In this document: positions 1 through 64,000 of the stretch, piece by piece
How the letters are laid out: each line of letters opens with the position of its first letter
Position numbering within the stretch: the first letter of the stretch is position 1
Position numbers and translations under genes: made by a program
The notes under the pieces: generated by a model
Seen by the model: the letters and a program-made list of their open reading frames with translations, nothing else
Databases searched by the model: none
Told to the model about the DNA's origin: nothing
Assembly: GCA_947499615.1 (NCBI GenBank)
Contig: CANMOP010000010.1
Coordinates: 2,306 to 66,305 of the forward strand
From: Chloroflexota bacterium
Lineage (GTDB): Bacteria > Chloroflexota > Dehalococcoidia > UBA2979
Reading direction: 5' to 3'
DNA length: 64,000 nucleotides

Positions 1-7
1 AGCAACG

Positions 8-1801
8 ATGACACAGGCCACCGAGCCGCGTATCCAGATTCCGCAGGCGGTCGCGGTCAAGGATCTTGCCGCCATGCTGCGGGTCACCCCAATCGACATC
101 ATCAAGGAATTGATGAAGAACGGGGTGATGGCGACCATCAACCAGGTCGTCGACTTCGATACCGCCGCCGTGGTGGCAACCGACCTCGGGTTCTCACCTG
201 AGGAGGAGGGCGCGGCCGCCGCAGTCGCGGCCCCGGCGGCCGACGGCGCCGCCGAGGCGGCCAGCACCTCCCGCCGCGTCATCGATGACGACCCGGACGC
301 CATGCCTCGACCGCCGGTCGTCACCGTGCTGGGCCACGTCGACCACGGCAAGACCACGCTGCTGGACAGCATCCGCCGCGCAAAGGTCGCTGCGGGCGAG
401 GCCGGCGGCATCACGCAGCACATCGGCGCGTACCAGGCAAAGGCGCCGGACGGCCGCACCGTGACGTTCATCGACACCCCCGGCCACGCCGCGTTCACGG
501 AGATGCGCGCCCGCGGTGCGCAGGTCACGGACGTCGCAATCGTCGTGGTGGCCGCGGACGACGGAGTGATGCCGCAGACCCGCGAGGCCATCGACCACGT
601 GAAGGCCGCCGGTGTCCCGATCGTGATCGCGCTGAACAAGATGGATGCGAACAACGCCAACCCTGACCGGGTAAAGCAGCAGTTGATGGAGATCGGTCTG
701 GTTCCGGAGGAGTACGGTGGCGACCAGATCGTCGTTCCCGTCTCTGCACTGCGCGGGGAGGGCATCGACGCACTCCTGGAGAACGTGCTGCTGGTCACGG
801 AGATGCAGGACCTGCGCGCGAACCCGAAGCGCGATGCCGTCGGCGTGGTACTGGAAGCCTCCACGGATCGCCATCGCGGCGTTGTGGCGACGGTGCTGGT
901 GCAGACCGGCACGCTACACGTCGGCGACACGATCATCGTTGGCCTCGCGTTCGGCAAGGTGAAGGCGATGAACGACGCCTCAGGCGGGCGCGTGAAGCAG
1001 GCCGGACCGTCGGAGCCCGTCATCGTGCTGGGCCTGAGCGATGTACCCCCGGCCGGCGAGCGCTTCACCGTGGTCGCCGACGAGAAGGCAGCGCGCGTGG
1101 AGACCGAGGCTCGCCGCCGCCTCGCGGAGGGCGACGGCGGTGTGACCGCAGCCGTGACGCTGGACAGCCTGTTCGGCGAGATCCATCGCGGCCGCGTACG
1201 TGACTTCAACATCGTGCTGAAGACGGACGTGCAGGGCTCCATCGACCCGCTGGTGCGCGCGCTGGAAGAACTGAGCGTGGAGGGGATCAACGTCAAGGTG
1301 ATCCACGCCTCGGCGGGCACCATCAACGACTCGGATGTGAACCTCGCGGTCGCGTCCAAGGGCGTAGTGATCGGCTTCAACACCGACCCGGAACCCGGCG
1401 CGCGACGGCTTGCGGACGTGCAGAAGGTGGAGATCCGCGAGTACCGGATCATCTACGACATCCTGGACGATGTGCAGCGCGCCGTGAACGGCCTGCTGGA
1501 GCCCGTGTTCGCGGAGCAGGAGGACGGGCGAGTCGAGGTGCGGCAGGTGTTCCGCGTCGCTCGCCGCAGCGCGATCGCTGGCTCGTACGTGCGCGAAGGC
1601 ACCATCCGCCGCAACTCGATGGCGCGCGTGCGCCGCGCCGGCGCCATCATCCACCAGGGCCGCATCGAGAGCCTGAAGCGCTTCGCAGAAGACGCGCGCG
1701 AGGTGGCCTCCGGCTTTGAGTGCGGGATCCAGATCGAGGGATTTGAGGACTTCATGGAAGGCGACGAGATCCTCGCGTACCACATGGAGCAGGTGCGATA
1801 A
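8..1801 (+). CDS. infB: Translation initiation factor IF-2
   Basis: [21 protein letters not shown] and NKMD GTPase motifs; IF-2 C-terminal ECGI; followed by rbfA-truB. Confidence 0.97.
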
Positions 1802-1805
1802 CGCC

Positions 1806-2237
1806 ATGACCCGCCGCATGGAAAAGGTCGCTGACCAGTTGCAGGTGGAGATCGCCGACCTGCTGCGGCGCGAGGTGAAACACCCCGCGCTGAGCGACGA
1901 TGTCCTGCTGTCGATCACGCGCGTGGACGTCGCGCCGGACCTCAGCACGGCGCGTATCCACGTCAGCGTCATGGCCACCGCCGTACGCGAAGCGGAGGTC
2001 ATGGAGGCGCTGACTCGTACGGCGCCGTTCCTCCATCGCTCGCTGGTCAAGCGCCTGCACATGCGGCAGGTGCCGCGGCTGCACTTCCTCATCGACCACT
2101 CGATCGCCGAGGGCGCACGCATGACGCACCGTCTGCGCGAAATCGCGCAGAGCGAGGGCCGCGAGCTCTCAGGCGCGCCGTCTGCACCGTCCGCACCGTC
2201 CGCGTCGCCCGTGTCGCCCGCGCCTGCCGACGACTGA
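1806..2237 (+). CDS. rbfA: Ribosome-binding factor A
   Basis: MTRRMEKV...ITRVDVAPDL...RQVPRLHF.D.S signature; canonical position after infB; ATG at 1806. Confidence 0.92.
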   Translation: MTRRMEKVADQLQVEIADLLRREVKHPALSDDVLLSITRVDVAPDLSTARIHVSVMATAVREAEVMEALTRTAPFLHRSLVKRLHMRQVPRLHFLIDHSIAEGARMTHRLREIAQSEGRELSGAPSAPSAPSASPVSPAPADD

Positions 2238-2273
2238 GCGGCGCTGACACCAAGGTCGTGGGGTCGCTCTGAC

Positions 2274-3245
2274 ATGCGCGGTTTCCTGAACATCGACAAG
2301 CCGATCGGCATCACATCGTTCGATGTGGTACGCGCGATCCGGCGCGCCAGCGGGGTAAAACGCGTCGGACACGCTGGTACGCTCGACCCGCTCGCCACCG
2401 GCGTGCTGCCCGTCGCCATCGGCGATGCCACGCGGCTCATCGATGGGCTGGTCGACGCCCGCAAGGCCTACCGCGCCGAGGTGACACTGGGCGTGGAGAC
2501 CGCGACCGACGACGCAGAGGCCGAACACGAGGCCACCTCGCGCGCGCCGGATGAAACCGTCGCTGCCCTAACCACCGCAGCGATCGAGCTCGCGCTCGCG
2601 ACGTTCGTCGGCGAGTCGATGCAGTTGCCGCCTGCGTTTAGCGCCATCAAGCAGGCCGGCCAGCCTGCCTACCGCGCCGCGCGCCGCGGCGAGCCACTGG
2701 AGCTTGCGCCGCGCCCGGTCGTCGCGCACGCGCTGCGCCTCATCAAGCGGCGTGGCCCGGTGCTGGTGATCGAGGTGGAATGTGGCAAGGGGTACTACGT
2801 GCGCGCCCTCGCACGCGACCTCGGGCGGGCGCTCGGAGTCGGCGGGCACGTCAGCGCGCTCCGTCGCACGCGTGTCGGCCCGTTCGAGGCGGCACAGGCC
2901 GTCCCCCTCGACGTCGCAACCGAAGTGCTGGCAGCGAGCCGCGCGGGGCTACCCGCTGCGCTGGATGTCCTGCTGCACGCGCCGGACGCGGTGCTCGTCG
3001 GCTGGCCGGTGATCATCCTCGACGACGTCGCACTCTCCGACGTCCAGATGGGGCGTGTGGTGCACCCGGAACCGCGACCGCTGTCGGGCGTGGACACGCC
3101 GCCAGCAGTGGGCCTGAAGGCCCGCGCGTACGCCGCCGACGGCGCACTGGCCGCGATCGCGGAGCACCAGGGGGACTGGGACTGGCACCCCGTGCGCGTG
3201 TTCGCACCCCTCGAGGCCTCGGCGTCAACCCCACCGGAGGTTTGA
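2274..3245 (+). CDS. truB: tRNA pseudouridine(55) synthase
   Basis: DKP, GHAGTLDPLATG, PPAFSAIK and CGKGYYVRAL motifs. Confidence 0.95.
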   Translation: MRGFLNIDKPIGITSFDVVRAIRRASGVKRVGHAGTLDPLATGVLPVAIGDATRLIDGLVDARKAYRAEVTLGVETATDDAEAEHEATSRAPDETVAALTTAAIELALATFVGESMQLPPAFSAIKQAGQPAYRAARRGEPLELAPRPVVAHALRLIKRRGPVLVIEVECGKGYYVRALARDLGRALGVGGHVSALRRTRVGPFEAAQAVPLDVATEVLAASRAGLPAALDVLLHAPDAVLVGWPVIILDDVALSDVQMGRVVHPEPRPLSGVDTPPAVGLKARAYAADGALAAIAEHQGDWDWHPVRVFAPLEASASTPPEV

Positions 3246-3351
3246 CACTGCTCCGGGCGGTGGGTTACCCATGAAGTCCCATTCCCCGGGGCGGCCCGTC
3301 AGGACTGGGACACACAGACCACAGAACACGGCTGCCACGCCAGGAGGATCC

Positions 3352-3495
3352 ATGGAAGCGTATTGCCTGAAGTGCCGCGAGAAGCGCGAGATGAAGGACC
3401 CGACCCAGGTCACGATGAAGAACGGTAAGCCCGCTGCGTCCGGCGTCTGCCCGGTCTGCAGCACCAAGATGTTCAAGATCGGCGCGACCGTCTAG
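3352..3495 (+). CDS. Small zinc-ribbon protein (DUF5679-like), 47 aa
   Basis: MEAYCLKC...GVCPVC..KMFKIG with two CxxC pairs; strong AGGAGG RBS at 3342-3347. Confidence 0.75.
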   Translation: MEAYCLKCREKREMKDPTQVTMKNGKPAASGVCPVCSTKMFKIGATV

Positions 3496-3547
3496 CCAGA
3501 CGCGACGGCCGAGCCACCTGCCGGGCGCGCATCAAGCCAGTGCACAC

Positions 3548-4465
3548 CTACACTGGGCGCGCCCGGCGGCTGCGCTCCTCCACCAGCCTCAGGAACGCCT
3601 GCGCCCGCGCGTGCGGGGGTGCCGAGGCTCGCCACAGCGCGTACAACGCGCGCTCCGCCACCAGCGGCCCACGTCGACCGCGCAGGGCGGCGTCATGCCC
3701 CTCGGCAACCGCAGCGGGCAGCACACTCCACCCCAGGCCCAGCACCACCATCTGCCGCAGCACGTCCGGGTTCCCACTCTCCAACATGACGCGCGGCCGA
3801 ATCTCCAGGCCCGCGAGTCCTGCATCGATCAACGCGCGCGTGCGCGACCCCGGCTCGTAGAGCGCCCACTCGGCGTCCGCGGGCGGATGCTGCGGGTCGT
3901 CGGCGCCGGGCGGGGCGTACACGTGCAGCGGCTCGCGCTGCACCTCCACGCCCGCGAGATCGGCCTCTGCTGGCCCGATCGCAAACACGAGGTCGAACTC
4001 GAACGCTCTCAACTGCGCCACAAGCTCGGTGCTGTTGCCGACCCGCAGCGTCAGGTCGACGTCCGGGTAGGCCGCGCGGTATGCCTGAATCACGTCGGGG
4101 AGCGCGTACAGACTGGCAGCATCGATCATGCCGACGCGCAACGCGCCACGCTCCCCCCCCGCGCGCGCATCCAGCCGCTCGCCCAGCTCGCCTGCTTCTG
4201 CGAGTACACGCTCCGCGAACGCCAGCACCTCGTGCCCATCGGCCGTGAGCCGACGCTGGCGACCCGCCGGCTCGAAGAGTGCAACGCCGAGGCGACGCTC
4301 CAACTCGGCGAGCGCCTGGGAGAGCGCGGGCTGACTGACGCCCAGCACCACCGCCGCCTGCGTGAACGATTGCTGTCGCGCCGCCTCACGCAGGTAGGCG
4401 AGCTGTCGAATGCTGACGGCGCCAAGGGCGCGAGCGACGTTCAGGCGAATGGGTGGCAATGTCAT
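3548..4465 (-). CDS. LysR-family transcriptional regulator
   Basis: SFTQAA..LGVSQPALSQ..ELE..LG..LF N-terminal HTH; about 300 aa; divergent from ino1. Confidence 0.92.
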   Translation of the reverse strand: MTLPPIRLNVARALGAVSIRQLAYLREAARQQSFTQAAVVLGVSQPALSQALAELERRLGVALFEPAGRQRRLTADGHEVLAFAERVLAEAGELGERLDARAGGERGALRVGMIDAASLYALPDVIQAYRAAYPDVDLTLRVGNSTELVAQLRAFEFDLVFAIGPAEADLAGVEVQREPLHVYAPPGADDPQHPPADAEWALYEPGSRTRALIDAGLAGLEIRPRVMLESGNPDVLRQMVVLGLGWSVLPAAVAEGHDAALRGRRGPLVAERALYALWRASAPPHARAQAFLRLVEERSRRARPV

Positions 4466-4471
4466 GCGCCA

Positions 4472-4540
4472 ATCATAGCAATATCCTATGTATTCAATGC
4501 ATTAGTTTTACTTGTCCAATGTGTTCGCGACCCATATCGT
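4472..4540. promoter_or_regulatory. Divergent LysR/ino1 control region with LysR box
   Basis: ATAG-N7-CTAT (T-N11-A) at 4475-4489; TTGTCC-N17-TATCGT at 4512-4540 facing ino1; TG-n-TATGAT on the minus strand 6 nt before the LysR ATG; AT-rich patch. Confidence 0.6.
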
Positions 4541-4624
4541 TGAATGGTGGCGCATGAGCGCGCCGCTGGAGCGTGCACACGCTCGCGTCGCGCAGCCACG
4601 GGCTGCGAAGAAGGGTGGAGCCGA

Positions 4625-5698
4625 GTGGCTGACGAGAAGATCAACGTAGCGGTCATCGGCGTCGGCAACTGCGCCTCATCGCTGATCCAGGGCGTGGAGT
4701 TCTACAAGGGCGCGGAGGACGGCGAGTCGATCCCCGGCCTGATGCACCCGGTGCTCGCCGGGTACCACATCCGGGACATCAACTTCACCGCCGCGTTCGA
4801 CATCGACGTCAACAAGGTCGGCAAGGACCTCTCCGAGGCGATTTACGCTGAGCCCAACAACACCATCAAGTTCGCTGACGTGCCGAAGAGCGGCGTAACC
4901 GTCTCTCGCGGCATGACGCACGACGGACTCGGAAAGTACCTGTCCGAGATCATCACGAAGGCGCCCGGCCCGACGGCGGACATCGTCAACATCCTGAAGA
5001 GCACCAACACCCACGTGGTGATCAACTACCTCCCCGTCGGCTCCGAGGAGGCGACGAAGTGGTACGTGGAGCAGGTGCTGGCCGCGGGCTGCGCCTTCAT
5101 CAACTGCATCCCGGTCTTTATCGCGCGGGAGGAGTACTGGGGCAACCGCTTCAAGGAGCGCAACCTCCCGATCATCGGCGACGACATCAAGTCGCAGGTC
5201 GGCGCCACGATCCTGCACCGAGTGCTGGCGCGGCTCTTTCAGGATCGCGGCGTGCGCATTGACCGCACGTACCAACTGAATTTCGGCGGCAACACCGACT
5301 TCCTCAACATGCTCGAGCGCGAACGACTGCTGTCGAAGAAGATATCCAAGACGAACGCGGTCACCTCGCAGATCGACTACGTGCTGCCGACCGCCGATGT
5401 GCACGTTGGGCCGTCGGACCACGTGCCGTGGTTGCAGGACCGCAAGTGGTGCCACATCCGCATCGAGGGCACCACGTTCGGTGACGTGCCACTGACGCTG
5501 GAGACGAAGCTCGAGGTGTGGGACAGCCCGAACTCCGCGGGCGTGGTCATCGACGCGATTCGCTGCGCGAAGCTCGCGCTCGACCGTGGCATCGGCGGCC
5601 CGCTGCTGGAGCCGTCCGCATACTTCATGAAGTCCCCGCCGCAGCAGGTCCATGACGACGAGGCGCGCGACAACCTCGAGGCGTTCATCGCGGGCTAG
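4625..5698 (+). CDS. ino1: myo-inositol-1-phosphate synthase
   Basis: [31 protein letters not shown] and WDSPNSAG motifs; GTG start at 4625. Confidence 0.95.
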
Positions 5699-5717
5699 GC
5701 CGGATGCGGAGCGCCCA

Positions 5718-6638
5718 GTGCATCGGTACTGGCGGTCTGCGACGTGGACGGTGGTCTACTGGGCAGTGCGTGGTGCAGCGGCGCTGGCGCGCGCGGCCCC
5801 GCTCTGGCTCTCCTATCGAGTGGGGCGTGCGGCCGGTGTGCTGGCGTACTACGCCTGGGCCGGTGGCCGTCGACGCAGCATCGCCAACATGCGGCACGTG
5901 CTGCGCGACGACCCTGACGCCGACGCGCGTGCCCGCAGCCTCGCTCGCCAATCCTTCGCCAACTACGGCGCGTATCTCGTCGACTTCCTCCGCTTCACCG
6001 CGATCAACGCACAGCAGGTACGCGCGCGCGTGCACTTCGATGGCTGGGAGCGCATCGACGCGGAACGCGCTGCCGGACGCGGCATCGTCTTCGTGACCAT
6101 GCACTACGGGAACTGGGACCTCGGCGCTGCCGCTATCGCGGCGCACGGCACGCCGATCACCGTCGTCGCCGACCGCTTCCCCGACTCGAGGCTGGACGAA
6201 CTGGTGCTCGGCGCGCGCCGCCACCTCGGCATGACGATCGTGCCTGCCGAGCGCGTGGGGCCGAGCCTCTTGCGCGCGCTCCGACGTCGCCATGTCATCG
6301 CAATACTGATCGACGTGCCACCGCCCGATGACGCAGGGATCGAAGTGGAATTCTTCGGCGCTCCGATGCGTGTCGCGGACGGTGCGGCCTGCCTCGCGCT
6401 GCGTTCCGGCGCGGCGGTATTCGCTGTGACGCTCCCGCGCACGCAGCCGATGAGCGAACATGTTCATGTGGCGTGGGAGCAGATCGACGTGGCGCCCACC
6501 GGCGATCCCACCTTCGATGCGCAGGCGCTCACGCAAGCGACCATGCGAGCACTGTAACGCCAGGTGGAGCGCGCACCGGAGCAGTGGTACATCTTCCGCT
6601 CGCTCTGGACCGCCGACCGCGCCGTCCGGCCACGATGA
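5718..6638 (+). pseudogene. PatA/LpxL-family (phosphatidylinositol mannoside-type) acyltransferase with premature stop
   Basis: HYGNWD (HX4D) motif; TAA at 6555-6557 is followed in frame by RQVERAPEQWYIFRSLW, the family C-terminal PEQW motif, ending at TGA 6636-6638. Confidence 0.75.
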
Positions 6639-6651
6639 CACGGCGGCGTCG

Positions 6652-6741
6652 ATGATTCAGTACGCGCTGCTTCGGTTCCTTATGGCGGCCAGCGTCCTGC
6701 TGCCCGGCCGCTTGCTGATCGCCGGAGCGAACGTGCTGGGC
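6652..6741 (+). pseudogene. 5' remnant of a probable second acyltransferase/membrane protein
   Basis: MIQYALLRFLMAASVLLPGRLLIAGANVLG resembles the N-terminal membrane helix of this acyltransferase family; the frame then loses protein-like character. Confidence 0.4.
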
Positions 6742-6742
6742 A

Positions 6743-7420
6743 AGCCCCGCGCTCACACCACTGCCGGAATTCGACGACGGCGCGATCAACGTGCTGTACG
6801 TGGGACGCGCCGAAAAGCGGAAAGGCCTGCCGTACCTGCTTCGGGCGTTCAGGATGCTGCACGCCCGCATCCCCGCCACGCGTCTCATCGTCGTGGGACC
6901 GGATTCGCGGCGCCTTCGCCGCTACCGTGCCACGATCGGGCAGGAGGCCGGACCGAGCATCGTCTTCGTCGATGGCGTATCGAACGTCGACCTGCCGCGC
7001 TACCACCGCAGCGCGCACATCTTCTGCTCGCCTGCCACCGGCAACGAATCGCAGGGATATGTGCTGCTTGAGGCGATGTCTGCCGCCCTGCCAGTCGTCG
7101 CATCGAACATCGAGGGGTACGCTTCTGTCCTGAGCCACGGGGTGGAAGGGCTGCTGGTGCCGCCGAAGGACTCATCTGCGTTGGCTGACGTGCTGACCGC
7201 ACTGGCGCGTGACCCCGGTGCGCGCCAGCGCCTGGGCCGAGCCGGACAGCTCCGCGCGGAGGAGTACTCTTGGCCCCGGGTGACGCAACAGTTCATCTCC
7301 TACTACGATCGGCTGCGGACGGAGCGTGCCCTGACCACTGGACGCGTGGCCGCAGCGGGAACCGTGACCGCGGACATGGATGCGAGAGCAGAGGGGAGGT
7401 GGATGCAATGGCGCGCGTGA
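6743..7420 (+). pseudogene. GT4 (PimA-like) glycosyltransferase, C-terminal domain only
   Basis: SPALTPLPEFDDGAINVLYVGRAEKRKG...ESQGYVLLEAM (EX7E); in-frame TGA at 6716-6718, so the N-terminal GT-B domain is absent. Confidence 0.75.
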
Positions 7421-8013
7421 CCACCTTCCGGCTTCTGCCGTCGCGCCTCCCGGCCTTCGTGCTGGCGCCTATCGTGCGTCGGCTGGCAGCCGCGGGCGTG
7501 ACGCCCATGGCGCTCTCGCTGGCCGGACTGGCCGGCAACGCCGCGGCGGCCATCGTGATCTCGCAGGGTGCGCTCTTCATAGGCGGCACGATCATGCTGC
7601 TCGCCAGCGCGCTCGATCTGTTGGACGGCGCGCTCGCCCGTGCAACCAATACCGCATCTCCGGCAGGGGCACTGATCGATTCCACGCTGGACCGCGCATC
7701 GGAAGCAGTGGTGCTCCTCGGGGCGTTCATGTACGTGCTCGGCACCCGCAACGACACTGCGGCAGTGCTCGCGTTCGTCGCCGTGGTCGGGTCGCTGATG
7801 GTCTCCTACGTGCGCGCGCGCGCCGAGGGACTGGGCGTCGAGATGACTGACGGGCTGTTCACACGCCCGGAACGCGTGCTGTTGCTGGGTAGCGCACTGA
7901 TCCTCGGTTACCTCACGATCGCACTGTGGGTGCTGGCCGTGCTCACCACTCTCACCGCGCTCCAGCGGCTGCTCATTGGCATTCGACTACTGCAGCGGCA
8001 CGGTCGCCGATGA
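7408..8013 (+). CDS. CDP-alcohol phosphatidyltransferase (phosphatidylinositol-phosphate synthase-like)
   Basis: DLLDGALAR...GALIDSTLDR signature plus SYVRARAE; in operon with ino1. Confidence 0.88.
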   Translation: MARVTTFRLLPSRLPAFVLAPIVRRLAAAGVTPMALSLAGLAGNAAAAIVISQGALFIGGTIMLLASALDLLDGALARATNTASPAGALIDSTLDRASEAVVLLGAFMYVLGTRNDTAAVLAFVAVVGSLMVSYVRARAEGLGVEMTDGLFTRPERVLLLGSALILGYLTIALWVLAVLTTLTALQRLLIGIRLLQRHGRR

Positions 8014-8840
8014 CAACTTCCGATACCGGTTTCGACAGTGAGGCGCAGGAAGCCGTCCTGAAGTTCCTCGACCAGCGCCTACACGCGCCGGTGGCGCTCG
8101 ACGTCTGGTCGCGCAAGGAATCGCCGCTGCTGCTGACGGATCGCGACCCCGCGACGCACGCGGCCGAGGTGGTCGCGCTCGCCCGCCAGTTGTCGGCGCT
8201 GCACCCGGCGTTCCGCCTCACGCTGTACGACCTGGATCGCCACGCGGGCCGCGCCGTCGAGGCCGGCATCGACCGCGCGCCCACCACGGTGTTTCGGGGC
8301 ATCAACGGCCGAGAGTTGCGATTCGTCGGGGCGTGGACCGGGGCGTTGTTCCAGTCTGTGCTGGAATCAATCGCATTCCTCGGCTCCGGCGAGAGCCCGC
8401 TCAGTGACGACAGCACGGCCACGCTCGCCGCGCTCGAGCGCGACGTGACCATCGACGTGCTCGGCGCGATGTACGACGGCCACTCGGCGCACATGCTGCG
8501 CCTGATCGCCGCGCTCGCGGTCGCGTCACGCCACGTGCGAGCGACGTTCACCGAGCTGGTGGAGTACCCAATCTTCGCAGCCAGTCGAAACGTGGATCAG
8601 GTGCCCGTGGTGACGGTCGGCGGCATCGCCAGCCTCGGGACGTGGGGCGAAGCGGAACTCGTCGAGTGGGTGCGCCGCGTCGCCGCCGGTGACGACCGCG
8701 AGGTGGAGCGGCCGGCCGTGCTGACCTCGCCGTACTACACCCAGGCCGACGTCGACCGCCTCATGGCGGAGGACGCAGCATCGTCCACGCCACCGGAACT
8801 GCCACCAACGCCGGGTGGGTTGTACATTCCCGGCCGCTGA
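8010..8840 (+). CDS. Two-domain thioredoxin-fold (PDO/AhpF-NTD-like) protein lacking cysteines
   Basis: GIDRAP and VDQVP cis-Pro-like motifs; ELVEYP; ATGA overlap with the upstream gene; no Cys in the sequence. Confidence 0.55.
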   Translation: MTTSDTGFDSEAQEAVLKFLDQRLHAPVALDVWSRKESPLLLTDRDPATHAAEVVALARQLSALHPAFRLTLYDLDRHAGRAVEAGIDRAPTTVFRGINGRELRFVGAWTGALFQSVLESIAFLGSGESPLSDDSTATLAALERDVTIDVLGAMYDGHSAHMLRLIAALAVASRHVRATFTELVEYPIFAASRNVDQVPVVTVGGIASLGTWGEAELVEWVRRVAAGDDREVERPAVLTSPYYTQADVDRLMAEDAASSTPPELPPTPGGLYIPGR

Positions 8841-8922
8841 TCCGGGGCCACAGCGCCGCGAATGATCCGCGCAACGGGTGCGCGCTCACCCCAGCCCTGC
8901 GAACCTACCGAATCGACGTCGA

Positions 8923-10320
8923 CTACGACCCAGAGCCGCGCTGCCGCAACAGATAGACACCGCCGCCGCCAAGGCTGACCACGAGCAGCGCCGTCACGGC
9001 GATCACGACGATCACCGCCGTCCGAGGGCCGCCCGCGGCCGTCGCTCCACCCGCCGTGGTGTCCCCACTGCTGGAACCAGCCTCGGCAGTGGCGGCGACG
9101 CCGCCGCCAGTCGGGACGCCCAGCGGGACGCGAGTGGCCTGTGTAGAGGGCGCTGCTGCCACCTCGGAGGGGGCGCTGACCGCAACCGGCTTCATGCCGT
9201 TCTTTTGCCGCCAGGCGTTGTACAGGCCGTCCTGGTCAAACACGTACACCTTCTTGAGCGCGTCATCGATGCGCGCGCCCTCCTTCACGGTGGAGTACAG
9301 GGCGGCGAACTTGTCGCGCCCGAACTCATCGACCATGAACTTCACCGTGGACCACGACTGCCCGTAGAACAGGTCGACTTCCTCCGGGCGACCGGGCGAG
9401 CTCTGCATCGAGCGCAGCACCAGGGCGCGATCGGATTGGATCGCCAGGTTCACGGAGGTGCGGTAGCCGAAGCCCGGGTCTTTCTGCATGTAGACCGCGG
9501 TACCCTCGTCGAGCCACGACGGCACGCCGCCGAACGGCCCGTCGCCCGCGACGTGCGTCACCACGTGCGCCACCTCGTGGCGAATCACGTCCGGGTCCTT
9601 CACGTTGTCGAAGACGTGCAGCACGTCCGGCGCCACACGCTGACCACCAGTGCGCACCTGTGCATCGAAGGCGGCGCTTTGTTGGCGCATCGCCAACTTG
9701 CCCTCTTCTTCGGAGTGGAAAATGATCAACCGGATCGGATACTGCACCTTCTTGCCAAGGAGGGCCGCCGTGTCGTCGAGGGACGAGCGGGCGGCCAGCA
9801 GTGCGGCGCGCGCGGCAGTCTCAGTGGGACCGTAGTAGTAGACCGTCACGCCGGTGTCGGCTACGGACTGCCACTGGTAGCGGCCGTCCATGAACACGTA
9901 CTGCTGTTCCGCAGTCACGACCGCCGGGCCCTCGTTCGGCACGATGTTCCAGCGGTACGTGAAGATCGAGCCCACCGGAATGTAGCGCTGGTTGTCGCGC
10001 GTACCGAGCGAGAAGTTCAGGTCCGTTTGCGCGCCGGCCGTCACTTGCGCCTCACCGCCGCCCCCGACGGCGCCGCTGGTCGCGTTCAGCACGCTGTACT
10101 CCAGGCGCGCGCTTTTCACTCCCCCGGGCGCACGCACCCGCGTCGAGAAGCTAATACTGCTTGGATCCTTGGAGGTCACCGTTGTCTCGCCCGGTTGGAC
10201 GCTCTGTGCACTCGCTTCGCGCGCGGGCGTCAGGACGGCGACTCCCAGCAGCACCGAGGCCACTACCAGACCGATTCGGAGTAACGCGTGACGGCCGAGC
10301 AGTGTGGGCAACCGCATCAT
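8923..10320 (-). CDS. Exported zinc metallopeptidase (peptidase MA-like) with C-terminal membrane anchor
   Basis: Signal peptide; HEVAH...WLDEG gluzincin motif; FYGQS; low-complexity linker and C-terminal TM helix; start overlaps the prfB stop. Confidence 0.75.
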   Translation of the reverse strand: MMRLPTLLGRHALLRIGLVVASVLLGVAVLTPAREASAQSVQPGETTVTSKDPSSISFSTRVRAPGGVKSARLEYSVLNATSGAVGGGGEAQVTAGAQTDLNFSLGTRDNQRYIPVGSIFTYRWNIVPNEGPAVVTAEQQYVFMDGRYQWQSVADTGVTVYYYGPTETAARAALLAARSSLDDTAALLGKKVQYPIRLIIFHSEEEGKLAMRQQSAAFDAQVRTGGQRVAPDVLHVFDNVKDPDVIRHEVAHVVTHVAGDGPFGGVPSWLDEGTAVYMQKDPGFGYRTSVNLAIQSDRALVLRSMQSSPGRPEEVDLFYGQSWSTVKFMVDEFGRDKFAALYSTVKEGARIDDALKKVYVFDQDGLYNAWRQKNGMKPVAVSAPSEVAAAPSTQATRVPLGVPTGGGVAATAEAGSSSGDTTAGGATAAGGPRTAVIVVIAVTALLVVSLGGGGVYLLRQRGSGS

Positions 10321-11442
10321 TCCACTCCCTCAGCCAGCACCATCTGGCTACGCAGATAGGCGGTGATGAACTCGTCGATCTCGCCATCGAGGACGGCGGC
10401 GGTGTCGCTGGTCTCTGCGCTGGTGCGCAGATCCTTCACCATTCTGTACGGTTGAAGTACGTAGGATCGGATCTGATTGCCCCAACCGGCCTCGATATGT
10501 ACGCCCTTCAGCGCCAGACGCTCCAGCTCGCGACGCTCCAATTCGCGCGCGACCAACCGCGAGCTCAGCACCTGCATGGCCACCTCGCGGTTCTGGGCCT
10601 GCGACCGCTCATTCTGGCAGGTGACTACGATACCGCTTGCCAGGTGGGTGATGCGGACAGCGGTGTCGTTCTTCTGCACGTTCTGGCCGCCGTGCCCGCC
10701 CGCCTTGTAGGTGTCCACGCGGATGTCCTCCGGGCGGATCTCCACCGAGGGGTCGGTCGCCTCGATCTCGGGCAACACCTCCACCAACGCGAACGAGGTG
10801 TGGCGCGCGTGCGCTGAGTCGAACGGGGAGATGCGTACCAGCCGATGCACGCCGCGCTCGGAGCGCAGCAACCCGTAGGCGTTCTCGCCCTCGATACGGA
10901 TGCTGGCGCTCTTGATGCCGGCTTCTTCGCCGGAGGTGATGGAGAGGATCTCGGAGCGCATCCCGCGCCGCTCGGCCCATCGGAGGTAGAGCCGCAGCAG
11001 CATCTCCGCCCAGTCCTGTGCCTCGGTGCCGCCCGCGCCCGCGTGCACATCCAGCACCGCGTTGTGGTCGTCGTACTCCCCGCCGAGGGTGAGCGCGACC
11101 TCGAGGCTGGAGAACTGGCGCTCCAGGCCCGTGACCTCGGTACCCAGCTCGGCGAGCAGCGCCGCCTGCTCCTCGCCGGCCGCCTCCGCGGCGAGCTCGA
11201 GCATGGCCTCGGCGTCATCGATGGCACGTGCGAGCGTGGCCCAGGTGCGGGAGGTGACCTCCAGGCGGGCAACACGCTTCATCAGCGCCTGTGCGCGCTG
11301 CGGCTCGGACCAGAGGTCGGGGTCCTCGGTCTGGGAGCGGAGGTCAGCTAACTCGCGGTCGAGCGCGGGCAGGTCAAAGTCGCACCTGAACATCCCGCAC
11401 TCTGGCCTGCAACTCGGCGATCCGTGCTCTAAGTTCGTCCAT
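10317..11442 (-). CDS. prfB: Peptide chain release factor 2 (programmed +1 frameshift)
   Basis: SPF and GGQ motifs; a 22-codon first frame MDELRARIAELQARVRDVQVRL ends at CTT-TGA-C and continues DLPALD in the +1 frame. Confidence 0.96.
11373..11387 (-). promoter_or_regulatory. RF2 autoregulatory +1 frameshift site
   Basis: Minus strand AGGTG-CGA-CTT-TGA-C: internal SD-like sequence, 3-nt spacer, canonical CUU UGA C. Confidence 0.92.
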
Positions 11443-11479
11443 GCACCTATGTTCTCACGCGGGGGGCGGGAGGTGCGAG

Positions 11480-12358
11480 TTACCCGCCGACTGCCGCCTT
11501 CAGCGTGTTGGCGAGCAGCATGGCGATGGTCATCGGGCCGACGCCGCCGGGAACCGGGCTGATCGCGCCGGCGACTTCTTTCACCGCATCGAAGTCCACG
11601 TCTCCCGCGAGGCGGAAGCCAGACTTCGTGCCGGGGGCTTCGACGCGGTTCGTGCCGACATCGATGACGACGGCGCCGGGACGGACCATGTCGGCGGTGA
11701 CGGTGCGCAGTCGACCGGCGGCGACGATGAGGATCTCGGCCTCGCGGGTGACGGCACCGAGGTCGCGCGTGCCGGTGTGCGCGATGGTGACTGTCGCGTT
11801 GCCGCCGGGCGCCTTGTTGCCGAGCAGCAGCGCCAGCGGCTTCCCGACCAGCATCGACCGGCCGACGACGACGACGCGCGCGCCCGCCGGATCGACCCCG
11901 GAGCGCAGCAGCATCTGCTGCACGCCCGCCGGGGTGCACGGCACCATCACGGGCTCGCCCTGCACCAGCCGCCCGAGGCTGATCGGGTGCAGGCCGTCCA
12001 CGTCCTTGTCGGGGTCCAGCGCGGTCATCACCGCAATCTCGTCGAGGCCCGCGGGAAGCGGAGTCTGCACCAGGATGCCGGAGACCGCCGGGTCAGCGTT
12101 CAGGCGCGCCACCTCGGCCAATAGTTCGGCCATCGAGGTAGTCGCGGGCAGCCGCAGCGTGTCGGAGGTCATGCCGACCTCGGTGCAGGCGGCGCCCTTG
12201 TTGCGGACGTAGGTCTGCGAGGCGGGGTCGTCGCCGACGAGCACGGCGGTGAGATGGGGTGGTCGGCCGCCGGCAGCGACGTGCGCGCGAACGCGCTCCG
12301 CTACCTCGGCACGCACCTCGGCCGCAATCGCCTTGCCATCGATGATTCGAGCGGTCAC
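11480..12358 (-). CDS. folD: Methylenetetrahydrofolate dehydrogenase/cyclohydrolase
   Basis: IIDGK, KDVDG, PCTP, GRS.LVGKP and [10 protein letters not shown] motifs; GTG start. Confidence 0.96.
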
Positions 12359-12398
12359 GCGGGGAGTATGGCACGGGCGCGTGCTAGAATCGCGGCCC
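12359..12398. promoter_or_regulatory. Back-to-back extended -10 promoters, probably leaderless (folD/acpS)
   Basis: TG-c-TAGAAT at 12385-12390, 8 nt before the acpS GTG; TG-c-CATACT on the minus strand, 6 nt before the folD GTG; no SD. Confidence 0.6.
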
Positions 12399-12842
12399 GT
12401 GAGTACCCATGCCGTTGGCGTCGACATGATCGAGACCACCCGCGTCCGCGAGGTGCTGGAGAAGCACCCGGAGCGGTTCCTCTCGCGCGTCTTCACACCG
12501 GAGGAAGTCGCGTTCTGCCGCGGACGCGTGCAGGAGCTCGCAGCCCGCTTCGCCGCCAAAGAGGCCGTGATGAAGGCGCTCGGCACCGGGGCGCGCTCCG
12601 TCGGCTGGCGTGAGATCGAGGTGCTGCCGGACCGCCGAGGCAAGCCGCTGGTCTACCTCTACGGCGGCGCTCTGGAACGCGCGGGCACGATTGGCCTCGA
12701 AGCGATCGATATCTCGCTGAGCCATCTCGCGGACATGTCGATCGCGGTCGTGGTGTGCACGCAGCAGATCCTCGAGCAGGATCCCGCCGCCGCCCGGGAG
12801 CGCCTCGTCGCCCGTCTGCGCGAACGCGGGCTGCTCGCATGA
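12399..12842 (+). CDS. acpS: Holo-[acyl-carrier-protein] synthase
   Basis: [24 protein letters not shown] and ISLSH motifs. Confidence 0.93.
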
Positions 12843-12903
12843 GGGCCGGGCCGCCAGCGGCCTCTATTGGGCGCGGCCTCGGTGTTCGCGCCGTGAGGTT
12901 CCG

Positions 12904-14496
12904 ATGAAGCTCGTGACGGTGGCGCAGATGCGCGCGCTGGAGGCGGCCACCGAGGCGACCGGCATCTCGACCGCGACGCTGATGGAGCGCGCGGGAGTGT
13001 CCGCGGGGCAAGAAGCCTGGATGGTGGTCAATCAGAGCGACCAGCGACCGGTGCTGGTGCTCGCCGGCCCCGGCAACAACGGCGGCGATGGCATCGTCGC
13101 CGCTCGGCACCTGCACGAGATGGGCGCGACCGTCCACCTCTACCTGCTGCGCCCACGCGCCGACGATGACCCGGTCTGGCGCGAGGGACGCGAACTGGGC
13201 GTGCCCGCATCGACGGCCGCCGGGGACCCCGACTTCGAACAACTGGACGCGATGCTGCGCGAGGCGAGTTGCGTACTGGATGCGGTGCTTGGCACCGGCG
13301 GCGGACGTGCCATCGAGGGCGATTTCGCCGCGGTACTCGACCGCGTGCGTGAGGCGCAGGAACGCGTGTCGAAGCCGGGCGGGCCGCTGACCGTGATCGC
13401 GCTCGACCTGCCGAGCGGCGTCGACGCCGATACCGGCACGGCCGACCCGCACACGGTACGCGCAGACATGACGGTCTGCTTCGGGCACGTGAAGGTCGGG
13501 CTGTACCAACTCCCCGCCCGTGAGTTGTGTGGCGAGATCATCCCGATCGACATCGGCATCCCGGCCGCGCTCTCCGCTGACCTGCCGTACGAAGAGATCG
13601 ACGCGCGCACGACACGACTCGCCGCGCCCCCGCGCCCCCTCGGAGCGAACAAGGGAACCTTCGGGCGCGCGACGATCGCCGCAGGTTCGCTGCGCTATCC
13701 CGGCGCCCCGCGACTGGCCGCCGAGGCGTGCGCGCGCAGCGGCGCGGGCCTGACCGCACTCGCGTTGCCCGATGTTGTGCAACCGCTGGTCGCCCCCTCG
13801 TTCCCCGACGCGATTCACGAGCCGCTGCCCTCGGCGGCTGGCGCGATGCGCGGCGCCGAGGCTGCCCGCGTGTTGCTGCGTGCGCTGCCCGGGACAGACG
13901 CGCTGCTGGTCGGACCGGGGTTGGAGCACACCGTCGCGACCGAGGAGTTCGTCCGCTCACTGCTGGCCGGCCTGGACGGCATCGATGGGTTGCGCGCGGT
14001 GGTGCTGGACGCGGACGCGCTGAACGTACTTGCTGGGCATCCCGCCACCGGCGGTCAGGGCGGGTGGCCGGACTGGTCCGCCGTGCCCCGCGTGCTCACC
14101 CCCCACCCCGGCGAGATGGCTCGTCTGCTGCGCTGCACCGTCGCCGAGGTGCAGGCTCACCGCCTCGATCGCGCGGTGGAGTACGCGCGCGCCACACGAA
14201 GCACCGTCGTGCTGAAGGGTGCGGGCACCATCGTGGCCGCGCCGGACGGTCGGGCGCGCGTCTCCCCCATCGCGAATCCGATGCTGGCGACGGGCGGCAC
14301 CGGTGATGTGCTGGCTGGCCTGATCGTCGGATTCATCGCCCAAGGCCTCGATCCGTTCGAGGCAGCCTCGGCGGCGGTGTATGTGCACGCGGAGTGCGGA
14401 GCACAGGTCGCGCAGGAGCGCGGCGCCGCCGCGGGGCTCGCCCAGGACCTGCTATCCGTGCTGCCGACAGTGCGCCGTGCGTTAGATGGAGATTAA
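12904..14496 (+). CDS. nnr: Bifunctional NAD(P)HX epimerase/dehydratase (YjeF)
   Basis: GPGNNGGDG, DLPSG, LDADAL, LTPHPGEM and GGTGDVL motifs. Confidence 0.93.
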   Translation: MKLVTVAQMRALEAATEATGISTATLMERAGVSAGQEAWMVVNQSDQRPVLVLAGPGNNGGDGIVAARHLHEMGATVHLYLLRPRADDDPVWREGRELGVPASTAAGDPDFEQLDAMLREASCVLDAVLGTGGGRAIEGDFAAVLDRVREAQERVSKPGGPLTVIALDLPSGVDADTGTADPHTVRADMTVCFGHVKVGLYQLPARELCGEIIPIDIGIPAALSADLPYEEIDARTTRLAAPPRPLGANKGTFGRATIAAGSLRYPGAPRLAAEACARSGAGLTALALPDVVQPLVAPSFPDAIHEPLPSAAGAMRGAEAARVLLRALPGTDALLVGPGLEHTVATEEFVRSLLAGLDGIDGLRAVVLDADALNVLAGHPATGGQGGWPDWSAVPRVLTPHPGEMARLLRCTVAEVQAHRLDRAVEYARATRSTVVLKGAGTIVAAPDGRARVSPIANPMLATGGTGDVLAGLIVGFIAQGLDPFEAASAAVYVHAECGAQVAQERGAAAGLAQDLLSVLPTVRRALDGD

Positions 14497-14629
14497 CGCG
14501 TGTACTCGACTGCTCTGATACCATCACCTCACGCGACAGGTTCGCGCGGCGCCTGAAGTTCTGGCGGTGGGTTGGCCCTGCCGTTGACGTGATTTCCCGC
14601 GCGCGCACCGTCCGATGGAGGTTCGGGGC

Positions 14630-15646
14630 GTGACAGACACTCCCACCACCGGCACTGCTCCCACCGACGAGCCGGACACGGATCCGCTCGCGTTGCTGTT
14701 CCCTGGCCAGGGTTCGCAGGCTCCCGGCATGGGCCGTCGTGTCTTCGAGCACTCGGGCGCGGCGCGCGAGGTGTTCGCCGAGGCGAGCGAGTACACCCAC
14801 CTCGACATCGCGGCGATCTGCTTCGAGGGGGACGCGGACTCGCTGGCGGAGACTACCTACACACAGCCCGCCGTCGTCACCACTTCGATCGCGATCATCG
14901 CAGCGATGCGCGAGAAGTTGCACGAGGTCGGCCAGCGCGTGCGGCCACGCCTGTTCGGCGGGCACTCGCTCGGGCTGTTCAGCGCCGCCGTCGCCGCCGA
15001 GGCGCTCACCTTCCGCGATGCCCTGTTCATGGTGCTGGAGCGTTCGAAGCTGATGAGCAGCTTCAACAGCGCGCGACCAGTCGGCATGGCCTCGATCATC
15101 GGTCTCGACGCGGAGGCGGTGCGCGCGATCTGCGTGGACGCGACCTTGTCGCCGGCGGACCGTGTGGACGTGGCGAACTACAACCTGGACAACCAGACCG
15201 TGATCAGCGGCGACCTGGCTGCGCTTGAGCGCGGGATGGAACGAGCCCGCGCTCAGCAGGGCAAGGTCATCCAGTTGAAGGTGAAGGTCTCCTCCCACAC
15301 GCCGCTGCATGTGGATCAGGCGCAGGCGTTCGCCCAGATGATCCACGAAGTTCCCATCGCGGATCCGCAACGCCCCATCGTCTCCAATCGCAGCTCGGAG
15401 CTCCTGCGCACCGGCGCCGAGCTGCGATTGGAGTTCGAGCAGCAGCTCTGCTCGCCGGTGTACTGGGCGGACAATGTCCGCCGCATGTGCCGCGAGGGCG
15501 TGGACACCTTCGTCGAGGTCGGCCCGGGGCACGTGCTCGCGCGGATGGTGAAGCGCATCTCAGACAGCCTGATCACGGTCTCCCTCGACGATGCCGAGGT
15601 GGAGCCGATCCCGATCTCCATCCTGCCAGCGGAACTGGCGCGCTAG
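14630..15646 (+). CDS. fabD: Malonyl-CoA:ACP transacylase
   Basis: FPGQGSQ, TQPA, GHSLG, SHT and EVGPG motifs; GGAGG RBS before the GTG. Confidence 0.9.
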   Translation: MTDTPTTGTAPTDEPDTDPLALLFPGQGSQAPGMGRRVFEHSGAAREVFAEASEYTHLDIAAICFEGDADSLAETTYTQPAVVTTSIAIIAAMREKLHEVGQRVRPRLFGGHSLGLFSAAVAAEALTFRDALFMVLERSKLMSSFNSARPVGMASIIGLDAEAVRAICVDATLSPADRVDVANYNLDNQTVISGDLAALERGMERARAQQGKVIQLKVKVSSHTPLHVDQAQAFAQMIHEVPIADPQRPIVSNRSSELLRTGAELRLEFEQQLCSPVYWADNVRRMCREGVDTFVEVGPGHVLARMVKRISDSLITVSLDDAEVEPIPISILPAELAR

Positions 15647-15649
15647 CCC

Positions 15650-16888
15650 ATGCGTCGCGTCGTCGTCACCGGCATCGGGCTGATCACGCCGCTCGGCAAC
15701 GACACCGCCTCGACGTGGGATGGCCTGGTCGCGGGGCGCTCTGGCATCGGCTACGTCACGAACTTCGACGCGTCGATGTACGAGTTCCCGATTGCCGGCG
15801 AGGTGCGCGGGTTCGAACCGGAGCGCTTTGTCGATGCAAAGCTGCTGCGCCGCATCGACCGCTCGTCGGCGCTGGCACTGGCCGCGACGCGTCTCGCCGT
15901 CGACGACTCGCAACTCGATGTCTCGTCGCTGCCGCCGGACAGCATCGGCTGCGTCCTCGGCACCGGCATGGGCGGCGCACACCTGCTGATCGAGAATCAG
16001 CGACTGTTCGATGAGAAGGGCCCACGCCGGGTCAGCCCGTTCATGGTCACCAGCATGCTGCCCGACACCGCCACCGGTCTGGTGGCGATCACGCTGGGCG
16101 TGCGCGGCCCGAACTTCGCGATCACCGCTGCCTGCGCGACCGGCGGCGCGGCCCTCGGCGAGTGTGCCGAGGTCATCGCGCGCGGCGACGCCGATGTGAT
16201 GATTGGCGGTGGCTTCGAGGCGCCACTGCGCCCGATCTACTACGCGGGCTTCCACGCCATGCGCGCCCTGGCGGAGCACGCCGACCCGACACAAGCGTCC
16301 CGCCCGTTCGACAAGGACCGCAACGGCTTCGTCATCTCCGAGGGCGCCGGCATCCTGATCCTCGAGGAATTGGAGCACGCGCTCGCTCGCGGGGCGCGCA
16401 TCTACGCCGAGTGGAAGGGCGCGGGCACCTCCAACGACGCGTTCGATATGGTTGCCGCCGCCGAGGATGGCCGCGGCATCGCGGGCGCGATTCAGCGTTC
16501 CCTCCGCCGCGCCGACCTCGCACCTGACGCCATCGATTATGTCAATGCGCACGGCACCGGCACCCCGCTCAACGACCGAGTGGAGACGCACGCCCTGCAC
16601 TCGGTGTTTGGCGATCACGCGGCACGACTGTTGGTGTCGTCGACGAAGTCGATGACCGGTCACATGATGGGCGCCGCGGGAGCCGTCGAGGGCGCCGTGG
16701 CCGCCCTCACCTGCCACTACCAGGTGGTGCCACCCACCATCAACTACACCACGCCCGACCCGGACTGCGACCTTGATTACGTGCCCAACGAGGCGCGACA
16801 CGCGACCATCCGAAACGCGATGAGCACCTCGGTGGGGCTCGGCGGGCACAACTCCTCGATCATCTTCGGACGCTGGGAGGGTGCGTAA
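15650..16888 (+). CDS. fabF: 3-oxoacyl-ACP synthase II (copy 1)
   Basis: RRVVVTGIG, AACATG, NAHGTGT and KSMTGH; Cys-His-His triad intact. Confidence 0.92.
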   Translation: MRRVVVTGIGLITPLGNDTASTWDGLVAGRSGIGYVTNFDASMYEFPIAGEVRGFEPERFVDAKLLRRIDRSSALALAATRLAVDDSQLDVSSLPPDSIGCVLGTGMGGAHLLIENQRLFDEKGPRRVSPFMVTSMLPDTATGLVAITLGVRGPNFAITAACATGGAALGECAEVIARGDADVMIGGGFEAPLRPIYYAGFHAMRALAEHADPTQASRPFDKDRNGFVISEGAGILILEELEHALARGARIYAEWKGAGTSNDAFDMVAAAEDGRGIAGAIQRSLRRADLAPDAIDYVNAHGTGTPLNDRVETHALHSVFGDHAARLLVSSTKSMTGHMMGAAGAVEGAVAALTCHYQVVPPTINYTTPDPDCDLDYVPNEARHATIRNAMSTSVGLGGHNSSIIFGRWEGA

Positions 16889-18144
16889 TGACTACTGCCT
16901 ATGAGCCGCGACGCGTCGTGGTGACGGGGGTCGGCCTTGTGACGGCCGTCGGGAACACGCGCGAGGAGACGTGGGCGGCGCTGCTGGCCGGCAAGAACGG
17001 CATCGTGCCGGTGACGCTATGCGACACGGATGGCCTCGCCTCGCGCATCGCGGGTGAGGTTCAGGGGTTCGACCCGCTGAACTTCATCGACCGCAAGGAC
17101 GCGCGGCGCATGGACCGCTTCGTGCAACTGGCCGTCGCCGCGACCGCCGAGGCGCTGGCGCACTCCGGCCTCGACGTGGCAGCGAACGCCGACCAGGTGG
17201 GCGTGATGATCGGCGCCGGGATCGGCGGGCTCACCACGCTGGAGGAGCAGTTCCACACGCTGTTCGAGAAAGGCCCGGACCGCATCTCGCCGTTTCTGGT
17301 GCCGATGTTCATCTCGGACATGGCGGCCGGGCAGGTCTCGATCCAGTTCGGCGCGCGCGGGCCCAACTACAACACGGTCTCGGCGTGCGCCTCCGGCGCG
17401 GACGCGCTGGGCACCGCCCTCGAGGTGATCCGCCGCGGCGACGCGGTGGCGATGCTGGCCGGCGGCGCGGAGTCGGCGATCACGCGCATGGGGCTCGCCT
17501 CCTTCGCCGCGTCGCGCGCGCTCTCGACGAAGCGCAACAACGACCCGGAGCACGCGAGCCGGCCGTACGACCTGCATCGCGACGGCTTCGTACTCGCCGA
17601 GGGTGCGGCCACCCTCGTGCTGGAGGACCTGGAGTTCGCGCAGGCGCGCGGCGCGACGATCCTCGCGGAGTTCATGTCCTACGGGCAGTCGGCGGACGCG
17701 TTCCACGTCACGCAGCCCTCCGAGAACGGCGAGGGCGCGGCGCGCGCGATGCAGATCGCCCTGCGCAAGGCGGGCATCGCCGCCAGCGCAATCAACTACA
17801 TCAACCCGCACGGCACCAGCACGCCACTGAACGACAAGTTCGAGACGATGTCGGTGAAGGCGGTGTTCGGCGAGGCGGCGCGCGGCATCCCGATGTCGTC
17901 GACGAAGTCGATGGTCGGGCACAGCCTCGGCGCGTGCGGCGGCATCGAGGCGGGCGTGACGGTGCTATCGCTGCGCGACCAGCGCATCCACCCGACGCGC
18001 AACCTCATCGTCCCCGACCCGGACTGCGACCTCGACTACGTCCCGGAGGGCCCTCGCGACCTCGCCATCGAGTACGCGATGTCCAACTCGCTGGGCTTCG
18101 GCGGCCACAACTCGAGTCTCATTTTCAGGCGGTGGGGCGAGTAG
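16888..18144 (+). CDS. fabF: 3-oxoacyl-ACP synthase II (copy 2)
   Basis: RRVVVTG, SACASG, NPHGTST, KSMVGH and SLGFGGHN; start overlaps the copy 1 stop. Confidence 0.93.
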   Translation: MTTAYEPRRVVVTGVGLVTAVGNTREETWAALLAGKNGIVPVTLCDTDGLASRIAGEVQGFDPLNFIDRKDARRMDRFVQLAVAATAEALAHSGLDVAANADQVGVMIGAGIGGLTTLEEQFHTLFEKGPDRISPFLVPMFISDMAAGQVSIQFGARGPNYNTVSACASGADALGTALEVIRRGDAVAMLAGGAESAITRMGLASFAASRALSTKRNNDPEHASRPYDLHRDGFVLAEGAATLVLEDLEFAQARGATILAEFMSYGQSADAFHVTQPSENGEGAARAMQIALRKAGIAASAINYINPHGTSTPLNDKFETMSVKAVFGEAARGIPMSSTKSMVGHSLGACGGIEAGVTVLSLRDQRIHPTRNLIVPDPDCDLDYVPEGPRDLAIEYAMSNSLGFGGHNSSLIFRRWGE

Positions 18145-19441
18145 GGGGGTTCCGCTCGAAAGCGTCTCGGAAGAGACGTTGCACTCCCAGAGCACGGGCA
18201 ACCAGTGCCGCAGCCACCCACGCCAGACTTTCGTATTCGGCGTTCCTTGTCTCCGGATCCGCCGACAAGCGCCCCGAGTGCACCTATTCGTTACGGACGC
18301 GAATTGCCCTGTAGGCGGCGGAATGCCGGGACGCAGCGTTCCCACCAATCGCAGCCCGGCTCATCACGTTCGACAACACGCGACGGAGCGGCACACGCTC
18401 CAGTTGCAGTAGGAGCCCCTCGATCCGCGAAAGCATTCCGTTTCTTAGGTTCGCGTCCCCGATCCTGTCGCTTAGCACGAGGCGACTGGCTTCGAGCAAT
18501 TCAGCCCGTAACGTCGGGGGAATCTCGGACGACGCTTCCGCCGCGACATATCGACGCGCGACGGCTGGCAAGATCGCATCGATAAGGCTCGCTGCCGACA
18601 GCGAACACACCTCGATAACCGAATCCCAACTGCACGCTTCGAGGTAATGATGAATCCACCCGCGCATTCGGGTTTTTTCAGGCTCCGGGAGTCCTAGATA
18701 CCGATCGAGCATCTCCTGACAATCCCAGCGTACCGAACGAAAAGCAAGGGGATGCCGCGCTCTCCGCGTTGTTCGCCGACTCCGTAGCTCGGTGAATAGG
18801 ATCGCCCCCTCCACAAAGAAGTCTAGTTGGTAGAAGCTCCCGAGATTGCCCGACTCGAGCGAGAGGACAGTGGTGAGCGAATCTACGCAGTCGGCGAGCA
18901 GCCTCTCGCCCACTCGGCCAGATACGTTCCCATCGTGCGTCTCAAAGAAGCCACCGACGCGTTCGAAAGTCCTTTCGGCCTCGTCCCGACCGACCAACGG
19001 GGCAACGACAATAGGCAGTCCCGCAGCTTGAATCGCAGACGCGCGGCCAAAGTAGTTGCAGAGGACGAAATCAACGCGATCGGCGACCGCCGGCATCCCG
19101 CGCTCGATGAGAGCCTGATACAGGGGAGCGATCAGGCGTGCCGAGTTGCAGCCGAAGATGCATTCGTTCATCACGACGCCGCTCGTCCAGCGGTTATTCG
19201 AAGAAAGTTGTCCCATGTTCTCAACAGAAACTGTGGCCGTTCGGTCTCCGGAGAGCGTGCCGTGGAACTGCCAGCCCTCATCGTCCATGACGATGTCGTG
19301 GCCACGGGTGCCCAAGATCACCTGGCCGGAAATCAACTGAACTAGCCGGAAGGACACAGGGATCTGTTCCTCACCGCGAAGGAGATAACCGACCCCCTCG
19401 AAGTCGGCGCGCGAGATGCCCAAGCGATCGATGAATTGCAT
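18125..19441 (-). pseudogene. Orphan lower-GC gene, ApeA-like HEPN protein interrupted by an in-frame TAG in the RxxxxH motif
   Basis: The ORF ends ...IRVRNE-TAG(18284-18286), then continues in frame VHSGRLSADPETRNAEYESLAWVAAALVARALG...TGA(18125); atypical codon usage; convergent on fabF. Confidence 0.55.
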
Positions 19442-19570
19442 TGGGTGAAGTCTTCGTTGGTCGCTGGTACGTGCATCGGCACGCGAACCACGGCGCGGAT
19501 ACGAGGATAGCCGCGCTCCACTGCCGCGCGCGATACACTCCCACCAGCCCCTCCCCGGAGCCAACGCCCT

Positions 19571-21280
19571 ATGACCACCACCTCAGCCGACGCAACGATC
19601 CTCGAGGGTTCGGGGGGGCGGCGGTGGCGCGTGCGCGGAGCCGCCGACCTGCTCGCGTTCGCGGGAGCGCCGTGGCCTGCGCTGGTCTCGACGCTGCTCT
19701 CCCATCGCGACGTGCATGACACCGCCGAGGGGCACGCATACCTCGGCGAGCCGGGGGAGCTGACCGACCCGCGGCTGATGCCCAACCTCGAGGTCGCGGT
19801 GGAGCGGCTGGCGCGCGCCTGCACGGCGGGCGAGCGGGTGGCGGTGTTCGGCGACTTTGATGTCGACGGCGTCACCTCGACGACCATCCTCACCGAGGGG
19901 CTGAGCGCGCTCGGCGCGGTGCCGTTGCCGTACATCCCCGACCGCTTCACCGAGGGCTACGGCCCCAACGTCGCGGCCATCGAGGCGCTGCACGCGCGTG
20001 GCGCGACCGTGCTGGTCACCGCCGACTGTGGCACCTCGGCGGTGCACGAGGTCGCGGCGGCGAATGCGCTGGGCATGGACGTGATCGTGATCGACCACCA
20101 CACCGTGCCAGACGAGCTGCCCGAGGCGCTGGCGATCGTGAACCCGAAGCTCAACGGCTCCGAGTACGGCAGCGAGCCCGCCGCCTGCGGGGTGGCGTAC
20201 AAGGTGGTGCACGACCTGCACGACCGGCTGGGCGTGGCGTACGACCCCGCGCCGCATCGCGCGCTGGTGGCGCTGGGCACGGTCTGCGACCTGGCACCGA
20301 TGCTGGCGGAGAACCGCGACCTGGTGCGCATCGGCATGGACGCGCTGCGCACCTCCAAGCGGCCGGGGCTGCTGGCGCTGGCGGACTCGGCGGGCATTGA
20401 GCTGCGCGACGTCGACGCCGAGGCGTGCGGCTGGGTGCTGGGCCCACGCATCAACGCGGCGGGGCGGATGGAGCACGCGCGCATCGCGCTGGACATGATG
20501 CTCGCCACCACCGAGGAGGAGGCGCGCCCGCTGGCCGCCCGCCTCGCCTCGCTGAATGAGCAGCGGCGCGATCAGACCGCAGCGGCGTTCGAGCTGGCGG
20601 GCAGTGCGCTCACGCACGAGCAGGGTGAGGCGGCGCTGGTGTTCGTCGCGTCCGAGGCGATCTCATCGGGCATCGTCGGGCTGGTCGCATCGCGGCTCGC
20701 GGACCAGCACCAGCGTCCGGCGATCGTCGCGCAGATCGCCGGTGACGAAGCACGGGCGTCGTGCCGCTCGATCCCGGAGTTCGACATCACTGCGCTGCTG
20801 CGACGTAACGCCGGGCTGTTCAAGCGCTTCGGCGGGCACCGCGCGGCGGCCGGCTTCACCATCGACGCATCGCGACTCGACGAGGTGCGTGCGGTGCTGC
20901 TCGCCGACGCCGCGCTGCACCTCGACGCGTCGAGCATCGTCCCCACGATCGATATCGACGCCGAGCTGCCGTTGCGCGATGTGAACACCGAGGTGTTGAA
21001 GTGGCTCGGCCGGCTTGGGCCGCACGGCATCGGCAACGCGACTCCCACGTTCCTCTCGCGCGGCGTCACGGTCATCGACACGCGCATCGTCGGCAAGAAC
21101 GGCACGCACCTGCAATTCAAGCTGCGCGAGGGCCGCGTGACCTGGAGCGCGATCGCCTTCGGCGCAGCGGAACGCGCTGTCCCCGCGGGCGAGGCGGCCG
21201 ATGTCGTCTACACGTTCCGTCGCGACAGCCTGCGTGGCACGCTCCAACTGGAGGTGCTCGACCTGCGCCCGGCGCAGTAG
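19571..21280 (+). CDS. recJ: Single-stranded-DNA-specific exonuclease
   Basis: GDFDVDG, TADCG, DHH, LGTVCD, PRINAAGR and FGGH..AAG motifs. Confidence 0.96.
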   Translation: MTTTSADATILEGSGGRRWRVRGAADLLAFAGAPWPALVSTLLSHRDVHDTAEGHAYLGEPGELTDPRLMPNLEVAVERLARACTAGERVAVFGDFDVDGVTSTTILTEGLSALGAVPLPYIPDRFTEGYGPNVAAIEALHARGATVLVTADCGTSAVHEVAAANALGMDVIVIDHHTVPDELPEALAIVNPKLNGSEYGSEPAACGVAYKVVHDLHDRLGVAYDPAPHRALVALGTVCDLAPMLAENRDLVRIGMDALRTSKRPGLLALADSAGIELRDVDAEACGWVLGPRINAAGRMEHARIALDMMLATTEEEARPLAARLASLNEQRRDQTAAAFELAGSALTHEQGEAALVFVASEAISSGIVGLVASRLADQHQRPAIVAQIAGDEARASCRSIPEFDITALLRRNAGLFKRFGGHRAAAGFTIDASRLDEVRAVLLADAALHLDASSIVPTIDIDAELPLRDVNTEVLKWLGRLGPHGIGNATPTFLSRGVTVIDTRIVGKNGTHLQFKLREGRVTWSAIAFGAAERAVPAGEAADVVYTFRRDSLRGTLQLEVLDLRPAQ

Positions 21281-21285
21281 TCGGC

Positions 21286-21335
21286 GCACCGCACCGCACC
21301 GCACCGCACCGCACCGCACCGCACCGCACCGCACC
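21286..21335. repeat. Perfect pentanucleotide microsatellite (GCACC)x10
   Basis: Read directly; begins 5 nt after the recJ stop. Confidence 0.97.
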
Positions 21336-21390
21336 GCGACACAGATGCTCGCTGGTACTCGCCACGCGGGTGGATGTCGAGCAGCGCGTT

Positions 21391-21423
21391 GGGAGCGCGG
21401 GAGCGCGGGAGCGCGGGAGCGGG
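21391..21423. repeat. Octamer tandem repeat (GGGAGCGC)x3 plus partial copy
   Basis: GGGAGCGC GGGAGCGC GGGAGCGC GGGAGC GGG. Confidence 0.9.
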
Positions 21424-21427
21424 AACG

Positions 21428-21889
21428 CTACACGCGCGTGCGACGCCAAACGGTGCGGTACTGTCGGCCCACGATCGCCTCGCGCAGCTCGACAAGTTCC
21501 AGCGCGCGCAGTTGGCGGTACGCGCGTCGCGCAGCCGCGAGTGTTCGCCCATCGCCACACCGGTCGAGGCGTGCCAAGACGCGCTCCCAAACGCCGGACC
21601 ATTCCAGCGCGCTGACGCTGCGTGCCCACGGGATCATGGTGATCGACTGCGGGCGGCCGAAACCGGGACGCAGCTTGCGCAGTGTGGCGAAGCGCTCCTG
21701 TGCGTTATCGACCATCGGCACCACACGCACCAACGGGCCATCGCCCGCGGGCTGGCCGTCCGCCTGAGTACAGCGAGTGTCGATGAGGAGGGTCTGGCGC
21801 AGGATCGGGAAGTGGAAGGTCACGACCTCCGCCTCGTCGATGTTCTGGATCACGGCCTCGATATCGATATCGTAGCCGCCGTCGATCAT
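21428..21889 (-). CDS. Hypothetical protein, 153 aa, coupled to tyrS
   Basis: ATG directly abuts the tyrS stop; globular-looking sequence with host-like codon usage. Confidence 0.75.
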   Translation of the reverse strand: MIDGGYDIDIEAVIQNIDEAEVVTFHFPILRQTLLIDTRCTQADGQPAGDGPLVRVVPMVDNAQERFATLRKLRPGFGRPQSITMIPWARSVSALEWSGVWERVLARLDRCGDGRTLAAARRAYRQLRALELVELREAIVGRQYRTVWRRTRV

Positions 21890-23119
21890 CTAGCGGCCCG
21901 ACGCGATGCGCAGGAAGCGCGTGCGACCAACGCGTACCTCGTCGCCAGCGCGCAGCTCGGCGGCGAAGTCGGTGACTGGCTCGCCGTTCAGACGCACGGC
22001 ACCCTGTGTGACCAGTCGACGCACCTCGCCCGCGCTCTTCGCGAGGCCGGCAGTCAGCAGCACGTGGTCGAGGCGCTCCGTCTCGGCCTGCAGGATGTGC
22101 TCCTGCATCTCGTCTGGCGTCTCGCGTCGCTGGAACGTCGACTCGAAGTACGACTGCGCAGCCTCGGCTGCCTCGCGCGGGTACATCGTGCTCGTGACCT
22201 CAAGGGCGAGGCGCTTCTTGGCCTCGATCGGCGCAACGGCACCCGCAGCGACATCGGCGAGCAATGCCTGCGCGTCCGCCGGCGGGACGTTGGTGAGCAG
22301 CGTGAAATAGTTCGGCACGGCGCTGTCGGGGATGGACATGACCTTGCCGAACATGCTGTTGGGCGCCTCGTCGACGCCGATGTAGTTGCCGAGGGACTTC
22401 GACATCTTCTCGTGCCCATCGGTGCCGACCAGCAGGGGCAACGTGATCACGATCTGCGGCGGCTGGCCAAACTCCTCCTGGAGCTTGCGACCTGCCATGA
22501 GGTTGAAGAGCTGCTCCGTACCACCGACCTGCACGTCCGCGTGCAACGCCACCGCGTCGTACGCCTGCATCAGGCCGTACAGGAACTCGCTCAGATACAC
22601 CGGCTCCTCGCGCTCCATGCGCCGCGCGAAATTGTCGCGCTTCAGGAACTCAGCAACCGTGAAGTACGAGCAAAGCTTGATGACGTCGGCGAACGAGAGC
22701 GCACCCAGCCACTCGGCGTTGTACCGCACGGTGGTGCGCGCACTGTCGAGGATGCGGCCGGCCTGCTGCTCGTAGGTCGCGGCGTTCGCGGCAAGCGTAT
22801 CCGCGGTCACCATCGGACGTCGGCGGTCGCGGTCGGAGGGGTCGCCGATGAGGCCCGTGAAGTTGCCGATCAGGAACGTAATCTCGTGCCCGAAGTCCTG
22901 GAACTGGCGCATCTTGCGCATGGACAGCGTGTGTCCGAGGTGGAGGTCGACCGAGGTCGGGTCATATCCGCAGTAGATGCGGAGCGGGCGATCCTCTTCC
23001 AGCCGCGCACGCAGCTCGCGCTCCATGATGCGGCGCGTCGTGTCGTCGCCGAAATCGGTGCCGCGCATCAGCACGGCCATCTGCTGGCCGACTGGCGCCA
23101 TACGTCGTGCGGTGGTCAT
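21890..23119 (-). CDS. tyrS: Tyrosine--tRNA ligase
   Basis: GYDPT..DLHLGH, QAYD, GGTEQ and KMSKS motifs; C-terminal S4 domain. Confidence 0.96.
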   Translation of the reverse strand: MTTARRMAPVGQQMAVLMRGTDFGDDTTRRIMERELRARLEEDRPLRIYCGYDPTSVDLHLGHTLSMRKMRQFQDFGHEITFLIGNFTGLIGDPSDRDRRRPMVTADTLAANAATYEQQAGRILDSARTTVRYNAEWLGALSFADVIKLCSYFTVAEFLKRDNFARRMEREEPVYLSEFLYGLMQAYDAVALHADVQVGGTEQLFNLMAGRKLQEEFGQPPQIVITLPLLVGTDGHEKMSKSLGNYIGVDEAPNSMFGKVMSIPDSAVPNYFTLLTNVPPADAQALLADVAAGAVAPIEAKKRLALEVTSTMYPREAAEAAQSYFESTFQRRETPDEMQEHILQAETERLDHVLLTAGLAKSAGEVRRLVTQGAVRLNGEPVTDFAAELRAGDEVRVGRTRFLRIASGR

Positions 23120-23129
23120 TGCCGCGTGC

Positions 23130-24071
23130 TCACTGGAAGTACGCCCTCGCCGCCTCGACGTCTGCGTGAATCTGTTGGACGAGTGCATCTGCACCATCGA
23201 AGCGCTGCTCAGCGCGCAGGCGGTGCAGCAACTCGATGCGCACGACATGGTCGTACACCTCGGCGGAGAAGTCGAGCACGTACGTCTCGACACGCCGACG
23301 CGTGCCATCGAACGTGGGCTGAGTCCCGATGTTCGTCAGCCCGCGCCAGCGCTGGCCCAGCACCTCCACCTCGGTCACGTACACCCCGTTGGGGGGGAGC
23401 GCCTGGTCCGCGCTGACACCCACGTTCAGCGTGGGGAAGCCGATGGTGCGGCCGCGCTCGTCCCCGTGGAGCACGGGGCCACGCAAGGAGTACGGCCGAC
23501 CGAGGAGGCTCAGGACCTCTTCCATCTCGCCCGCCGCCAGCGCGCGCCGGATACGGGTGGAGGAGATGTCTTCCCCGCTTCCGGCCACCAGCGGTACCGT
23601 CACCACCTGGAACCCGAGCGTCGCTCCGATCTCACGCAGGCGCGGGATATCGCCGACACGCCCCCGCCCCAGGTGGAAGTCCTCGCCGACCACGAGTACC
23701 GCCATCCCGGCGTCCTCTACGAGCATCCGACAGAAGTCCTCGGCGGAGACGAGCGCCAGCTCGGAAGTGAACTGTACGACCGCCACCCAGTCGGCGCCGG
23801 CTTCTCGGAGCAACTCGACGCGCTGCTCCAGCGTGGTGATGTAGGAGAACGCGACTTCCGGGTGCAGCACCGTTACCGGGCTGGGATGGAACGTGACGAC
23901 TCCCCTGCCGAGGCCTGTCGCGCGTGCCTCGTCACCGACCTGCGCGATGAGCGCACGGTGCCCGCGATGCACCCCATCGAACACGCCGACGGTCAGCGCA
24001 TTGCGCCCGGGCGTGGCGGCATGCCGTAGTTCGTCCCGCAGCAAGAGCACTGCCGCAGTCCCCTTCCTCAA
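23130..24071 (-). CDS. ribF: Riboflavin kinase/FMN adenylyltransferase
   Basis: GVFDGVHRGH, ISSTRIR, GRTIGFPT and NIGTQPT motifs. Confidence 0.95.
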   Translation of the reverse strand: MRKGTAAVLLLRDELRHAATPGRNALTVGVFDGVHRGHRALIAQVGDEARATGLGRGVVTFHPSPVTVLHPEVAFSYITTLEQRVELLREAGADWVAVVQFTSELALVSAEDFCRMLVEDAGMAVLVVGEDFHLGRGRVGDIPRLREIGATLGFQVVTVPLVAGSGEDISSTRIRRALAAGEMEEVLSLLGRPYSLRGPVLHGDERGRTIGFPTLNVGVSADQALPPNGVYVTEVEVLGQRWRGLTNIGTQPTFDGTRRRVETYVLDFSAEVYDHVVRIELLHRLRAEQRFDGADALVQQIHADVEAARAYFQ

Positions 24072-24157
24072 CCGATCAGCGATAGCGCGAGCGACCCGTG
24101 ACCCATGCGCTCAAGCGGAGGCGGATCGTACCGGATTGTGGCGTTGGCTGGTGGGGC

Positions 24158-25072
24158 CTAGAAGCCCTCTAACTCATCGGCGACCAGATCCACGGCATCT
24201 TCTGCGCCTGCGGCATCGCCATCGAGTCGCACGAGGTCGATGTCCCCGAACACCTCGGACTGGCGAGCGTCGAGGAAGCGCACCTTGATCAGCTCCAGCA
24301 CGGCCAGGAACTCGACGATGATCGCGAGCCGGGTCGCGGGCACCTCGGACAGCAGGCTCCGGAACGAGGTCTGACCATCGCGCCGCAGACGGTCCATCAG
24401 CAGCCGTACGCGGTCCGCCAGCCGCACACGCTCCCGAGGCATGGCGCGCACCGGGCGCTCCTCCGGGGCGCGCTCCAGCACCTCCCGCAGCAGCCCCACC
24501 AACGAGGCAAGCGTCACGCCCTCCAGGCCCAGCGCCGGGGGCAGTGCGGGCGGTGGTGCGCCGCGCCGATAGGCCATGCGGTGCTCGCTCTCGAGCTCGC
24601 GCAATTGTTCCGCCGCGTAGCGGAAGCGCCGGTACTCCTGCAGCGCCCGAATCAAGTCCTCCGGGTCGGCGTCATCCTCGGCGGCAATGGGGGCGGCATC
24701 CGGGTCGCGCGGCAGCAGCGCCCGCGACTTCAGCAGCAGGAGGCGCGCACCGACGCCGATGAACTCCGCCAGCGCATCCAGATTCAGACGGTCGGCGCCG
24801 CGAAGATGCTTCAGGTATTGCTCGGTCACGGCCAGCAGCGACACCTCGGTGATGTCGAGGCGGCGCTCGTCGAGCAGGTGGAGCAGCAGCGCAAGCGGCC
24901 CCTCGAAGGTCGTCAACTGCAGGACGAAGGCCGCCGGATCGTCGGCCGCGCCATCGACCACCGGGACCACCGCGACTGTCGCCGGCAGCTCCGCAGCAAC
25001 CTCGGTTGCCGGTGGCTCTACCGAGACCGGAACGGCGCCAGTATCGCCTGTGGCGTCGACGATGTCGGGCAC
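24158..25072 (-). CDS. scpA: Segregation and condensation protein A
   Basis: FEGPL.LLL.L, LLLLKSR.LLP and FLAVLEL...Q.EVFGDI motifs. Confidence 0.9.
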   Translation of the reverse strand: MPDIVDATGDTGAVPVSVEPPATEVAAELPATVAVVPVVDGAADDPAAFVLQLTTFEGPLALLLHLLDERRLDITEVSLLAVTEQYLKHLRGADRLNLDALAEFIGVGARLLLLKSRALLPRDPDAAPIAAEDDADPEDLIRALQEYRRFRYAAEQLRELESEHRMAYRRGAPPPALPPALGLEGVTLASLVGLLREVLERAPEERPVRAMPRERVRLADRVRLLMDRLRRDGQTSFRSLLSEVPATRLAIIVEFLAVLELIKVRFLDARQSEVFGDIDLVRLDGDAAGAEDAVDLVADELEGF

Positions 25073-25077
25073 GGCGG

Positions 25078-26118
25078 TCAGGCGACCGGCACGGGACGGT
25101 CAGCGAATGGCCGTCCGATGGCGTTGGCCACCTTCGCGCATTCACGCATCAAGTGCGCAAAGTTGCCGGGGGTCAGCGACTGCGCGCCGTCCGACAGCGC
25201 GTGATCCGGATTCGGATGCACCTCGATCATCAGGCCGTCCGCCCCAACCGCGAGGCTGGCCATCGACATCGGCTTCACCAGGCTCCACTTGCCGGTGCCG
25301 TGGGAAGGGTCCGAGATCACCGGCAGGTGACTGAGTTGCTTGACCAGCGCGACGGCGTTCAGGTCCAGGGTGTTGCGCGTCGCGGTCTCGTAGGTGCGGA
25401 TGCCGCGCTCGCAGAGGATGAGATCGCTGTTGCCCTGGTTCAGGATGTACTCAGCGGCCAGTAGCCACTCCTCGATGGTTCCGGCGAGCGCGCGCTTCAG
25501 CATGACGGGCTTGTGCGTCTTGCCCGCCTCCTCCAGCAGCACGAAGTTCTGCGTGTTGCGAGCGCCAATCTGCAGCACGTCCGAGTACTCCGCGACCGCT
25601 TCCACATCGCGCTCCGAGAGCAGCTCCGTGATCACCGGCATGCCGAACTCATCGCCCGCGCGGCGCAGCAGCTTCAGGCCGGGCACGCCCAGCCCCTGAA
25701 AGGAATACGGCGAGGAGCGAGGCTTGAACGCGCCGCCGCGCAGGACGTGCGCACCCGCGTCGTGGACACCTCGTGCCGCCGCCCAGAGCTGATCCTCGGT
25801 CTCAATGGAGCAGGGACCAGCCATCACGACCGGCCGGCCGCCACCGACCTGGATACCGTATGGCAGCTTCACCACGGTGTCGTTCGGCTTCACCTCGCGG
25901 CTGGACAGCTTGTACGGCTTGGAGATGCGGACCACATCGTCCACGCCGGCCATCACGGAGAGGTCGTCCCGAAGCTCCGGGTACACCTGCCCCAGGACGG
26001 CGATCACGGTGCGCGACTCGCCGGAGATCTCCTGCCCGCGCAGGCCGCCTTCCTTCAAGCGCGCGAAGACCGCGTCGCGCTGCTGCTCCGTGCGGTCCAT
26101 CTTCATGATCACAATCAT
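25078..26118 (-). CDS. aroF: DAHP synthase (type I-beta with N-terminal regulatory domain)
   Basis: [28 protein letters not shown] and DPSHGTG motifs. Confidence 0.95.
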
Positions 26119-26153
26119 CGGGCTGCCTCCGTGGTCAATTGCGACGCTGAGGA

Positions 26154-26588
26154 TTACGTGGCAGTGCTGGATGTGGAACCTGCGCCCGTCGACGGCGGAG
26201 CGTCGCTTGGTGGGGTGGATGCCGCGCCGGGGACCAGATCGGGGCGCAGCACCTGCGCGCCCCGCAGGTAGATGTGCTTCAACTCACTCAACCGCAGGTC
26301 CGTGTTCACATAGATGAGGATGCGCACGCATCGTTGCAGGCTGCCGGGAACACCCATCTCGTGCCCGCACATCAGCGCGACGTCCGTCCAACCCGCCTCG
26401 CGCGCGGCCACCGCGGGGAACTCCGCGTTCAGGTCGGGCGACGTCGAGAAGATCACTGAGGCAACCAACTCGTGATCGATGTTGTTCGCCTCGATCAGCG
26501 CGGCGAACAACTCACGCGTGGCATCCAGGATGGCCTCGCGTGTGTTGGCCTCGGCAGTGGTGGCGCCTCGAATTCCGCGTACAAGCAT
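26154..26588 (-). CDS. aroH: Chorismate mutase, AroH type
   Basis: VRGIRGAT, FPAVAAR, CVR and HIYLRGA..LRPD motifs. Confidence 0.93.
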   Translation of the reverse strand: MLVRGIRGATTAEANTREAILDATRELFAALIEANNIDHELVASVIFSTSPDLNAEFPAVAAREAGWTDVALMCGHEMGVPGSLQRCVRILIYVNTDLRLSELKHIYLRGAQVLRPDLVPGAASTPPSDAPPSTGAGSTSSTAT

Positions 26589-26755
26589 GATGCTGGGACT
26601 CCATGCGGGGTGCGTTGTGTACCGTGCTCTCGAACAGCCTACGTCACTCCCGAGGTGTCGCGGGGCGATGCGTCAGAGGACGAATCGCGGCGTACCACGT
26701 ACGGGATGCGGTTGCGGCCCGCCGCCCTCACAACCGTCGCACCGCAATATACCAA

Positions 26756-26784
26756 CATGCGGCACGGGAACGCCGTGCCGCATG
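26756..26784. terminator. Perfect 12-bp hairpin downstream of trpA
   Basis: CATGCGGCACGG-gaacg-CCGTGCCGCATG; no U-tract; followed on the minus strand by TG-g-TATATT, a candidate aroH promoter. Confidence 0.5.
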
Positions 26785-26788
26785 CTCC

Positions 26789-27607
26789 TCAGTCGGCAGT
26801 GGCCGCAGCGCGTCCATCACGTCCAGCCAGCCCTTCGACGAACGCGCGCACCGTCTCCGCGCGACGCTCGAGCGGGGCCGCCTCGACCGCCTGCACGAAC
26901 GCACTCCCCACCACGACCGCATCGGCGACCCGGCCCATGACCTCGACCTGCTCTGGCGTCGAGATGCCGAAGCCGATCGCCAGTGGCAGATCCGTCTCCT
27001 GACGCACCCGCGCCAGGAACGCAGGCACCTCGTCCGAGAGGGCCGTACGCGATCCGGTGACGCCAGCAACACTAACGCAGTAGATGAACCCGCTCGCGTG
27101 AGCCGCGACCAGCGCGATGCGGTCGAGGGTGGACGTGGGTGCCAGCAGGTATACGAGGTGGAGTCCGGCTGCCCGCGCGGGCACTTCCAACTCCGCCGCC
27201 TCTTCCGGCGGCAGGTCGACGATGATCAGACCGTCGACGCCTGCCTCCGCGGCATCGTGGACAAAGCGGTCCATCCCGTAGGCGAGCAGCGGGTTGCAGT
27301 AGCCCATCAGCAGCAGCGGGATCGAAACGCCCGCGCCTCGAATCTCCCGAACCGCCGCCAGCACCTTCGGCACCGACACGCCCTGCGCGAGCGCCTGCTG
27401 GTAGGCCAGTTGGTTGGTCGCGCCGTCCGCCAGCGGGTCGGAGAACGGCATACCGATCTCCAGCGCGTCCGCGCCACCCGCCACCGCGGCGAGCGCGATC
27501 TGGAGGGTCGCGTCGGGTTCCGGCCAGCCGCCGGGCACGAAGGGAATCAGCGCCGGGCGTCCCAGCGCGTGCGTGCGTGCAAACATCTCGGCGAGGCGAT
27601 CACTCAT
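26789..27607 (-). CDS. trpA: Tryptophan synthase alpha chain
   Basis: EIGMPFSDPLADG, VDLPPEE, GVTG and GFGIS motifs. Confidence 0.96.
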   Translation of the reverse strand: MSDRLAEMFARTHALGRPALIPFVPGGWPEPDATLQIALAAVAGGADALEIGMPFSDPLADGATNQLAYQQALAQGVSVPKVLAAVREIRGAGVSIPLLLMGYCNPLLAYGMDRFVHDAAEAGVDGLIIVDLPPEEAAELEVPARAAGLHLVYLLAPTSTLDRIALVAAHASGFIYCVSVAGVTGSRTALSDEVPAFLARVRQETDLPLAIGFGISTPEQVEVMGRVADAVVVGSAFVQAVEAAPLERRAETVRAFVEGLAGRDGRAAATAD

Positions 27608-27685
27608 GGCTTCGGAGGGTACCAGCGCAACGGACTGGACCGCCACTTCCGCGCCGCGCGTCGGCTTCGATGATCAATTCGATGG

Positions 27686-28411
27686 TCAATTCGTGAGCGC
27701 GGCGATGCTCACCGCGAACGAGATCCCGTTCACCAGCGCGTGCACGACGATCGGCGGCCAGAGCGAGCGCGACTCCTCCATCAACCACGCGAACAGCATA
27801 CCGATCAGGCTGTATGGGAGGACAACACTCAGGTTGAGGTGGAACGCGCCGAACGCGGACCCACTCACCGCCAGCGCGAGCGGCATCGACCAGAACCCGC
27901 GCAGCCCTCGATACAACAGCGCGCGAAAGAACAGCTCCTCGCAGACGGGCGCCAGCAGCACCACGGTGACGGCCATCACCGCGACCAGCGCGACACCCTC
28001 GTCGCCGCTCAGTGGTACCGGGTTACCACGCGTGAACATCGAGACATCGAAGCCCGCGCGCTCAGCGAGGCGGAGCAGCAGCACGTAGCCGACCAGGATG
28101 CCGTACGCGCCCAGCCACGCCGGCACCGCCAGCCGCCACGTGGTTGGGCGCACGAACCCGAGTTCGCGCAGCGAAACGCCTCGGCGGGCGGCAAGCAGCA
28201 GCACGATGCCGCCCAGCGCCAACTCCAGCAGCACGGAGGCGCCCATGCCCACGGCTGCACCTCGCACGCGGAGCAGCACGAGGGCGGCGATCAGCAGCAG
28301 CGTAATCGCCGCCAGCGCCCCCACGCCCACGACGAGGTCACGCACCGGCCAGATGCGGCCGAGCACAGGCGCCGACGGTGGAGCAAGAACTTCGGGGCGA
28401 TCGGCGAACAT
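27686..28411 (-). CDS. CPBP/CAAX (Abi-family) intramembrane metalloprotease
   Basis: EELFFR, FGAFH and HALVN motifs; multiple TM helices. Confidence 0.9.
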   Translation of the reverse strand: MFADRPEVLAPPSAPVLGRIWPVRDLVVGVGALAAITLLLIAALVLLRVRGAAVGMGASVLLELALGGIVLLLAARRGVSLRELGFVRPTTWRLAVPAWLGAYGILVGYVLLLRLAERAGFDVSMFTRGNPVPLSGDEGVALVAVMAVTVVLLAPVCEELFFRALLYRGLRGFWSMPLALAVSGSAFGAFHLNLSVVLPYSLIGMLFAWLMEESRSLWPPIVVHALVNGISFAVSIAALTN

Positions 28412-28538
28412 GCGAGCAGGGTATCAGCCGCGCCCGCGCCGCGTTGCGCACACCGGCGCGCCCGATGGCGCCTCCTACTCACCACCTCGACATCAGCATC
28501 GATGGTTCCGCGTGTACTCTCTGCGCAGGAGATCTGCC

Positions 28539-29753
28539 GTGGACACCACCTCATTGCTCGTACTGGCCGTCGCGGTCGTCGCCCTGGGTGCGGCGTGGTT
28601 CGCGTGGCGTCGCACCGGTCGCCTCAACGACGACCAATTCGCACAACTCGTCGGCGTGATCGTGCGTACCCAAGTGGCGGAGGCGCAGTCGCAGGCGCTG
28701 CAGCAGAACTCCGAGCAGTTCCTCGCGCTCGCCGAGACACGCCTACGCACCGAGACCGCCCGAGGCGAGGAACGACTGAAGGCGCGCGCAGACGAGATCG
28801 AGAAGGGACTGGAGACCGTCGGCACCGCGATCACCAAGCTCCGCGACTACGTGGAGTCAACGGACAAGACCCGAGGCGAGGGCGTCGCCAGCCTGGCCGC
28901 CGTCACCGCGGAGAGCCGCAAGACCATGGAAGCGCTGGGCGCGGCGACCGGGAAGCTCACGGAAGTGCTGGTCTCCGGCCAGGCGCGCGGCCAGTGGGGG
29001 GAGCGCATGGCGGAGGACATTCTCCGCGTCGCTGGCTTCGTGGAAGGCGTGCAATACCGGAAGAACACGCAACTCGATGCCGGCAGCGGTCGACCGGACT
29101 TTACGTTCCTGCTCCCGCAGACGCGCGTCCTGCACATGGACGTGAAGTTCCCACTCGCTGCGTACCTCCGGTACCTCGAGGCCGCGTCGGAGCCGGACCG
29201 GGCCGTCGCGGTGCACGACTTCCTGCGCGACGCGAGGGCCCGCATCCGCGAGGTGACGAACCGCGAGTACATCGACCCGGCCGGCGGAACGCTGGACTAC
29301 GTGTTGCTGTTTGTCCCCAACGAGCAGGTCTATGGCTTCATCCACGAGAGCGACCCAGAGCTGCTGGACGGGGCACTTCGCCAGCGGGTGGTGATGTGCT
29401 CGCCGTTCACGCTGTTCGCCGTGCTCTCCGTCATCCGGCAGGCCATCGACAACTTCCACCTCACCCAGCGGACCGACGAGATATTGACGGTGCTCGGCGG
29501 CTTCAACCAGCAGTGGACGATATACAAGGACGCCGTCGGGCGAGTGGGGCGCGGGCTGGCGACGACGCAGAAGGCCTTCGACACGCTCTCAGGGCCGCGC
29601 ACGCGGGTGCTCGACCGACACATCGAACGCGTCGAACGCCTGCGGGTCGACGCCGGTCTGCCCGCCGAAGTGCTGCCCGCCGCCGACGAGGCGCTGCTCG
29701 AACTTGGGGACGAGGAACTGCCCGGCGACGACGAGGACACCCAGCGCACGTAG
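28539..29753 (+). CDS. rmuC: DNA recombination protein RmuC
   Basis: N-terminal TM helix, coiled coil, RGQWGE, RPD..F.LP, DVKFP and LFVPNE; AGGAG RBS before the GTG. Confidence 0.9.
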   Translation: MDTTSLLVLAVAVVALGAAWFAWRRTGRLNDDQFAQLVGVIVRTQVAEAQSQALQQNSEQFLALAETRLRTETARGEERLKARADEIEKGLETVGTAITKLRDYVESTDKTRGEGVASLAAVTAESRKTMEALGAATGKLTEVLVSGQARGQWGERMAEDILRVAGFVEGVQYRKNTQLDAGSGRPDFTFLLPQTRVLHMDVKFPLAAYLRYLEAASEPDRAVAVHDFLRDARARIREVTNREYIDPAGGTLDYVLLFVPNEQVYGFIHESDPELLDGALRQRVVMCSPFTLFAVLSVIRQAIDNFHLTQRTDEILTVLGGFNQQWTIYKDAVGRVGRGLATTQKAFDTLSGPRTRVLDRHIERVERLRVDAGLPAEVLPAADEALLELGDEELPGDDEDTQRT

Positions 29754-29806
29754 CACGCGAGACGACGAGGGCGCACAACCGCACCCTCGACCACCGGCGT
29801 CGCGGC

Positions 29807-31027
29807 CTACAGCGTGACTCCGAGCGCCGCGGCGACGGTGCCCATGTCCTTGTCGCCACGCCCACTGAGGTTCAGCACCACCAGGTCGTTGCCGCCGAGA
29901 CCCGCGACAAGCTTCGGCAGGTATGCGACGGCATGCGAGGACTCGAGGGCCGGGATAATGCCCTCGGTGCCGCACAGCATCTGGAACCCCGCCAACGCCT
30001 CCACGTCCGTGATCGCGACATACTCGGCGCGCTCGCTGGTCTTCAACCACGAGTGCTCTGGGCCGACGCCCGGGTAGTCGAGCCCCGCCGAGATCGAGTG
30101 CGCCTCGATCAGCTGGCCATCGGCGTCCTGGAGCAGATACGAGCGCGCGCCGTGCAGTACGCCCGGACGGCCCTTGCTCAGCGTCGCGGCGTGTCGCGCC
30201 TCGAGGCCCTCGCCCGCCGCCTCGACCCCCACAAGCCGCACCGGATCGTCGAGGAACGCCGAGAACAGCCCCATCGCGTTCGAGCCACCGCCGACACACG
30301 CGATCGCGACCGTGGGAAGTCGCCCCTCGGCAGCAAGCACCTGCTCGCGCGCCTCGATGCCGATCACGGACTGGAACTCGCGCACCATCGCGGGATAGGG
30401 GTGCGGCCCCACGACGGAGCCAAGCAAGTAATAGGTGTCGCGGACGTTGGTGACCCAGTCGCGGATCGCCTCGTTGATTGCGTCCTTCAGCGTGCGTGAC
30501 CCGGCGTCGACGGGACGCACCTCGGCCCCGAGTAGCTTCATGCGGAAGACGTTCAGCGACTGGCGGCGGACATCCTCGGAGCCCATGTAGACGATGCACT
30601 GGAGCCCCAGCAGCGCGCACGCGGTTGCGGTGGCGACACCGTGTTGCCCGGCGCCGGTCTCCGCGACGATGCGTTGCTTGCCCATGCGGCGGGCGAGCAG
30701 CGCCTGCGCGAGCGCGGCGTTGATCTTGTGCGCGCCGGTGTGCGCAAGGTCCTCACGCTTCAGGTAGATCTTCGGGCCGCCCCGCGCGCCATTCGCCTCG
30801 GCGAGGTGTGCGGAGAGTCGTGCGGCGTAGGTCAGCGGCGTCGGCCGACCGACGTACGTGCGCAGCAGGTGGTCGAGCTCCCCGCGGAACGTCGGGTCGA
30901 GCATGGCCGCGTCGTACGCGGCTTCCAGCTCCGTCAGCGCCGGCATCAGCGTCTCGGGGACGTACTTGCCGCCGAACTCGCCGAAGTGCCCACGCTCGTC
31001 AGGCATCGGAGGGAGGGTGGTGGTCAT
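29807..31027 (-). CDS. trpB: Tryptophan synthase beta chain
   Basis: [22 protein letters not shown] and SGRGDKD motifs. Confidence 0.97.
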
Positions 31028-31767
31028 CGTGCATCCGCCTCTCGCACGGCGCGGATGAAGGCGCGCACGCGGTCGTAGTCTTTGCGTCCATCAGTTTCCG
31101 TGCCGCTTGAGACATCAACGGCCCACGGGTGCACGGTGCGAATCGCCTCGCCGACGTTCTCCGGGTTCAGTCCGCCCGCAAGTAGCATCGGCACGCGCGA
31201 GGCAACCTCGCGAGCGACCTCCCAATCGAAGATGTGGCCGGTGCCGCCGCGATACGGCCCATGCGCGGTGTCCATCATTAGCGCCAGCGCGAACCCCGGC
31301 TGCACGAGCGTCATCGGGTCCGAGGGCGAGTCGAGCGGTGACACGTGCATCACCTGGATCACCTGCTTCGTCACCAGCAAGCAGTCCTCCCACGTCTCGT
31401 CGCCCGACAGTTGGACGAGGTCCAGTCCGACCTCCTCCGCAATCTCGTTCACTTCCTCGATCGGCTGGTCGGCGAAGATGCCGACGGTCAGCGGGCGCTT
31501 CGCCTCCAGGTACGTCTCCAGCACGCGCGAGCCGTGGCGGAACCACTCGCTCACCACCTCGCGGACGTGCGGCTGGGACGGAGGCGGCATCAGGAACTCG
31601 TGGCCCGAGAGCGGCCCGCCGAGGGCGCGTACCATCGCGTATGCCTCGTCCGGATCGACTTGGCGCGACGATTTCGCGAACACCATGCCGACGAAGTCCG
31701 CGCCCGCCTCGGCGGCAGCCAGTACATCGGCGGGAGTGCGGTTGCCGCATATCTTCACGAAGGTCAT
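31024..31767 (-). CDS. trpF: Phosphoribosylanthranilate isomerase
   Basis: [22 protein letters not shown] and DVSSG motifs. Confidence 0.93.
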
Positions 31768-31777
31768 CTGTGGCGCA

Positions 31778-31815
31778 CCCCCACGCTAGCCTTCCCCCGC
31801 CAGCGGCGAGGGGGC
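31778..31815. repeat. REP-like palindromic element (copy A) supplying the trpC 3' end
   Basis: CCCCCAC...GAGGGGGC; 26/38 ungapped identity by eye to 43968-44005; encodes PSPLAGEG-stop. Confidence 0.5.
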
Positions 31816-32682
31816 TCCATCCGCTCTCAGCAGCAGCAACTCGTGCGCCTTCGCGGCGATCGTCTCGCTCAACATCAGCGCCTCGCCGACCAGCACCGCG
31901 CTCGCGCCAGCATCGGCCATGCGCCGGGCGTCTACCGCGAACTTGATCGCCGATTCCGCAACAAGCGTCGCGTGCGGCGTGATCAGCGGCGCCAGTCGCT
32001 CCGTCGTGCCGAGGTCTTCCGCGAACGTGCGGAGGTCGCGGTTGTTCACGCCGATCACCCGCGCACCGGCGGCCAGCGCAGCCGCCACCTCCGCCTCATC
32101 GTGCACCTCGACCAACGGCTCCATGCCCTCTGCGCGCGTCAGCGCGATGAGATCACGCAACGCGTCGGGCGTGAGCATCATCACGATCAGGAGCAGCGCA
32201 TCAGCGCCGTTCGCACGCGCCTCCAGCACCTGATACGGGTCGAAGATGAAGTCCTTGCGCAGCACCGCCGGACGGTCCGGGTCTTCCCGGAACGCGCAGC
32301 GCGCGGCGCGCAGATCGGCGACCGAGCCCCGAAACGACGTTGGCTCGGTGAGCACCGAGATTGCGGACGCTCCGGCCGCCGCATAGCGCAGCGCCTGTGC
32401 CTCGGCATCCAGATGCTCATCGAACAGTCCCTTGGACGGCGACGCGCGCTTGATCTCCGCAATCAGCCGCAGCCGCGCGCCAGCCGGAGCGGCGAGGCGC
32501 CCTTGGCGCAACCGCGCGACGAAGTCCACGCGCGCGCCCGGGAGTGAAGCCTCCAGCCCCGCGAATGCCGACTCCGGTGTCGCCGCGCGATCCTCGGCGA
32601 GGCGCAGCCGGCGGTCGGCGACGATGCGGTCGAGCACCGTCCCGGTCTCGCGTGCGCCATCGATGGCGATGTGCGCGGGCAT
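31786..32682 (-). CDS. trpC: Indole-3-glycerol phosphate synthase
   Basis: IAEIKRASPSKG, SVLTE, LRKDF, GVNNRDL and AES motifs; start uncertain (32682 or 32709). Confidence 0.95.
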   Translation of the reverse strand: MPAHIAIDGARETGTVLDRIVADRRLRLAEDRAATPESAFAGLEASLPGARVDFVARLRQGRLAAPAGARLRLIAEIKRASPSKGLFDEHLDAEAQALRYAAAGASAISVLTEPTSFRGSVADLRAARCAFREDPDRPAVLRKDFIFDPYQVLEARANGADALLLIVMMLTPDALRDLIALTRAEGMEPLVEVHDEAEVAAALAAGARVIGVNNRDLRTFAEDLGTTERLAPLITPHATLVAESAIKFAVDARRMADAGASAVLVGEALMLSETIAAKAHELLLLRADGAPSPLAGEG

Positions 32683-32701
32683 TGGGTCGGGCCGCGCCTG
32701 T

Positions 32702-33763
32702 TCAACCACGACGGCTCGCCTCCACAAACGCCCCCAGTCGCGCGGCCGCATCGCCGCTGTCCATCACCGTACGCGCCTGCTCGACGCCTTGCCGAATCGT
32801 CGAGGCAAGCCCCAGCACGTACAACCCGGCGCCCGCGTTCGCGGCCACGAAGTCCCGCACCGCAGGAGCGCCGTCGCCGGTGAAGATCTTGCGCATAGTC
32901 ACAGCGTTCTCCTGAGGGGTGCCGCCGGCCACCTCGGCCAGCGGATAAGTGGCCAGGCCGAGTTCATCCGGGGTGATGCGACGCTGCGTGACGGTCTCGC
33001 CGCGCACCTCGAAGGCGGTCGTCGGGCCTGAGACCGAGATCTCGTCCAGCCCCTCGTCGCCGCTCACCACCAGCGCGTGCCGCATCCCGAGCCGTGCGAG
33101 CACGTGCGCGAGTTTCTCGCCGATCGCCGCATTCGGCACGCCGAGCACCTGGCAGTTCGCATCCGCCGGGTTGGTCAGCGGACCAAGGATGTTGAACACG
33201 GTGCGCAGCCCGAGTTCACGTCGCAGCGGCGCCGCAAACTTCATCGCGGGATGGAACGCCTGCGCGAACATGAACCCGACGCCGGTCCGCTCGATGCAGT
33301 TCACGACTTGCTGTGGCGTGAGGGTGATGTCCGCGCCCAGCGCCTCCAGCACGTCGGCCGAGCCGGACTGCGAGGTGGCGGCGCGGTTGCCGTGTTTGGC
33401 GACCTTCCCGCCCGCCGCCGCGACGGCAAACGCCGCGGCAGTGGAGGCATTGAACGTGCGCAGCCCGTCGCCGCCGGTGCCGCACGTGTCGAGCAGCGGC
33501 CGCGAGGGAACCTCGACGCGCAGCGCGTGCGCGCGCATCACCTTTGCCATGCCGGTGATCTCGTCGACGGTCTCGCCCTTGAGTCGCAGCGCGACCATCA
33601 GCGCGCCGAACTGCGCGGCCGTCGCGCCGTCACCCATGATCTCTTCCATACAGGCGGCGGCCTCCGCCTCCGTGAGGTCGCGGTGATCATCGACGAGCGC
33701 GACGAGCGCTGCTCGCATCGCGGTGCCAGCCATTGGCGCGGGCGGCGTTGGCGCGTTGGTCAT
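32702..33763 (-). CDS. trpD: Anthranilate phosphoribosyltransferase
   Basis: [20 protein letters not shown] and GLDE motifs. Confidence 0.96.
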
Positions 33764-34353
33764 CGTGCGGCTCCGGCGGGCGCCCGGTTCGGCATGGCGA
33801 GGAAGTTGCGCAGCAGGTCGTGGCCGACGAGCGTCATGATCGACTCCGGGTGAAACTGCACGCCCTCAATGGCGTACTCGCGGTGGCGAACTCCCATGAT
33901 GACGCCGCTCTCCGACCGTGCGGAGACTTCCAGCACGTCCGGCACGGAGTCCGGCGCAATCGCCAGTGAATGATACCGAATCGCCTCGAATGGGTTCGGA
34001 AGGCCCGCGAACACCCCTCGGCCGTCATGCGTCACCATCGAGGTCTTGCCATGCATGATCTCGCCCGCGAACGTCACGGTGCCACCGAACGCCTGACCGA
34101 TCGACTGGTGACCCAGGCACACGCCGAGCAGCGGAACCTTCCCGGCCGCCGCCTTGATCAATTCGATCGAGATGCCCGCCTCGTCCGGCGAGCAGGGACC
34201 AGGCGAGATCACGATACGCTCCGGTGCCATCGCCAGGCAGTCCTGCACGCTCACCTGGTCGTTGCGAAACACCTCCACGTCCGCGCCAAGCTCGGCGAGG
34301 TACTGGTAGAGGTTGTATGTGAACGAGTCGTAATTATCGATGAGTAGCAGCAT
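33760..34353 (-). CDS. trpG: Anthranilate synthase component II (glutamine amidotransferase)
   Basis: [20 protein letters not shown] and QFHPES motifs. Confidence 0.95.
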
Positions 34354-34375
34354 CGGTTCTCCTCACTCTTCCGAT

Positions 34376-35251
34376 TCAGAACGCTGCGGGGCGCATCCCG
34401 CGCAGTTGTGCGGTGTGTTCACGGTCATGGCGCGCGATCTCCTCGATGCAGTCACGGGCGGTCATGAACCCGCGCTCCGCGTGCGTACCAAAGGCCCGGA
34501 ACTGCTCCGGCATCAAGTTGCCGAGCAGGCGCATGGTCTCCGTCTGGCCACGCACCATCCGGTCGTGCACCTCGGCGGCGGACGGGCGAGCACGTAGCCG
34601 CCGGTCGGCCTCCGCCTGCGCCTCGTTGAACGGACGCCAACGGTGACCCGGCTGCTCAATCAGGCGCAGCGTCTCATCCATCGCGTAGCCCTCGTAGGCA
34701 GCGACGTGATGGAGCACGTCGACGGGGGCCCATGCGCCGTCCAGCGCGCGCTCCTGGCTGCGGCCGTCGATCGCCTCGAAGGCCGCGAGCAGTTCCTCGC
34801 GCGCCGCCAGCAGGTCGAGCACCAGCGCGTCGTGCGGGTCGCTCTCCGCTTCCGCTGCGCCGCCGAGCCATGCAGCCAGCTCCGGCAGCGCATCGATCGT
34901 CGAGAGCGCGGCAGGCTCCACCCAGCCGGCGTCATCGAAGTCGCGATCGCTATAGCGTGGCTCGCCGGTCCAGCCGAAGGCATCGAAGACGTTCACGACG
35001 ACATCGCCGTCAGGCGCGGGGATCAGCAGCGTCTCGGCGAACTCGATGCGTGTCGCGTCCAGGCGCAGCACGTCCCGCAGCAGCCGGGTGACGGCGGACT
35101 CCATCACCTCCTCCTCCGGGACATCGATGATCGGCACGCACCAGCGCCCGGCCGCAACCCCCGTGCGGTGGCGGACCAACAGCACGCTGCCGTCCTCCCG
35201 CGCGAGTCGAACACCGGCCGCCACGATGGTGGGGTGCGGAATGGTGGTCAC
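34376..35251 (-). CDS. Nudix-like plus DinB/YfiT-like two-domain protein
   Basis: N-terminal VLLVRH...W..P Nudix fold with a degenerate box; C-terminal W...DVLHH...E and HDREH DinB-type His motifs. Confidence 0.65.
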   Translation of the reverse strand: MTTIPHPTIVAAGVRLAREDGSVLLVRHRTGVAAGRWCVPIIDVPEEEVMESAVTRLLRDVLRLDATRIEFAETLLIPAPDGDVVVNVFDAFGWTGEPRYSDRDFDDAGWVEPAALSTIDALPELAAWLGGAAEAESDPHDALVLDLLAAREELLAAFEAIDGRSQERALDGAWAPVDVLHHVAAYEGYAMDETLRLIEQPGHRWRPFNEAQAEADRRLRARPSAAEVHDRMVRGQTETMRLLGNLMPEQFRAFGTHAERGFMTARDCIEEIARHDREHTAQLRGMRPAAF

Positions 35252-35266
35252 GGGTGGCTCACCATC

Positions 35267-36733
35267 TCAGTAGCCCAGGCTGCCGACGGCGCCCGTCGCC
35301 GCCGCCTCCGCAGCATCGATCGCCGCGAGCAATGCGCGCGCCTTGTGTTGGGTCTCCTCGAATTCCTTCACCGGCTCAGAGTCGTAGACGATGCCCGCGC
35401 CGGCCTGCACGTGCGCCTGACCGTGGCGCATCACCAGCGTGCGAATCGTGATGCACGTCTCCACGTTTCCCGAGAGGTCGAAGAAGCCGACCGCGCCTGC
35501 GTACGGGCCGCGCTGGTCCGGCTCCAGTTCCGCCACGATCTCCATCGCGCGGATCTTCGGCGCGCCGGACACCGTACCCGCGGGGAACGCCGATCGCAGC
35601 GCCTCATACGGACTGAGCCCCGCACGCAGCCGACCCTGCACGTGGCTCACGAGGTGAATCACGTGCGAATACGACTCAATGTCGAAACGCTGCGTCACCT
35701 CCACGCTGCCGGGCTCCGAGACTTTGCCGACGTCGTTACGGCCCAGGTCCAGCAGCATGACGTGCTCCGCCAGTTCCTTCGGGTCGTGCGCCAACTCATC
35801 GGCGAGCCGCGCGTCCTCCTCGGGCGTGGCGCCACGCGGGCGGGTGCCGGCGATCGGATGCACCTCGACCTTGCCCTCTTCCACCTTCACCAGCAGTTCC
35901 GGCGACGCACCCACGATGTAGGCATCGCCGAACTGGAGGTAGTACATGTACGGCGAGGGGTTGATCTGCCGCAGTGAGCGGTACACCTCGAACGGGTGCG
36001 CGCCGGTCGCACGGCTGAAGCGCTGCGAGAGCACGGCCTGCACGATGTCTCCGGCGCGGATGTAGTCCTTCGTCCGCTCCACCGCGATCAGGAAATCCTC
36101 CCGATCCCAGTTGGAGCGCACCGGCTGACCGATGGGACCATCGCACGGCTGGTATGGCAACGCCGCCAGCGGCTGTGCGAGGCGCTCCACCAGCTGCTCG
36201 ATCTTCGCGGCGGCCTGCGCATACGCGGCGTCGATGTCGCCATCCAGCCTCACGTGCGCCACGACTTTGATCTTGTGCTGCAGGTGGTCGAAGACCAACA
36301 ACGCATCGGTGAACATCAGCCACGACTCCGGCACGCCAAGCACGTCGCGGTCCGGTGCGGGCACGCGTGGCTCAAAGTGGCGCACCACCTCGTAGCCGAT
36401 GTAGCCGACGGCACCCCCGTGGAACCTCGGCAGCCCGGGCACGTCCACGGAGCGCATCCGGCCGAGCTCCGCCTCCACCTCGATCAGCGGATCGCCGTCG
36501 GCGTGGGCGCTCGCGGTCACGCGATAGGGCTCCGTGCCGATGAACGAGTAGCGCCCGACGCGCTCCCCGCCCTCCACGGACTCCAGTAGGAACGAGTACT
36601 CGCCGCGCGCGACCTTCAGGAACGCGGAAACCGGCGTCTCCAGGTCGGCTCGGACCTCGCGATAGATGGGGACGATGTTGCCGCGGCTCACCATGCCACG
36701 CACCGCATCGAGAGTTGGAAACAGTTCAGTCAT
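35267..36733 (-). CDS. trpE: Anthranilate synthase component I
   Basis: LLESVEG..RYS, NPSPYM, PIAGT, EHVMLLDLGRND and SGAPK motifs. Confidence 0.96.
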   Translation of the reverse strand: MTELFPTLDAVRGMVSRGNIVPIYREVRADLETPVSAFLKVARGEYSFLLESVEGGERVGRYSFIGTEPYRVTASAHADGDPLIEVEAELGRMRSVDVPGLPRFHGGAVGYIGYEVVRHFEPRVPAPDRDVLGVPESWLMFTDALLVFDHLQHKIKVVAHVRLDGDIDAAYAQAAAKIEQLVERLAQPLAALPYQPCDGPIGQPVRSNWDREDFLIAVERTKDYIRAGDIVQAVLSQRFSRATGAHPFEVYRSLRQINPSPYMYYLQFGDAYIVGASPELLVKVEEGKVEVHPIAGTRPRGATPEEDARLADELAHDPKELAEHVMLLDLGRNDVGKVSEPGSVEVTQRFDIESYSHVIHLVSHVQGRLRAGLSPYEALRSAFPAGTVSGAPKIRAMEIVAELEPDQRGPYAGAVGFFDLSGNVETCITIRTLVMRHGQAHVQAGAGIVYDSEPVKEFEETQHKARALLAAIDAAEAAATGAVGSLGY

Positions 36734-36867
36734 CTCGCACCACCAATCGAATCATGGGACCGCTGACCAGGGATGGCGTCGCGCCACTCGCACACGCGCC
36801 AGTCCACGCGCCACAGTTCCAGCGCTACGGTGCGCGCGGATCGCTGTGCGGTGCGGTTGCGTCTCAT
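36730..36867 (-). CDS. Putative Trp-rich leader peptide (45 aa) coupled to trpE
   Basis: MRRNRTAQRSARTVALELWRVDWRVCEWRDAIPGQRSHDSIGGAR; AAGGGA RBS 9 nt upstream; its TGA overlaps the trpE ATG. Confidence 0.5.
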   Translation of the reverse strand: MRRNRTAQRSARTVALELWRVDWRVCEWRDAIPGQRSHDSIGGAR

Positions 36868-36921
36868 GCCGTTCAATCCCTTCTCGGTTGCCCACCAACG
36901 ACTGACCACCCAGCGGTGATC

Positions 36922-36954
36922 AAAAAAGGACCATCGCCAATGGGGCGATGGTCC
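36922..36954 (-). terminator. T-box intrinsic terminator
   Basis: 11-bp stem GGACCATCGCC/GGCGATGGTCC followed by TTTTTT. Confidence 0.9.
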
Positions 36955-37285
36955 TCGCGGTGCCACCCATTATCGCGCGCGCCGTTGGGCGCACACGCTC
37001 GTCGCGGCACGACCGACGCGCGCTCTGACGAGGCGCGGACAGCGATGCCCTAGGCCTGGATAACGGCGCCCACACCGTCGACGCCTACTGACCACTCAAC
37101 GATGCGAGGGGCGTTCGGGCCGAGACTCCCGGGTCCATTCAGCCGCTGCTGTTGATGACTGGACGGCTCGCTTACGCGTACCGCCAGTGTCGGGCGCCGG
37201 GCTCGCACCTACCCCGGCTCTCTGCTTCCACCGGTGAACCGGCGGACCTGCCCCGCAACACGGCGTACTACTCCCGATCGACGTC
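36922..37285 (-). ncRNA. T-box riboswitch, Trp-specific
   Basis: Minus strand: AGTA, AGAGA box, GGTG box, specifier GAA-TGG-A (TGG at 37137-37135), GAAC/AGTA S-turn, CCGTTA, T-box AATGGGTGGCACCGCG (36971-36956); the UGGC bulge fits the tRNA-Trp G73 discriminator. Confidence 0.92.
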
Positions 37286-37312
37286 TGTATGTATTCGAAT
37301 TGACGTGTTTCG

Positions 37313-37342
37313 AGGCTACCCGCCGGTGGCAAGAGGTGTCAA
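37313..37342 (-). promoter_or_regulatory. Sigma70-type promoter of the trp leader
   Basis: TTGACA-N18-TAGCCT about 30 nt upstream of the T-box 5' end. Confidence 0.6.
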
Positions 37343-37557
37343 ACCTCGCGTCGATCCCACCACCGCTTCGCGGCGACGCCCGCCCAGATCGCCTCGACCA
37401 CCCCGAATGGCCACGCACCCTGCAGGAACCCGTACACCGACGACGCCGCACACGCGGCCGCGAAGGCCAGCACGTACCCGGCACCCCTCGATTCCAGCGC
37501 GTAGCAGAGCAGCATCGCGGACACCGCGAGCGCACCGAAGAGCGTCAGGCCATCCAT
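37339..37557 (-). CDS. Small membrane protein of unknown function
   Basis: 72 aa, three hydrophobic segments, YGFLQGAWPFGVVEAIW motif; follows gmk. Confidence 0.75.
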   Translation of the reverse strand: MDGLTLFGALAVSAMLLCYALESRGAGYVLAFAAACAASSVYGFLQGAWPFGVVEAIWAGVAAKRWWDRREV

Positions 37558-37563
37558 GGGCGG

Positions 37564-38223
37564 CTAGCTGGCCGATGTGCCGCGGCCGCGACGGGCGCGC
37601 TCGGCCTCGACGATCGACAGCACGTCCGTCGCAGCGGCGTCGAGGCCGCCGAAGACGTTGAGCACCACGTGGTCGAACTCGGCGATCGCCGCCAGCTCCG
37701 CTGGTGCGGCCGCGAGCCGTTGCGCGATCACTTCGTCGCGCTCGTTGCGGTGCCGCAGGAAGGCCTCGAGCGCTCGCAGTTGCTCATCGACGCTGGCCTC
37801 ACGCGGCGCTGGCACCATGAATACGGTGATGGCACCCGGGAGTAGCGGCCGCAGCGTGCGGCAGCCCTGCACGTCCACTCGCACGATGACATCCTGCCCT
37901 GTCGCCAGCACGCGTGGCCATTCCGACCGAGGCACGCCGTAGAGATTGCCGTAGACCTCGGCGTGCTCAAGCAGTTCGTCCGCCTCCAGGTGCGCAAGGA
38001 ACTGCTCGCGACTGACGAAATAGTAGTCGCGCCCCTCGACCTCGCCCGGTCGCGGTGGGCGCGTGGTCATCGTCACTGGCACGGCGAACGTCGCCCGCTT
38101 CCGGACACGCGCGATCACCGAGTCCTTGCCAACGCCGGACGGCCCCGACACAAGGATGATCACCGGCGAGTCCGCGCCGTCGGCCCCCGTGCCCGCGGGT
38201 TGAGGCGACACCGGCTCAGCCAT
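37564..38223 (-). CDS. gmk: Guanylate kinase
   Basis: SGPSGVGK, TTRPPRPGEVEGRDYYF and YGNLYG motifs. Confidence 0.93.
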   Translation of the reverse strand: MAEPVSPQPAGTGADGADSPVIILVSGPSGVGKDSVIARVRKRATFAVPVTMTTRPPRPGEVEGRDYYFVSREQFLAHLEADELLEHAEVYGNLYGVPRSEWPRVLATGQDVIVRVDVQGCRTLRPLLPGAITVFMVPAPREASVDEQLRALEAFLRHRNERDEVIAQRLAAAPAELAAIAEFDHVVLNVFGGLDAAATDVLSIVEAERARRGRGTSAS

Positions 38224-39250
38224 CGCGCCCGGCGGCGCGGGCGGTGCGCTCAGACTCGGCGATGCGCTCCTCGGAGCGCCGCGTGAGCTCTCGGGCGCGC
38301 TCGGCGAGCTGGCCGCCCATGAGTAGATCCATCATCGAGATGTCCCCGATGGTGTCGAACTGGTCGTCATCAACTTCGCGGCGACCGACGGCGCCAGCGC
38401 GGTACGCCGCGTACTGCATGTTCGATTCACTGATCGTACGGAACAGCTCCGCCTCGTGCTCCGTGTCCGCGATCTCCAGCTGCAGGAGGCGCAACTCCTC
38501 GCGGTACCGCTCAATCCAGTGGACGATCTGCGCGCGATTGGTGATCGCTATGTCATGCGCCATCACCGGCTCGGTGGCCGTGAGGCGTGTGGTGTCGCGA
38601 AACCCGCTGGACGCCAGCGCCGACAGCTCCGGCCACGCCTCCGAGGACCGCGCGAGGCGAAAGAGCCCTGTGGCGGCGACCAGCGGCAGGTGCGAGATGG
38701 CCGCGGCATATGCGTCATGCTCGTGCGCGTCCATGAACACGGGCTTGGCCCCCAGCATCTGCGCTAGCCCGACGACCACATCGACAGCGTCGGGCGGAAC
38801 CAGTGGGTCAGGTACGACGATCCAGCGCGCGTCCTGGAAGAGCGCCGCGTCCGCAGCCAGCGGCCCGGAATCCGTCTTCCCGGCCATCGGATGGCCCCCG
38901 ACGAACGCGGTGGTGTCCGGGAGCAGGGTTCGCCCCCAGTTGACGATGTCTGCCTTGGTGGAGCCGGTGTCGGTGACCACCGCGCCGGCTTCCAGCGCGG
39001 GAGCGATGACTTCCAGTACCTCGCGCATCGCCAGGATCGGGGTCGCGATGATCACGAGTGCGGCACCCTCGACAGCCGCGGCGAGATCGCGCTCCATGCG
39101 GTCCACGGCGTGCGTGCGCAGCGCCTGCTTCGCGTGGTCCAGGCTGCGCTCATGCCCAACGACTTCCAGGTCGCGTGGGCCATGCTTCTTCATCCCGAGG
39201 CCGATCGAAGCGCCAATCAGGCCGGTGCCAATAATGGTGACCCGAGGCAT
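38216..39250 (-). CDS. tyrA: Prephenate/arogenate dehydrogenase
   Basis: IGTGLIGASIG, DTGSTK, GGHPMAG, HD...A.ISHLP and GFRDTTR motifs. Confidence 0.92.
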   Translation of the reverse strand: MPRVTIIGTGLIGASIGLGMKKHGPRDLEVVGHERSLDHAKQALRTHAVDRMERDLAAAVEGAALVIIATPILAMREVLEVIAPALEAGAVVTDTGSTKADIVNWGRTLLPDTTAFVGGHPMAGKTDSGPLAADAALFQDARWIVVPDPLVPPDAVDVVVGLAQMLGAKPVFMDAHEHDAYAAAISHLPLVAATGLFRLARSSEAWPELSALASSGFRDTTRLTATEPVMAHDIAITNRAQIVHWIERYREELRLLQLEIADTEHEAELFRTISESNMQYAAYRAGAVGRREVDDDQFDTIGDISMMDLLMGGQLAERARELTRRSEERIAESERTARAAGRDG

Positions 39251-39372
39251 GCTGTCTCCCCCAACCCCAGTCCATGGGCGCGGCGCCCGCGCAGGTGCAC
39301 ACACCCAGTGTACCCATCCGATGCCGCGCTGCGAGCACCTAGTGCCAGCCCGCGCCAGTCAGCGTCGTGGCG

Positions 39373-39867
39373 TTATGTCGCTTCGTCTGCGGCAATGAGG
39401 CGTGACAGCTCCTCGTCGTCGTGTGGGGGGGCGGCTGTGTGGCGCTCGACGAGCTCTACCACGCGTGGCGAGCTGCCAGCGGCGCGCAGCAACGCCGCGC
39501 CAAGCGCCGCGTGATGCTCCAATCGCCAGAGGGCGCGACGGAAGCGCCCGCCACGCTCCGCCTCCAACCACCCACGCGCGCGATCCCCGAGGCCGCCGAG
39601 CAGCACGAAGACGATGCGATCCCAGACATGCACCGGCCCCTTCCCGACATCGTGCAATAACGCGGCCGTGAGCAAGGTGTCGCTGGCCTCCGGGCCGAGC
39701 CACAACGCGAGGTCGACGCTGTGGCGCTGATCGCCCGCCTGCATGGCGTCGAACAGCTCGCGTTCCGCCTCGCTCAGGCGGGCATGCACCAGCCCAATCT
39801 CGTGCGGGGCGAGCGTGGTGCGAAAGCCACGGAAGAACTGGCGCGCGCGATAGATCGCGGTCTTCAC
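39373..39867 (-). CDS. HD-domain phosphohydrolase-like protein
   Basis: QRHS...ALLHDVGK...H...GA...H...AD pattern. Confidence 0.8.
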   Translation of the reverse strand: MKTAIYRARQFFRGFRTTLAPHEIGLVHARLSEAERELFDAMQAGDQRHSVDLALWLGPEASDTLLTAALLHDVGKGPVHVWDRIVFVLLGGLGDRARGWLEAERGGRFRRALWRLEHHAALGAALLRAAGSSPRVVELVERHTAAPPHDDEELSRLIAADEAT

Positions 39868-39927
39868 GATGAGCGGTCGACTCGATCAGGGGCGGCGCAT
39901 CGGGGAGCGATGAGCATCGCGCGCGGC

Positions 39928-40671
39928 CTAATCAAACAGCAGCCCGCGCGCATCGCCCGCGATGAGGATCAAGAAGAAGCGGATCACTGGCCCCATCACG
40001 ATCGAGAGTGGGCTGAACATCCCCCCGGAGAAGAACGGGAACATAAACAGCAGCAACAGGATGCCGGGTCCCCACGCCTCCGTGCGCGCGAACGGCACAC
40101 CGAGTTCCGGCGGGAGCAGCCCCGCGACCACCCGGAACCCATCGAGGGGCGCGATCGGCAGCAGGTTGAACACCGCCAACATGACGTTGAGCAGGACGAT
40201 GGTCCCGAGGAACAGTCCGGCCAGCGACGCGAACGACTCCGTCCACACCTGCACCGCCGAGCTCGCCAGCGCCGGGTGAATGAAGGGGTGGTAGAACGGC
40301 ACCAGCCCTAGGCGAATCGGCATGCCCGCCAGCAGCGCGATGGCAAGGTTGGAGACGGGCCCCGCCCCGGCGATCAAAACCATGCTCCGTCGAGGATTCT
40401 CGGTATTGAAGGGGTTGACCGGTGTGGGCTTCGCCCAGCCGAATCCCGCGAACAGGATCAGCAGCGAGCCTGTCAGATCGAGGTGCTTGCGCGGGTCCAG
40501 CGTGAGCCGCCCGTATCGTCGAGGCGTGTTGTCGCCGAGCCGCGTCGCGACGAACGCATGCGAGAACTCGTGGAACGCCAGCCCCACGAGCATCGACACA
40601 GCGAACGCCGCCACCAGGATGAGGAACGCCTCGGGCGCGTCGCGGATCACCGAGAGATATCTCAATAGCAT
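39928..40671 (-). CDS. Site-2 protease (M50) family protein
   Basis: HEFSH, AGP.SN and NLLPIAPLDG motifs. Confidence 0.92.
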   Translation of the reverse strand: MLLRYLSVIRDAPEAFLILVAAFAVSMLVGLAFHEFSHAFVATRLGDNTPRRYGRLTLDPRKHLDLTGSLLILFAGFGWAKPTPVNPFNTENPRRSMVLIAGAGPVSNLAIALLAGMPIRLGLVPFYHPFIHPALASSAVQVWTESFASLAGLFLGTIVLLNVMLAVFNLLPIAPLDGFRVVAGLLPPELGVPFARTEAWGPGILLLLFMFPFFSGGMFSPLSIVMGPVIRFFLILIAGDARGLLFD

Positions 40672-40936
40672 GCAGCCAGCATAGAGCGGGCGAGCCGCTG
40701 CACGCACGATGCGCGTCGTGTCTTCGATGGTTCAGGTGGCGCGGGCGGCCATCGGCGCGTGGTTTGACACACCGCGTGGGCCGTTTCTAAGGTGATCCGA
40801 CCCCGGCTTGCCGCGATCCGGCCACCCTCGAGGTGGCGGAGTCATCGAGGCGAGCCGGAGCGTCGAGGCTGGCGGGCGAGCGGCGCACGCGCGCGCAGGG
40901 GATACCCCGCCCGCGTTCAACAGGTCACGGTGAACC

Positions 40937-42067
40937 ATGCCACTCTCCCGCCGTGCCTTGATACTCGCCGCAGGTGTTGCCGTGCTCGTGATTGCGAGTG
41001 CGATCGGCGCGTTCTTCCTGCTCGGACGCCGCGCCGTGCAGCCTCAAATCGCGACGCTGGTCTTCGCCGAGTTCGGCCCGGGCGCGGACCACATCTTCAC
41101 CGCCCCGGCAACTGACCCGGCCCGTCGCACGCAGGTCATGACCATTGAACACGCGGACGGCTGGGGTATCAGCGCCGCGCCTCGAGCCGCTCGGGATCTG
41201 GTGGCCTTTCAGGTGCTTCCTCCCACTGCGCGCGGACAGGCGGACACGCCCGCAGAGCTCTGGATCCTCGATGTCCGCGCGAAGACGAAGCGCCTGCTGG
41301 CAAGCGACGCCGACCTTCGCGTCGCGCCGGTGCTCTCGCCCGACGGTACGTCCGTCCTCTACCGCAGCAGTACGGCCGGCGGCACGCAGGCGATCGTCCG
41401 CGTCGATGTGTCCGCGGGGAGCAGGAGGGTCGTCCACACGGTCGACACCACGTTCGGCGTGTTCCCCATCGGCATCGGTGCGGACAGCGCAGTGCTCTTC
41501 GCGAGCCTCGGGCTCGGTGGGACGGACATCTATCGACTGGCCGACGGGAAGCCGCCGGCGCTGCTGCGGCACGCGTCTGATCAAATCGCGCGCGACTGGC
41601 GGCTGTCCCCGGATGGTCGGCTGCTCTCCTACCTCGCGCCGGAGATTCACGCGGAACGAGTGGTGCATCGCGCACACGTCATCGACGTCGCCAGCGGCAC
41701 GCCTCAGGCGACGATCGAGAGCGCACCGCCACAGCCCGCAGAGCAGTACTCGCCCGTGTGGACCCCCGACAGCCGAGCGATCACCGTCGGTCGCGAGCCA
41801 TTGCTGGACTCACGCGCAGGGACGATCACGCTCGCGCTGGACGGAAAGCCCGCGCGCGCCCTCGCGGCGCCGGAGCGCGGCTTCGACGCTCCGCTGGCGT
41901 GGAGCGCAGATGGCGGCTATCTGGCTGCGACCACCTTCAGCGGAGCCTCCTCTGCGGAGCCGGGTACGGAGTCCATCGTCGTGCTCTCGTTGAACGGCGG
42001 CCGGTACGTGGTGAGCGGGTCCGGGGAGATCACAGTGCTGGGCTGGGTAGCAGGGCTCGGCGGATGA
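40937..42067 (+). CDS. Membrane-anchored/exported TolB-like beta-propeller protein
   Basis: N-terminal hydrophobic helix; PD40-like repeats LSPDG, LSPDG, WTPDS and WSADG. Confidence 0.7.
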   Translation: MPLSRRALILAAGVAVLVIASAIGAFFLLGRRAVQPQIATLVFAEFGPGADHIFTAPATDPARRTQVMTIEHADGWGISAAPRAARDLVAFQVLPPTARGQADTPAELWILDVRAKTKRLLASDADLRVAPVLSPDGTSVLYRSSTAGGTQAIVRVDVSAGSRRVVHTVDTTFGVFPIGIGADSAVLFASLGLGGTDIYRLADGKPPALLRHASDQIARDWRLSPDGRLLSYLAPEIHAERVVHRAHVIDVASGTPQATIESAPPQPAEQYSPVWTPDSRAITVGREPLLDSRAGTITLALDGKPARALAAPERGFDAPLAWSADGGYLAATTFSGASSAEPGTESIVVLSLNGGRYVVSGSGEITVLGWVAGLGG

Positions 42068-43401
42068 GAGCGGCGTCGAGGAGCCTGCGGCTCGCACTGC
42101 TCGCGCTGGCGATGCTCGTAACGTTCGGGTTCCTCCGCAGCGCTCCTCGGAGCGCCGAGGCGTGCGCGTTCCTGCGCACCCCGCAGGCCTACGAGGCAGA
42201 TCGGGCGCGAAGCACCTACTCAGCGGCGATGGACCTGGCAGCGGTGGACGGGCTGTTCCCCGCCGACCCGTCGTTCGGTCTGCCCGCGATGAAGATCGGG
42301 ACACGCGCGCAGCGCACGGATGGACCGAGGCGCATCGCGGCGCCGCTGCTCCGCTCCATCGGCTGGGTGGAGTCCAACCTCTCGATGGCCGCGCGTTCGG
42401 TGCCGTTCCAATCGACGGGCGCGGCGCTCGTCTCGTTCGACTGCGGGCACGGGATCATGCAGGTCACTACGGGGATGACCGTGCCACTGGGCACAAACAA
42501 CCAGCCGACTCCGGCGCAGGTGAACACCGCGACACACTTCGCGTACAACGTGGCGAAGGGCGCGGTGATCCTCGCGGAGAAGTGGAACCAGGCACCGGAT
42601 TTCCGGCCGATCGCTGGCACCGACACGCAAGGCACGCCCGCAATCATCGAGAACTGGTACTTCGCGGTGTGGGCGTACAACGGATTCACCGGACCGGGTT
42701 CCACGCAGTCCAATCATCCGCTCGACCCGGTGTTCGCGAATCCTCGAGAGGGGTGGCGCTGCGACGGCACGCAGTCGCGCACGCGGTACCCGTATCAGGA
42801 ATTGGTGTGGGGCTGTCTGAACTCACCGCCGGTCAGCAACGGGACGCGACTGTGGGCTCCGTTGGCGCTGTCGCTCCCAAACACGACGTTGCCGCAGTAC
42901 TTCCAGCCGCTGTCGGTTCAGAACTGGGTCTTCCCATACAGCGCGATGGACATGCCGACGCCGCAGCCCGCGCACGTCGACCCTCCGCAGAACATCGCGC
43001 CGGATGCGCGCGCACGGCTGCTGGGTGCGCCGGTACCCGCGGTCAGTAGCCCACCCATCGAGATTCGCGCCGGCGTGTCGGCCGCGGCCGCGCGTGCGAG
43101 CGTCGAGGTGCGCAATGCCGGGTCCGGCATCCTAGTCTGGGCAGCCACGCCCTCCGCGAACTGGATCGTGGTTGACCCACCGGCGGGCGTATCACTGGGC
43201 CCTGATGTCGCGTGCACCGCGCCCTGCAACCCGACCTCCACGCTCACGGTGACAGTGAACCCGGTGCTGCTCCCGAACAGCTTCGCGAGCGGACGCGTGG
43301 TCATTACCGGAGTGAACGCCGCCGGAGCACCGGTCTCTGTGCCCGTGACCGTGAATGCGGACTTCGAGTTGGGGGCCAGCGGCACCAGTCGCGCATACTG
43401 A
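42064..43401 (+). CDS. Secreted lysozyme-like/lytic transglycosylase-domain protein with C-terminal Ig/BACON-like domain
   Basis: Signal peptide; IGWVES, GIMQV, YNV..G and AVWAYNG SLT-type motifs; V.N.G.G.L.W...W beta domain; ATGA-coupled to the upstream gene. Confidence 0.7.
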   Translation: MRAASRSLRLALLALAMLVTFGFLRSAPRSAEACAFLRTPQAYEADRARSTYSAAMDLAAVDGLFPADPSFGLPAMKIGTRAQRTDGPRRIAAPLLRSIGWVESNLSMAARSVPFQSTGAALVSFDCGHGIMQVTTGMTVPLGTNNQPTPAQVNTATHFAYNVAKGAVILAEKWNQAPDFRPIAGTDTQGTPAIIENWYFAVWAYNGFTGPGSTQSNHPLDPVFANPREGWRCDGTQSRTRYPYQELVWGCLNSPPVSNGTRLWAPLALSLPNTTLPQYFQPLSVQNWVFPYSAMDMPTPQPAHVDPPQNIAPDARARLLGAPVPAVSSPPIEIRAGVSAAAARASVEVRNAGSGILVWAATPSANWIVVDPPAGVSLGPDVACTAPCNPTSTLTVTVNPVLLPNSFASGRVVITGVNAAGAPVSVPVTVNADFELGASGTSRAY

Positions 43402-43452
43402 GGTAGCCCGCCGATCCGGCCGCGGGGCGGTCGGATCGAACCCCGAGCGCCC

Positions 43453-43956
43453 ATGCACGGAGAGGACCTCGCCATGCTCCGAGGTTGGATCGATGCGATC
43501 CGCCGCAATCACGCGCTGGAGCACGCCACCGTCGCGGTGCTACTCGCGCGCCACGGCCCCATGCGCCTCGCCGGCCGCGCCAGCGCCGACGGCTTCCTGC
43601 TCTACGGCGCGCTCGACCCGGAGGAGGTGCTGTCCGCGGCCAACGAGGCTTTGCAGCGACTGCAGGGTGGCCAACCGGAACTGGCGGTCTCGCCGCTTTG
43701 CGGGACAAACATCGCTGTCGCCGGGATGCTCGCCGCAGCGACCGCGATCATCGCGCTGACTGCCGGATCGCGCCGCGGTCGGCTACCGAATGCGTTCATC
43801 GCCTCGATGTTCGCGGTGATCGCCGCTCAGCCAGTGGGACGCGCCGTGCAACAGCACCTGACCACCTGCGCGGACCTCGAGGGGGTCGCCGTCGTCGGGG
43901 TGCGCGACATCGTCGGAGAGTTGCGCAAGGTGCAGACGTCCGGGGCGCAGCGGTAG
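43453..43956 (+). CDS. DUF6391-like membrane protein
   Basis: RRNHALEHAT...GF.LYG...LAVSPLCGTN pattern. Confidence 0.65.
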   Translation: MHGEDLAMLRGWIDAIRRNHALEHATVAVLLARHGPMRLAGRASADGFLLYGALDPEEVLSAANEALQRLQGGQPELAVSPLCGTNIAVAGMLAAATAIIALTAGSRRGRLPNAFIASMFAVIAAQPVGRAVQQHLTTCADLEGVAVVGVRDIVGELRKVQTSGAQR

Positions 43957-43967
43957 GAAGGGGAAGC

Positions 43968-44063
43968 CCCCCACCCCAACCCGCCACCGTACAGGGGGAG
44001 GGGGCAAGAGGTGTACTACCGAATCAGACCGCCTCCCCTACTCTGTGGGCGACGGGGTCTGAT
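43968..44063. repeat. REP-like palindrome (copy B) plus a second hairpin between convergent genes
   Basis: CCCCCACCCCAACCC...GGGGGAGGGGGC at 43968-44005; ATCAGACC/GGTCTGAT stem at 44023-44063. Confidence 0.55.
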
Positions 44064-44073
44064 GGTCGTCTCG

Positions 44074-44640
44074 CTACGTAATGGTGAGCGGGACGCCGCG
44101 AGCGCAGAGCGGGCACGCGTCCGCCGCGAAGGTCTGCATATCCACCTCGGTGGCGGCGAAGAACGGGATGTCGCCGAAGCGCACCGCGCCGCTGGACCGA
44201 TCGACCATCACCGCTACGCCAACCACTACACCGCCCGCCGCTTGCACGGCATCGATGGTGTCGCGCACGGAGGCACCCGAGGTCAGCACGTCATCGACGA
44301 CCAGCACGCGCTCCCCCGACGTGAGGTGGAAGTCGCGCTGGAACGCACGCCCGCCTTCCGGCGCGCGCTCCGCGAAGATGCCGCGCCGCCCGAGCTGCCG
44401 TCCCACCTCGTAGGCCAGGAGGATGCCGCCGGTCGTGGGGCCAGCGATCGTTTCGGGGTTGATGGCGCGCATCGCCTCGGCCATCTTGGCGCAGACGGTG
44501 GTGGTGTGCTCCGGCCACTGTAGGAGGTTGAACTTCTCCAGGTAACGATCCGAATGGCGACCGGAGTTCAGCTGGAAGTGTCCGTCCAGGAACGCACCGG
44601 TCTGCTGCAGGGCGGCGATGACTACGGGGTCGATGCTGAT
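44074..44640 (-). CDS. pyrE: Orotate phosphoribosyltransferase (non-canonical or mutated ATC start)
   Basis: GHFQLNSGRHS and VLVVDDVLTSG PRPP-binding motifs; GGAG RBS precedes ATC at 44640-44638. Confidence 0.9.
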   Translation of the reverse strand: MSIDPVVIAALQQTGAFLDGHFQLNSGRHSDRYLEKFNLLQWPEHTTTVCAKMAEAMRAINPETIAGPTTGGILLAYEVGRQLGRRGIFAERAPEGGRAFQRDFHLTSGERVLVVDDVLTSGASVRDTIDAVQAAGGVVVGVAVMVDRSSGAVRFGDIPFFAATEVDMQTFAADACPLCARGVPLTIT

Positions 44641-45539
44641 GGCGGTACTCCAACGTGCGGGGCACTGAGCGATGATGCGTCGCCGCCGACTCGGCCGGCA
44701 CGGTCGAACGGCCAGTAGCGCAACTCGGCGCGACCGATGAGGAACGACTGCCCGAGCATCCCCCACGAGTGCGAATCATACGAGCTGTTGCGGTTGTCGC
44801 CGAGCACGAAGTACTGCCCGTCCGGCACGACCAGCGGGCCGTACTCGTACAGCGGCGGCTGCGACAGGAATGGCTCGTCGCGCGGCTGTCCGTCCAGGTA
44901 GAGCTTGCCTTGATGCACCTCCACCGTCTGGCCGGGCAGCCCGATGATTCGCTTGATGAAGTCACGCGATGTGTTCTGCGGGAACTTGAACACCACCACG
45001 TCGCCGAGCCTCGGCTGCCCGAACGGACGCCAGTCGTGGTTGTCGGACCACGGCAGCCACGCGATATCGAACGAGCGATAGGAAATCTTGTTCACGATCA
45101 CCATCTCGCCGTTGTGGAACGTCGGCTCCATGGAGCCGCCATCGACGACGAAGTTCTGGCCGATCGAGCGCACGAACATGAACATCACGAGCGCGAGCGC
45201 CAACACCTCCACGGTCTCCACCAGGCCGCGCATGCCCCACGGCCAGAGGATGGATCCCAGGCTGGGGCGCTCCGGGATGGGCGGGAGCGGTGGGCCCCAG
45301 TTAGCGAGATCCGCCGTCGGGTCGTACTCCAAGTCGTCGTCGTACTCGCTCCGCGGGTACCACCACTCCGGCGTGGACTGCTCGGCAGGCGCCGACTCGA
45401 CCGCGTCAGGGGACTCAGTCGCCTCGAGTGCATCGAGTGCCTCGGGAGACCGATCGGCGCGGGGTGCAGGCACCGAGGGCGGCCAGATGCCCGGGACATC
45501 CGGGCGGGCGCCAGAGGACGGCTCGATTGGTTCCACCAT
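44622..45539 (-). CDS. lepB: Signal peptidase I
   Basis: GGSMEPT, GDVVVF, FIKRIIG.PG and GDNRNSSYDS motifs; long acidic N-terminal extension. Confidence 0.93.
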   Translation of the reverse strand: MVEPIEPSSGARPDVPGIWPPSVPAPRADRSPEALDALEATESPDAVESAPAEQSTPEWWYPRSEYDDDLEYDPTADLANWGPPLPPIPERPSLGSILWPWGMRGLVETVEVLALALVMFMFVRSIGQNFVVDGGSMEPTFHNGEMVIVNKISYRSFDIAWLPWSDNHDWRPFGQPRLGDVVVFKFPQNTSRDFIKRIIGLPGQTVEVHQGKLYLDGQPRDEPFLSQPPLYEYGPLVVPDGQYFVLGDNRNSSYDSHSWGMLGQSFLIGRAELRYWPFDRAGRVGGDASSLSAPHVGVPPSASTP

Positions 45540-45611
45540 GCGTCCGAGTATACCAGCGGGCCCCGGGCGTCCCTCGCGCGCGTCTCGGTGGCACTACGAA
45601 CGTCACAACGA

Positions 45612-46442
45612 TCAGGCGCGGCGGGAGGAGCCCAGCAGGTCCATGCGCTGCGCCGCGGCCTCCGCGACGGCAGCACGCGCCGCACGCAGCGCCGGCCGTG
45701 GGTCGTTGCCGCGCACCTCGCCGAGGCCGCGCACAAACGCAGCGTGAATCTCAGTGCTGATGTTCACCTTGCGGATGCCCACACGCACCGCCGCCGTCAG
45801 GTCCGCCGGTGTCACGCCGGAGCCGCCGTGCAGCACCAGCGGCAACTGGCGTGTCGCCAGCCGCAACTCGGTGATGAGGTCCAGCCGCACGGAGCCCGCC
45901 AGCCCGTGCGCCGTGCCCACCGACACGGCCAGCGAGTCGACGAGCGTCTCCTCGACGAATCGACGCGCCGTCGCGGGCTCGGTGAGGACGGACTCGGAGG
46001 TGGCGACACCCGGCTCGCGACCGCCGACGTGCCCGAGTTCCGCCTCCAGGGCCAGTCCGGCCTCCAGCGCGATCGCGTACGCCTCCCGCGTGTCGCGCAA
46101 GTTCCGCTCCAGGGGTGTCGTGGAGCCATCGAACATGAGCGAGGTGAACCCGGCCTGCACGGCCGCGCGCACGGTGGCAACGCTGTCGCCGTGGTCGAGG
46201 TGCACAGCTACGGGCACGTGAGCCTGCTCCGCCAGCGCGCGCGCCGTAGCGGCGGCGATGGCCAGACCGCCGAAGTGCTCGTAATTGGAGCGGTTGAACT
46301 GGAGCATGATCGGCGACCGACGCTCCTCGGCGGCATCGAGCACACCGAGGGCGAGTTCGATGTTCGAGACGTTGAAGCCGGGGACGGCGTATCCGCCAGC
46401 CTCGGCGGCCGCCAACAGTTCACGGCCGGTGGCGAGAGGCAT
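45612..46442 (-). CDS. fba: Class II fructose/tagatose-bisphosphate aldolase
   Basis: HLDH, FDGS, EAELG, GTAHG, LHGGSG and KVNI motifs. Confidence 0.9.
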   Translation of the reverse strand: MPLATGRELLAAAEAGGYAVPGFNVSNIELALGVLDAAEERRSPIMLQFNRSNYEHFGGLAIAAATARALAEQAHVPVAVHLDHGDSVATVRAAVQAGFTSLMFDGSTTPLERNLRDTREAYAIALEAGLALEAELGHVGGREPGVATSESVLTEPATARRFVEETLVDSLAVSVGTAHGLAGSVRLDLITELRLATRQLPLVLHGGSGVTPADLTAAVRVGIRKVNISTEIHAAFVRGLGEVRGNDPRPALRAARAAVAEAAAQRMDLLGSSRRA

Positions 46443-46673
46443 AGGTCGGCCGATCCCTTCGTAACGCGCGGGTCACGCGCCGCATGCTAGCGTCTCGCAC
46501 ACCGGGCGGCGAGGGATGGTCAGCCTGATTGCGGGCGTAGTGTTCGGCATCGATTGGCGCGCGCTGACCGGTTGGGGAGGCGTCCCTTTCAGCCGCGCTG
46601 GCTGCACCAGACGCCGGATGCGCGGTAGGATGCGCGGGCTGCGCTTGGTCTCCCCATAGATCGAGGTGCCCCG

Positions 46674-47243
46674 TTGATCCTGAGTGACCATTCCATCCGC
46701 GAGGCGTTGGCCTCCGGCCGCCTGCTTGTGGAGCCACTGGCCGAGGACGCGGTGCAGCCAGCCTCGCTGGACATCCGTCTCGACCGCGACTTCCGCGTCT
46801 TCCGGCACCATCGCCGCGCGTACATCGACGTGCGCGAGTCCGTTGAGGACCTGACCGAGGTGGAGACGATCGCCGACGACGAGGCGTTCGTGCTGCACCC
46901 CGGTGAGTTTGTGCTGGGCTCCACGCTGGAGCGGGTGCAGCTCGGCGACGACATCGTCGCGCGGGTGGAGGGGAAGTCGTCGCTCGGGCGACTCGGTCTA
47001 CTCGTGCACGCAACGGCGGGCTACGTCGATCCCGGCTGGGACGGCCACCTGACCATGGAGCTCTCCAACGTCTCCACCCTTCCCATCCGCCTCTACTACG
47101 GCATGAAGATCGGTCAGCTCTCCTTCGCGAATCTCACCACCCCCGCCGACCACCCGTACGGCTCACCGGCGCTGCACTCCAAGTACCAGGGCCAGACCGG
47201 GCCGACCGCCAGTCGCGGCTGGCAGGACTACGACAAGCACTAG
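46674..47243 (+). CDS. dcd: dCTP deaminase
   Basis: QPASLD, EGKSSLGRLG, AGYVDPGW and KYQGQ motifs; TTG start with GAGGT RBS. Confidence 0.94.
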   Translation: MILSDHSIREALASGRLLVEPLAEDAVQPASLDIRLDRDFRVFRHHRRAYIDVRESVEDLTEVETIADDEAFVLHPGEFVLGSTLERVQLGDDIVARVEGKSSLGRLGLLVHATAGYVDPGWDGHLTMELSNVSTLPIRLYYGMKIGQLSFANLTTPADHPYGSPALHSKYQGQTGPTASRGWQDYDKH

Positions 47244-47260
47244 CGAACGCGAGGGGCGCC

Positions 47261-48376
47261 GTGGCGGCATCCGAGTTCATGCGCGAGGCGCTGGCGGAGG
47301 CTGAGCAGGCGCTCGGCTGGTCATCGCCGAACCCCGCCGTGGGCGCGATCCTCGTGCGCGACGATGAGATCGTCGGGCGTGGGCACACCCAGCCCCCCGG
47401 CGAGGCGCATGCCGAGGTGATGGCGCTGCGCGACGCCGGCGAGCGTGCACGCGGCGCGACGGCGTACGTCACGCTGGAGCCGTGTGGGCACTTCGGGCGG
47501 ACGCCACCGTGCACTCGCGCGCTCGTCGATGCCGGGGTCACCGCCGTGCACTACGCCATCGAGGATCCCGACCCACAGGTGAGCGGTGACGGGCACCGCC
47601 AACTGCTGGAGGCTGGCCTTGCCGTCACCGTCGGCGACGGCGCCGAGGAGGCCACGCGACTGCTTGAGGGGTACCTGAAGCACCGCCGAACCGGCCTGCC
47701 GTTCGTGATCGCGAAGTACGCTGCCTCGCTGGACGGACGAATCGCGGCCGCCTCCGGCGACTCGCGGTGGGTGTCCGGTCCGGAGACACTGCTCTGGGCA
47801 CACCACATCCGCCCCACGCTGGACGCGATCGTGGTCGGCTCCGGAACGGTGCTTATCGACAATCCGCAACTCACGGCGCGCCCCGGCGGCACGATCGAAG
47901 GCGCGCACCAGCCGCTGCGCGTGGTGGTGGACTCCACGGGACGCATCTCAGAGCAGGCCGCCGTAATGCACGGCCCTTCCCCCGCGTTGGTCGCCACCAC
48001 GACGCGGTCCGCGCCCGAATGGCGCGAGCGGCTTCGCGCCGTGGGTGCCGAGGTGCTGGAGCTCCCGGAGCGCCACGGGCACGTCGACCTGGAGGCGTTG
48101 CTCGGCATCCTCGGGGGGCGCGGCGCGCTCACGGTGCTGGTGGAGGGTGGCGGCGTGCTGCTGGGCTCGCTGTTCGACGACCGGCTGGTAGATCGCGTGC
48201 AGGTAGTGATTGCGCCGATGATCATCGGCGCGGCCGAGGCGCCGTCGGCGGTGGCCGGAAGTGGTGCGTATCGCATGGTGGATGCCCCTCGACTGCGCGA
48301 GGTCACCGTGGAACGCCTTGGGGCGGATATCCTCGTGTCGGGCTTGGTCGACTGGCCTCCGACGACCGTCGGGTAG
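47261..48376 (+). CDS. ribD: Riboflavin biosynthesis deaminase/reductase
   Basis: PNPAVG, HAE, LEPC...PPC, SLDG and VEGG motifs. Confidence 0.95.
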   Translation: MAASEFMREALAEAEQALGWSSPNPAVGAILVRDDEIVGRGHTQPPGEAHAEVMALRDAGERARGATAYVTLEPCGHFGRTPPCTRALVDAGVTAVHYAIEDPDPQVSGDGHRQLLEAGLAVTVGDGAEEATRLLEGYLKHRRTGLPFVIAKYAASLDGRIAAASGDSRWVSGPETLLWAHHIRPTLDAIVVGSGTVLIDNPQLTARPGGTIEGAHQPLRVVVDSTGRISEQAAVMHGPSPALVATTTRSAPEWRERLRAVGAEVLELPERHGHVDLEALLGILGGRGALTVLVEGGGVLLGSLFDDRLVDRVQVVIAPMIIGAAEAPSAVAGSGAYRMVDAPRLREVTVERLGADILVSGLVDWPPTTVG

Positions 48377-48407
48377 CGGAGGGGCAAGTGGCCCCGAAGG
48401 AGTGACC

Positions 48408-48998
48408 GTGTTCACAGGAATCATCGAGGAGGTCGGAACCGTCCGGCACGTGCAGGGCGGGGTGCTGGTCATCGCGTGCTCCACCGTGATCGACGATACA
48501 AAGCTCGGCGACTCGATCGCCGTCAACGGCGTGGACCTCACCGTCCGAGAGATGGACACAACCAGCATGACCTTCGATGTCATGCCGGAGACGTTTCGCC
48601 GATCCAACCTCGTAGAGGCGAAGGCCGGCGACCGGGTGAACCTGGAGCGCTCCGTGCGGCCGAGCGACCGCCTCTCCGGCCACATCGTGCGCGGGGTGAT
48701 AGAGACCACCTGCGTGCTGGACAGCATGACTCCTGAAGGTGACGCGCTGATCTTCCGCGTGCGCCCACCGGCGGAGTACCTGCGCTACATCGCGGTGAAG
48801 GGGCCGGTCTGCCTAGACGGTGCTTCGCTGACGGTGATCGATAAGGTCGACGGCACGTTCGCGGTCTCGCTGGTGCAGTACACGCAGGAGCACACGAACC
48901 TGACGGCACGCCAGCCCGGTGCTAGCATCAACTTGGAGACCGATATCATCGCCCGGTACGTCGAACAGATGCTTGCGGAGCGGCTGGCGACCTCATAG
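48408..48998 (+). CDS. ribE: Riboflavin synthase (alpha chain)
   Basis: (M)FTGIIEE, GDSIAVNG and VNLE motifs; AAGGAG RBS. Confidence 0.93.
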   Translation: MFTGIIEEVGTVRHVQGGVLVIACSTVIDDTKLGDSIAVNGVDLTVREMDTTSMTFDVMPETFRRSNLVEAKAGDRVNLERSVRPSDRLSGHIVRGVIETTCVLDSMTPEGDALIFRVRPPAEYLRYIAVKGPVCLDGASLTVIDKVDGTFAVSLVQYTQEHTNLTARQPGASINLETDIIARYVEQMLAERLATS

Positions 48999-49036
48999 GC
49001 GTCCACCGCAGCGAGGCAGCAGCTCAGGAGACGCGG

Positions 49037-50386
49037 ATGACCAACACCCCCACCGGTACCCCGTCAGGTGTTCCCACCGGCATCCCGTCCGGCGCCGCGG
49101 CAGATGGCGCACCTGACGAGTTGGACTCCGGCCTCGCGAGCATCGAAGAAGGCATCGCCGAGTTCCGCGCCGGTCGGCCGGTGATCATCGTCGACAACAA
49201 GGATCGCGAGAACGAAGGCGATGTCTGCGTCCCGGCGCAGGCATGCACCGCCGAGCTCATCAATTTCATGGCGATGCACGCCCGCGGCCTGATCTGTGTC
49301 GCGATGACCGGTGAGCGCCTGGATTACCTCAAGTTGCCGATGATGGCCCGCGAGAACACGGCGCCCCTCGGCACCGCCTTCACCGTCAGCGTGGAAGCCC
49401 GCGAGGGTGTCACCACCGGCATCTCCGCTGCGGACCGCGCGCGCACCGTTCAGGTGCTCGTCGACCCGGCAGCCGGCCCCGAGGATCTCACGCACCCCGG
49501 CCACATGTTCCCGCTGCGCGCTCGCGCGGGTGGTGTGCTGGTGCGAGCGGGCCAGACAGAGGCATCGGTCGACCTCGCAACGCTCGCGGGACTGGCGCCG
49601 GCCGCCGTCATCTGCGAGATCATGCGCGACGACGGGACCATGGCGCGCATGCCAGACCTACGGGTCTTCGCGGCGACGCATGGCCTCAAGATCATCGCCG
49701 TCGACGACCTCATCGCGTACCGGGTGCGCACGGAGCGCCTCGTTGAGCGCGTCGCGGAGTCCAACCTGCCGACTCCCTTCGGCGAGTTCACGGCGATCGC
49801 CTATCGCACGCGCATCGATGCCAAGGAGCACCTGGCGCTGGTGATGGGCGAGATCACGACGGGCGAGCCAGTGCTGGCACGCGTGCACGACCAGTGCATC
49901 ACCGGCGATGTCTTCGGCTCGCTGCGTTGCGACTGCGGCGAGCAGCTAGAGGTCGCGATGCAACGCGTCGCGGACGCGGGGCGCGGGGTGATCCTCTACA
50001 TGGATCAGGAGGGCCGAGGCATCGGCCTGCACAACAAGATCCGCGCCTACCACCTGCAGGACGGCGGGATGGACACGGTGGAGGCGAACGAGGCACTCGG
50101 CCTGCCCGCGGATGGGCGCGAGTACGGCATTGGCATGCAGATCCTGCTGGATCTTGGTGTGCGCAAGTTGCGACTCATGACGAACAACCCGGCGAAGCGC
50201 TCGGGCCTCGAGGGCTTCGGACTCGAGATCGTGGAGCGCATCCCGATCGAGGTGGAGCCGAACCCGCACAACCTGCGCTACCTCCAGACCAAGCGCGAAA
50301 AGATGGGCCACCTCCTGGGCGCGCAGGGCCTGGACGATCCCTCCGCCGATGCCGGTGATGTGACGCAGACCGGAGGACTCGCCTAA
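49037..50386 (+). CDS. ribBA: DHBP synthase/GTP cyclohydrolase II
   Basis: RENEGD, FTVSV, GQTEA, C..GD.FGS.RCDC, QEGRGIG and MTNNP motifs. Confidence 0.96.
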   Translation: MTNTPTGTPSGVPTGIPSGAAADGAPDELDSGLASIEEGIAEFRAGRPVIIVDNKDRENEGDVCVPAQACTAELINFMAMHARGLICVAMTGERLDYLKLPMMARENTAPLGTAFTVSVEAREGVTTGISAADRARTVQVLVDPAAGPEDLTHPGHMFPLRARAGGVLVRAGQTEASVDLATLAGLAPAAVICEIMRDDGTMARMPDLRVFAATHGLKIIAVDDLIAYRVRTERLVERVAESNLPTPFGEFTAIAYRTRIDAKEHLALVMGEITTGEPVLARVHDQCITGDVFGSLRCDCGEQLEVAMQRVADAGRGVILYMDQEGRGIGLHNKIRAYHLQDGGMDTVEANEALGLPADGREYGIGMQILLDLGVRKLRLMTNNPAKRSGLEGFGLEIVERIPIEVEPNPHNLRYLQTKREKMGHLLGAQGLDDPSADAGDVTQTGGLA

Positions 50387-50874
50387 TGCGTACGTTCGAG
50401 GGCTCACTGGACGGCAGCGAATTGCGCATCGGCATCGTGGTATCGCGCTTCAACGAACTGATCACCGAGAAGCTGCTGAGCGGCGCGGTGGACACCGCGC
50501 GCGAGTGCGGCGTCGCCGACGAGGCGATCGACGTGGTCTGGGTGCCCGGCGCATTCGAGCTGGCGACGGCCGCACGCTGGCTGGCGGACAGCGGCAACTA
50601 CGACGCGATTGCATGTGTTGGTGCGGTGATCCGCGGCCAGACCCCCCACTTCGACTTTGTGGCCGGCGAGGCTGCTCGGGGTGTAGCGGAAACGGCCCGT
50701 GATTACGACGTCCCGGTGACCTTCGGCGTGATCACCTCGGACAATCTGGAGCAGGCGCAGGCGCGCGCCGGCGGCACCGTCGGCAACAAGGGCCGCGAGG
50801 CGATGCTGGCGGCCATCGAGATGGCCACGCTCCGCGCACTGGTCGATCCCCCGGACGAGGGGGCATCGGGATGA
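50386..50874 (+). CDS. ribH: Lumazine synthase
   Basis: SRFN, VPGAFE, GAVIRG.TPHF and NKG motifs. Confidence 0.95.
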   Translation: MRTFEGSLDGSELRIGIVVSRFNELITEKLLSGAVDTARECGVADEAIDVVWVPGAFELATAARWLADSGNYDAIACVGAVIRGQTPHFDFVAGEAARGVAETARDYDVPVTFGVITSDNLEQAQARAGGTVGNKGREAMLAAIEMATLRALVDPPDEGASG

Positions 50875-50917
50875 CTCGCACCTCATCACGCGTTCGCATC
50901 ACACCAGGGAGTCCGAG

Positions 50918-51403
50918 ATGACCGAGAAGACCGGAAACCCGAGCGGCGGCGAACCGATTGACCGCGCGGCGCGCGACGCCGTGCAGCTGGCGTACCAGGC
51001 GCTGGAGCGCTTCCCTGAGTTGGTACGTCGGCACAAGTTCATCGCCGGCGGGGCGGCGGTCTCTACATCGCTGATCGTACTGGCGGGCGTGGCAATCGCG
51101 AGGCGTATGCGCCTCGGCCAAACCTCGGACGAGGCGCTTGCCTCGGTCACCGAGGGCGAGATGCAGGGCCAGCGCATGGTCGTCGTCGAGCCGGACGAGG
51201 ACGCGGAGGCCGATCCGGACGCTCAGGCCGAGGACGCCACGACGACTCCGGCGGACTCCACGCTCCGCGAAGGCGAGGCTGTCGACACCGCAGAGCCCGC
51301 AGCGCCGGCCCCCGCCGCCGATGGCACCACGACTCGCCCCAACCTCACGACCGTCCCGAGCAACGGGAACGGCACTGGGCGGACGGAAGTCGGCCACCAC
51401 TAG
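50918..51403 (+). CDS. Hypothetical single-TM protein with acidic disordered tail
   Basis: AGGGAG RBS; hydrophobic segment FIAGG...GVAIA; low-complexity C-terminus. Confidence 0.65.
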   Translation: MTEKTGNPSGGEPIDRAARDAVQLAYQALERFPELVRRHKFIAGGAAVSTSLIVLAGVAIARRMRLGQTSDEALASVTEGEMQGQRMVVVEPDEDAEADPDAQAEDATTTPADSTLREGEAVDTAEPAAPAPAADGTTTRPNLTTVPSNGNGTGRTEVGHH

Positions 51404-51469
51404 GCACGACGGATCGACCTGCCCTGATGTCCCGCGCCGGATCCCGATCGCGCGACGAGGACGCTGTCC

Positions 51470-52717
51470 ATGACCAGCAGCAGACACCCTGACGGCGTCG
51501 ACACACGCATCGTCCGCCGTATCTCACACTGCGATCTGGACACGTTCTTCGTCGCGGTCGAACGGTTGCGCGCTCCTGCACTCATCGGACAGCCGGTGCT
51601 CGTCGGCGGCACGGGGCCACGCTCGGTGGTCGCAACTGCCTCGTACGAGGCACGAGTGTTCGGCTGCCACTCGGCACAGCCGATGTCGCAAGCGCTGCGA
51701 CTGTGCCCGCAGGCAATCGTTGTCGCGCCGGACTTCGGGCGCTATCGAGCGGCGTCGGCACAGTTCCACGCCGTGCTACAGGACTGCTCCCCGCTCGTAG
51801 AGTCCGCCGGCCTCGACGAGGCATACGTCGACCTCACGGGGATCGGCGAGGGCGTAGGCGCGGCACACCGCGTCGCCACCTCGATCCGCGAGCGCGTGCG
51901 CGCCGAGGTGGGCCTCGCGGTCTCGGTCGGGATCGCGGACGGCCGCACCACGGCGAAGGTGGCATCCGATCGCGCGAAGCCGGACGGGCTGCTGGAGCTA
52001 CCACCCGGCGGCGATGCTGCGTTCCTCGCCCCGCTGCCGCTGCGCGAGCTGCCGATGGTGGGGCCTCGCCTCGCGGAGCAGCTGCGCGCCGCAGGGGTGC
52101 GCACGATCGGTCAGGCAGCGGCACTCGACCCGGCGTGGCTCAACGCGCGCTTCGGCAGCGCAGGCCTGCAGTTGAGCGAACGTGCGCGAGGAATCGACGC
52201 CACACTGGTGCGGGCACTGCCGCGCGCGCCAGTCTCGGTCTCGCGCGAGGTGACATTCGAGACGGACGTGACGGATCGCGACGCGCTGCGCCGGGTGCTG
52301 CGATCGCAGGCGGAGCAAGTGGGCGCGGATCTGCGGCGGGCCGGCCGCCGAGCGCGCACAGTCACGCTGAAACTGCGGTGGAGCGATTTCACGACGGTCA
52401 CTCGATCGCACACCCTCGACCGGCCCGCACAGTCCAACGCGCAGTTGGCCGCCGCGGGCAACGCCCTGCTGGATGCCGTGCTAGGGGAGGCCGGACGGCG
52501 GCCGGTGCGCCTCATCGGCGTGGGCGCTACCAACCTCGTCGGCGACGAGGTGCAACTGCGACTGGACGACCCGCAGATGGGCCTCGGCGAGCCGCAACCA
52601 CGCGAGGAGCGACTGGATCACGTGGTGGACGCGATCCGGGATCGCTTCGGTCCGGGCGCGGTGCGGCGCGGGCCGAACTCGTCCGGGCGTGGCGAACGGC
52701 GCCCTGATCGAGGCTAG
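51470..52717 (+). CDS. dinB: DNA polymerase IV
   Basis: HCDLDTFF, SYEAR, GLDEAY and AKVAS..KPDG motifs; little-finger domain. Confidence 0.94.
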   Translation: MTSSRHPDGVDTRIVRRISHCDLDTFFVAVERLRAPALIGQPVLVGGTGPRSVVATASYEARVFGCHSAQPMSQALRLCPQAIVVAPDFGRYRAASAQFHAVLQDCSPLVESAGLDEAYVDLTGIGEGVGAAHRVATSIRERVRAEVGLAVSVGIADGRTTAKVASDRAKPDGLLELPPGGDAAFLAPLPLRELPMVGPRLAEQLRAAGVRTIGQAAALDPAWLNARFGSAGLQLSERARGIDATLVRALPRAPVSVSREVTFETDVTDRDALRRVLRSQAEQVGADLRRAGRRARTVTLKLRWSDFTTVTRSHTLDRPAQSNAQLAAAGNALLDAVLGEAGRRPVRLIGVGATNLVGDEVQLRLDDPQMGLGEPQPREERLDHVVDAIRDRFGPGAVRRGPNSSGRGERRPDRG

Positions 52718-52815
52718 GCCGCGCAGAACATCACCGCGCGGGCCACATCTCGGGCACCGCCAACACGACCGGCAATGTCGCGTTGACCATCGGCCACGGA
52801 CTTCCGGGACTCTCG

Positions 52816-52846
52816 GGCAAGAATCTCACCAAATCTGCATGAACCT
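52816..52846. promoter_or_regulatory. Putative operator upstream of the AKR-ahbAB-chdC operon
   Basis: AATCT/AATCT/AACCT at 10-bp period (52822, 52832, 52842); AATCTCACCAAA recurs inverted at 55878-55889. Confidence 0.45.
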
Positions 52847-52917
52847 GCCATCTCCCCCCGTTGTCGCTGGGAGGTTTTGCACCGACGCTCTGGACGCGAA
52901 ACGAAAGGGCGGACGAC

Positions 52918-53931
52918 ATGCGATACCGGACTATCGCGGGCAGCGACGTACAGGTCTCCGAGGTCGGCTTCGGAGTCTGGACGATGGCCACCGGCTGGTG
53001 GGGCCAATACACCGATGAGCAGTCGACCACGCTGCTGCGGCAGTCCTTCGACCGCGGCATCACCTTCTTCGACACGGCTGACACGTACGGCAACGGGCGC
53101 GGCGAGACCGCCTTGGCGCTGGCCTTCCCCGGCGCCGACCGCCAGAAGATCGTGATCGGTACCAAGTTCGGCTACGACTGGAAGGCGGCGATGGGCGAGC
53201 GGCGCGAGGGCCATCGCGAGGCGCCACACCGCCTGGACATCCCCTTTCTGGAGCAGGCACTGGATGACTCGCTGGAGCGCCTGGGCACGGACTACATCGA
53301 CGTCTGGCAACTGCACAATGTGCGTGGCGACCACCTTCGCGAGGACGCGCTCTGGATGTTCCTGGACAAGGTGCGCGCCTCCGGCAAGGTACGCTCCATC
53401 GGCGTCGCGCTGGGCCCGGCGATCGGCTGGCTGGACGAGGGGCTGTACTCGCTGCGCGACCGACCGGTCGACACCGTGCAGATGATCTACAATGCGCTGG
53501 AACTCGATCCCGGCCGCGAACTCATCGCCGCCGCGCGGGAGACCGGTCGGTCGTTGCTGGTGCGGGTGCCGCACTCCTCGGGCATGCTCGAAGGCAAGTA
53601 CGACGCGAATACCACGTTCGACGCGAACGACCACCGCAGCCACCGCCCGAAAGCGTGGCTCACGAACGGGCTGCAGAAGATCCAACAGCTCGACTTCCTG
53701 ACCAACGGCACCGGACGCACGCTCGGCCAGGCGGCGCTACGCTACGTGCTGCACGATCCCACCGTCGTCAGCGCGCTCCCCAACATCTACAACCTCGATC
53801 AGGTGGACGAGTTCTGCGGCGCCTCGGACGTCGCGGACATCACCACCGACGAGGCGGCGCGCATCCAGGCGCTGTTCGAGACAAACTACGGGCTCCCCCG
53901 CGAAGTAGAACAGGCGGTAGCACGGCCATGA
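52918..53931 (+). CDS. Aldo/keto reductase
   Basis: VSEVGFG, FDTADTYG, TKFG, SLERLGTDYID..QLH and QMIYN; D/Y/K/H tetrad intact. Confidence 0.92.
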   Translation: MRYRTIAGSDVQVSEVGFGVWTMATGWWGQYTDEQSTTLLRQSFDRGITFFDTADTYGNGRGETALALAFPGADRQKIVIGTKFGYDWKAAMGERREGHREAPHRLDIPFLEQALDDSLERLGTDYIDVWQLHNVRGDHLREDALWMFLDKVRASGKVRSIGVALGPAIGWLDEGLYSLRDRPVDTVQMIYNALELDPGRELIAAARETGRSLLVRVPHSSGMLEGKYDANTTFDANDHRSHRPKAWLTNGLQKIQQLDFLTNGTGRTLGQAALRYVLHDPTVVSALPNIYNLDQVDEFCGASDVADITTDEAARIQALFETNYGLPREVEQAVARP

Positions 53932-55010
53932 CAACCACGGCGCCTCGACCAAACATGACACTGGATGAAATGACCTCGCTCCTCCTGAACGAACTGCAGG
54001 ATCGCTACCCGTTGGTGGAGCGCCCCTACGCCGAGGTCGGCGCTCGCCTCGGCATTTCGGAAGAGGAGACGCTGCGCCGGCTCAAGGAGGCACGAACGGC
54101 CGGCGTAATCCGCCAGGTCTGCGCCATCTACGACACCAAGGCACTGGGCTACTCCTCCGCGCTGGTCGCGATGCACGTGGAGCCGGAGTTGTTGGCCCGC
54201 GCGGTCGCAGTGGTGAACGCGCATCCCGGCGTCTCCCACAACTACCAGCGCAACCATGATTTCAACGTGTGGTTCACCGTCGCGATGCCGCCCGGCAACG
54301 ACCTTGACCACGTGATTCAGCGCATCCACGAACTCTCCGGCGCGACATCTACACGCCCGATGCCGACGCTGCGGCTCTTCAAGATCGGCGTCACTCTCGA
54401 TATGTCCGGCGAGCGTGACCTCGCTGCGCGCGGTGCCCCGGAGTACTCCGAGGAGCGTCGCGAAGAGGCAGCCCTGCATCCCATCACGGAAGCGGACATC
54501 GCCTACATCCGCGCCACGCAGGGTGACCTCCCAGACGTCGCCACCCCATTCGAGGCTGTAGCGAAGAAGCTCGGCATGACGGTGGAGCAGGTGCTCGCGC
54601 ACGGGCGCCAGATGGTCGATCACGGCCACCTGCGCCGCTTTGCGACGATCCTTAACCACCGGGCCGCGGGATTCCGCGCCAACGGCATGGCCGTGTGGAA
54701 TGTGCCGCAGGATCGCATTCTTGAGTTCGGCACGTTCGTCGCGGGCTATCGCAACGTCTCGCACTGCTACCAGCGCCCGACGTACGAGGACTGGCCGTAC
54801 AACGTCTTCTCGATGATCCACGCGCCGCGCGCGGAAGGCGTCGAGGCAGTGGCGGACGCGATCGCTGCGGAGACGGGGGTCACCGACCACCGCATGCTGT
54901 ACTCCAGCACCGAATTTAAGAAGATTCGGCTGCCGTACTACACGCCCGAGTACGACGAGTGGGAAACTCGCTGCGCGGCGGCCGCCCGGGGCGACGAGGT
55001 GCGCGGGTGA
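53928..55010 (+). CDS. ahbAB: Fused siroheme decarboxylase AhbA-AhbB (NirDL/GH-like, Lrp/AsnC fold)
   Basis: Two Lrp-like halves with VSHNYQR and VSHCYQR (HxYxR) motifs; NGMAVW, WPYN.FSMIH and EFKK. Confidence 0.88.
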   Translation: MTTTAPRPNMTLDEMTSLLLNELQDRYPLVERPYAEVGARLGISEEETLRRLKEARTAGVIRQVCAIYDTKALGYSSALVAMHVEPELLARAVAVVNAHPGVSHNYQRNHDFNVWFTVAMPPGNDLDHVIQRIHELSGATSTRPMPTLRLFKIGVTLDMSGERDLAARGAPEYSEERREEAALHPITEADIAYIRATQGDLPDVATPFEAVAKKLGMTVEQVLAHGRQMVDHGHLRRFATILNHRAAGFRANGMAVWNVPQDRILEFGTFVAGYRNVSHCYQRPTYEDWPYNVFSMIHAPRAEGVEAVADAIAAETGVTDHRMLYSSTEFKKIRLPYYTPEYDEWETRCAAAARGDEVRG

Positions 55011-55795
55011 CATCCGACGCCGGAAGCGCCAGCACACCGCATTCGCCATACGCCCGCCCGGCGAACCTGCCGGAGCCGACGTCTCCGCACGGCAAACAGT
55101 TCGTGAAGTTCACGTTCTTTCGCGTGCGCGACGCGGTGCGTGCCGGTGACGCTGCGGCACGTGCCGAAGCCGCGCGCTGCCTCGCAGAGCTGCTGGAACG
55201 CTCCTCCCAACGCATGTTGACGCGCACCTACACCACGGTGGGCACGCGGCGCGATACCGATTTCATGGTCTGGCAGGTCGCCGACGATCTGCAGGAGATC
55301 ATGGACTGGCAGTCCGCACTGCTCGCCTCCCCGCTGGCGTCAGCGCTGGAGCAGCCGCACTCCTTCTTGTCGATGACCATGCGGTCCATGTACGCCAACC
55401 CGCTGCACACCTCAGCACCCGGCGACCCCGGTCGGGAGCGGCTGCGCTCCGATGACAGCGGCGCGGCGTATCTCTTCGTGTACCCGATGGTGAAGACTCG
55501 CGAGTGGTACAAGCTCCCGCAGGATCGCCGGCAGGAGATCATGAACGAGCACATCGCGATCGGGCACGCGTACCACCGCATCCGAATCAACACGACGTAC
55601 TCCTACGGTCTCGACGACCAGGAGTTTGTCGTCGCGTTCGAGGGAGACTCGCCCGGCGAGTTCCTGGCGCTGGTGCGTGACCTGCGCGACTCCGCGTCGT
55701 CGTCGTACACCGAGCGGGACACGCCGATGTTCACCTGCCGTCGGATGGCACCGCAGGCACTGGCAGCCTATTGCGGGCTGCTGCCACGGGACTGA
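55007..55795 (+). CDS. Coproheme decarboxylase (ChdC/HemQ, chlorite dismutase family)
   Basis: YPMVK (ChdC Tyr/Lys motif), WY.LP...R..IM.EH and YS.GLDDQEF; Ile rather than Arg at the Cld distal position by eye alignment. Confidence 0.8.
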   Translation: MTSDAGSASTPHSPYARPANLPEPTSPHGKQFVKFTFFRVRDAVRAGDAAARAEAARCLAELLERSSQRMLTRTYTTVGTRRDTDFMVWQVADDLQEIMDWQSALLASPLASALEQPHSFLSMTMRSMYANPLHTSAPGDPGRERLRSDDSGAAYLFVYPMVKTREWYKLPQDRRQEIMNEHIAIGHAYHRIRINTTYSYGLDDQEFVVAFEGDSPGEFLALVRDLRDSASSSYTERDTPMFTCRRMAPQALAAYCGLLPRD

Positions 55796-55845
55796 GTCGA
55801 CGAGGCCTCCACGGAGCGGCGTCGCCACTTCCATGGCCGAGGATG

Positions 55846-55894
55846 TAAACTGCAGATCGCTCGAATCTGATCAGAACTTTGGTGAGATTTTGCC
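55846..55894. promoter_or_regulatory. Putative promoter/operator of the HTH regulator
   Basis: TAAACT -10 at 55846-55851; palindrome TCTGATCAGA at 55866-55875; inverted copy of the 52816-52833 motif over the RBS. Confidence 0.45.
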
Positions 55895-56537
55895 AGCACG
55901 CCAGACCAACGCCTCGCAGACTCCTGCCGTCACCCGTTGGGTGAACCTCGGCCGCGCCTGCGAGATCCTCGGCGTCAACGAATCGACAGTTCGGCGCTGG
56001 GCAGACTCCGGCGAGATCCGCTGCTTTCGCACGCCGGGCGGGCACCGGCGGTTCGCCGAGGGCGACCTGGTGGCGATGACCGAAGGCGGGCCAGGCGGGC
56101 CTCGATCGGAGACGGCGCTGGAAACGGCAGCGGTCTCTCGCATCCGCCGGCAGTTGCAGTCCGGCGGCAAAGGCGCGGCCTCGTGGTACCCCAGCATGGA
56201 GGAGGACGAGCGCGACGCGTTGCGTCCCCTCGGCCGGCGCCTAGTGGAGCTCGTCGGCGAGTACATCTCGCGGCGCGGTGGTCGGCGCGCGCTGGTGGAA
56301 GCCGAGGTCGACGAGATCGGCCAGCGCTACGGCCAGATCCTCCACCAGCGCGGCACGCCGTTGTTGCGCGCGGTGGAGGCCTTCACGTTCTTCCGTCGCT
56401 CGTTGGACGAGACAGCGAAGCAACTCGCCGAGCGCACCAGCATGTCCGCCGAGGAAGCGGCCCGAGCGCGCGCGGAGATCGGCGGGCTCGCCGACCGCGT
56501 GCTGCTGGGCGTGACCGCCGCGTACGACGTCGAGTAA
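55890..56537 (+). CDS. BldC/excisionase-like HTH regulator with helical (globin/RsbRD_N-like) C-terminal domain
   Basis: LG.ACE.LGV..STVRRWAD.G.I...RTPGGHRRF signature; all-helical C-terminus; start uncertain (TTG 55890 or ATG 55833). Confidence 0.8.
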   Translation: MPARQTNASQTPAVTRWVNLGRACEILGVNESTVRRWADSGEIRCFRTPGGHRRFAEGDLVAMTEGGPGGPRSETALETAAVSRIRRQLQSGGKGAASWYPSMEEDERDALRPLGRRLVELVGEYISRRGGRRALVEAEVDEIGQRYGQILHQRGTPLLRAVEAFTFFRRSLDETAKQLAERTSMSAEEAARARAEIGGLADRVLLGVTAAYDVE

Positions 56538-56589
56538 GTCGGATAGTTCGAGACAGCACGGAAGTCTGGACGACAGGGACAGGGAGCCA

Positions 56590-57315
56590 ATGGGGTACTA
56601 CCCAATCTTCGTGGAGATGCGTGACCGACCGGTACTGCTCGTCGGCGGCGGACACGTCGCACTCGAGAAGATCGGCAAGTTGGTGGACGCCGGTGCCCGC
56701 GTCACCGTGGTTGCGCCGGAGCTGATTCCGGCGGTACAGGCATACATCGATGACGGCCGTGCCACGCTGCAGCAGCGCGTCTACGAGGACGGCGATGTGG
56801 ATGGCATGGACGTCGTGATGGTCGCCACCGACGACGGCGAGGTGAACGCCCGCGTTGCCGCCGATGCGCGCGCGCAGGACATCTGGGTCAACGCCGCCGA
56901 CGACGCTGCGAACTGCGACTTCATCCTGCCTTCGCTCGCACAGCGCGGCACGATTGCGATCGCGACCTCCACGGGCGGCGCCAGTCCAGCGCTGGCACGC
57001 TGGCTGCGCGAGCGAATGGAAGAGTTCCTGAGCGACGACGTGGTCGCGCTCGGCGACCTTCTGAAAGAGCTGCGCGTGCTCGTCCGACAGCGAGATCGCC
57101 AGTGCGCCGCCGGCTGCAGTTTGGTACGCACGCCCCCGCCGCTACTGTGCACGAGTTGCCCAAACCGCATCCCCGCCGACCGTTGGCAGACGGCCATCGA
57201 TGATGAGTTGCTGGCGCTGCTGCGCGCCGGACGCATCACAGACGCGAAGGCCCGGATGAGCACCGCGCTCGGACTCGACGCGCCGTTGATCGCCTCGCCC
57301 GGACGAGACGGCTAG
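56590..57315 (+). CDS. Precorrin-2 dehydrogenase/sirohydrochlorin ferrochelatase (CysG-N/Met8/SirC-like)
   Basis: YYPIF, VGGGHVA..K, VNAADD..CDF and STGGASP motifs. Confidence 0.9.
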   Translation: MGYYPIFVEMRDRPVLLVGGGHVALEKIGKLVDAGARVTVVAPELIPAVQAYIDDGRATLQQRVYEDGDVDGMDVVMVATDDGEVNARVAADARAQDIWVNAADDAANCDFILPSLAQRGTIAIATSTGGASPALARWLRERMEEFLSDDVVALGDLLKELRVLVRQRDRQCAAGCSLVRTPPPLLCTSCPNRIPADRWQTAIDDELLALLRAGRITDAKARMSTALGLDAPLIASPGRDG

Positions 57316-57319
57316 CGCA

Positions 57320-58630
57320 ATGCTGACCTACGTAGGCCTCAGCCATCACACAGCGCCGATCGAGGTGCGCGAGCAGCTGGCTATCGCCGCGGATGATCTG
57401 CCGGGCGTGCTTGCGGAGCTGGGCCGACGCTTTGGCGCGGGCACCATCGTCAACACATGCAACCGCATCGAGGTGTACCTGCCGGGCACACACGAGCGCG
57501 CGGACGTACTCGAGTTCCTCTCGCAGACGACCGGCGCGGATCGAGATCTGGCGGACCGGCATTTCGCAGCAGCGCACCATCTGGATGCCGTGCGCCACCT
57601 CTACACCGTCGCGGCCGGCCTCGACTCGATGGTGCTCGGCGAACACGAAGTGCTCGGCCAGGTTCGGGCCGCCTTCTCCGCGGCGACCGCCGCTCGTACC
57701 GATGACGCGATGCTCTCGCGGCTGTTTCACAGCGCGATCCGCGTCGGCCGACGCGCGCGAGCCGAGACCGCGATCAGCCACCACGCGGTCTCCGTCTCCT
57801 CAATCGCCGTGCAGCAGGCACGCGCCCTCTATCCGGAGACGGAACACGCCACCGTGCTGGTGATTGGTGCCGGCGAGGCAGGACGATTGGCCGCTGCGGC
57901 ATTGATTGACCGTGGGGTCGGCCAAGTGCTGGTCGTGAACCGCACCGCCGAACGTGGACAGGCGCTGGCTGCGGAGCTCGGCGGCCGTGCCCTCCGCCTC
58001 GACCAGTTGGAGGACGCGATCGCGTCGGCCGACGTGGTCATCGCCGCCGCGGATACGCCGGAGCCGCTGGTGACCGTGCCCCTCGTACACGCCGCGATGG
58101 CGCGACGCCCCGGGCGGCCCCTGCTCGTGATCGACATCGGTATGCCGCGCGACTGCGACCCAGCGATCGGCGAGCTGCCGGACGTGACGCACTACGACCT
58201 GGACGATTTGCAGGCGATCGCCGCCGAGCACTTCGCCGCGCGTGCGGGCGAGGTGGACGCGGTGCGAGCCATCGTCGATCAGGAAGCCGATCGCTTCCTC
58301 ACCTGGTGGGAGCAGCTCCAGGTTGCCCCCACCATCACCGCGCTCACGGAACGTGCGGAGCGCGTACGTCAGGCGGAGCTCACTCGCACGCTGCGCCGCC
58401 TGGATGTCACCTCGGAGGAGCGTGTGCACCTGGACGCGCTCACCAAGGCGATCGTGAAGCAGTTGCTGCACGACCCGATCAGTAGTCTGCGCGAGTTCGG
58501 CAACCGCGAGGTCTTCGTCGATACAGCGCGTCGGCTGTTCCGGCTCGATGTCATCGAGGACGAAGACGACGGCAACCTCGATGCCGCCACGGCCGGGAAC
58601 TTCCGCGCCGATGATCCGTCCGGCGCATGA
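57320..58630 (+). CDS. hemA: Glutamyl-tRNA reductase
   Basis: HHTAP, TCNR.E, GLDSMVLGE..VLGQ, GAGE and DIGMPRD motifs. Confidence 0.95.
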   Translation: MLTYVGLSHHTAPIEVREQLAIAADDLPGVLAELGRRFGAGTIVNTCNRIEVYLPGTHERADVLEFLSQTTGADRDLADRHFAAAHHLDAVRHLYTVAAGLDSMVLGEHEVLGQVRAAFSAATAARTDDAMLSRLFHSAIRVGRRARAETAISHHAVSVSSIAVQQARALYPETEHATVLVIGAGEAGRLAAAALIDRGVGQVLVVNRTAERGQALAAELGGRALRLDQLEDAIASADVVIAAADTPEPLVTVPLVHAAMARRPGRPLLVIDIGMPRDCDPAIGELPDVTHYDLDDLQAIAAEHFAARAGEVDAVRAIVDQEADRFLTWWEQLQVAPTITALTERAERVRQAELTRTLRRLDVTSEERVHLDALTKAIVKQLLHDPISSLREFGNREVFVDTARRLFRLDVIEDEDDGNLDAATAGNFRADDPSGA

Positions 58631-59559
58631 CAGCGTTACGAGCCCTTACTAGCCTGCGCGTCGCCAGCCGTGGCTCTGCGCTCGCGCTTGCGCAGGCTGC
58701 GCTGGCGGTACAGGCACTGCAGCAGCAGGATCCCGCGCTGCGGATCAACTATGTCCAAATCACCACCGAGGGTGATGTCGACCGCTCCACACCGTTAAGC
58801 ATACTGGGCGGCCGCGGTGTCTTCGTGCGTGGAGTGGAGGATGCGCTGTTGGAGGGTCGTGCGGACATCGCCGTGCACTCCATGAAGGACGTACCCACCG
58901 AACTCGCGCCCGGCCTCACCATCGGCGCGGTGTTGCCTCGAGGCGACGCGCGCGACGTGCTGGTGGCATCCGGCGGGCGACGGCTCGCCGATCTGCCCGC
59001 GGGTGCACGCGTCGGCACCTCATCGCAACGCCGTGTGGCGATGCTGGCGCTGATGCGTCCGGACATCGAGGCGGTCGAGGTGCGCGGGAACGTCGACACA
59101 CGCATTCGCAAGGTCATGGACGGCGAATTGGACGGCGTACTGCTCGCGGCGGCAGGCCTCGAACGGCTCGGACGGCTTGCCGAGGCGACGCAACTGTTCG
59201 ATGCGCAGGAGTTCGTCCCCGCACCGGCGCAGGGCATCGTCGCAATCGAATGCCGCGAGGATGACGAGGCCGTGCTGGCGTTGCTGGCGACCATCGACGA
59301 CGCGCGCACGCGCACCGCAGCGACCGCAGAGCGCGCGTTCCTGCGCGCCCTCGGCTCCGGATGCACGCTGCCTGTTGGCGCCTACGCACGCCTCGATCGC
59401 GACCTCGTCGTGCTGCGCGCGATGATCCAGGACGAGGCCGTAGGACACCCGATCTTCGGCGACGGCACCGGCGCGTCCGGTGGCGCGGATGCCCTCGGTG
59501 CCGGCATGGCCGAACGGCTGACGATGTTGATCGACCGCATCAAGGCGCCGCAGCCGTGA
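58627..59559 (+). CDS. hemC: Hydroxymethylbilane synthase
   Basis: SRGSALA..Q, AVHSMKD, GTSS.RR, RGNVDTR and GCTLP motifs. Confidence 0.96.
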   Translation: MTALRALTSLRVASRGSALALAQAALAVQALQQQDPALRINYVQITTEGDVDRSTPLSILGGRGVFVRGVEDALLEGRADIAVHSMKDVPTELAPGLTIGAVLPRGDARDVLVASGGRRLADLPAGARVGTSSQRRVAMLALMRPDIEAVEVRGNVDTRIRKVMDGELDGVLLAAAGLERLGRLAEATQLFDAQEFVPAPAQGIVAIECREDDEAVLALLATIDDARTRTAATAERAFLRALGSGCTLPVGAYARLDRDLVVLRAMIQDEAVGHPIFGDGTGASGGADALGAGMAERLTMLIDRIKAPQP

Positions 59560-61112
59560 GCACCACTGCCAAAGCAGGCGCCGGCGACGGACACGTCTGG
59601 CTGGTGGGCGGTGGCCCCGGGGATCCTGGCTACATCACCGTTGCAGGCCTCGCGGCGCTGCGGCGCGCAGACGTCGTGCTGTACGACCGCCTCTCGCCGC
59701 CCGAGCTGCTGGACGAGTGCCCTCCGGAAGCAGTGCGCATCGATGTCGGCAAGGCCGTCGGTCGGCAGGCGATGACACAGGACCAAATCAACGCGGCGCT
59801 CGTCGAACACGGACGCGCGGGCAAGCGAGTGGTGCGTCTCAAGGGCGGCGACCCGTTCGTCTTCGGGCGCGGCGGCGAGGAAGCCGAGGCGCTGATCGAA
59901 GCCGGTATCGCGGTGACGGAGATACCTGGCATCACCTCGGCGATTGGTGGACTTGCCGCGGCCGGCATCCCGATCACGCATCGTGGCATCGCCGCCTCGT
60001 TCGCCGTGGTCACGGGCCACGAGGCGCCCACGCGCAGCGAACAGGCGACCGACTGGCAGCACCTCGCCACCGCCGTGGACACGCTGGTCGTGCTCATGGG
60101 CGTGGGCAACCTCGACGCGATTGCCGCCGCTCTGATCGAGGGTGGCCGCGCACGATCGACGCCATGCGCGCTCGTGCACGCCGCGACCACTCCGCAACAG
60201 CGGGTGGTCGCGGCGACGCTCGAACACATCGCGCAGGCCGCGCGCGACGAGGGCGTGGAGGCGCCAGCCCTCTTTGTGGTGGGCGAGGTGGTACGACTGC
60301 GCTCACGACTCGCGGCGGCCGGTCGGGGCACGCTCGCCGGGAAGCGCGTGCTCATCACCCGCACCCGCCAGCAGGCGTCGAGTCTCGCCGAGGCGTTGCG
60401 CAGCGAGAGCGCGCTGCCGGTGCTGCTCCCCGCAATCGAGATACTGCGTCGCGCCGACCCCTCGGCCGTGGACGCAGCCGTCCAGGCGCTGCGCTCGGGA
60501 GCGTACGGCTGGGTCGTCTTCACCTCGGAGAACGCTGTCGAGGTGACGTTCGAACTGCTGCGCGATCGCGACGCCGATGCACGACTGTTCGCGGGAGCGC
60601 GCCTGTGCGCGATCGGCCCCGCGACCGCCGACGCGCTGCTCGCCCGCGGGCTGCGCGCGGACCTCGTGCCTGCCGAAGCGACCGGCGAGGGCGCGCTCGC
60701 GGCGCTGCTCGCCGCCGGCGCCGGCGGAACGCAAGTGCTGCTGCCGCGTGCGGAGGGTGCGCGCATGGTGCTGCCCGATGGACTGCGAGCGGCCGGTTCG
60801 ACCGTCGACGAATTGACACTCTACCTCGCGGCGCCGCCAGCGAGCCCGCCGGAAGGTGCGCTCGACCGCATCCGCCGCGGCGAGATCGATATCGTGACGT
60901 TCACCTCATCCTCCACGGTGCGCAACCTGGTCGCGGTGCTCGGGCGGGACATCGAGGCGCTGCGCGGCGCACTGATCGCGTGCATCGGCCCCTCCACCGC
61001 CGACGCTGCCCGCGAGGCCGGATTCGTGCCCGACGTGGTGGCGGCTGAGTACACGATCGCGGGCCTCGTCGCTGCCCTGCGCGCGGCAGTGAATATGCGG
61101 GAGCAAGCATGA
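59556..61112 (+). CDS. cobA: Fused uroporphyrinogen-III C-methyltransferase/uroporphyrinogen-III synthase (CobA-HemD)
   Basis: [24 protein letters not shown] and PGITS; HemD half VLITR, FTSENAV, AIGPAT and FTSSSTV. Confidence 0.93.
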
Positions 61113-62101
61113 CCACACGCACCATACCCACCGAGTTCGCACGCACGCGCCGCACACGCGGGAGCGCCGCAATGCGCGCGTTGGTGCGGGAAACGCGCCT
61201 CGACCCCGCGCAGTTCATCTACCCGCTGTTCGTGACACACGGCCGCGGGGTGCGCGAGCCGATCTCCTCGATGCCGGGGCAGGCGCGGATCTCGGTGGAT
61301 CTGCTGGCCGCCGAGGCCCGCGAGTTGCGCAGCCTCGGCATTCGCGCGGTGTTGCTGTTCGGTATCCCGGAGGCGAAGGACGCCGTTGGGAGCGAGGGAT
61401 ACGCCGTGGACGGCATCGTGCAGCAGGCCACGCGCGCGCTGAAGGACGCCGATCCGGAGCTGCTGGTCGTCGGCGACGTCTGCCTCTGCGAGTACACAGA
61501 CCACGGCCACTGCGGGCTGCTCACGCCGCGCGGCGAGGTCGAAAACGACGCCTCGCTAGAGTTGTTGGCGCGCGCGGCGGTCTCGCTGGCGGACGCGGGT
61601 GCGGACCTCATCGCGCCGTCGGACATGATGGACGGGCGCGTGGGCGCAATCCGGCAGGCGCTGGACGACGCGGGCCACCTCGCGCTGCCGATCATGGCGT
61701 ACAGCGCGAAGTACGCCTCCGCGTTCTACGGCCCGTTCCGCGAGGCCGCGGACTCCACACCGGCGTTCGGCGACCGCCGCGGCTACCAGATGGACCCCGC
61801 GAACAGCCGCGAGGCGCTGCGCGAGGTGGCTGCGGACATCGCGGAGCAGGCAGACATCGTCATGGTGAAGCCGGCGCTCGCGTACCTCGATGTCATTCGT
61901 GCCGTGCGAGAGGCGACCACGCTGCCGGTGGCGGCCTACAACGTCTCCGGCGAGTATGCGATGGTGAAGGCGGCAGCCGCGCAGGGCTGGCTGGACGAGC
62001 GAGCGATCGTGCTGGAGACGCTGACCTCCATCCGGCGCGCGGGCGCGGACATCGTGATCACGTACCACGCCAAGGAGGCAGCGCGCTGGCTGAGCGAGTG
62101 A
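61109..62101 (+). CDS. hemB: Porphobilinogen synthase (Zn-type)
   Basis: [27 protein letters not shown] and MVKP motifs. Confidence 0.97.
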
Positions 62102-62937
62102 CGGCGGAAGGCTCGAGCATGGAGGCATCTGCAGCTCCGCTGTCTGCATGCGCCACGTTCGACCCCTCAGCGATCCGCGCCGTGGCGTTCGATGCGTACG
62201 GGACACTGTTCTCATGGGACTTCCAGGCCGCGATCAAAGATGTGCTCGACCAGCAGGGGTTGCCCGGCGACCACGAGGAGATCGCGAAGACCTTCCAGCA
62301 GGAAGCGTTTCGCAAGGTCAGCATCTGGGCGCCCGACCATGCCGTCGAGGATGGCAAACTCGACCGCCAGAAGATGCTCGATGTTCCCGCGCGCGAGTGG
62401 GTCACGACCTGGGAGATGTGGCGTCGACAGTTCGTATACACGTTCGAGAAGTACGAGTTGCGCGGCGACGCCGAGGCTGGCGCCAGCCACCTGCGTACGG
62501 TGTTGAGCCACGCCCCCGCCTACCCGGACGCCCACGAGACGATTGAGCGCCTCGCACGGCACGGTCTGCTGCTGGGCCTGATGTCGAACGCCGACGAGGA
62601 TTTCTTGCAGAGCGCCGTGTCGTTCAACCGGCTGCGCTTCTCCGTGATCCAGTCATCGGAGTCGCTGCGCATGTACAAGCCAGCGCGCACCGCATTCCTC
62701 GCGCTCTGCCATCGCCTCGGTTACGTACCGAGCGAGGTGCTGTACGTCGGAGACTCCGCCGCGACCGACGTAGTCGGCTCAATGCACGCGGGCATGCGGG
62801 CCGCGTGGATCAAGCGCCCCGAGGAGCAGACACCACCGGCACCGCTCGCACCCGGCGACCCGCCGCGTGAAGACCCGCCAACACCGGACATCGAAGTTGC
62901 ATCTCTCGCCGAGATCGCGGAGGCATTCGGAGCATGA
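62098..62937 (+). CDS. HAD-superfamily hydrolase
   Basis: FDAYGTL, SNAD, YKP and YVGDS..DV.G motifs; start overlaps the hemB stop. Confidence 0.85.
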
Positions 62938-63016
62938 CCGGCGCGCTCGCCAGCGCAGCGACAGTAACCGCTCGCACTACACAAACAACCCGTGGACTGC
63001 AGGATTGGACGCCCGA

Positions 63017-64000
63017 ATGAACCGAGACCGCTCGCGCGACATCATGCAGCGCGCACGTACGTTGCTACCGGGCGGCGTCGACTCGCCCGTCCGCGCCTAT
63101 CGTGCCGTCGGCGGCGAACCCGTCGTGCTGGCGAAGGGCAGCGGCGCGATAGTCACCGACGTCGATGGTAACGAGTACATCGACTACGTCTGCTCCTTCG
63201 GCCCGTTGATCCTCGGGCACGCGCACCCACACGTCGTGCACGCGATCCGCGAGGCCGCGGGCCACGGCACATCGTTCGGTGCGCCCACGGAGGCCGAGGT
63301 CGAGCTCGCGGCACGCGTCATCGCAGCGGTGCCGTCGGTCGAGATGGTGCGCTTCGTCAACTCCGGCACGGAGGCGACGATGACCGCGCTGCGGTTGGCG
63401 CGCGCAGTCACCGGTCGCGACCTAGTGCTGAAGTTTGACGGTGGATACCACGGGCACGCAGACGGACTGCTCGCTTCGGCGGGCTCCGGTGTCGCGACGC
63501 TCGGGCTGCCGGACTCGCCCGGCGTCCCGGCGGCATTCGCCGCGCAAACGCTGGTCACGCCGTACAACGACCTTGCGGCCGCGCGCGTGGCGTTCGAGGC
63601 GCACCCCGGGCAGATCGCGTGCATCATCGTGGAGCCGGTAGCCGGGAACATGGGACTGGTGCGCCCGGGCGAGGGCTTCCTGCAGGGGTTGCGCGCGCTC
63701 TGCGACGAGTTCGGCGCGCTGCTGCTGTTCGACGAGGTAATCACCGGGTTCCGCTCCGGGCCGGGCGGCGCACAGCAACTGTTCGACGTTCGCCCGGACA
63801 TCACGGCGCTCGGCAAGGTGATCGGCGGCGGTCTACCCGTCGGCGCGTACGGCGCATCGCGAGCGATCATGGAGCGCATGGCGCCCGCGGGAGACGTGTA
63901 CCAGGCCGGCACGCTCTCCGGAAATCCGTTGGCGATGGCTGCGGGCATCGCAACACTCGACGCGATTGCGGCACACTCCGACCCGTACGGTCGCCTCGAT
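63017..64000 (+). CDS. hemL: Glutamate-1-semialdehyde 2,1-aminomutase (partial, runs off the window)
   Basis: Translated by eye: [38 protein letters not shown] and QAGTLSGNP; no stop before the window end. Confidence 0.96.

Follow-up and report, generated by a model that had tools for sequence, protein, structure and literature searches.

An amber codon in the catalytic-type motif of a probable ApeA-like HEPN RNase gene between fabF and recJ in a Dehalococcoidia (Chloroflexota) genome

HEPN domains are defined by an arginine, a polar residue (N/D/H) and a histidine arranged in an Rx4-6H motif, which sits at the end of helix 3; RNase L, PrrC and RloC cannot do without this histidine (Anantharaman et al. 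2013; PMC3710099). Among the proteins carrying such a domain, ApeA (Ec1ApeA, Ec2ApeA, PDB 9HXB and others) is encoded by single-gene loci and has its motif near the C-terminus. ApeA is about 600 aa long, with an N-terminal region (1-198), a Mid region (199-309) and a split HEPN domain (335-583), and it assembles into decamers; the substitutions R502A and R521A abolish defence, the motif arginine thus being needed, and the nearest structural neighbour of its HEPN core is HepT (preprint 10.64898/2026.01.26.701840). The motif reads RNKITH in Ec1ApeA, while Bp1ApeA, a "minimal" and very distant homologue of 467 aa, resisted transformation into E. coli, toxicity being the presumed cause (Drobysheva et al. 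2026, 10.64898/2026.03.20.713152).

The gene analysed here lies in a stretch of 64,000 nucleotides, hereafter the window, and shares with ApeA both the single-gene locus and the position of the motif near the C-terminus. It belongs to the family described below. As in the HEPN superfamily of Anantharaman et al. (2013), an Rx4H spacing, a polar residue after the arginine and an upstream acidic residue are found, and the profile alignment sets the family motif R-N-x-L-V-H-x-G against R-N-L-I-V-H-T-G in Ec2ApeA. The family differs from ApeA by its length (about 435 vs. 600 aa) and by the N-terminal and Mid architecture with its ligand pocket, which was not found by sequence, and the window's copy, unlike ApeA, is broken. 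As for Bp1ApeA, both it and the present family are short and ApeA-like, the two being likened by description alone; toxicity of the Bp1ApeA type would be a cost of the sort that favours silencing. The minimal HEPN toxins of the HepT type are HEPN RNases toxic when active, as is predicted for this family, but HepT pairs with an MNT antitoxin whereas no antitoxin gene is adjacent here, and the protein is three times the size of HepT, with an additional N-terminal region. The features of the locus are as follows.

16888..18144, plus strand: fabF2, the second gene of a tandem pair for beta-ketoacyl-ACP synthases (fabF-type), with TAG as its stop
18145..19525, no strand: low-GC insert of about 1.4 kb containing this gene only, flanked by fabF2 and by the native upstream sequence of recJ
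19571..21280, plus strand: recJ (DHH, DHHA1 and RecJ_OB domains), ending in TAG
18125..19441, minus strand: ancestral HEPN-family reading frame of 438 codons and a terminal TGA, interrupted once by TAG, from sequence, translation and family profile
18287..19441, minus strand: part encoded under table 11, 385 codons covering the N-terminal region and most of the HEPN-like domain, last residues R383-N384-E385
18278..18295, minus strand: catalytic-type motif R383-N384-E385-[TAG]-V387-H388 (family consensus T-R-N-x-L-V-H-x-G-R-F)
18284..18286, minus strand: in-frame amber codon, the single lesion, at the invariant Leu position of the family
18125..18283, minus strand: remnant beyond the stop, 52 sense codons and TGA, encoding V387, H388 and the final helix (R416 and G419 conserved in the family)
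18673..18678, minus strand: A6 run, codons 255-257, where the homologue P0002 is shifted by one base
18605..18607, minus strand: TGT (Cys279) in the E-x-R-A-L motif of the HEPN-like domain, Arg in 14 of 15 homologues

Read directly from the minus strand, the frame starts at ATG 19441-19439, a start backed by the alignment, in which the homologue N-termini match the column of this codon. The motif codons CGT AAC GAA TAG GTG CAC occupy 18295-18278, with TAG at 18286-18284, after which the frame stays open over 52 sense codons up to the terminal TGA (18127-18125), the last 20 nt of this remnant overlapping the 3' end of fabF2 on the opposite strand. Translated through the break, the product has 438 residues, with X at the amber position, while the ORF listing splits the gene into 18284..19564 (426 aa, from an upstream TTG start) and 18125..18283 (52 aa). 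Sequence and translation thus bear out the preliminary description of this locus, which had read the motif as R-N-E-TAG-V-H followed by 52 codons to the TGA at 18125. Its statement that no other lesion is visible also holds: stops occupy two of the 439 codons of the gene's frame (the TAG and the terminal TGA), the other five frames having 9-13 each, and a profile of the family from which the window was left out aligns unbroken to residues 1-426 with 259 bits (207.9 bits when only the pre-stop part is scored). Judging from the alignment, Cys279 is possibly a second change, of the missense type.

Concerning the continuation beyond the stop, an open run of 52 codons has a chance of about 19% at this composition. 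Taken alone, however, the 52 post-stop residues score 35.7 bits against a profile made from the homologues only, the window being excluded (E 2.3e-13, computed on a single-sequence search space), so that the continuation is homologous coding sequence and not a chance opening. The amber replaces the family-invariant Leu of R-N-x-L-V-H, and the product made under the normal code stops at residue 385; it retains the arginine and the asparagine of the motif and is without its histidine, the motif being whole only if TAG is read through. A leucine stands at this position in all 16 full-length or partial homologues of the larger alignment (15/15 in another), so the stop, whose conservation the preliminary description had proposed to check, is no trait of the family. 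TTG is the sole Leu codon one step away from TAG, and accounts for 8 of the 49 Leu codons of the gene.

The family is rare, with 16 matches or clusters among 1.84 billion representatives; its members are about 435 aa long (426-458 aa for the full-length ones), the shorter rows being N- or C-terminal partials. Within the motif, conservation over the alignment rows is 16/16 for R, 15/16 for N, 16/16 for V and 16/16 for H, and the conserved acidic residue upstream of it is Glu in the window protein, as it is in 12 of 15 homologues. The latter departs from the family at 5 of 31 conserved columns (family range 1-8) and forms a lone long branch in the tree (1.67 vs. a median of 1.14), a length by which relaxed constraint and plain divergence are not separable. 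Word-indexed protein searches with the window protein returned P0002 only, to which a profile search added P0015 and P0019. P0002, the sole near-identical sequence, is 98% identical to the window protein over residues 1-256 and then undergoes a one-base frameshift in the A6 run, its 66-residue tail corresponding to the +1 frame of the window without a mismatch (0/66); it ends before codon 386. Searches by tblastn gave no match for P0001, P0004 and P0012 against plasmids, nor for P0001 against phages. By these sequence comparisons the family is undescribed and unnamed, with no above-threshold match in Pfam, NCBIfam or PADLOC.

The HEPN assignment comes from the homologues; the window's own protein has no match in Pfam (E<=1), PADLOC or NCBIfam. 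HEPN_Apea (PF18739) is the recurrent best Pfam match, found in 13 of 15 homologues with 14.5-24.2 bits (E 4.8e-5 to 0.05), every score lying below the gathering cut-off of 24.4 bits, which none of the 15 reaches; P0009 and P0018 are the two homologues with no match to it. These matches are co-linear, in the C-terminal 280-430 region, and it is their recurrence and co-linearity, though each stays below the cut-off, that argue for distant homology. PADLOC Cas13-ApeA models were matched by 3/16 and 1/16 members, and the best PDB profile match was Ec2ApeA, over 29 residues at the motif, with a non-significant E of 0.44. Single-sequence PDB searches gave no match with P0006 and only chance-level matches to RSC8 and the IL-17 receptor with P0010. 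A crude Chou-Fasman estimate makes 46% of residues 251-438 helix-leaning, and in the family motif the arginine is separated from the histidine by the Rx4H spacing, with a polar residue after it. Taken together, the matches support an ApeA-like HEPN RNase domain, as predicted from sequence, in the C-terminal third of the family. The label ApeA-like HEPN given in the preliminary description is therefore retained for the C-terminal domain only, since no ApeA N-terminal or Mid match was obtained; indeed, the N-terminal 250 residues had no Pfam, PADLOC, NCBIfam or PDB match in any member searched. Joining an ApeA-type HEPN motif to such an unmatched N-terminal region, the family would be a candidate "minimal ApeA-like" defence protein.

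In composition, the gene stands apart from the rest of the window, of which it is the only low-GC spot. The GC content is 0.58-0.62 over 18200-19500 and 0.68-0.75 in the flanks, and the bin 18001-19000 is the lowest (0.615) of the 64 one-kb bins, the remaining ones ranging from 0.646 to 0.732. The GC3 of the gene is 0.68 vs. a mean of 0.843 for the 57 other heuristic ORFs (sd 0.041, minimum 0.72; z = -4.0), with similar values before (0.688) and after (0.673) the stop. Six-frame ORFs from 80 loci, either related or bearing RecJ, contained no family member, and a scan of genome contigs with the window protein gave 71 pattern matches, none of them confirmed. Of 22 related loci, 17 have fabF2 abutting recJ, with a gap of at most 214 nt, and similarity to the relatives' recJ upstream sequence restarts near 19528. 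The GC3 deviation, the lowest-GC bin, the absence from related loci and the fabF2-recJ adjacency in the relatives all point to a foreign origin, in keeping with the preliminary description of a compositionally foreign gene between fabF and recJ. The insert carries one gene without a partner, as do the single-gene loci of ApeA defence, and only low-identity, chance-like pairs were seen where direct repeats bracketing it were sought.

The explanation that we consider probable is that of an ApeA-like HEPN RNase gene which entered by horizontal transfer and, through a recent TTG to TAG change, has become a young pseudogene. A single gene would have been acquired horizontally and inserted at the variable fabF-recJ spot of a Dehalococcoidia (Chloroflexota) chromosome, and a single T-to-A substitution would then have turned TTG into TAG. 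By analogy with ApeA, the intact protein would be a HEPN RNase that dimerises to build a composite active site and, once triggered, cleaves RNA; the truncated product, which is devoid of the motif histidine and of the last helix, would be catalytically dead and the locus a toxin or defence gene silenced not long ago; the RNase activity, toxicity and anti-phage role evoked here would be those attached to the family name only. One stop in the catalytic motif is an ordinary way for toxic genes to die. Two features expected of a pseudogene were found, namely that TAG serves as a stop codon in this organism, and that homologues have a sense codon at this site, followed by sequence homologous to the post-stop part. 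In addition, the near-identical P0002 bears an independent and different lesion, which counts in favour of gene silencing, although its frameshift, located in a homopolymer, could itself be an error. The preliminary description had left the choice between a substitution such as TTG to TAG and a sequencing error, and the leucine in 16/16 homologues together with the homologous post-stop part agree with that pair of options. A sequencing or assembly error, the real codon being a sense one (TTG, Leu) and the HEPN gene intact and possibly active, is rather unlikely. In its favour, one base makes the whole difference, the gene is free of further signs of decay (a situation that a very recent event and an error fit equally well), and many "pseudogenes" with internal stops are assembly artefacts, according to Cooley and Wright (2024; PMC11017572). 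Against it, 54 other ORFs of the window look ordinary and housekeeping-like, mostly with end-to-end domain matches, so that the assembly does not look error-rich; such an error would moreover have had to strike the only foreign gene in 64 kb and to create a stop there, while P0002, from a separate record, is broken at another site. The survey of in-frame stops flanked by GC3-rich ORFs (146 sites) is a weak control in this respect, as DNA of 70% GC is open everywhere. Were the codon really a sense one, the family would have an intact member here. The sole oddity among the scanned ORFs was a half-length glycosyltransferase ORF.

Other readings accept the amber codon as real and give it, or the truncated product, a role. 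Retention of the 385-residue product in a non-catalytic capacity (RNase-dead sensor or scaffold, or dominant-negative partner) is improbable: the pre-stop part is indeed intact, its deviations at conserved columns falling within the family range, but no homologue ends near residue 385, the full-length ones all extending to at least 426 aa, the frameshift of P0002 at codon 257 would destroy such a protein, and the 1.4-kb insert holds no partner gene. Less probable still is the latent nuclease put forward in the preliminary description, i.e. a full-length RNase made only upon UAG readthrough, for example during infection by a phage with an amber suppressor tRNA or with TAG recoding, and we would give equally little credence to its extension, an amber codon kept as a trap in which the phage's own recoding triggers host suicide or RNA cleavage. 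The stop is in frame with an undecayed catalytic end, and phages recoding TAG via suppressor tRNAs do exist (10.1101/2021.08.26.457843; PMC10879173). The leucine shared by all the homologues shows, however, that the stop is not a family feature, and a sense codon throughout the family is the very outcome that the preliminary description had named as refuting its proposal, the gene then being a simple pseudogene. Furthermore, TAG is the commonest normal stop here, the window has no tRNA gene, the 106 nt around and after the stop fold no better than shuffled sequences (z = -0.11), the upstream frameshift of P0002 is beyond rescue by any suppressor, and known recoding gives Gln instead of the invariant Leu (PMC10879173). 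Nothing supports programmed readthrough, and no description of an amber-suppression-triggered HEPN trap was found among the literature matches listed. An enzyme in two pieces, with termination at TAG, re-initiation at the in-frame GTG directly after it (given by the ORF listing as the start of the 52-aa ORF) and reassembly of the 385-aa and 52-aa chains, is likewise very improbable. The cut would fall inside the catalytic motif, where HEPN helix 3 ends (PMC3710099), no purine-rich ribosome-binding stretch was seen by eye in the 15 nt before the GTG, no short database protein matches residues 300-438 (0 scored among 78 candidates), and no homologue in the alignment is split at this point. Lastly, a reassignment of TAG, genome-wide or specific to this gene (e.g. 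to pyrrolysine), has nothing in its favour beyond the in-frame TAG itself and is extremely improbable. As the preliminary description had noted, TAG is an ordinary stop in the window: it ends 26 of the 58 heuristic ORFs, including the conserved genes fabF2, recJ and tyrS, and the TAG ends of fabF2 and recJ coincide with the match ends of their relatives (residues 413-418 of 418 and 565-569 of 569, respectively). The position is that of the invariant Leu, and no Pyl-type gene was found among the 54 + 4 ORFs scanned.

In this Dehalococcoidia group, the fabF-recJ junction forms a small hotspot where the cargo varies. At the locus itself, a sigma-70-like promoter was not found, while terminator-like sites number two for 1.3 expected. 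Rfam gave nothing over 17800-19900 other than one match at E 0.52, and none at the gathering threshold over the whole window. A separate observation concerns one relative, in which the fabF-recJ junction carries a HigA-type antitoxin gene.

The HEPN-family gene starts on the minus strand with the ATG at 19441 and runs for 385 codons up to R-N-E, where it meets a TAG (18286-18284). Beyond it, the same frame continues V-H-S-G-R and onward for 52 codons, ending at the TGA at 18127-18125. The gene and its flanks are as follows:

16888-18144, plus strand: fabF2, second of a tandem beta-ketoacyl synthase pair
18125-19441, minus strand: HEPN-family gene, with the TAG at codon 386
19571-21280, plus strand: recJ

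Two stops (TAG and TGA) lie in this frame, compared with 9-13 in each of the five alternative frames over the same interval; its last 20 nt are shared with the 3' end of fabF2, which runs on the opposite strand. The GC content of the stretch is 0.58-0.62 vs. 0.68-0.75 in the flanks, the 1-kb bin holding the gene is the lowest in GC among the 64 bins of the window, and its GC3 is 0.68 vs. 0.843 +/- 0.041 for the 57 other heuristic ORFs. The stretch is compositionally foreign. The preliminary description, which had reported a foreign gene between fabF and recJ with a frame reading R-N-E-TAG-V-H-S-G and 52 further codons to the TGA at 18125, was thus confirmed in every detail.

With an X at the break, the window protein had no match in the Pfam, PADLOC and NCBIfam model sets. 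When 1.84 billion cluster representatives were searched exhaustively with HMMER, 16 proteins were obtained at E<=1e-3, eight at <=1e-10 and two at <=1e-30. One of them (P0003) is a 93-residue fragment identical to the window protein; the remaining 15 share 18-32% identity with it, and 12 of these are 426-458 aa long. As the alignment of most homologues covers residues 1 to about 425, the 438-aa read-through length is normal for the family. Against a profile built from the family without the window sequence, the full read-through scored 259.3 bits, the pre-stop part 207.9 and the 52 post-stop residues alone 35.7, so that the latter represent the true end of the gene. The family consensus at the motif is T-R-N-x-L-V-H-x-G-R-F, with R383, V387 and H388 invariant and N384 present in 15 of 16 rows. 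Conservation of the stop among homologues, a check proposed in the preliminary description, was analysed: a sense codon is always found, the TAG column being Leu in 15/15 homologues and in 16/16 once P0019, a further homologue, is added.

Concerning the assignment, the Pfam domain PF18739 (HEPN_Apea) was matched by 13 of the 15 homologues, co-linearly and in the C-terminal 280-430 region, at 14.5-24.2 bits, all below the 24.4-bit cut-off; the other two gave no match. The E-values (4.8e-5 to 0.05) apply to one protein vs. 24,736 models. Since the family name was already given in the preliminary description, prior to any search, we infer that these repeated matches weigh much more than single E-values. 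PADLOC Cas13-ApeA models were matched by 3 and 1 of 16 members, and a PDB profile search placed Ec2ApeA (9hxb_A) first (E 0.44), aligned at its R-N-L-I-V-H-T-G. The family motif satisfies the HEPN definition described by Anantharaman et al. 2013 (PMC3710099), Rx4-6H with a polar residue following R; the same source describes the His as essential in RNase L, PrrC and RloC. ApeA itself is described as a protein of about 600 aa, composed of N, Mid and split-HEPN domains and assembled into decamers, which cuts tRNA anticodon loops once 5'-phosphorylated deoxydinucleotides are bound and is inactivated by substitution of the motif Arg (10.64898/2026.01.26.701840); RNA-phage genomes are also described as targets of its cleavage (10.64898/2026.03.20.713152). 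In contrast, members of the window family are some 160 residues shorter, and no match was obtained for their first 250 residues. From its sequence the family is therefore predicted to be ApeA-like in the catalytic domain only, and not a member of ApeA: the earlier label "HEPN, ApeA-like" is supported for that domain (motif and 13/15 sub-threshold matches), not for membership.

How the stop arose was then considered. Most probably, an intact ApeA-like HEPN RNase gene would have been acquired recently as a single gene and inactivated by a TTG to TAG change at codon 386, turning a gene of toxic defence type into a young pseudogene. TTG, the sole Leu codon one substitution from TAG, makes up 8 of the 49 Leu codons of the gene. 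The main rival, rather unlikely in our view, is a base-call or assembly error, such errors being described as a source of internal-stop 'pseudogenes' (PMC11017572). Silencing by one substitution such as TTG to TAG and a sequencing error had both been put forward in the preliminary description, and the Leu found in 16/16 homologues agrees with them. A near-identical ENA protein (P0002) shares 98% identity in residues 1-256, where a single substitution (A233D) occurs, and then shifts to the +1 frame, one A being missing from the A6 run (18673-18678); all 66 residues of its tail agree with the +1 frame of the window. Two records therefore show the gene disrupted, each at its own position, P0002 representing either the same gene truly broken elsewhere or a homopolymer error in its record. 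The window copy deviates in 5 of 31 conserved columns (family range 1-8) and is without general decay. Codon 279 (TGT, 18605-18607) encodes Cys where 14/15 homologues have Arg, in the E-x-R-A-L motif of the HEPN-like domain, which could reflect either a further, missense lesion or variation within the lineage; in the tree, the window protein sits on a long terminal branch.

As for a functional stop, TAG, noted earlier as an ordinary stop of many genes, is the commonest one in the window (26 of 58 heuristic ORFs), and fabF2 and recJ end in TAG exactly where the proteins of relatives end. The 64-kb window holds no tRNA gene, and RNA folding past the TAG is no better than that of shuffles (z = -0.11). 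Activation of the RNase through amber suppression, i.e. the latent nuclease completed by read-through that had been proposed, has no support and some evidence against it, and the same applies to TAG reassignment and to a two-piece enzyme made through re-initiation at the GTG adjoining the TAG. Assuming TTG, 121 single-base routes lead to a stop, two of them inside the six motif codons; as 88% of the routes lie at or before His388 and would equally kill the enzyme, the eye-catching position deserves little weight. Inactivation of this kind is ordinary in itself, and its small value lies in a rare, unnamed family and a variable fabF-recJ site.

A RecJ scan of the genome contig collection gave 80 loci, the best 24 of which (63-77% identity, all Dehalococcoidia or Chloroflexota MAGs) were compared by tblastn. 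Both fabF2 and recJ are present in 22 of these 24; their matches are spaced by <=214 nt in 17 and by 531-2852 nt in five, the window spacing being 1426 nt (18145-19570). The five inserts, by locus, are:

L001, 4630-6001: HigA antitoxin (TIGR02607, 72.3 bits) and two unknown ORFs
L002, 5470-6001: 531-nt gap
L007, 5017-6001: unknown low-GC 324-aa ORF
L010, 2710-3926: APH-type phosphotransferase (kinase)
L023, 1956-4808: Glyoxalase_6, YjbR and a 510-aa ORF

Eight ORFs were scanned in four of them (L001, L007, L010 and L023), and the cargo differs without relationship between inserts. In this Dehalococcoidia group, the fabF2-recJ junction is a small hotspot with variable content. Because similarity to the relatives' recJ upstream region picks up again near 19528, the window insert spans about 18145-19525; it carries one gene. 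No repeats were seen to bracket it, and no integrase or tRNA gene was found; nothing of this kind accounts for targeting of the junction either. The family profile found no relative among six-frame ORFs of all 80 loci, and the protein gave 71 pattern matches in the contig collection, none confirmed. The tandem fabF-type ketoacyl synthase paralogues (15650-16888 and 16888-18144, plus strand) meet at 16888, share about 47-50% identity with each other's orthologues, and are kept as a pair in related loci.

The remaining window is housekeeping (infB, truB, fabD, fabF, tyrS, trp, rib and heme genes). Rfam gave nothing at the gathering threshold over the whole 64 kb, upstream of the riboflavin genes included, and 36752-37338, ~600 nt upstream of trpE, is without either a convincing ORF or an Rfam match. 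At 6719-7420 (plus strand), an ORF for a glycosyltransferase, 233 aa long at most, has the C-terminal Glycos_transf_1 half only (positions 194-384 of 385 of the GT4-conflict profile), with about 160 nt of non-GT sequence to the upstream acyltransferase gene, and may be a truncated gene; its cluster comprises inositol-phosphate synthase, acyltransferase, GT and CDP-alcohol phosphatidyltransferase genes. Finally, a gene encoding a duplicated AsnC-type/NirDL-like siroheme decarboxylase protein (53934-55010, plus strand), absent from the heuristic ORF list, adjoins chlorite-dismutase-family and siroheme genes, together forming an alternative heme pathway cluster.

What the first reader, a model, noticed from the sequence alone, without database searches (positions are those of the whole stretch)
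52918..55795. AKR-AhbAB-ChdC operon: candidate radical-SAM-free siroheme-to-heme pathway
Seen: three genes are chained by stop/start overlaps (ATGA at 53928, GTGA at 55007): an aldo/keto reductase, a fused AhbAB siroheme decarboxylase and a ChdC/HemQ. They sit upstream of sirC-like, hemA, hemC, cobA-hemD, hemB and hemL genes. Known: the Ahb route is siroheme -> AhbAB -> didecarboxysiroheme -> AhbC (radical SAM) -> coproheme -> AhbD (radical SAM), and ChdC performs the AhbD step oxidatively. The window covers every step from glutamyl-tRNA to heme b except AhbC, and has no hemE/hemY/hemH. Inference: the coupled AKR fills the missing slot and may perform or assist acetate removal, giving an O2-tolerant hybrid pathway.
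Basis: partly seen in the sequence, partly recalled or inferred. Interest (0 to 1): 0.85.

Follow-up and report, generated by a model that had tools for sequence, protein, structure and literature searches.

The report
Heme operon lacking AhbC, with reductase
An aerobic Dehalococcoidia bacterium appears to make heme from siroheme without the only enzyme known for one step, and a conserved aldo/keto reductase sitting in the heme genes of several bacterial phyla is the best candidate for the missing function.

Summary
AKR (52918-53931), fused AhbA-AhbB siroheme decarboxylase (53928-55010) and ChdC (55007-55795) overlap by ATGA and GTGA. They lie upstream of sirC, hemA, hemC, cobA-hemD, hemB and hemL.

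The genome is 95% complete. No NirJ-type radical SAM (AhbC/AhbD), HemE, CgoX or ferrochelatase was found, but it has a heme-copper oxidase.

In 201 genomes of the class:
- The AKR ortholog is in 65 genomes. Of these, 64 have ChdC, none has a true HemE, and 59 have a siroheme-decarboxylase-type gene.
- Among decarboxylase-bearing genomes, the AKR is in 51 of 59 without AhbC and 8 of 52 with AhbC.
- Of 21 ChdC genomes without the AKR, 15 have HemE.

In the 80 best AKR loci from named genomes, 65 have ChdC, AhbAB or hem genes within 3 kb. These include 23 of 23 Rubrobacter-type loci. The hemB-AKR-hemL order occurs in Nitriliruptoria-type genomes.

The AKR is therefore very probably a component of an AhbC-less siroheme-to-heme route. 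That it removes the acetates itself is unproven:
- It co-occurs with AhbC in some genomes.
- AKR chemistry does not obviously cleave C-C bonds.
- ChdC remains a rival catalyst.

No description of this link was found in print.

The parts
52918..53931 (+). Aldo/keto reductase (337 aa) of a heme-cluster-associated subfamily. Its stop overlaps the ahbAB start (ATGA).
   Evidence: PF00248 at 167.8 bits. No NCBIfam equivalog reached its cut-off; the best was YdjG at 84.7 against 550. D52, Y57, K83 and H133 are invariant in 17 orthologs. Orthologs sit next to ChdC, AhbAB or hem genes in 65 of 80 loci.
53928..55010 (+). Fused AhbA-AhbB siroheme decarboxylase (360 aa). Its stop overlaps the chdC start (GTGA).
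   Evidence: NF040708 at 246.2 bits (cut-off 140) and NF040707 at 241.7 bits (cut-off 125). PF17805 twice and PF22451 twice.
55007..55795 (+). ChdC/HemQ-type coproheme decarboxylase (262 aa from the GTG at 55007; alternative GTG at 55103).
   Evidence: PF06778 at 186 bits. HemQ_actino at 116.8 bits, below the cut-off of 235. The nearest solved proteins are coproheme decarboxylases 9mhq (E 2e-22) and 6xub.
55937..56537 (+). MerR/HTH_17-type DNA-binding protein with a C-terminal part of no known family. Probable regulator. The start is uncertain; the ORF is open from 55626.
   Evidence: PF12728, PF00376 and PF13411 at residues 109-153 of ORF 55626-56537. No NCBIfam match. Conserved in the same place in relatives.
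56590..57315 (+). SirC / CysG N-terminal-like precorrin-2 dehydrogenase, possibly also a chelatase.
   Evidence: PF13241 and PF14824. TIGR01470 at 155.9 bits, cut-off 62.3.
57320..58630 (+). hemA, glutamyl-tRNA reductase
   Evidence: PF05201, PF01488 and PF00745.
58627..59559 (+). hemC, porphobilinogen deaminase
   Evidence: PF01379 and PF03900.
59361..61112 (+). cobA-hemD fusion (uroporphyrinogen-III C-methyltransferase plus uroporphyrinogen-III synthase). The true start is probably near the hemC stop, since the methylase domain begins at residue ~77 of this ORF.
   Evidence: PF00590 at residues 79-290 and PF02602 at 341-571. TIGR01469 at 299 bits.
61109..62101 (+). hemB, porphobilinogen synthase
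   Evidence: PF00490 at 494 bits.
62098..62937 (+). HAD-superfamily hydrolase between hemB and hemL. Role unknown; it may not belong to the pathway.
   Evidence: PF00702 and PF13419. TIGR01428 at 103.3 bits, below the cut-off of 125.4. Found next to hemB in 2 of the relatives' loci examined (L022, L027) and absent in G008 and G203.
62867..64000 (+). hemL, glutamate-1-semialdehyde aminomutase, cut by the window end.
   Evidence: PF00202 at 243.9 bits.

Best explanation
The locus encodes an oxygen-compatible, AhbC-less form of the siroheme-dependent heme pathway.

Proposed route:
- hemA, hemL, hemB, hemC and cobA-hemD make precorrin-2.
- The SirC-like protein, with a CbiX-type chelatase encoded elsewhere or a bifunctional SirC, makes siroheme.
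- The fused AhbAB decarboxylates siroheme to 12,18-didecarboxysiroheme.
- ChdC makes heme b from coproheme.

The step between the last two, removal of the C2 and C7 acetates, is done everywhere else by the radical SAM enzyme AhbC. Here it has no known enzyme.

The translationally coupled AKR is a dedicated NAD(P)(H)-dependent component of this route. It most likely acts on the isobacteriochlorin intermediate made by AhbAB, and is needed, alone or together with ChdC, to convert didecarboxysiroheme to coproheme.

What is shown: gene identities, absence of AhbC, AhbD, HemE, CgoX and CpfC, and the AKR's conserved linkage and phyletic pattern.
What is inferred: that the AKR works at the deacetylation step, and how it does so.
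For: Own genome (95% complete):
- No NirJ-like radical SAM among its 8 radical SAM genes.
- No HemE, no ferrochelatase, no CgoX over the cut-off.
- COX1 is present, so heme is needed.
- AhbC-like and AhbD-like genes were also not found in the single-contig relatives G006 and G008.

201 genomes of the class (counted):
- The AKR ortholog (E<=1e-70) is in 65.
- 64 of those 65 have ChdC; the exception is 63% complete.
- 0 of 65 have a true HemE (>330 bits).
- 59 of 65 have a PF17805 siroheme-decarboxylase-type gene. Five of the 6 exceptions are at most 83% complete.
- Among PF17805 genomes the AKR is in 51 of 59 without AhbC and 8 of 52 with AhbC.
- A profile search added G068 and G044, making 53 of 59.
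- Of 21 ChdC genomes without the AKR, 15 have a true HemE, i.e. the ordinary coproporphyrin route.

Adjacency in the class:
- AKR directly upstream of ChdC in 26 genomes.
- AKR-AhbAB-ChdC in 8 genomes.
- AKR-AhbAB in 9 genomes.

Other lineages:
- 65 of the 80 best AKR loci have ChdC, an AhbAB-like gene or hem genes within 3 kb on the same strand.
- This holds for 23 of 23 Rubrobacter-type loci.
- hemB-AKR-hemL occurs in 6 actinomycetotal loci.
- In an Omnitrophica MAG the AKR ORF ends (3062) where the ahbAB ORF begins.

16 AKR genomes from other lineages:
- true HemE in 0 of 16
- a two-domain PF17805 gene in 16 of 16
- ChdC in 14 of 16
- an AhbC-like gene in 5 of 16

Other points:
- In anaerobic relatives AhbC sits beside AhbAB. 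G109 carries both an AhbAB-AhbC pair and an AKR-ChdC pair.
- The residues I take to be the AKR catalytic tetrad are invariant.
Against: - AKR and AhbC coexist in 9 of 65 class genomes and 5 of 16 other genomes.
- Two of those other genomes (G219, G223) have AhbC- and AhbD-like genes and no ChdC. The AKR is therefore not simply a substitute for AhbC.
- Within siroheme-pathway genomes, AKR and ChdC have almost the same distribution. The pattern fits an AKR that serves ChdC, or aerobic life, equally well.
- Known AKR chemistry is hydride transfer to carbonyls. Didecarboxysiroheme has no carbonyl other than carboxylates, and C-C cleavage at a quaternary carbon is not a known AKR reaction (general knowledge).
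- The nearest solved relatives are ordinary small-substrate AKRs: YhdN/GSP69 and IolS.
- 15 of 80 AKR loci show no heme neighbour.
- Kin are not independent, so the counts overstate the support.
- Only synteny and a handful of families were tested. An unlinked, unrecognised enzyme could fill the gap.
Confidence: 0.45

Rival explanations
1. ChdC, or the AhbAB-type enzyme, performs the deacetylation. With didecarboxysiroheme bound, peroxide-driven radical chemistry at the substrate iron and the catalytic tyrosine abstracts the C3/C8 hydrogen and expels the neighbouring acetate. The AKR is then an accessory. It could keep the oxygen-labile isobacteriochlorin or its iron in the right state, repair an oxidised by-product, dispose of the released two-carbon fragment, or help supply the oxidant that CgoX supplies in the coproporphyrin route.
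For: - AKR and ChdC are co-distributed: 64 of 65 class genomes and 14 of 16 others.
- The AKR is directly upstream of ChdC in 26 class genomes and 23 of 23 Rubrobacter-type loci.
- ChdC genomes that have HemE, and hence presumably CgoX, lack the AKR: 15 of 21 ChdC genomes without the AKR have HemE.
- ChdC acts on the propionates of rings A and B, next to the acetates to be removed, and works by radical chemistry (general knowledge). An AKR does not.
Against: - ChdCs of HemE-type genomes are interleaved with those of siroheme-type genomes. In a 66-row tree, 8 of 12 nest among them, so there is no sign of a specialised clade.
- The window's ChdC aligns over most of its length (residues 32-248 of 262) with solved actinobacterial coproheme decarboxylases.
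- G219 and G223 keep the AKR without ChdC. In the Omnitrophica MAG the AKR ORF ends where ahbAB begins, not chdC.
- A mere by-product or maintenance enzyme would not be expected to be this tightly linked across phyla.
Confidence: 0.33
2. The AKR has a function unrelated to tetrapyrroles, such as reduction of a small aldehyde, and is only a conserved operon passenger. The AhbC step is then done by an unlinked, unrecognised enzyme. One candidate would be either of the two uncharacterised radical SAM proteins.
For: - The closest solved and curated relatives are general-purpose AKRs.
- 15 of 80 loci have no heme neighbour.
- The genome has two radical SAM proteins of unknown function, of the TIGR03960 and PA0069 families.
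Against: - The phyletic pattern is very specific. No true HemE was found in any of 81 AKR genomes tested.
- A PF17805 gene is present in 59 of 65 plus 16 of 16 of them. That family matched only 3 of 14 control genomes, all archaea.
- Heme-gene adjacency recurs in different arrangements in several phyla. A passenger gene would not be expected to show that.
Confidence: 0.12
3. Nothing is missing. ahbC/ahbD lie in the unassembled 5% of the genome, or the organism takes up heme or coproheme.
For: - The genome is a 57-contig assembly at 95% completeness.
- Some close relatives (G004, G005, G012) do carry AhbC-AhbD-like pairs.
Against: - AhbC was also not found in single-contig relatives that carry the AKR (G006, G008, G146, G075 and G039 among others).
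- It was not found in 51 of 59 AhbC-negative decarboxylase-bearing genomes that carry the AKR.
- A full early pathway plus AhbAB and ChdC is kept in one conserved cluster.
Confidence: 0.04

Closest known systems
Canonical siroheme-dependent (Ahb) heme pathway of sulfate reducers and methanogens: AhbA/B, AhbC, AhbD
   Same: - Uses cobA, sirC and chelatase to make siroheme.
- Has an AhbA/AhbB-type siroheme decarboxylase, here fused and over the NCBIfam cut-offs.
- Lacks HemE.
   Different: - No AhbC and no AhbD were found.
- ChdC is present instead of AhbD.
- An AKR is coupled to ahbAB.
- Reviews seen here name AhbC as the enzyme for didecarboxysiroheme to coproheme and describe no alternative. 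These were passages of PMC10114771, PMC7242693 and PMC13564367.
Haloarchaeal hybrid route (Haloferax volcanii): AhbA/B and AhbC, then AhbD anaerobically or ChdC aerobically
   Same: Siroheme branch combined with ChdC as the aerobic last step (passages of PMC8305020; abstract of PMC5746218).
   Different: Haloferax keeps AhbC (HVO_1121 in the table of PMC8305020). This genome and most AKR-bearing genomes do not. Whether haloarchaea have this AKR could not be tested here.
Coproporphyrin-dependent (CPD) pathway of Actinomycetota and Bacillota: UroD, CgoX, CpfC, ChdC
   Same: ChdC is the last enzyme. The window's ChdC is nearest to solved actinobacterial coproheme decarboxylases.
   Different: UroD, CgoX and CpfC were not found. 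Class genomes with a true HemE and ChdC lack the AKR.
Archaea reported to have ahb-nirD/H but no ahb-nirJ1/J2: Sulfolobus acidocaldarius, Haloquadratum walsbyi, Nitrosopumilus maritimus (Storbeck et al. 2010, PMC3004389, section 3.6 and Table 1 passages)
   Same: The same gap: a siroheme decarboxylase without AhbC/AhbD. In my searches the S. acidocaldarius control genome matched PF17805 and PF06778 but not TIGR04546 at E<=1e-90.
   Different: Those are archaea. Whether they carry this AKR subfamily was not testable with the tools. The Atlas listed an archaeal AKR cluster (commonest Nitrososphaerota, phylum known for 1 member) among the three nearest. This is a lead only.
AKR11-type bacterial aldo/keto reductases: B. 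subtilis YhdN/GSP69 (1pz1) and IolS (1pyf)
   Same: Same fold family by sequence (E 8e-28 and 1e-25). The residues I take to be the Asp-Tyr-Lys-His tetrad are conserved.
   Different: - No curated equivalog cut-off is reached.
- The subfamily has its own invariant motif, RVPH[SA]SG[LM]L[ED], which served as a search pattern.
- It has further invariant Arg, His and Trp residues: R4, W27, R216, H219, H239, R243, W247.
- It has a heme-cluster context that the Bacillus enzymes are not known to have (recalled).

Membership tests
Aldo/keto reductase superfamily (PF00248) | Full-length match to the (alpha/beta)8 AKR domain | tested here: met
   167.8 bits, profile positions 1-289 of 291.
Aldo/keto reductase superfamily (PF00248) | Catalytic tetrad Asp-Tyr-Lys-His | tested here: met
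   D52, Y57, K83 and H133 are invariant in 17 orthologs of 43-65% identity. That these four are the tetrad rests on recalled AKR motifs and on the alignment to YhdN.
Named AKR equivalogs (YdjG, YghZ-type L-glyceraldehyde-3-P reductase, Tas, DkgA) | Score over the curated NCBIfam cut-off | tested here: not met
   The best was NF049922 at 84.7 bits against a cut-off of 550. All six hits were far below their cut-offs.
Siroheme decarboxylase AhbA/AhbB (NirD/L/G/H family) | Both halves over the curated cut-offs; paired HTH and AsnC-like domains | tested here: met
   NF040708 at 246.2 bits (cut-off 140) and NF040707 at 241.7 bits (cut-off 125). PF17805 and PF22451 each twice.
Coproheme decarboxylase ChdC/HemQ | Chlorite-dismutase-fold domain | tested here: met
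   PF06778 at 186 bits. The best solved matches are coproheme decarboxylases, ahead of chlorite dismutases.
Coproheme decarboxylase ChdC/HemQ | Score over the curated equivalog cut-off (HemQ_actino) | tested here: not met
   116.8 bits against a cut-off of 235.
Coproheme decarboxylase ChdC/HemQ | Catalytic Tyr, distal His (actinobacterial type) and proximal His | tested here: inconclusive
   In the alignment to 9mhq a His (query H134), the VYP tyrosine and the His of 'EH' are matched. Which residues are catalytic is recalled and was not given by any search.
Canonical Ahb pathway | AhbC, the radical SAM didecarboxysiroheme deacetylase | tested here: not met
   With TIGR04546 only MoaA matched, at 44 bits. 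None of the 8 radical SAM proteins is NirJ-like. The genome is 95% complete.
Canonical Ahb pathway | AhbD, the radical SAM heme synthase | tested here: not met
   TIGR04545 matched only MoaA, at 54.8 bits against a cut-off of 500.
Coproporphyrin-dependent pathway | UroD (HemE), CgoX (HemY) and CpfC (HemH) | tested here: not met
   PF01208 gave no match. PF00762 gave no match. The best TIGR00562 hit was 51.7 bits against a cut-off of 97.85.
Haloarchaeal AhbABC + ChdC hybrid | AhbC retained beside ChdC | tested here: not met
   Nine of 65 AKR-bearing class genomes do have this combination.

The most novel reading that the evidence does not exclude
This AKR subfamily is a new, radical-SAM-independent didecarboxysiroheme deacetylase. 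It would be the missing enzyme of an aerobic siroheme-dependent heme route that operates in many aerobic bacteria: Dehalococcoidia, Rubrobacteria, Nitriliruptoria, Thermoleophilia, Abditibacteriota and Eremiobacterota. It may also explain heme synthesis in aerobic archaea that have AhbAB but no AhbC/AhbD.
Probability: 0.3. Interest if true: 0.92.

Novelty: new variant of a known kind. Interest (0 to 1): 0.8.

Why it matters
Three routes to heme are recognised. In the siroheme route the acetate-removal step has a single known enzyme, the oxygen-sensitive radical SAM protein AhbC. AhbC itself has barely been studied (PMC10114771, passage).

It has been on record since 2010 that some aerobic archaea have AhbAB but no AhbC/AhbD (PMC3004389). 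The data here show that the same gap is common in aerobic bacteria of several phyla. They also single out one conserved, catalytically intact gene as the candidate.

The candidate occurs in cultured organisms such as Rubrobacter taiwanensis (L092). The question therefore becomes a bench experiment.

If the AKR or the AKR/ChdC pair does the step, three things follow:
- It is new tetrapyrrole chemistry.
- It gives an oxygen-tolerant module for engineered heme production.
- Heme-pathway annotation for many uncultured lineages, now scored as incomplete, would need correcting.

Tried and rejected
- Complex prediction of AhbAB with the AKR, each given as an alignment of 13 rows. The verdict was 'no answer' (score 0.00, controls not run). 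This is no evidence either way.
- Strict AKR/AhbC exclusivity was rejected.
- 'AKR goes with AhbAB only' looked refuted at first. Twenty-nine of 65 AKR genomes lacked AhbAB at E<=1e-25 with the window protein. But 5 of 5 checked, and then 23 of 29, have a divergent two-domain PF17805 gene with about 25% identity.
- 'AKR is a general ChdC partner' was rejected. HemE-type ChdC genomes lack it.
- The HAD hydrolase as a conserved partner. It is not conserved in the hem cluster of G008 and G203. The HADs next to the AKR in three verrucomicrobial loci were not hit by the window's HAD. This was left as a note.
- Pfam of same-strand neighbours in the 15 loci without a heme neighbour. 41 of the 78 ORFs listed were scanned, and nothing recurred apart from the HADs.
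- Promoter and terminator scan of 52500-56700: no more than the shuffles gave.
- Rfam and tRNA scans of the window: no matches.
- Literature searches:
  - 'aldo-keto reductase' with 'coproheme': 0 papers.
  - 'didecarboxysiroheme' from 2019 on: 15 papers, none on an AhbC-independent route, judged by titles and abstracts.
  - The searches also found none.
- The 2017 MMBR review of prokaryotic heme synthesis, requested under a PMC id recalled from memory, is not held under that id and was not seen. It may discuss such gaps. Supplements were not consulted.


Full report
**What is there**

- An aldo/keto reductase lies at 52918-53931 (PF00248, 167.8 bits).
- A fused AhbA-AhbB siroheme decarboxylase lies at 53928-55010. 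It scores 246 and 242 bits on NF040708 and NF040707, both over the curated cut-offs.
- A ChdC/HemQ-type protein lies at 55007-55795 (PF06778, 186 bits).

ATGA at 53928 and GTGA at 55007 join them stop-to-start.

Downstream come:
- a MerR/HTH_17 gene
- a sirC/cysG-N-like gene
- hemA
- hemC
- a cobA-hemD fusion
- hemB
- a HAD hydrolase
- hemL, cut by the window end

The window is contig C10 of a 1.96-Mb, 57-contig genome rated 95% complete and 2.9% contaminated. Names given to the closest AKR homologs place it in the Dehalococcoidia.

**Is the AhbC step really unfilled?**

The genome has 8 radical SAM matches. By NCBIfam they are MoaA, MiaB, HemW, RimO, LipA, a TIGR03960-family protein, RlmN and a PA0069-family protein.
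- The AhbC model TIGR04546 matched only MoaA, at 44 bits.
- The AhbD model matched only MoaA, at 55 bits.
- HemE gave no match.
- Ferrochelatase gave no match.
- The best CgoX-model hit was 51.7 bits against a cut-off of 97.85.
- A CbiX-type chelatase gene is present on contig C12.
- A heme-copper oxidase subunit I is present at 531 bits.

The organism therefore respires oxygen and needs heme. Absence in a 95% complete MAG is weak on its own. But AhbC-like and AhbD-like genes were also not found in the single-contig relatives G006 and G008, which carry the same cluster.

**Conservation near home**

AKR orthologs with 50-75% identity were found in 13 of 20 relatives: 11 of 12 in the same family, plus G013 and G018. 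The clear gap from paralogs, at 34% identity or less, makes orthology easy to call.

In 9 of 9 loci fetched, the AKR is followed by AhbAB and ChdC. In G008 it is followed by ChdC and then a weak AhbAB-like gene.

Three of these relatives (G004, G005, G012) also have an AhbC-like gene of 514-542 bits with an AhbD-like neighbour.

**The class-wide pattern**

The same sample of 201 genomes was searched six times. Counts were checked by script.

| Query | Threshold | Genomes with a match |
|---|---|---|
| AKR protein | E<=1e-70 | 65 |
| Window AhbAB protein | E<=1e-25 | 86 |
| ChdC (PF06778) | E<=1e-10 | 85 |
| AhbC-like (TIGR04546) | E<=1e-90 (384-636 bits, full length, all under the 650 cut-off) | 56 |
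| HemE (PF01208) | E<=1e-40 | 36, of which 17 score over 330 bits |
| PF17805 | E<=1e-4 | 111 |

The PF01208 hits of 232 bits or less are a paralog class. G200 has both a 401-bit and a 227-bit copy.

Results for the 65 AKR genomes:
- 64 have ChdC. The exception, G080, is 63% complete.
- None has a true HemE.
- 59 have PF17805. The six exceptions are G038 at 95% completeness and five genomes at 83% or less.
- 9 have AhbC.

Among PF17805 genomes, the AKR is in 51 of 59 without AhbC and in 8 of 52 with AhbC.

A profile of 17 AKR orthologs found two of the eight 'missing' cases:
- G068 scores 410 bits, directly upstream of its ChdC.
- G044 scores 270 bits.
- G166, which has HemE, has paralog-level hits only, and G057 has no match.

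Of the 21 ChdC genomes without an AKR at the first threshold, 15 have a true HemE.

ChdC genomes therefore fall into two kinds:
- HemE-type genomes without the AKR.
- Siroheme-decarboxylase-type genomes with the AKR.

These genomes are related to one another, so the counts overstate independence. However, both states occur in many family codes.

**Divergent decarboxylases**

Twenty-nine AKR genomes lacked AhbAB by the window protein. All five that I checked have a two-domain PF17805 ORF.
- In G008 it follows ChdC and has 26% identity to the window's AhbAB.
- It scores 71 and 53 bits on the AhbB and AhbA models, below their cut-offs.
- It carries the NirDL-like HTH.
- Class-wide, 23 of the 29 have such a gene.

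**Gene order**

By the coordinates:
- The AKR lies directly upstream of ChdC on the same strand in 26 genomes. In one of these there is a 1.2-kb gap.
- AKR-AhbAB-ChdC occurs in 8 genomes.
- AKR-AhbAB with ChdC elsewhere occurs in 9 genomes, all of one family.

In anaerobic-type relatives AhbC sits beside AhbAB, for example in G033, G045, G081 and G109. G109 has both an AhbAB-AhbC pair and an AKR-ChdC pair.

**Beyond the class**

The best 80 loci were kept. By tblastn with the window's proteins, 65 of 80 have ChdC, an AhbAB-like gene or hem genes within 3 kb on the same strand.
- All 23 loci titled Rubrobacter, Rubrobacteraceae or Rubrobacterales have AKR followed by ChdC. One of these is the cultured Rubrobacter taiwanensis (L092).
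- Six loci have the order ...hemB-AKR-hemL. They are titled Nitriliruptorales, Egibacteraceae, Euzebyaceae or Actinomycetota.
- An Omnitrophica MAG (L104) has an AKR ORF that ends at 3062, where the ahbAB ORF begins.
- Fifteen loci showed no heme neighbour. They are titled Thermoleophilia, Gaiellales, Symbiobacterium, Abditibacteria, Verrucomicrobia, Eremiobacterota and others. Pfam on 41 of their 78 same-strand ORFs found nothing recurrent except HAD hydrolases in three verrucomicrobial loci.

For 16 of these genomes, chosen to span the lineages:
- A true HemE was found in 0 of 16. One has a 210-bit hit.
- A two-domain PF17805 gene was found in 16 of 16.
- ChdC was found in 14 of 16.
- An AhbC-like gene of 347-489 bits was found in 5 of 16.
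- The two genomes without ChdC (G219, G223) both have AhbC- and AhbD-like genes.

PF17805 matched only 3 of the 14 control genomes, all archaea. Its presence in every AKR genome tested is therefore telling.

**The proteins themselves**

AKR:
- D52, Y57, K83 and H133 are invariant in 17 orthologs of 43-65% identity. Their role as the AKR tetrad is recalled.
- Also invariant are W27-W28-G29, R216, H219, S221, D238-H239-R240, R243 and W247.
- No NCBIfam equivalog comes near its cut-off.
- The nearest solved proteins are B. subtilis YhdN/GSP69 and IolS.
- The enzyme thus looks like an active NAD(P)(H) oxidoreductase of a subfamily that has no curated model.

ChdC:
- It aligns over most of its length (residues 32-248 of 262) with solved actinobacterial coproheme decarboxylases.
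- A 66-row tree was built after dropping 24 near-duplicate loci.
- In it, 8 of 12 ChdCs from HemE-type genomes nest among those of siroheme-type genomes. The other four form a distant clade.
- ChdC shows no sign of being a specialised clade in AhbC-less genomes.

**What it most likely is**

I hold with high confidence (about 0.85) that this is an AhbC-less siroheme-ChdC hybrid heme pathway. I hold with about 0.8 confidence that the AKR is a dedicated part of it.

The reasons are that the AKR sits in the heme genes of several phyla in different arrangements, and that it is found only in genomes that lack HemE and have a siroheme decarboxylase.

Which reaction it performs is inference. The one step without an enzyme is the removal of the C2 and C7 acetates, and the AKR is the one conserved extra gene.

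Against it:
- The AKR coexists with AhbC in 14 of the 81 AKR genomes tested.
- It persists in two genomes without ChdC.
- Hydride-transfer chemistry has no obvious grip on a substrate without a carbonyl.

A chemically easier alternative is that ChdC does it. ChdC already makes a radical next to the ring A and B propionates, so it could abstract the C3/C8 hydrogen and let the acetate leave. The AKR would then be an accessory. This reasoning rests on general knowledge and on no call.

My probabilities are:

| Explanation | Probability |
|---|---|
| AKR takes a direct part in the deacetylation | 0.45 |
| of which: AKR alone is the deacetylase | about 0.3 |
| ChdC or AhbAB does it and the AKR is an accessory | 0.33 |
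| AKR is unrelated and an unlinked enzyme does it | 0.12 |
| Assembly gap or heme uptake | 0.04 |

**What is known**

- Reviews up to August 2026 name AhbC as the enzyme for this step and say the route occurs in sulfate reducers and archaea (passages of PMC13564367, PMC7242693 and PMC10114771).
- The AhbABC plus ChdC hybrid of Haloferax is known (abstract).
- Storbeck et al. 2010 recorded that S. acidocaldarius, H. walsbyi and N. maritimus have ahb-nirD/H but no nirJ1/J2, and left their heme synthesis open.
- My searches found no paper linking an aldo/keto reductase to coproheme or describing an AhbC-independent route.
- The 2017 MMBR review was not found under the PMC id I recalled, and no supplements were seen. 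A mention there cannot be excluded.
- The ESM Atlas lists an archaeal AKR cluster among the three nearest (commonest Nitrososphaerota, phylum known for one member). This is an untested lead.

**Verdict**

This is a new variant of the siroheme-dependent pathway, with a concrete, testable candidate for a gap that has been on record since 2010.

Noticed in passing
window 55626-56537 (probable gene from ~55937): A MerR/HTH_17-type gene with a ~150-residue C-terminal part of no known family sits between chdC and sirC. It is conserved in that place, or upstream of the AKR, in relatives (L022, L023, L037, L038, L043, L047, L053, L062). It is possibly a heme- or redox-responsive regulator of the cluster.
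   Followed up: partly
window 62098-62937; L022, L027; L107-L109: A HAD-superfamily hydrolase lies between hemB and hemL. Its nearest model is haloacid dehalogenase type II (103 bits, below the cut-off of 125). A similar gene is next to hemB in G018 and G074. Unrelated HADs adjoin the AKR in three verrucomicrobial loci. In Nitriliruptoria-type loci the AKR itself occupies the hemB-hemL slot. This may be coincidence, or a link to the fate of the released two-carbon fragment.
   Followed up: partly
L019:10785-11933 (G008); also G203, G018, G146, G027, G212, G218-G220, G222: This is a divergent fused AhbA-AhbB-like family. It has about 25% identity to the window's AhbAB, scores below the NCBIfam cut-offs and gives about 35 bits per PF17805 domain. 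It replaces the canonical decarboxylase in many AKR genomes. Some genomes (G013, G083, G093, G109, G111, G144, G194, G214) have four PF17805 hits, i.e. two such genes.
   Followed up: partly
window 50918-51403: A 161-aa ORF after ribH has no Pfam or NCBIfam match. It is conserved at 47-67% identity in the same position in five related loci (L037, L038, L043, L044, L062).
   Followed up: no
G200, G150, G041, G076, G099, G218: This is a second class of PF01208 (URO-D) proteins scoring 141-232 bits, distinct from true HemE. G200 has both kinds. They are probably methyltransferase-type paralogs and could be mistaken for HemE in pathway calls.
   Followed up: no
protein P0001: The closest database AKR (98% identical) is labelled 'Deltaproteobacteria bacterium' and sits on a 2.1-kb contig. 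All other named relatives are Dehalococcoidia or Chloroflexota. This is probably a binning or labelling error in the source.
   Followed up: no
(ESM Atlas): An archaeal AKR cluster of 50 members (commonest Nitrososphaerota, phylum known for one member) is among the three nearest clusters by features (score 0.98). Nitrosopumilus is one of the archaea reported to lack AhbC/AhbD.
   Followed up: no
window 59361-59559: The longest cobA-hemD ORF overlaps hemC by about 200 bases, and the methylase domain starts only at residue ~77. The real start is probably close to the hemC stop.
   Followed up: no
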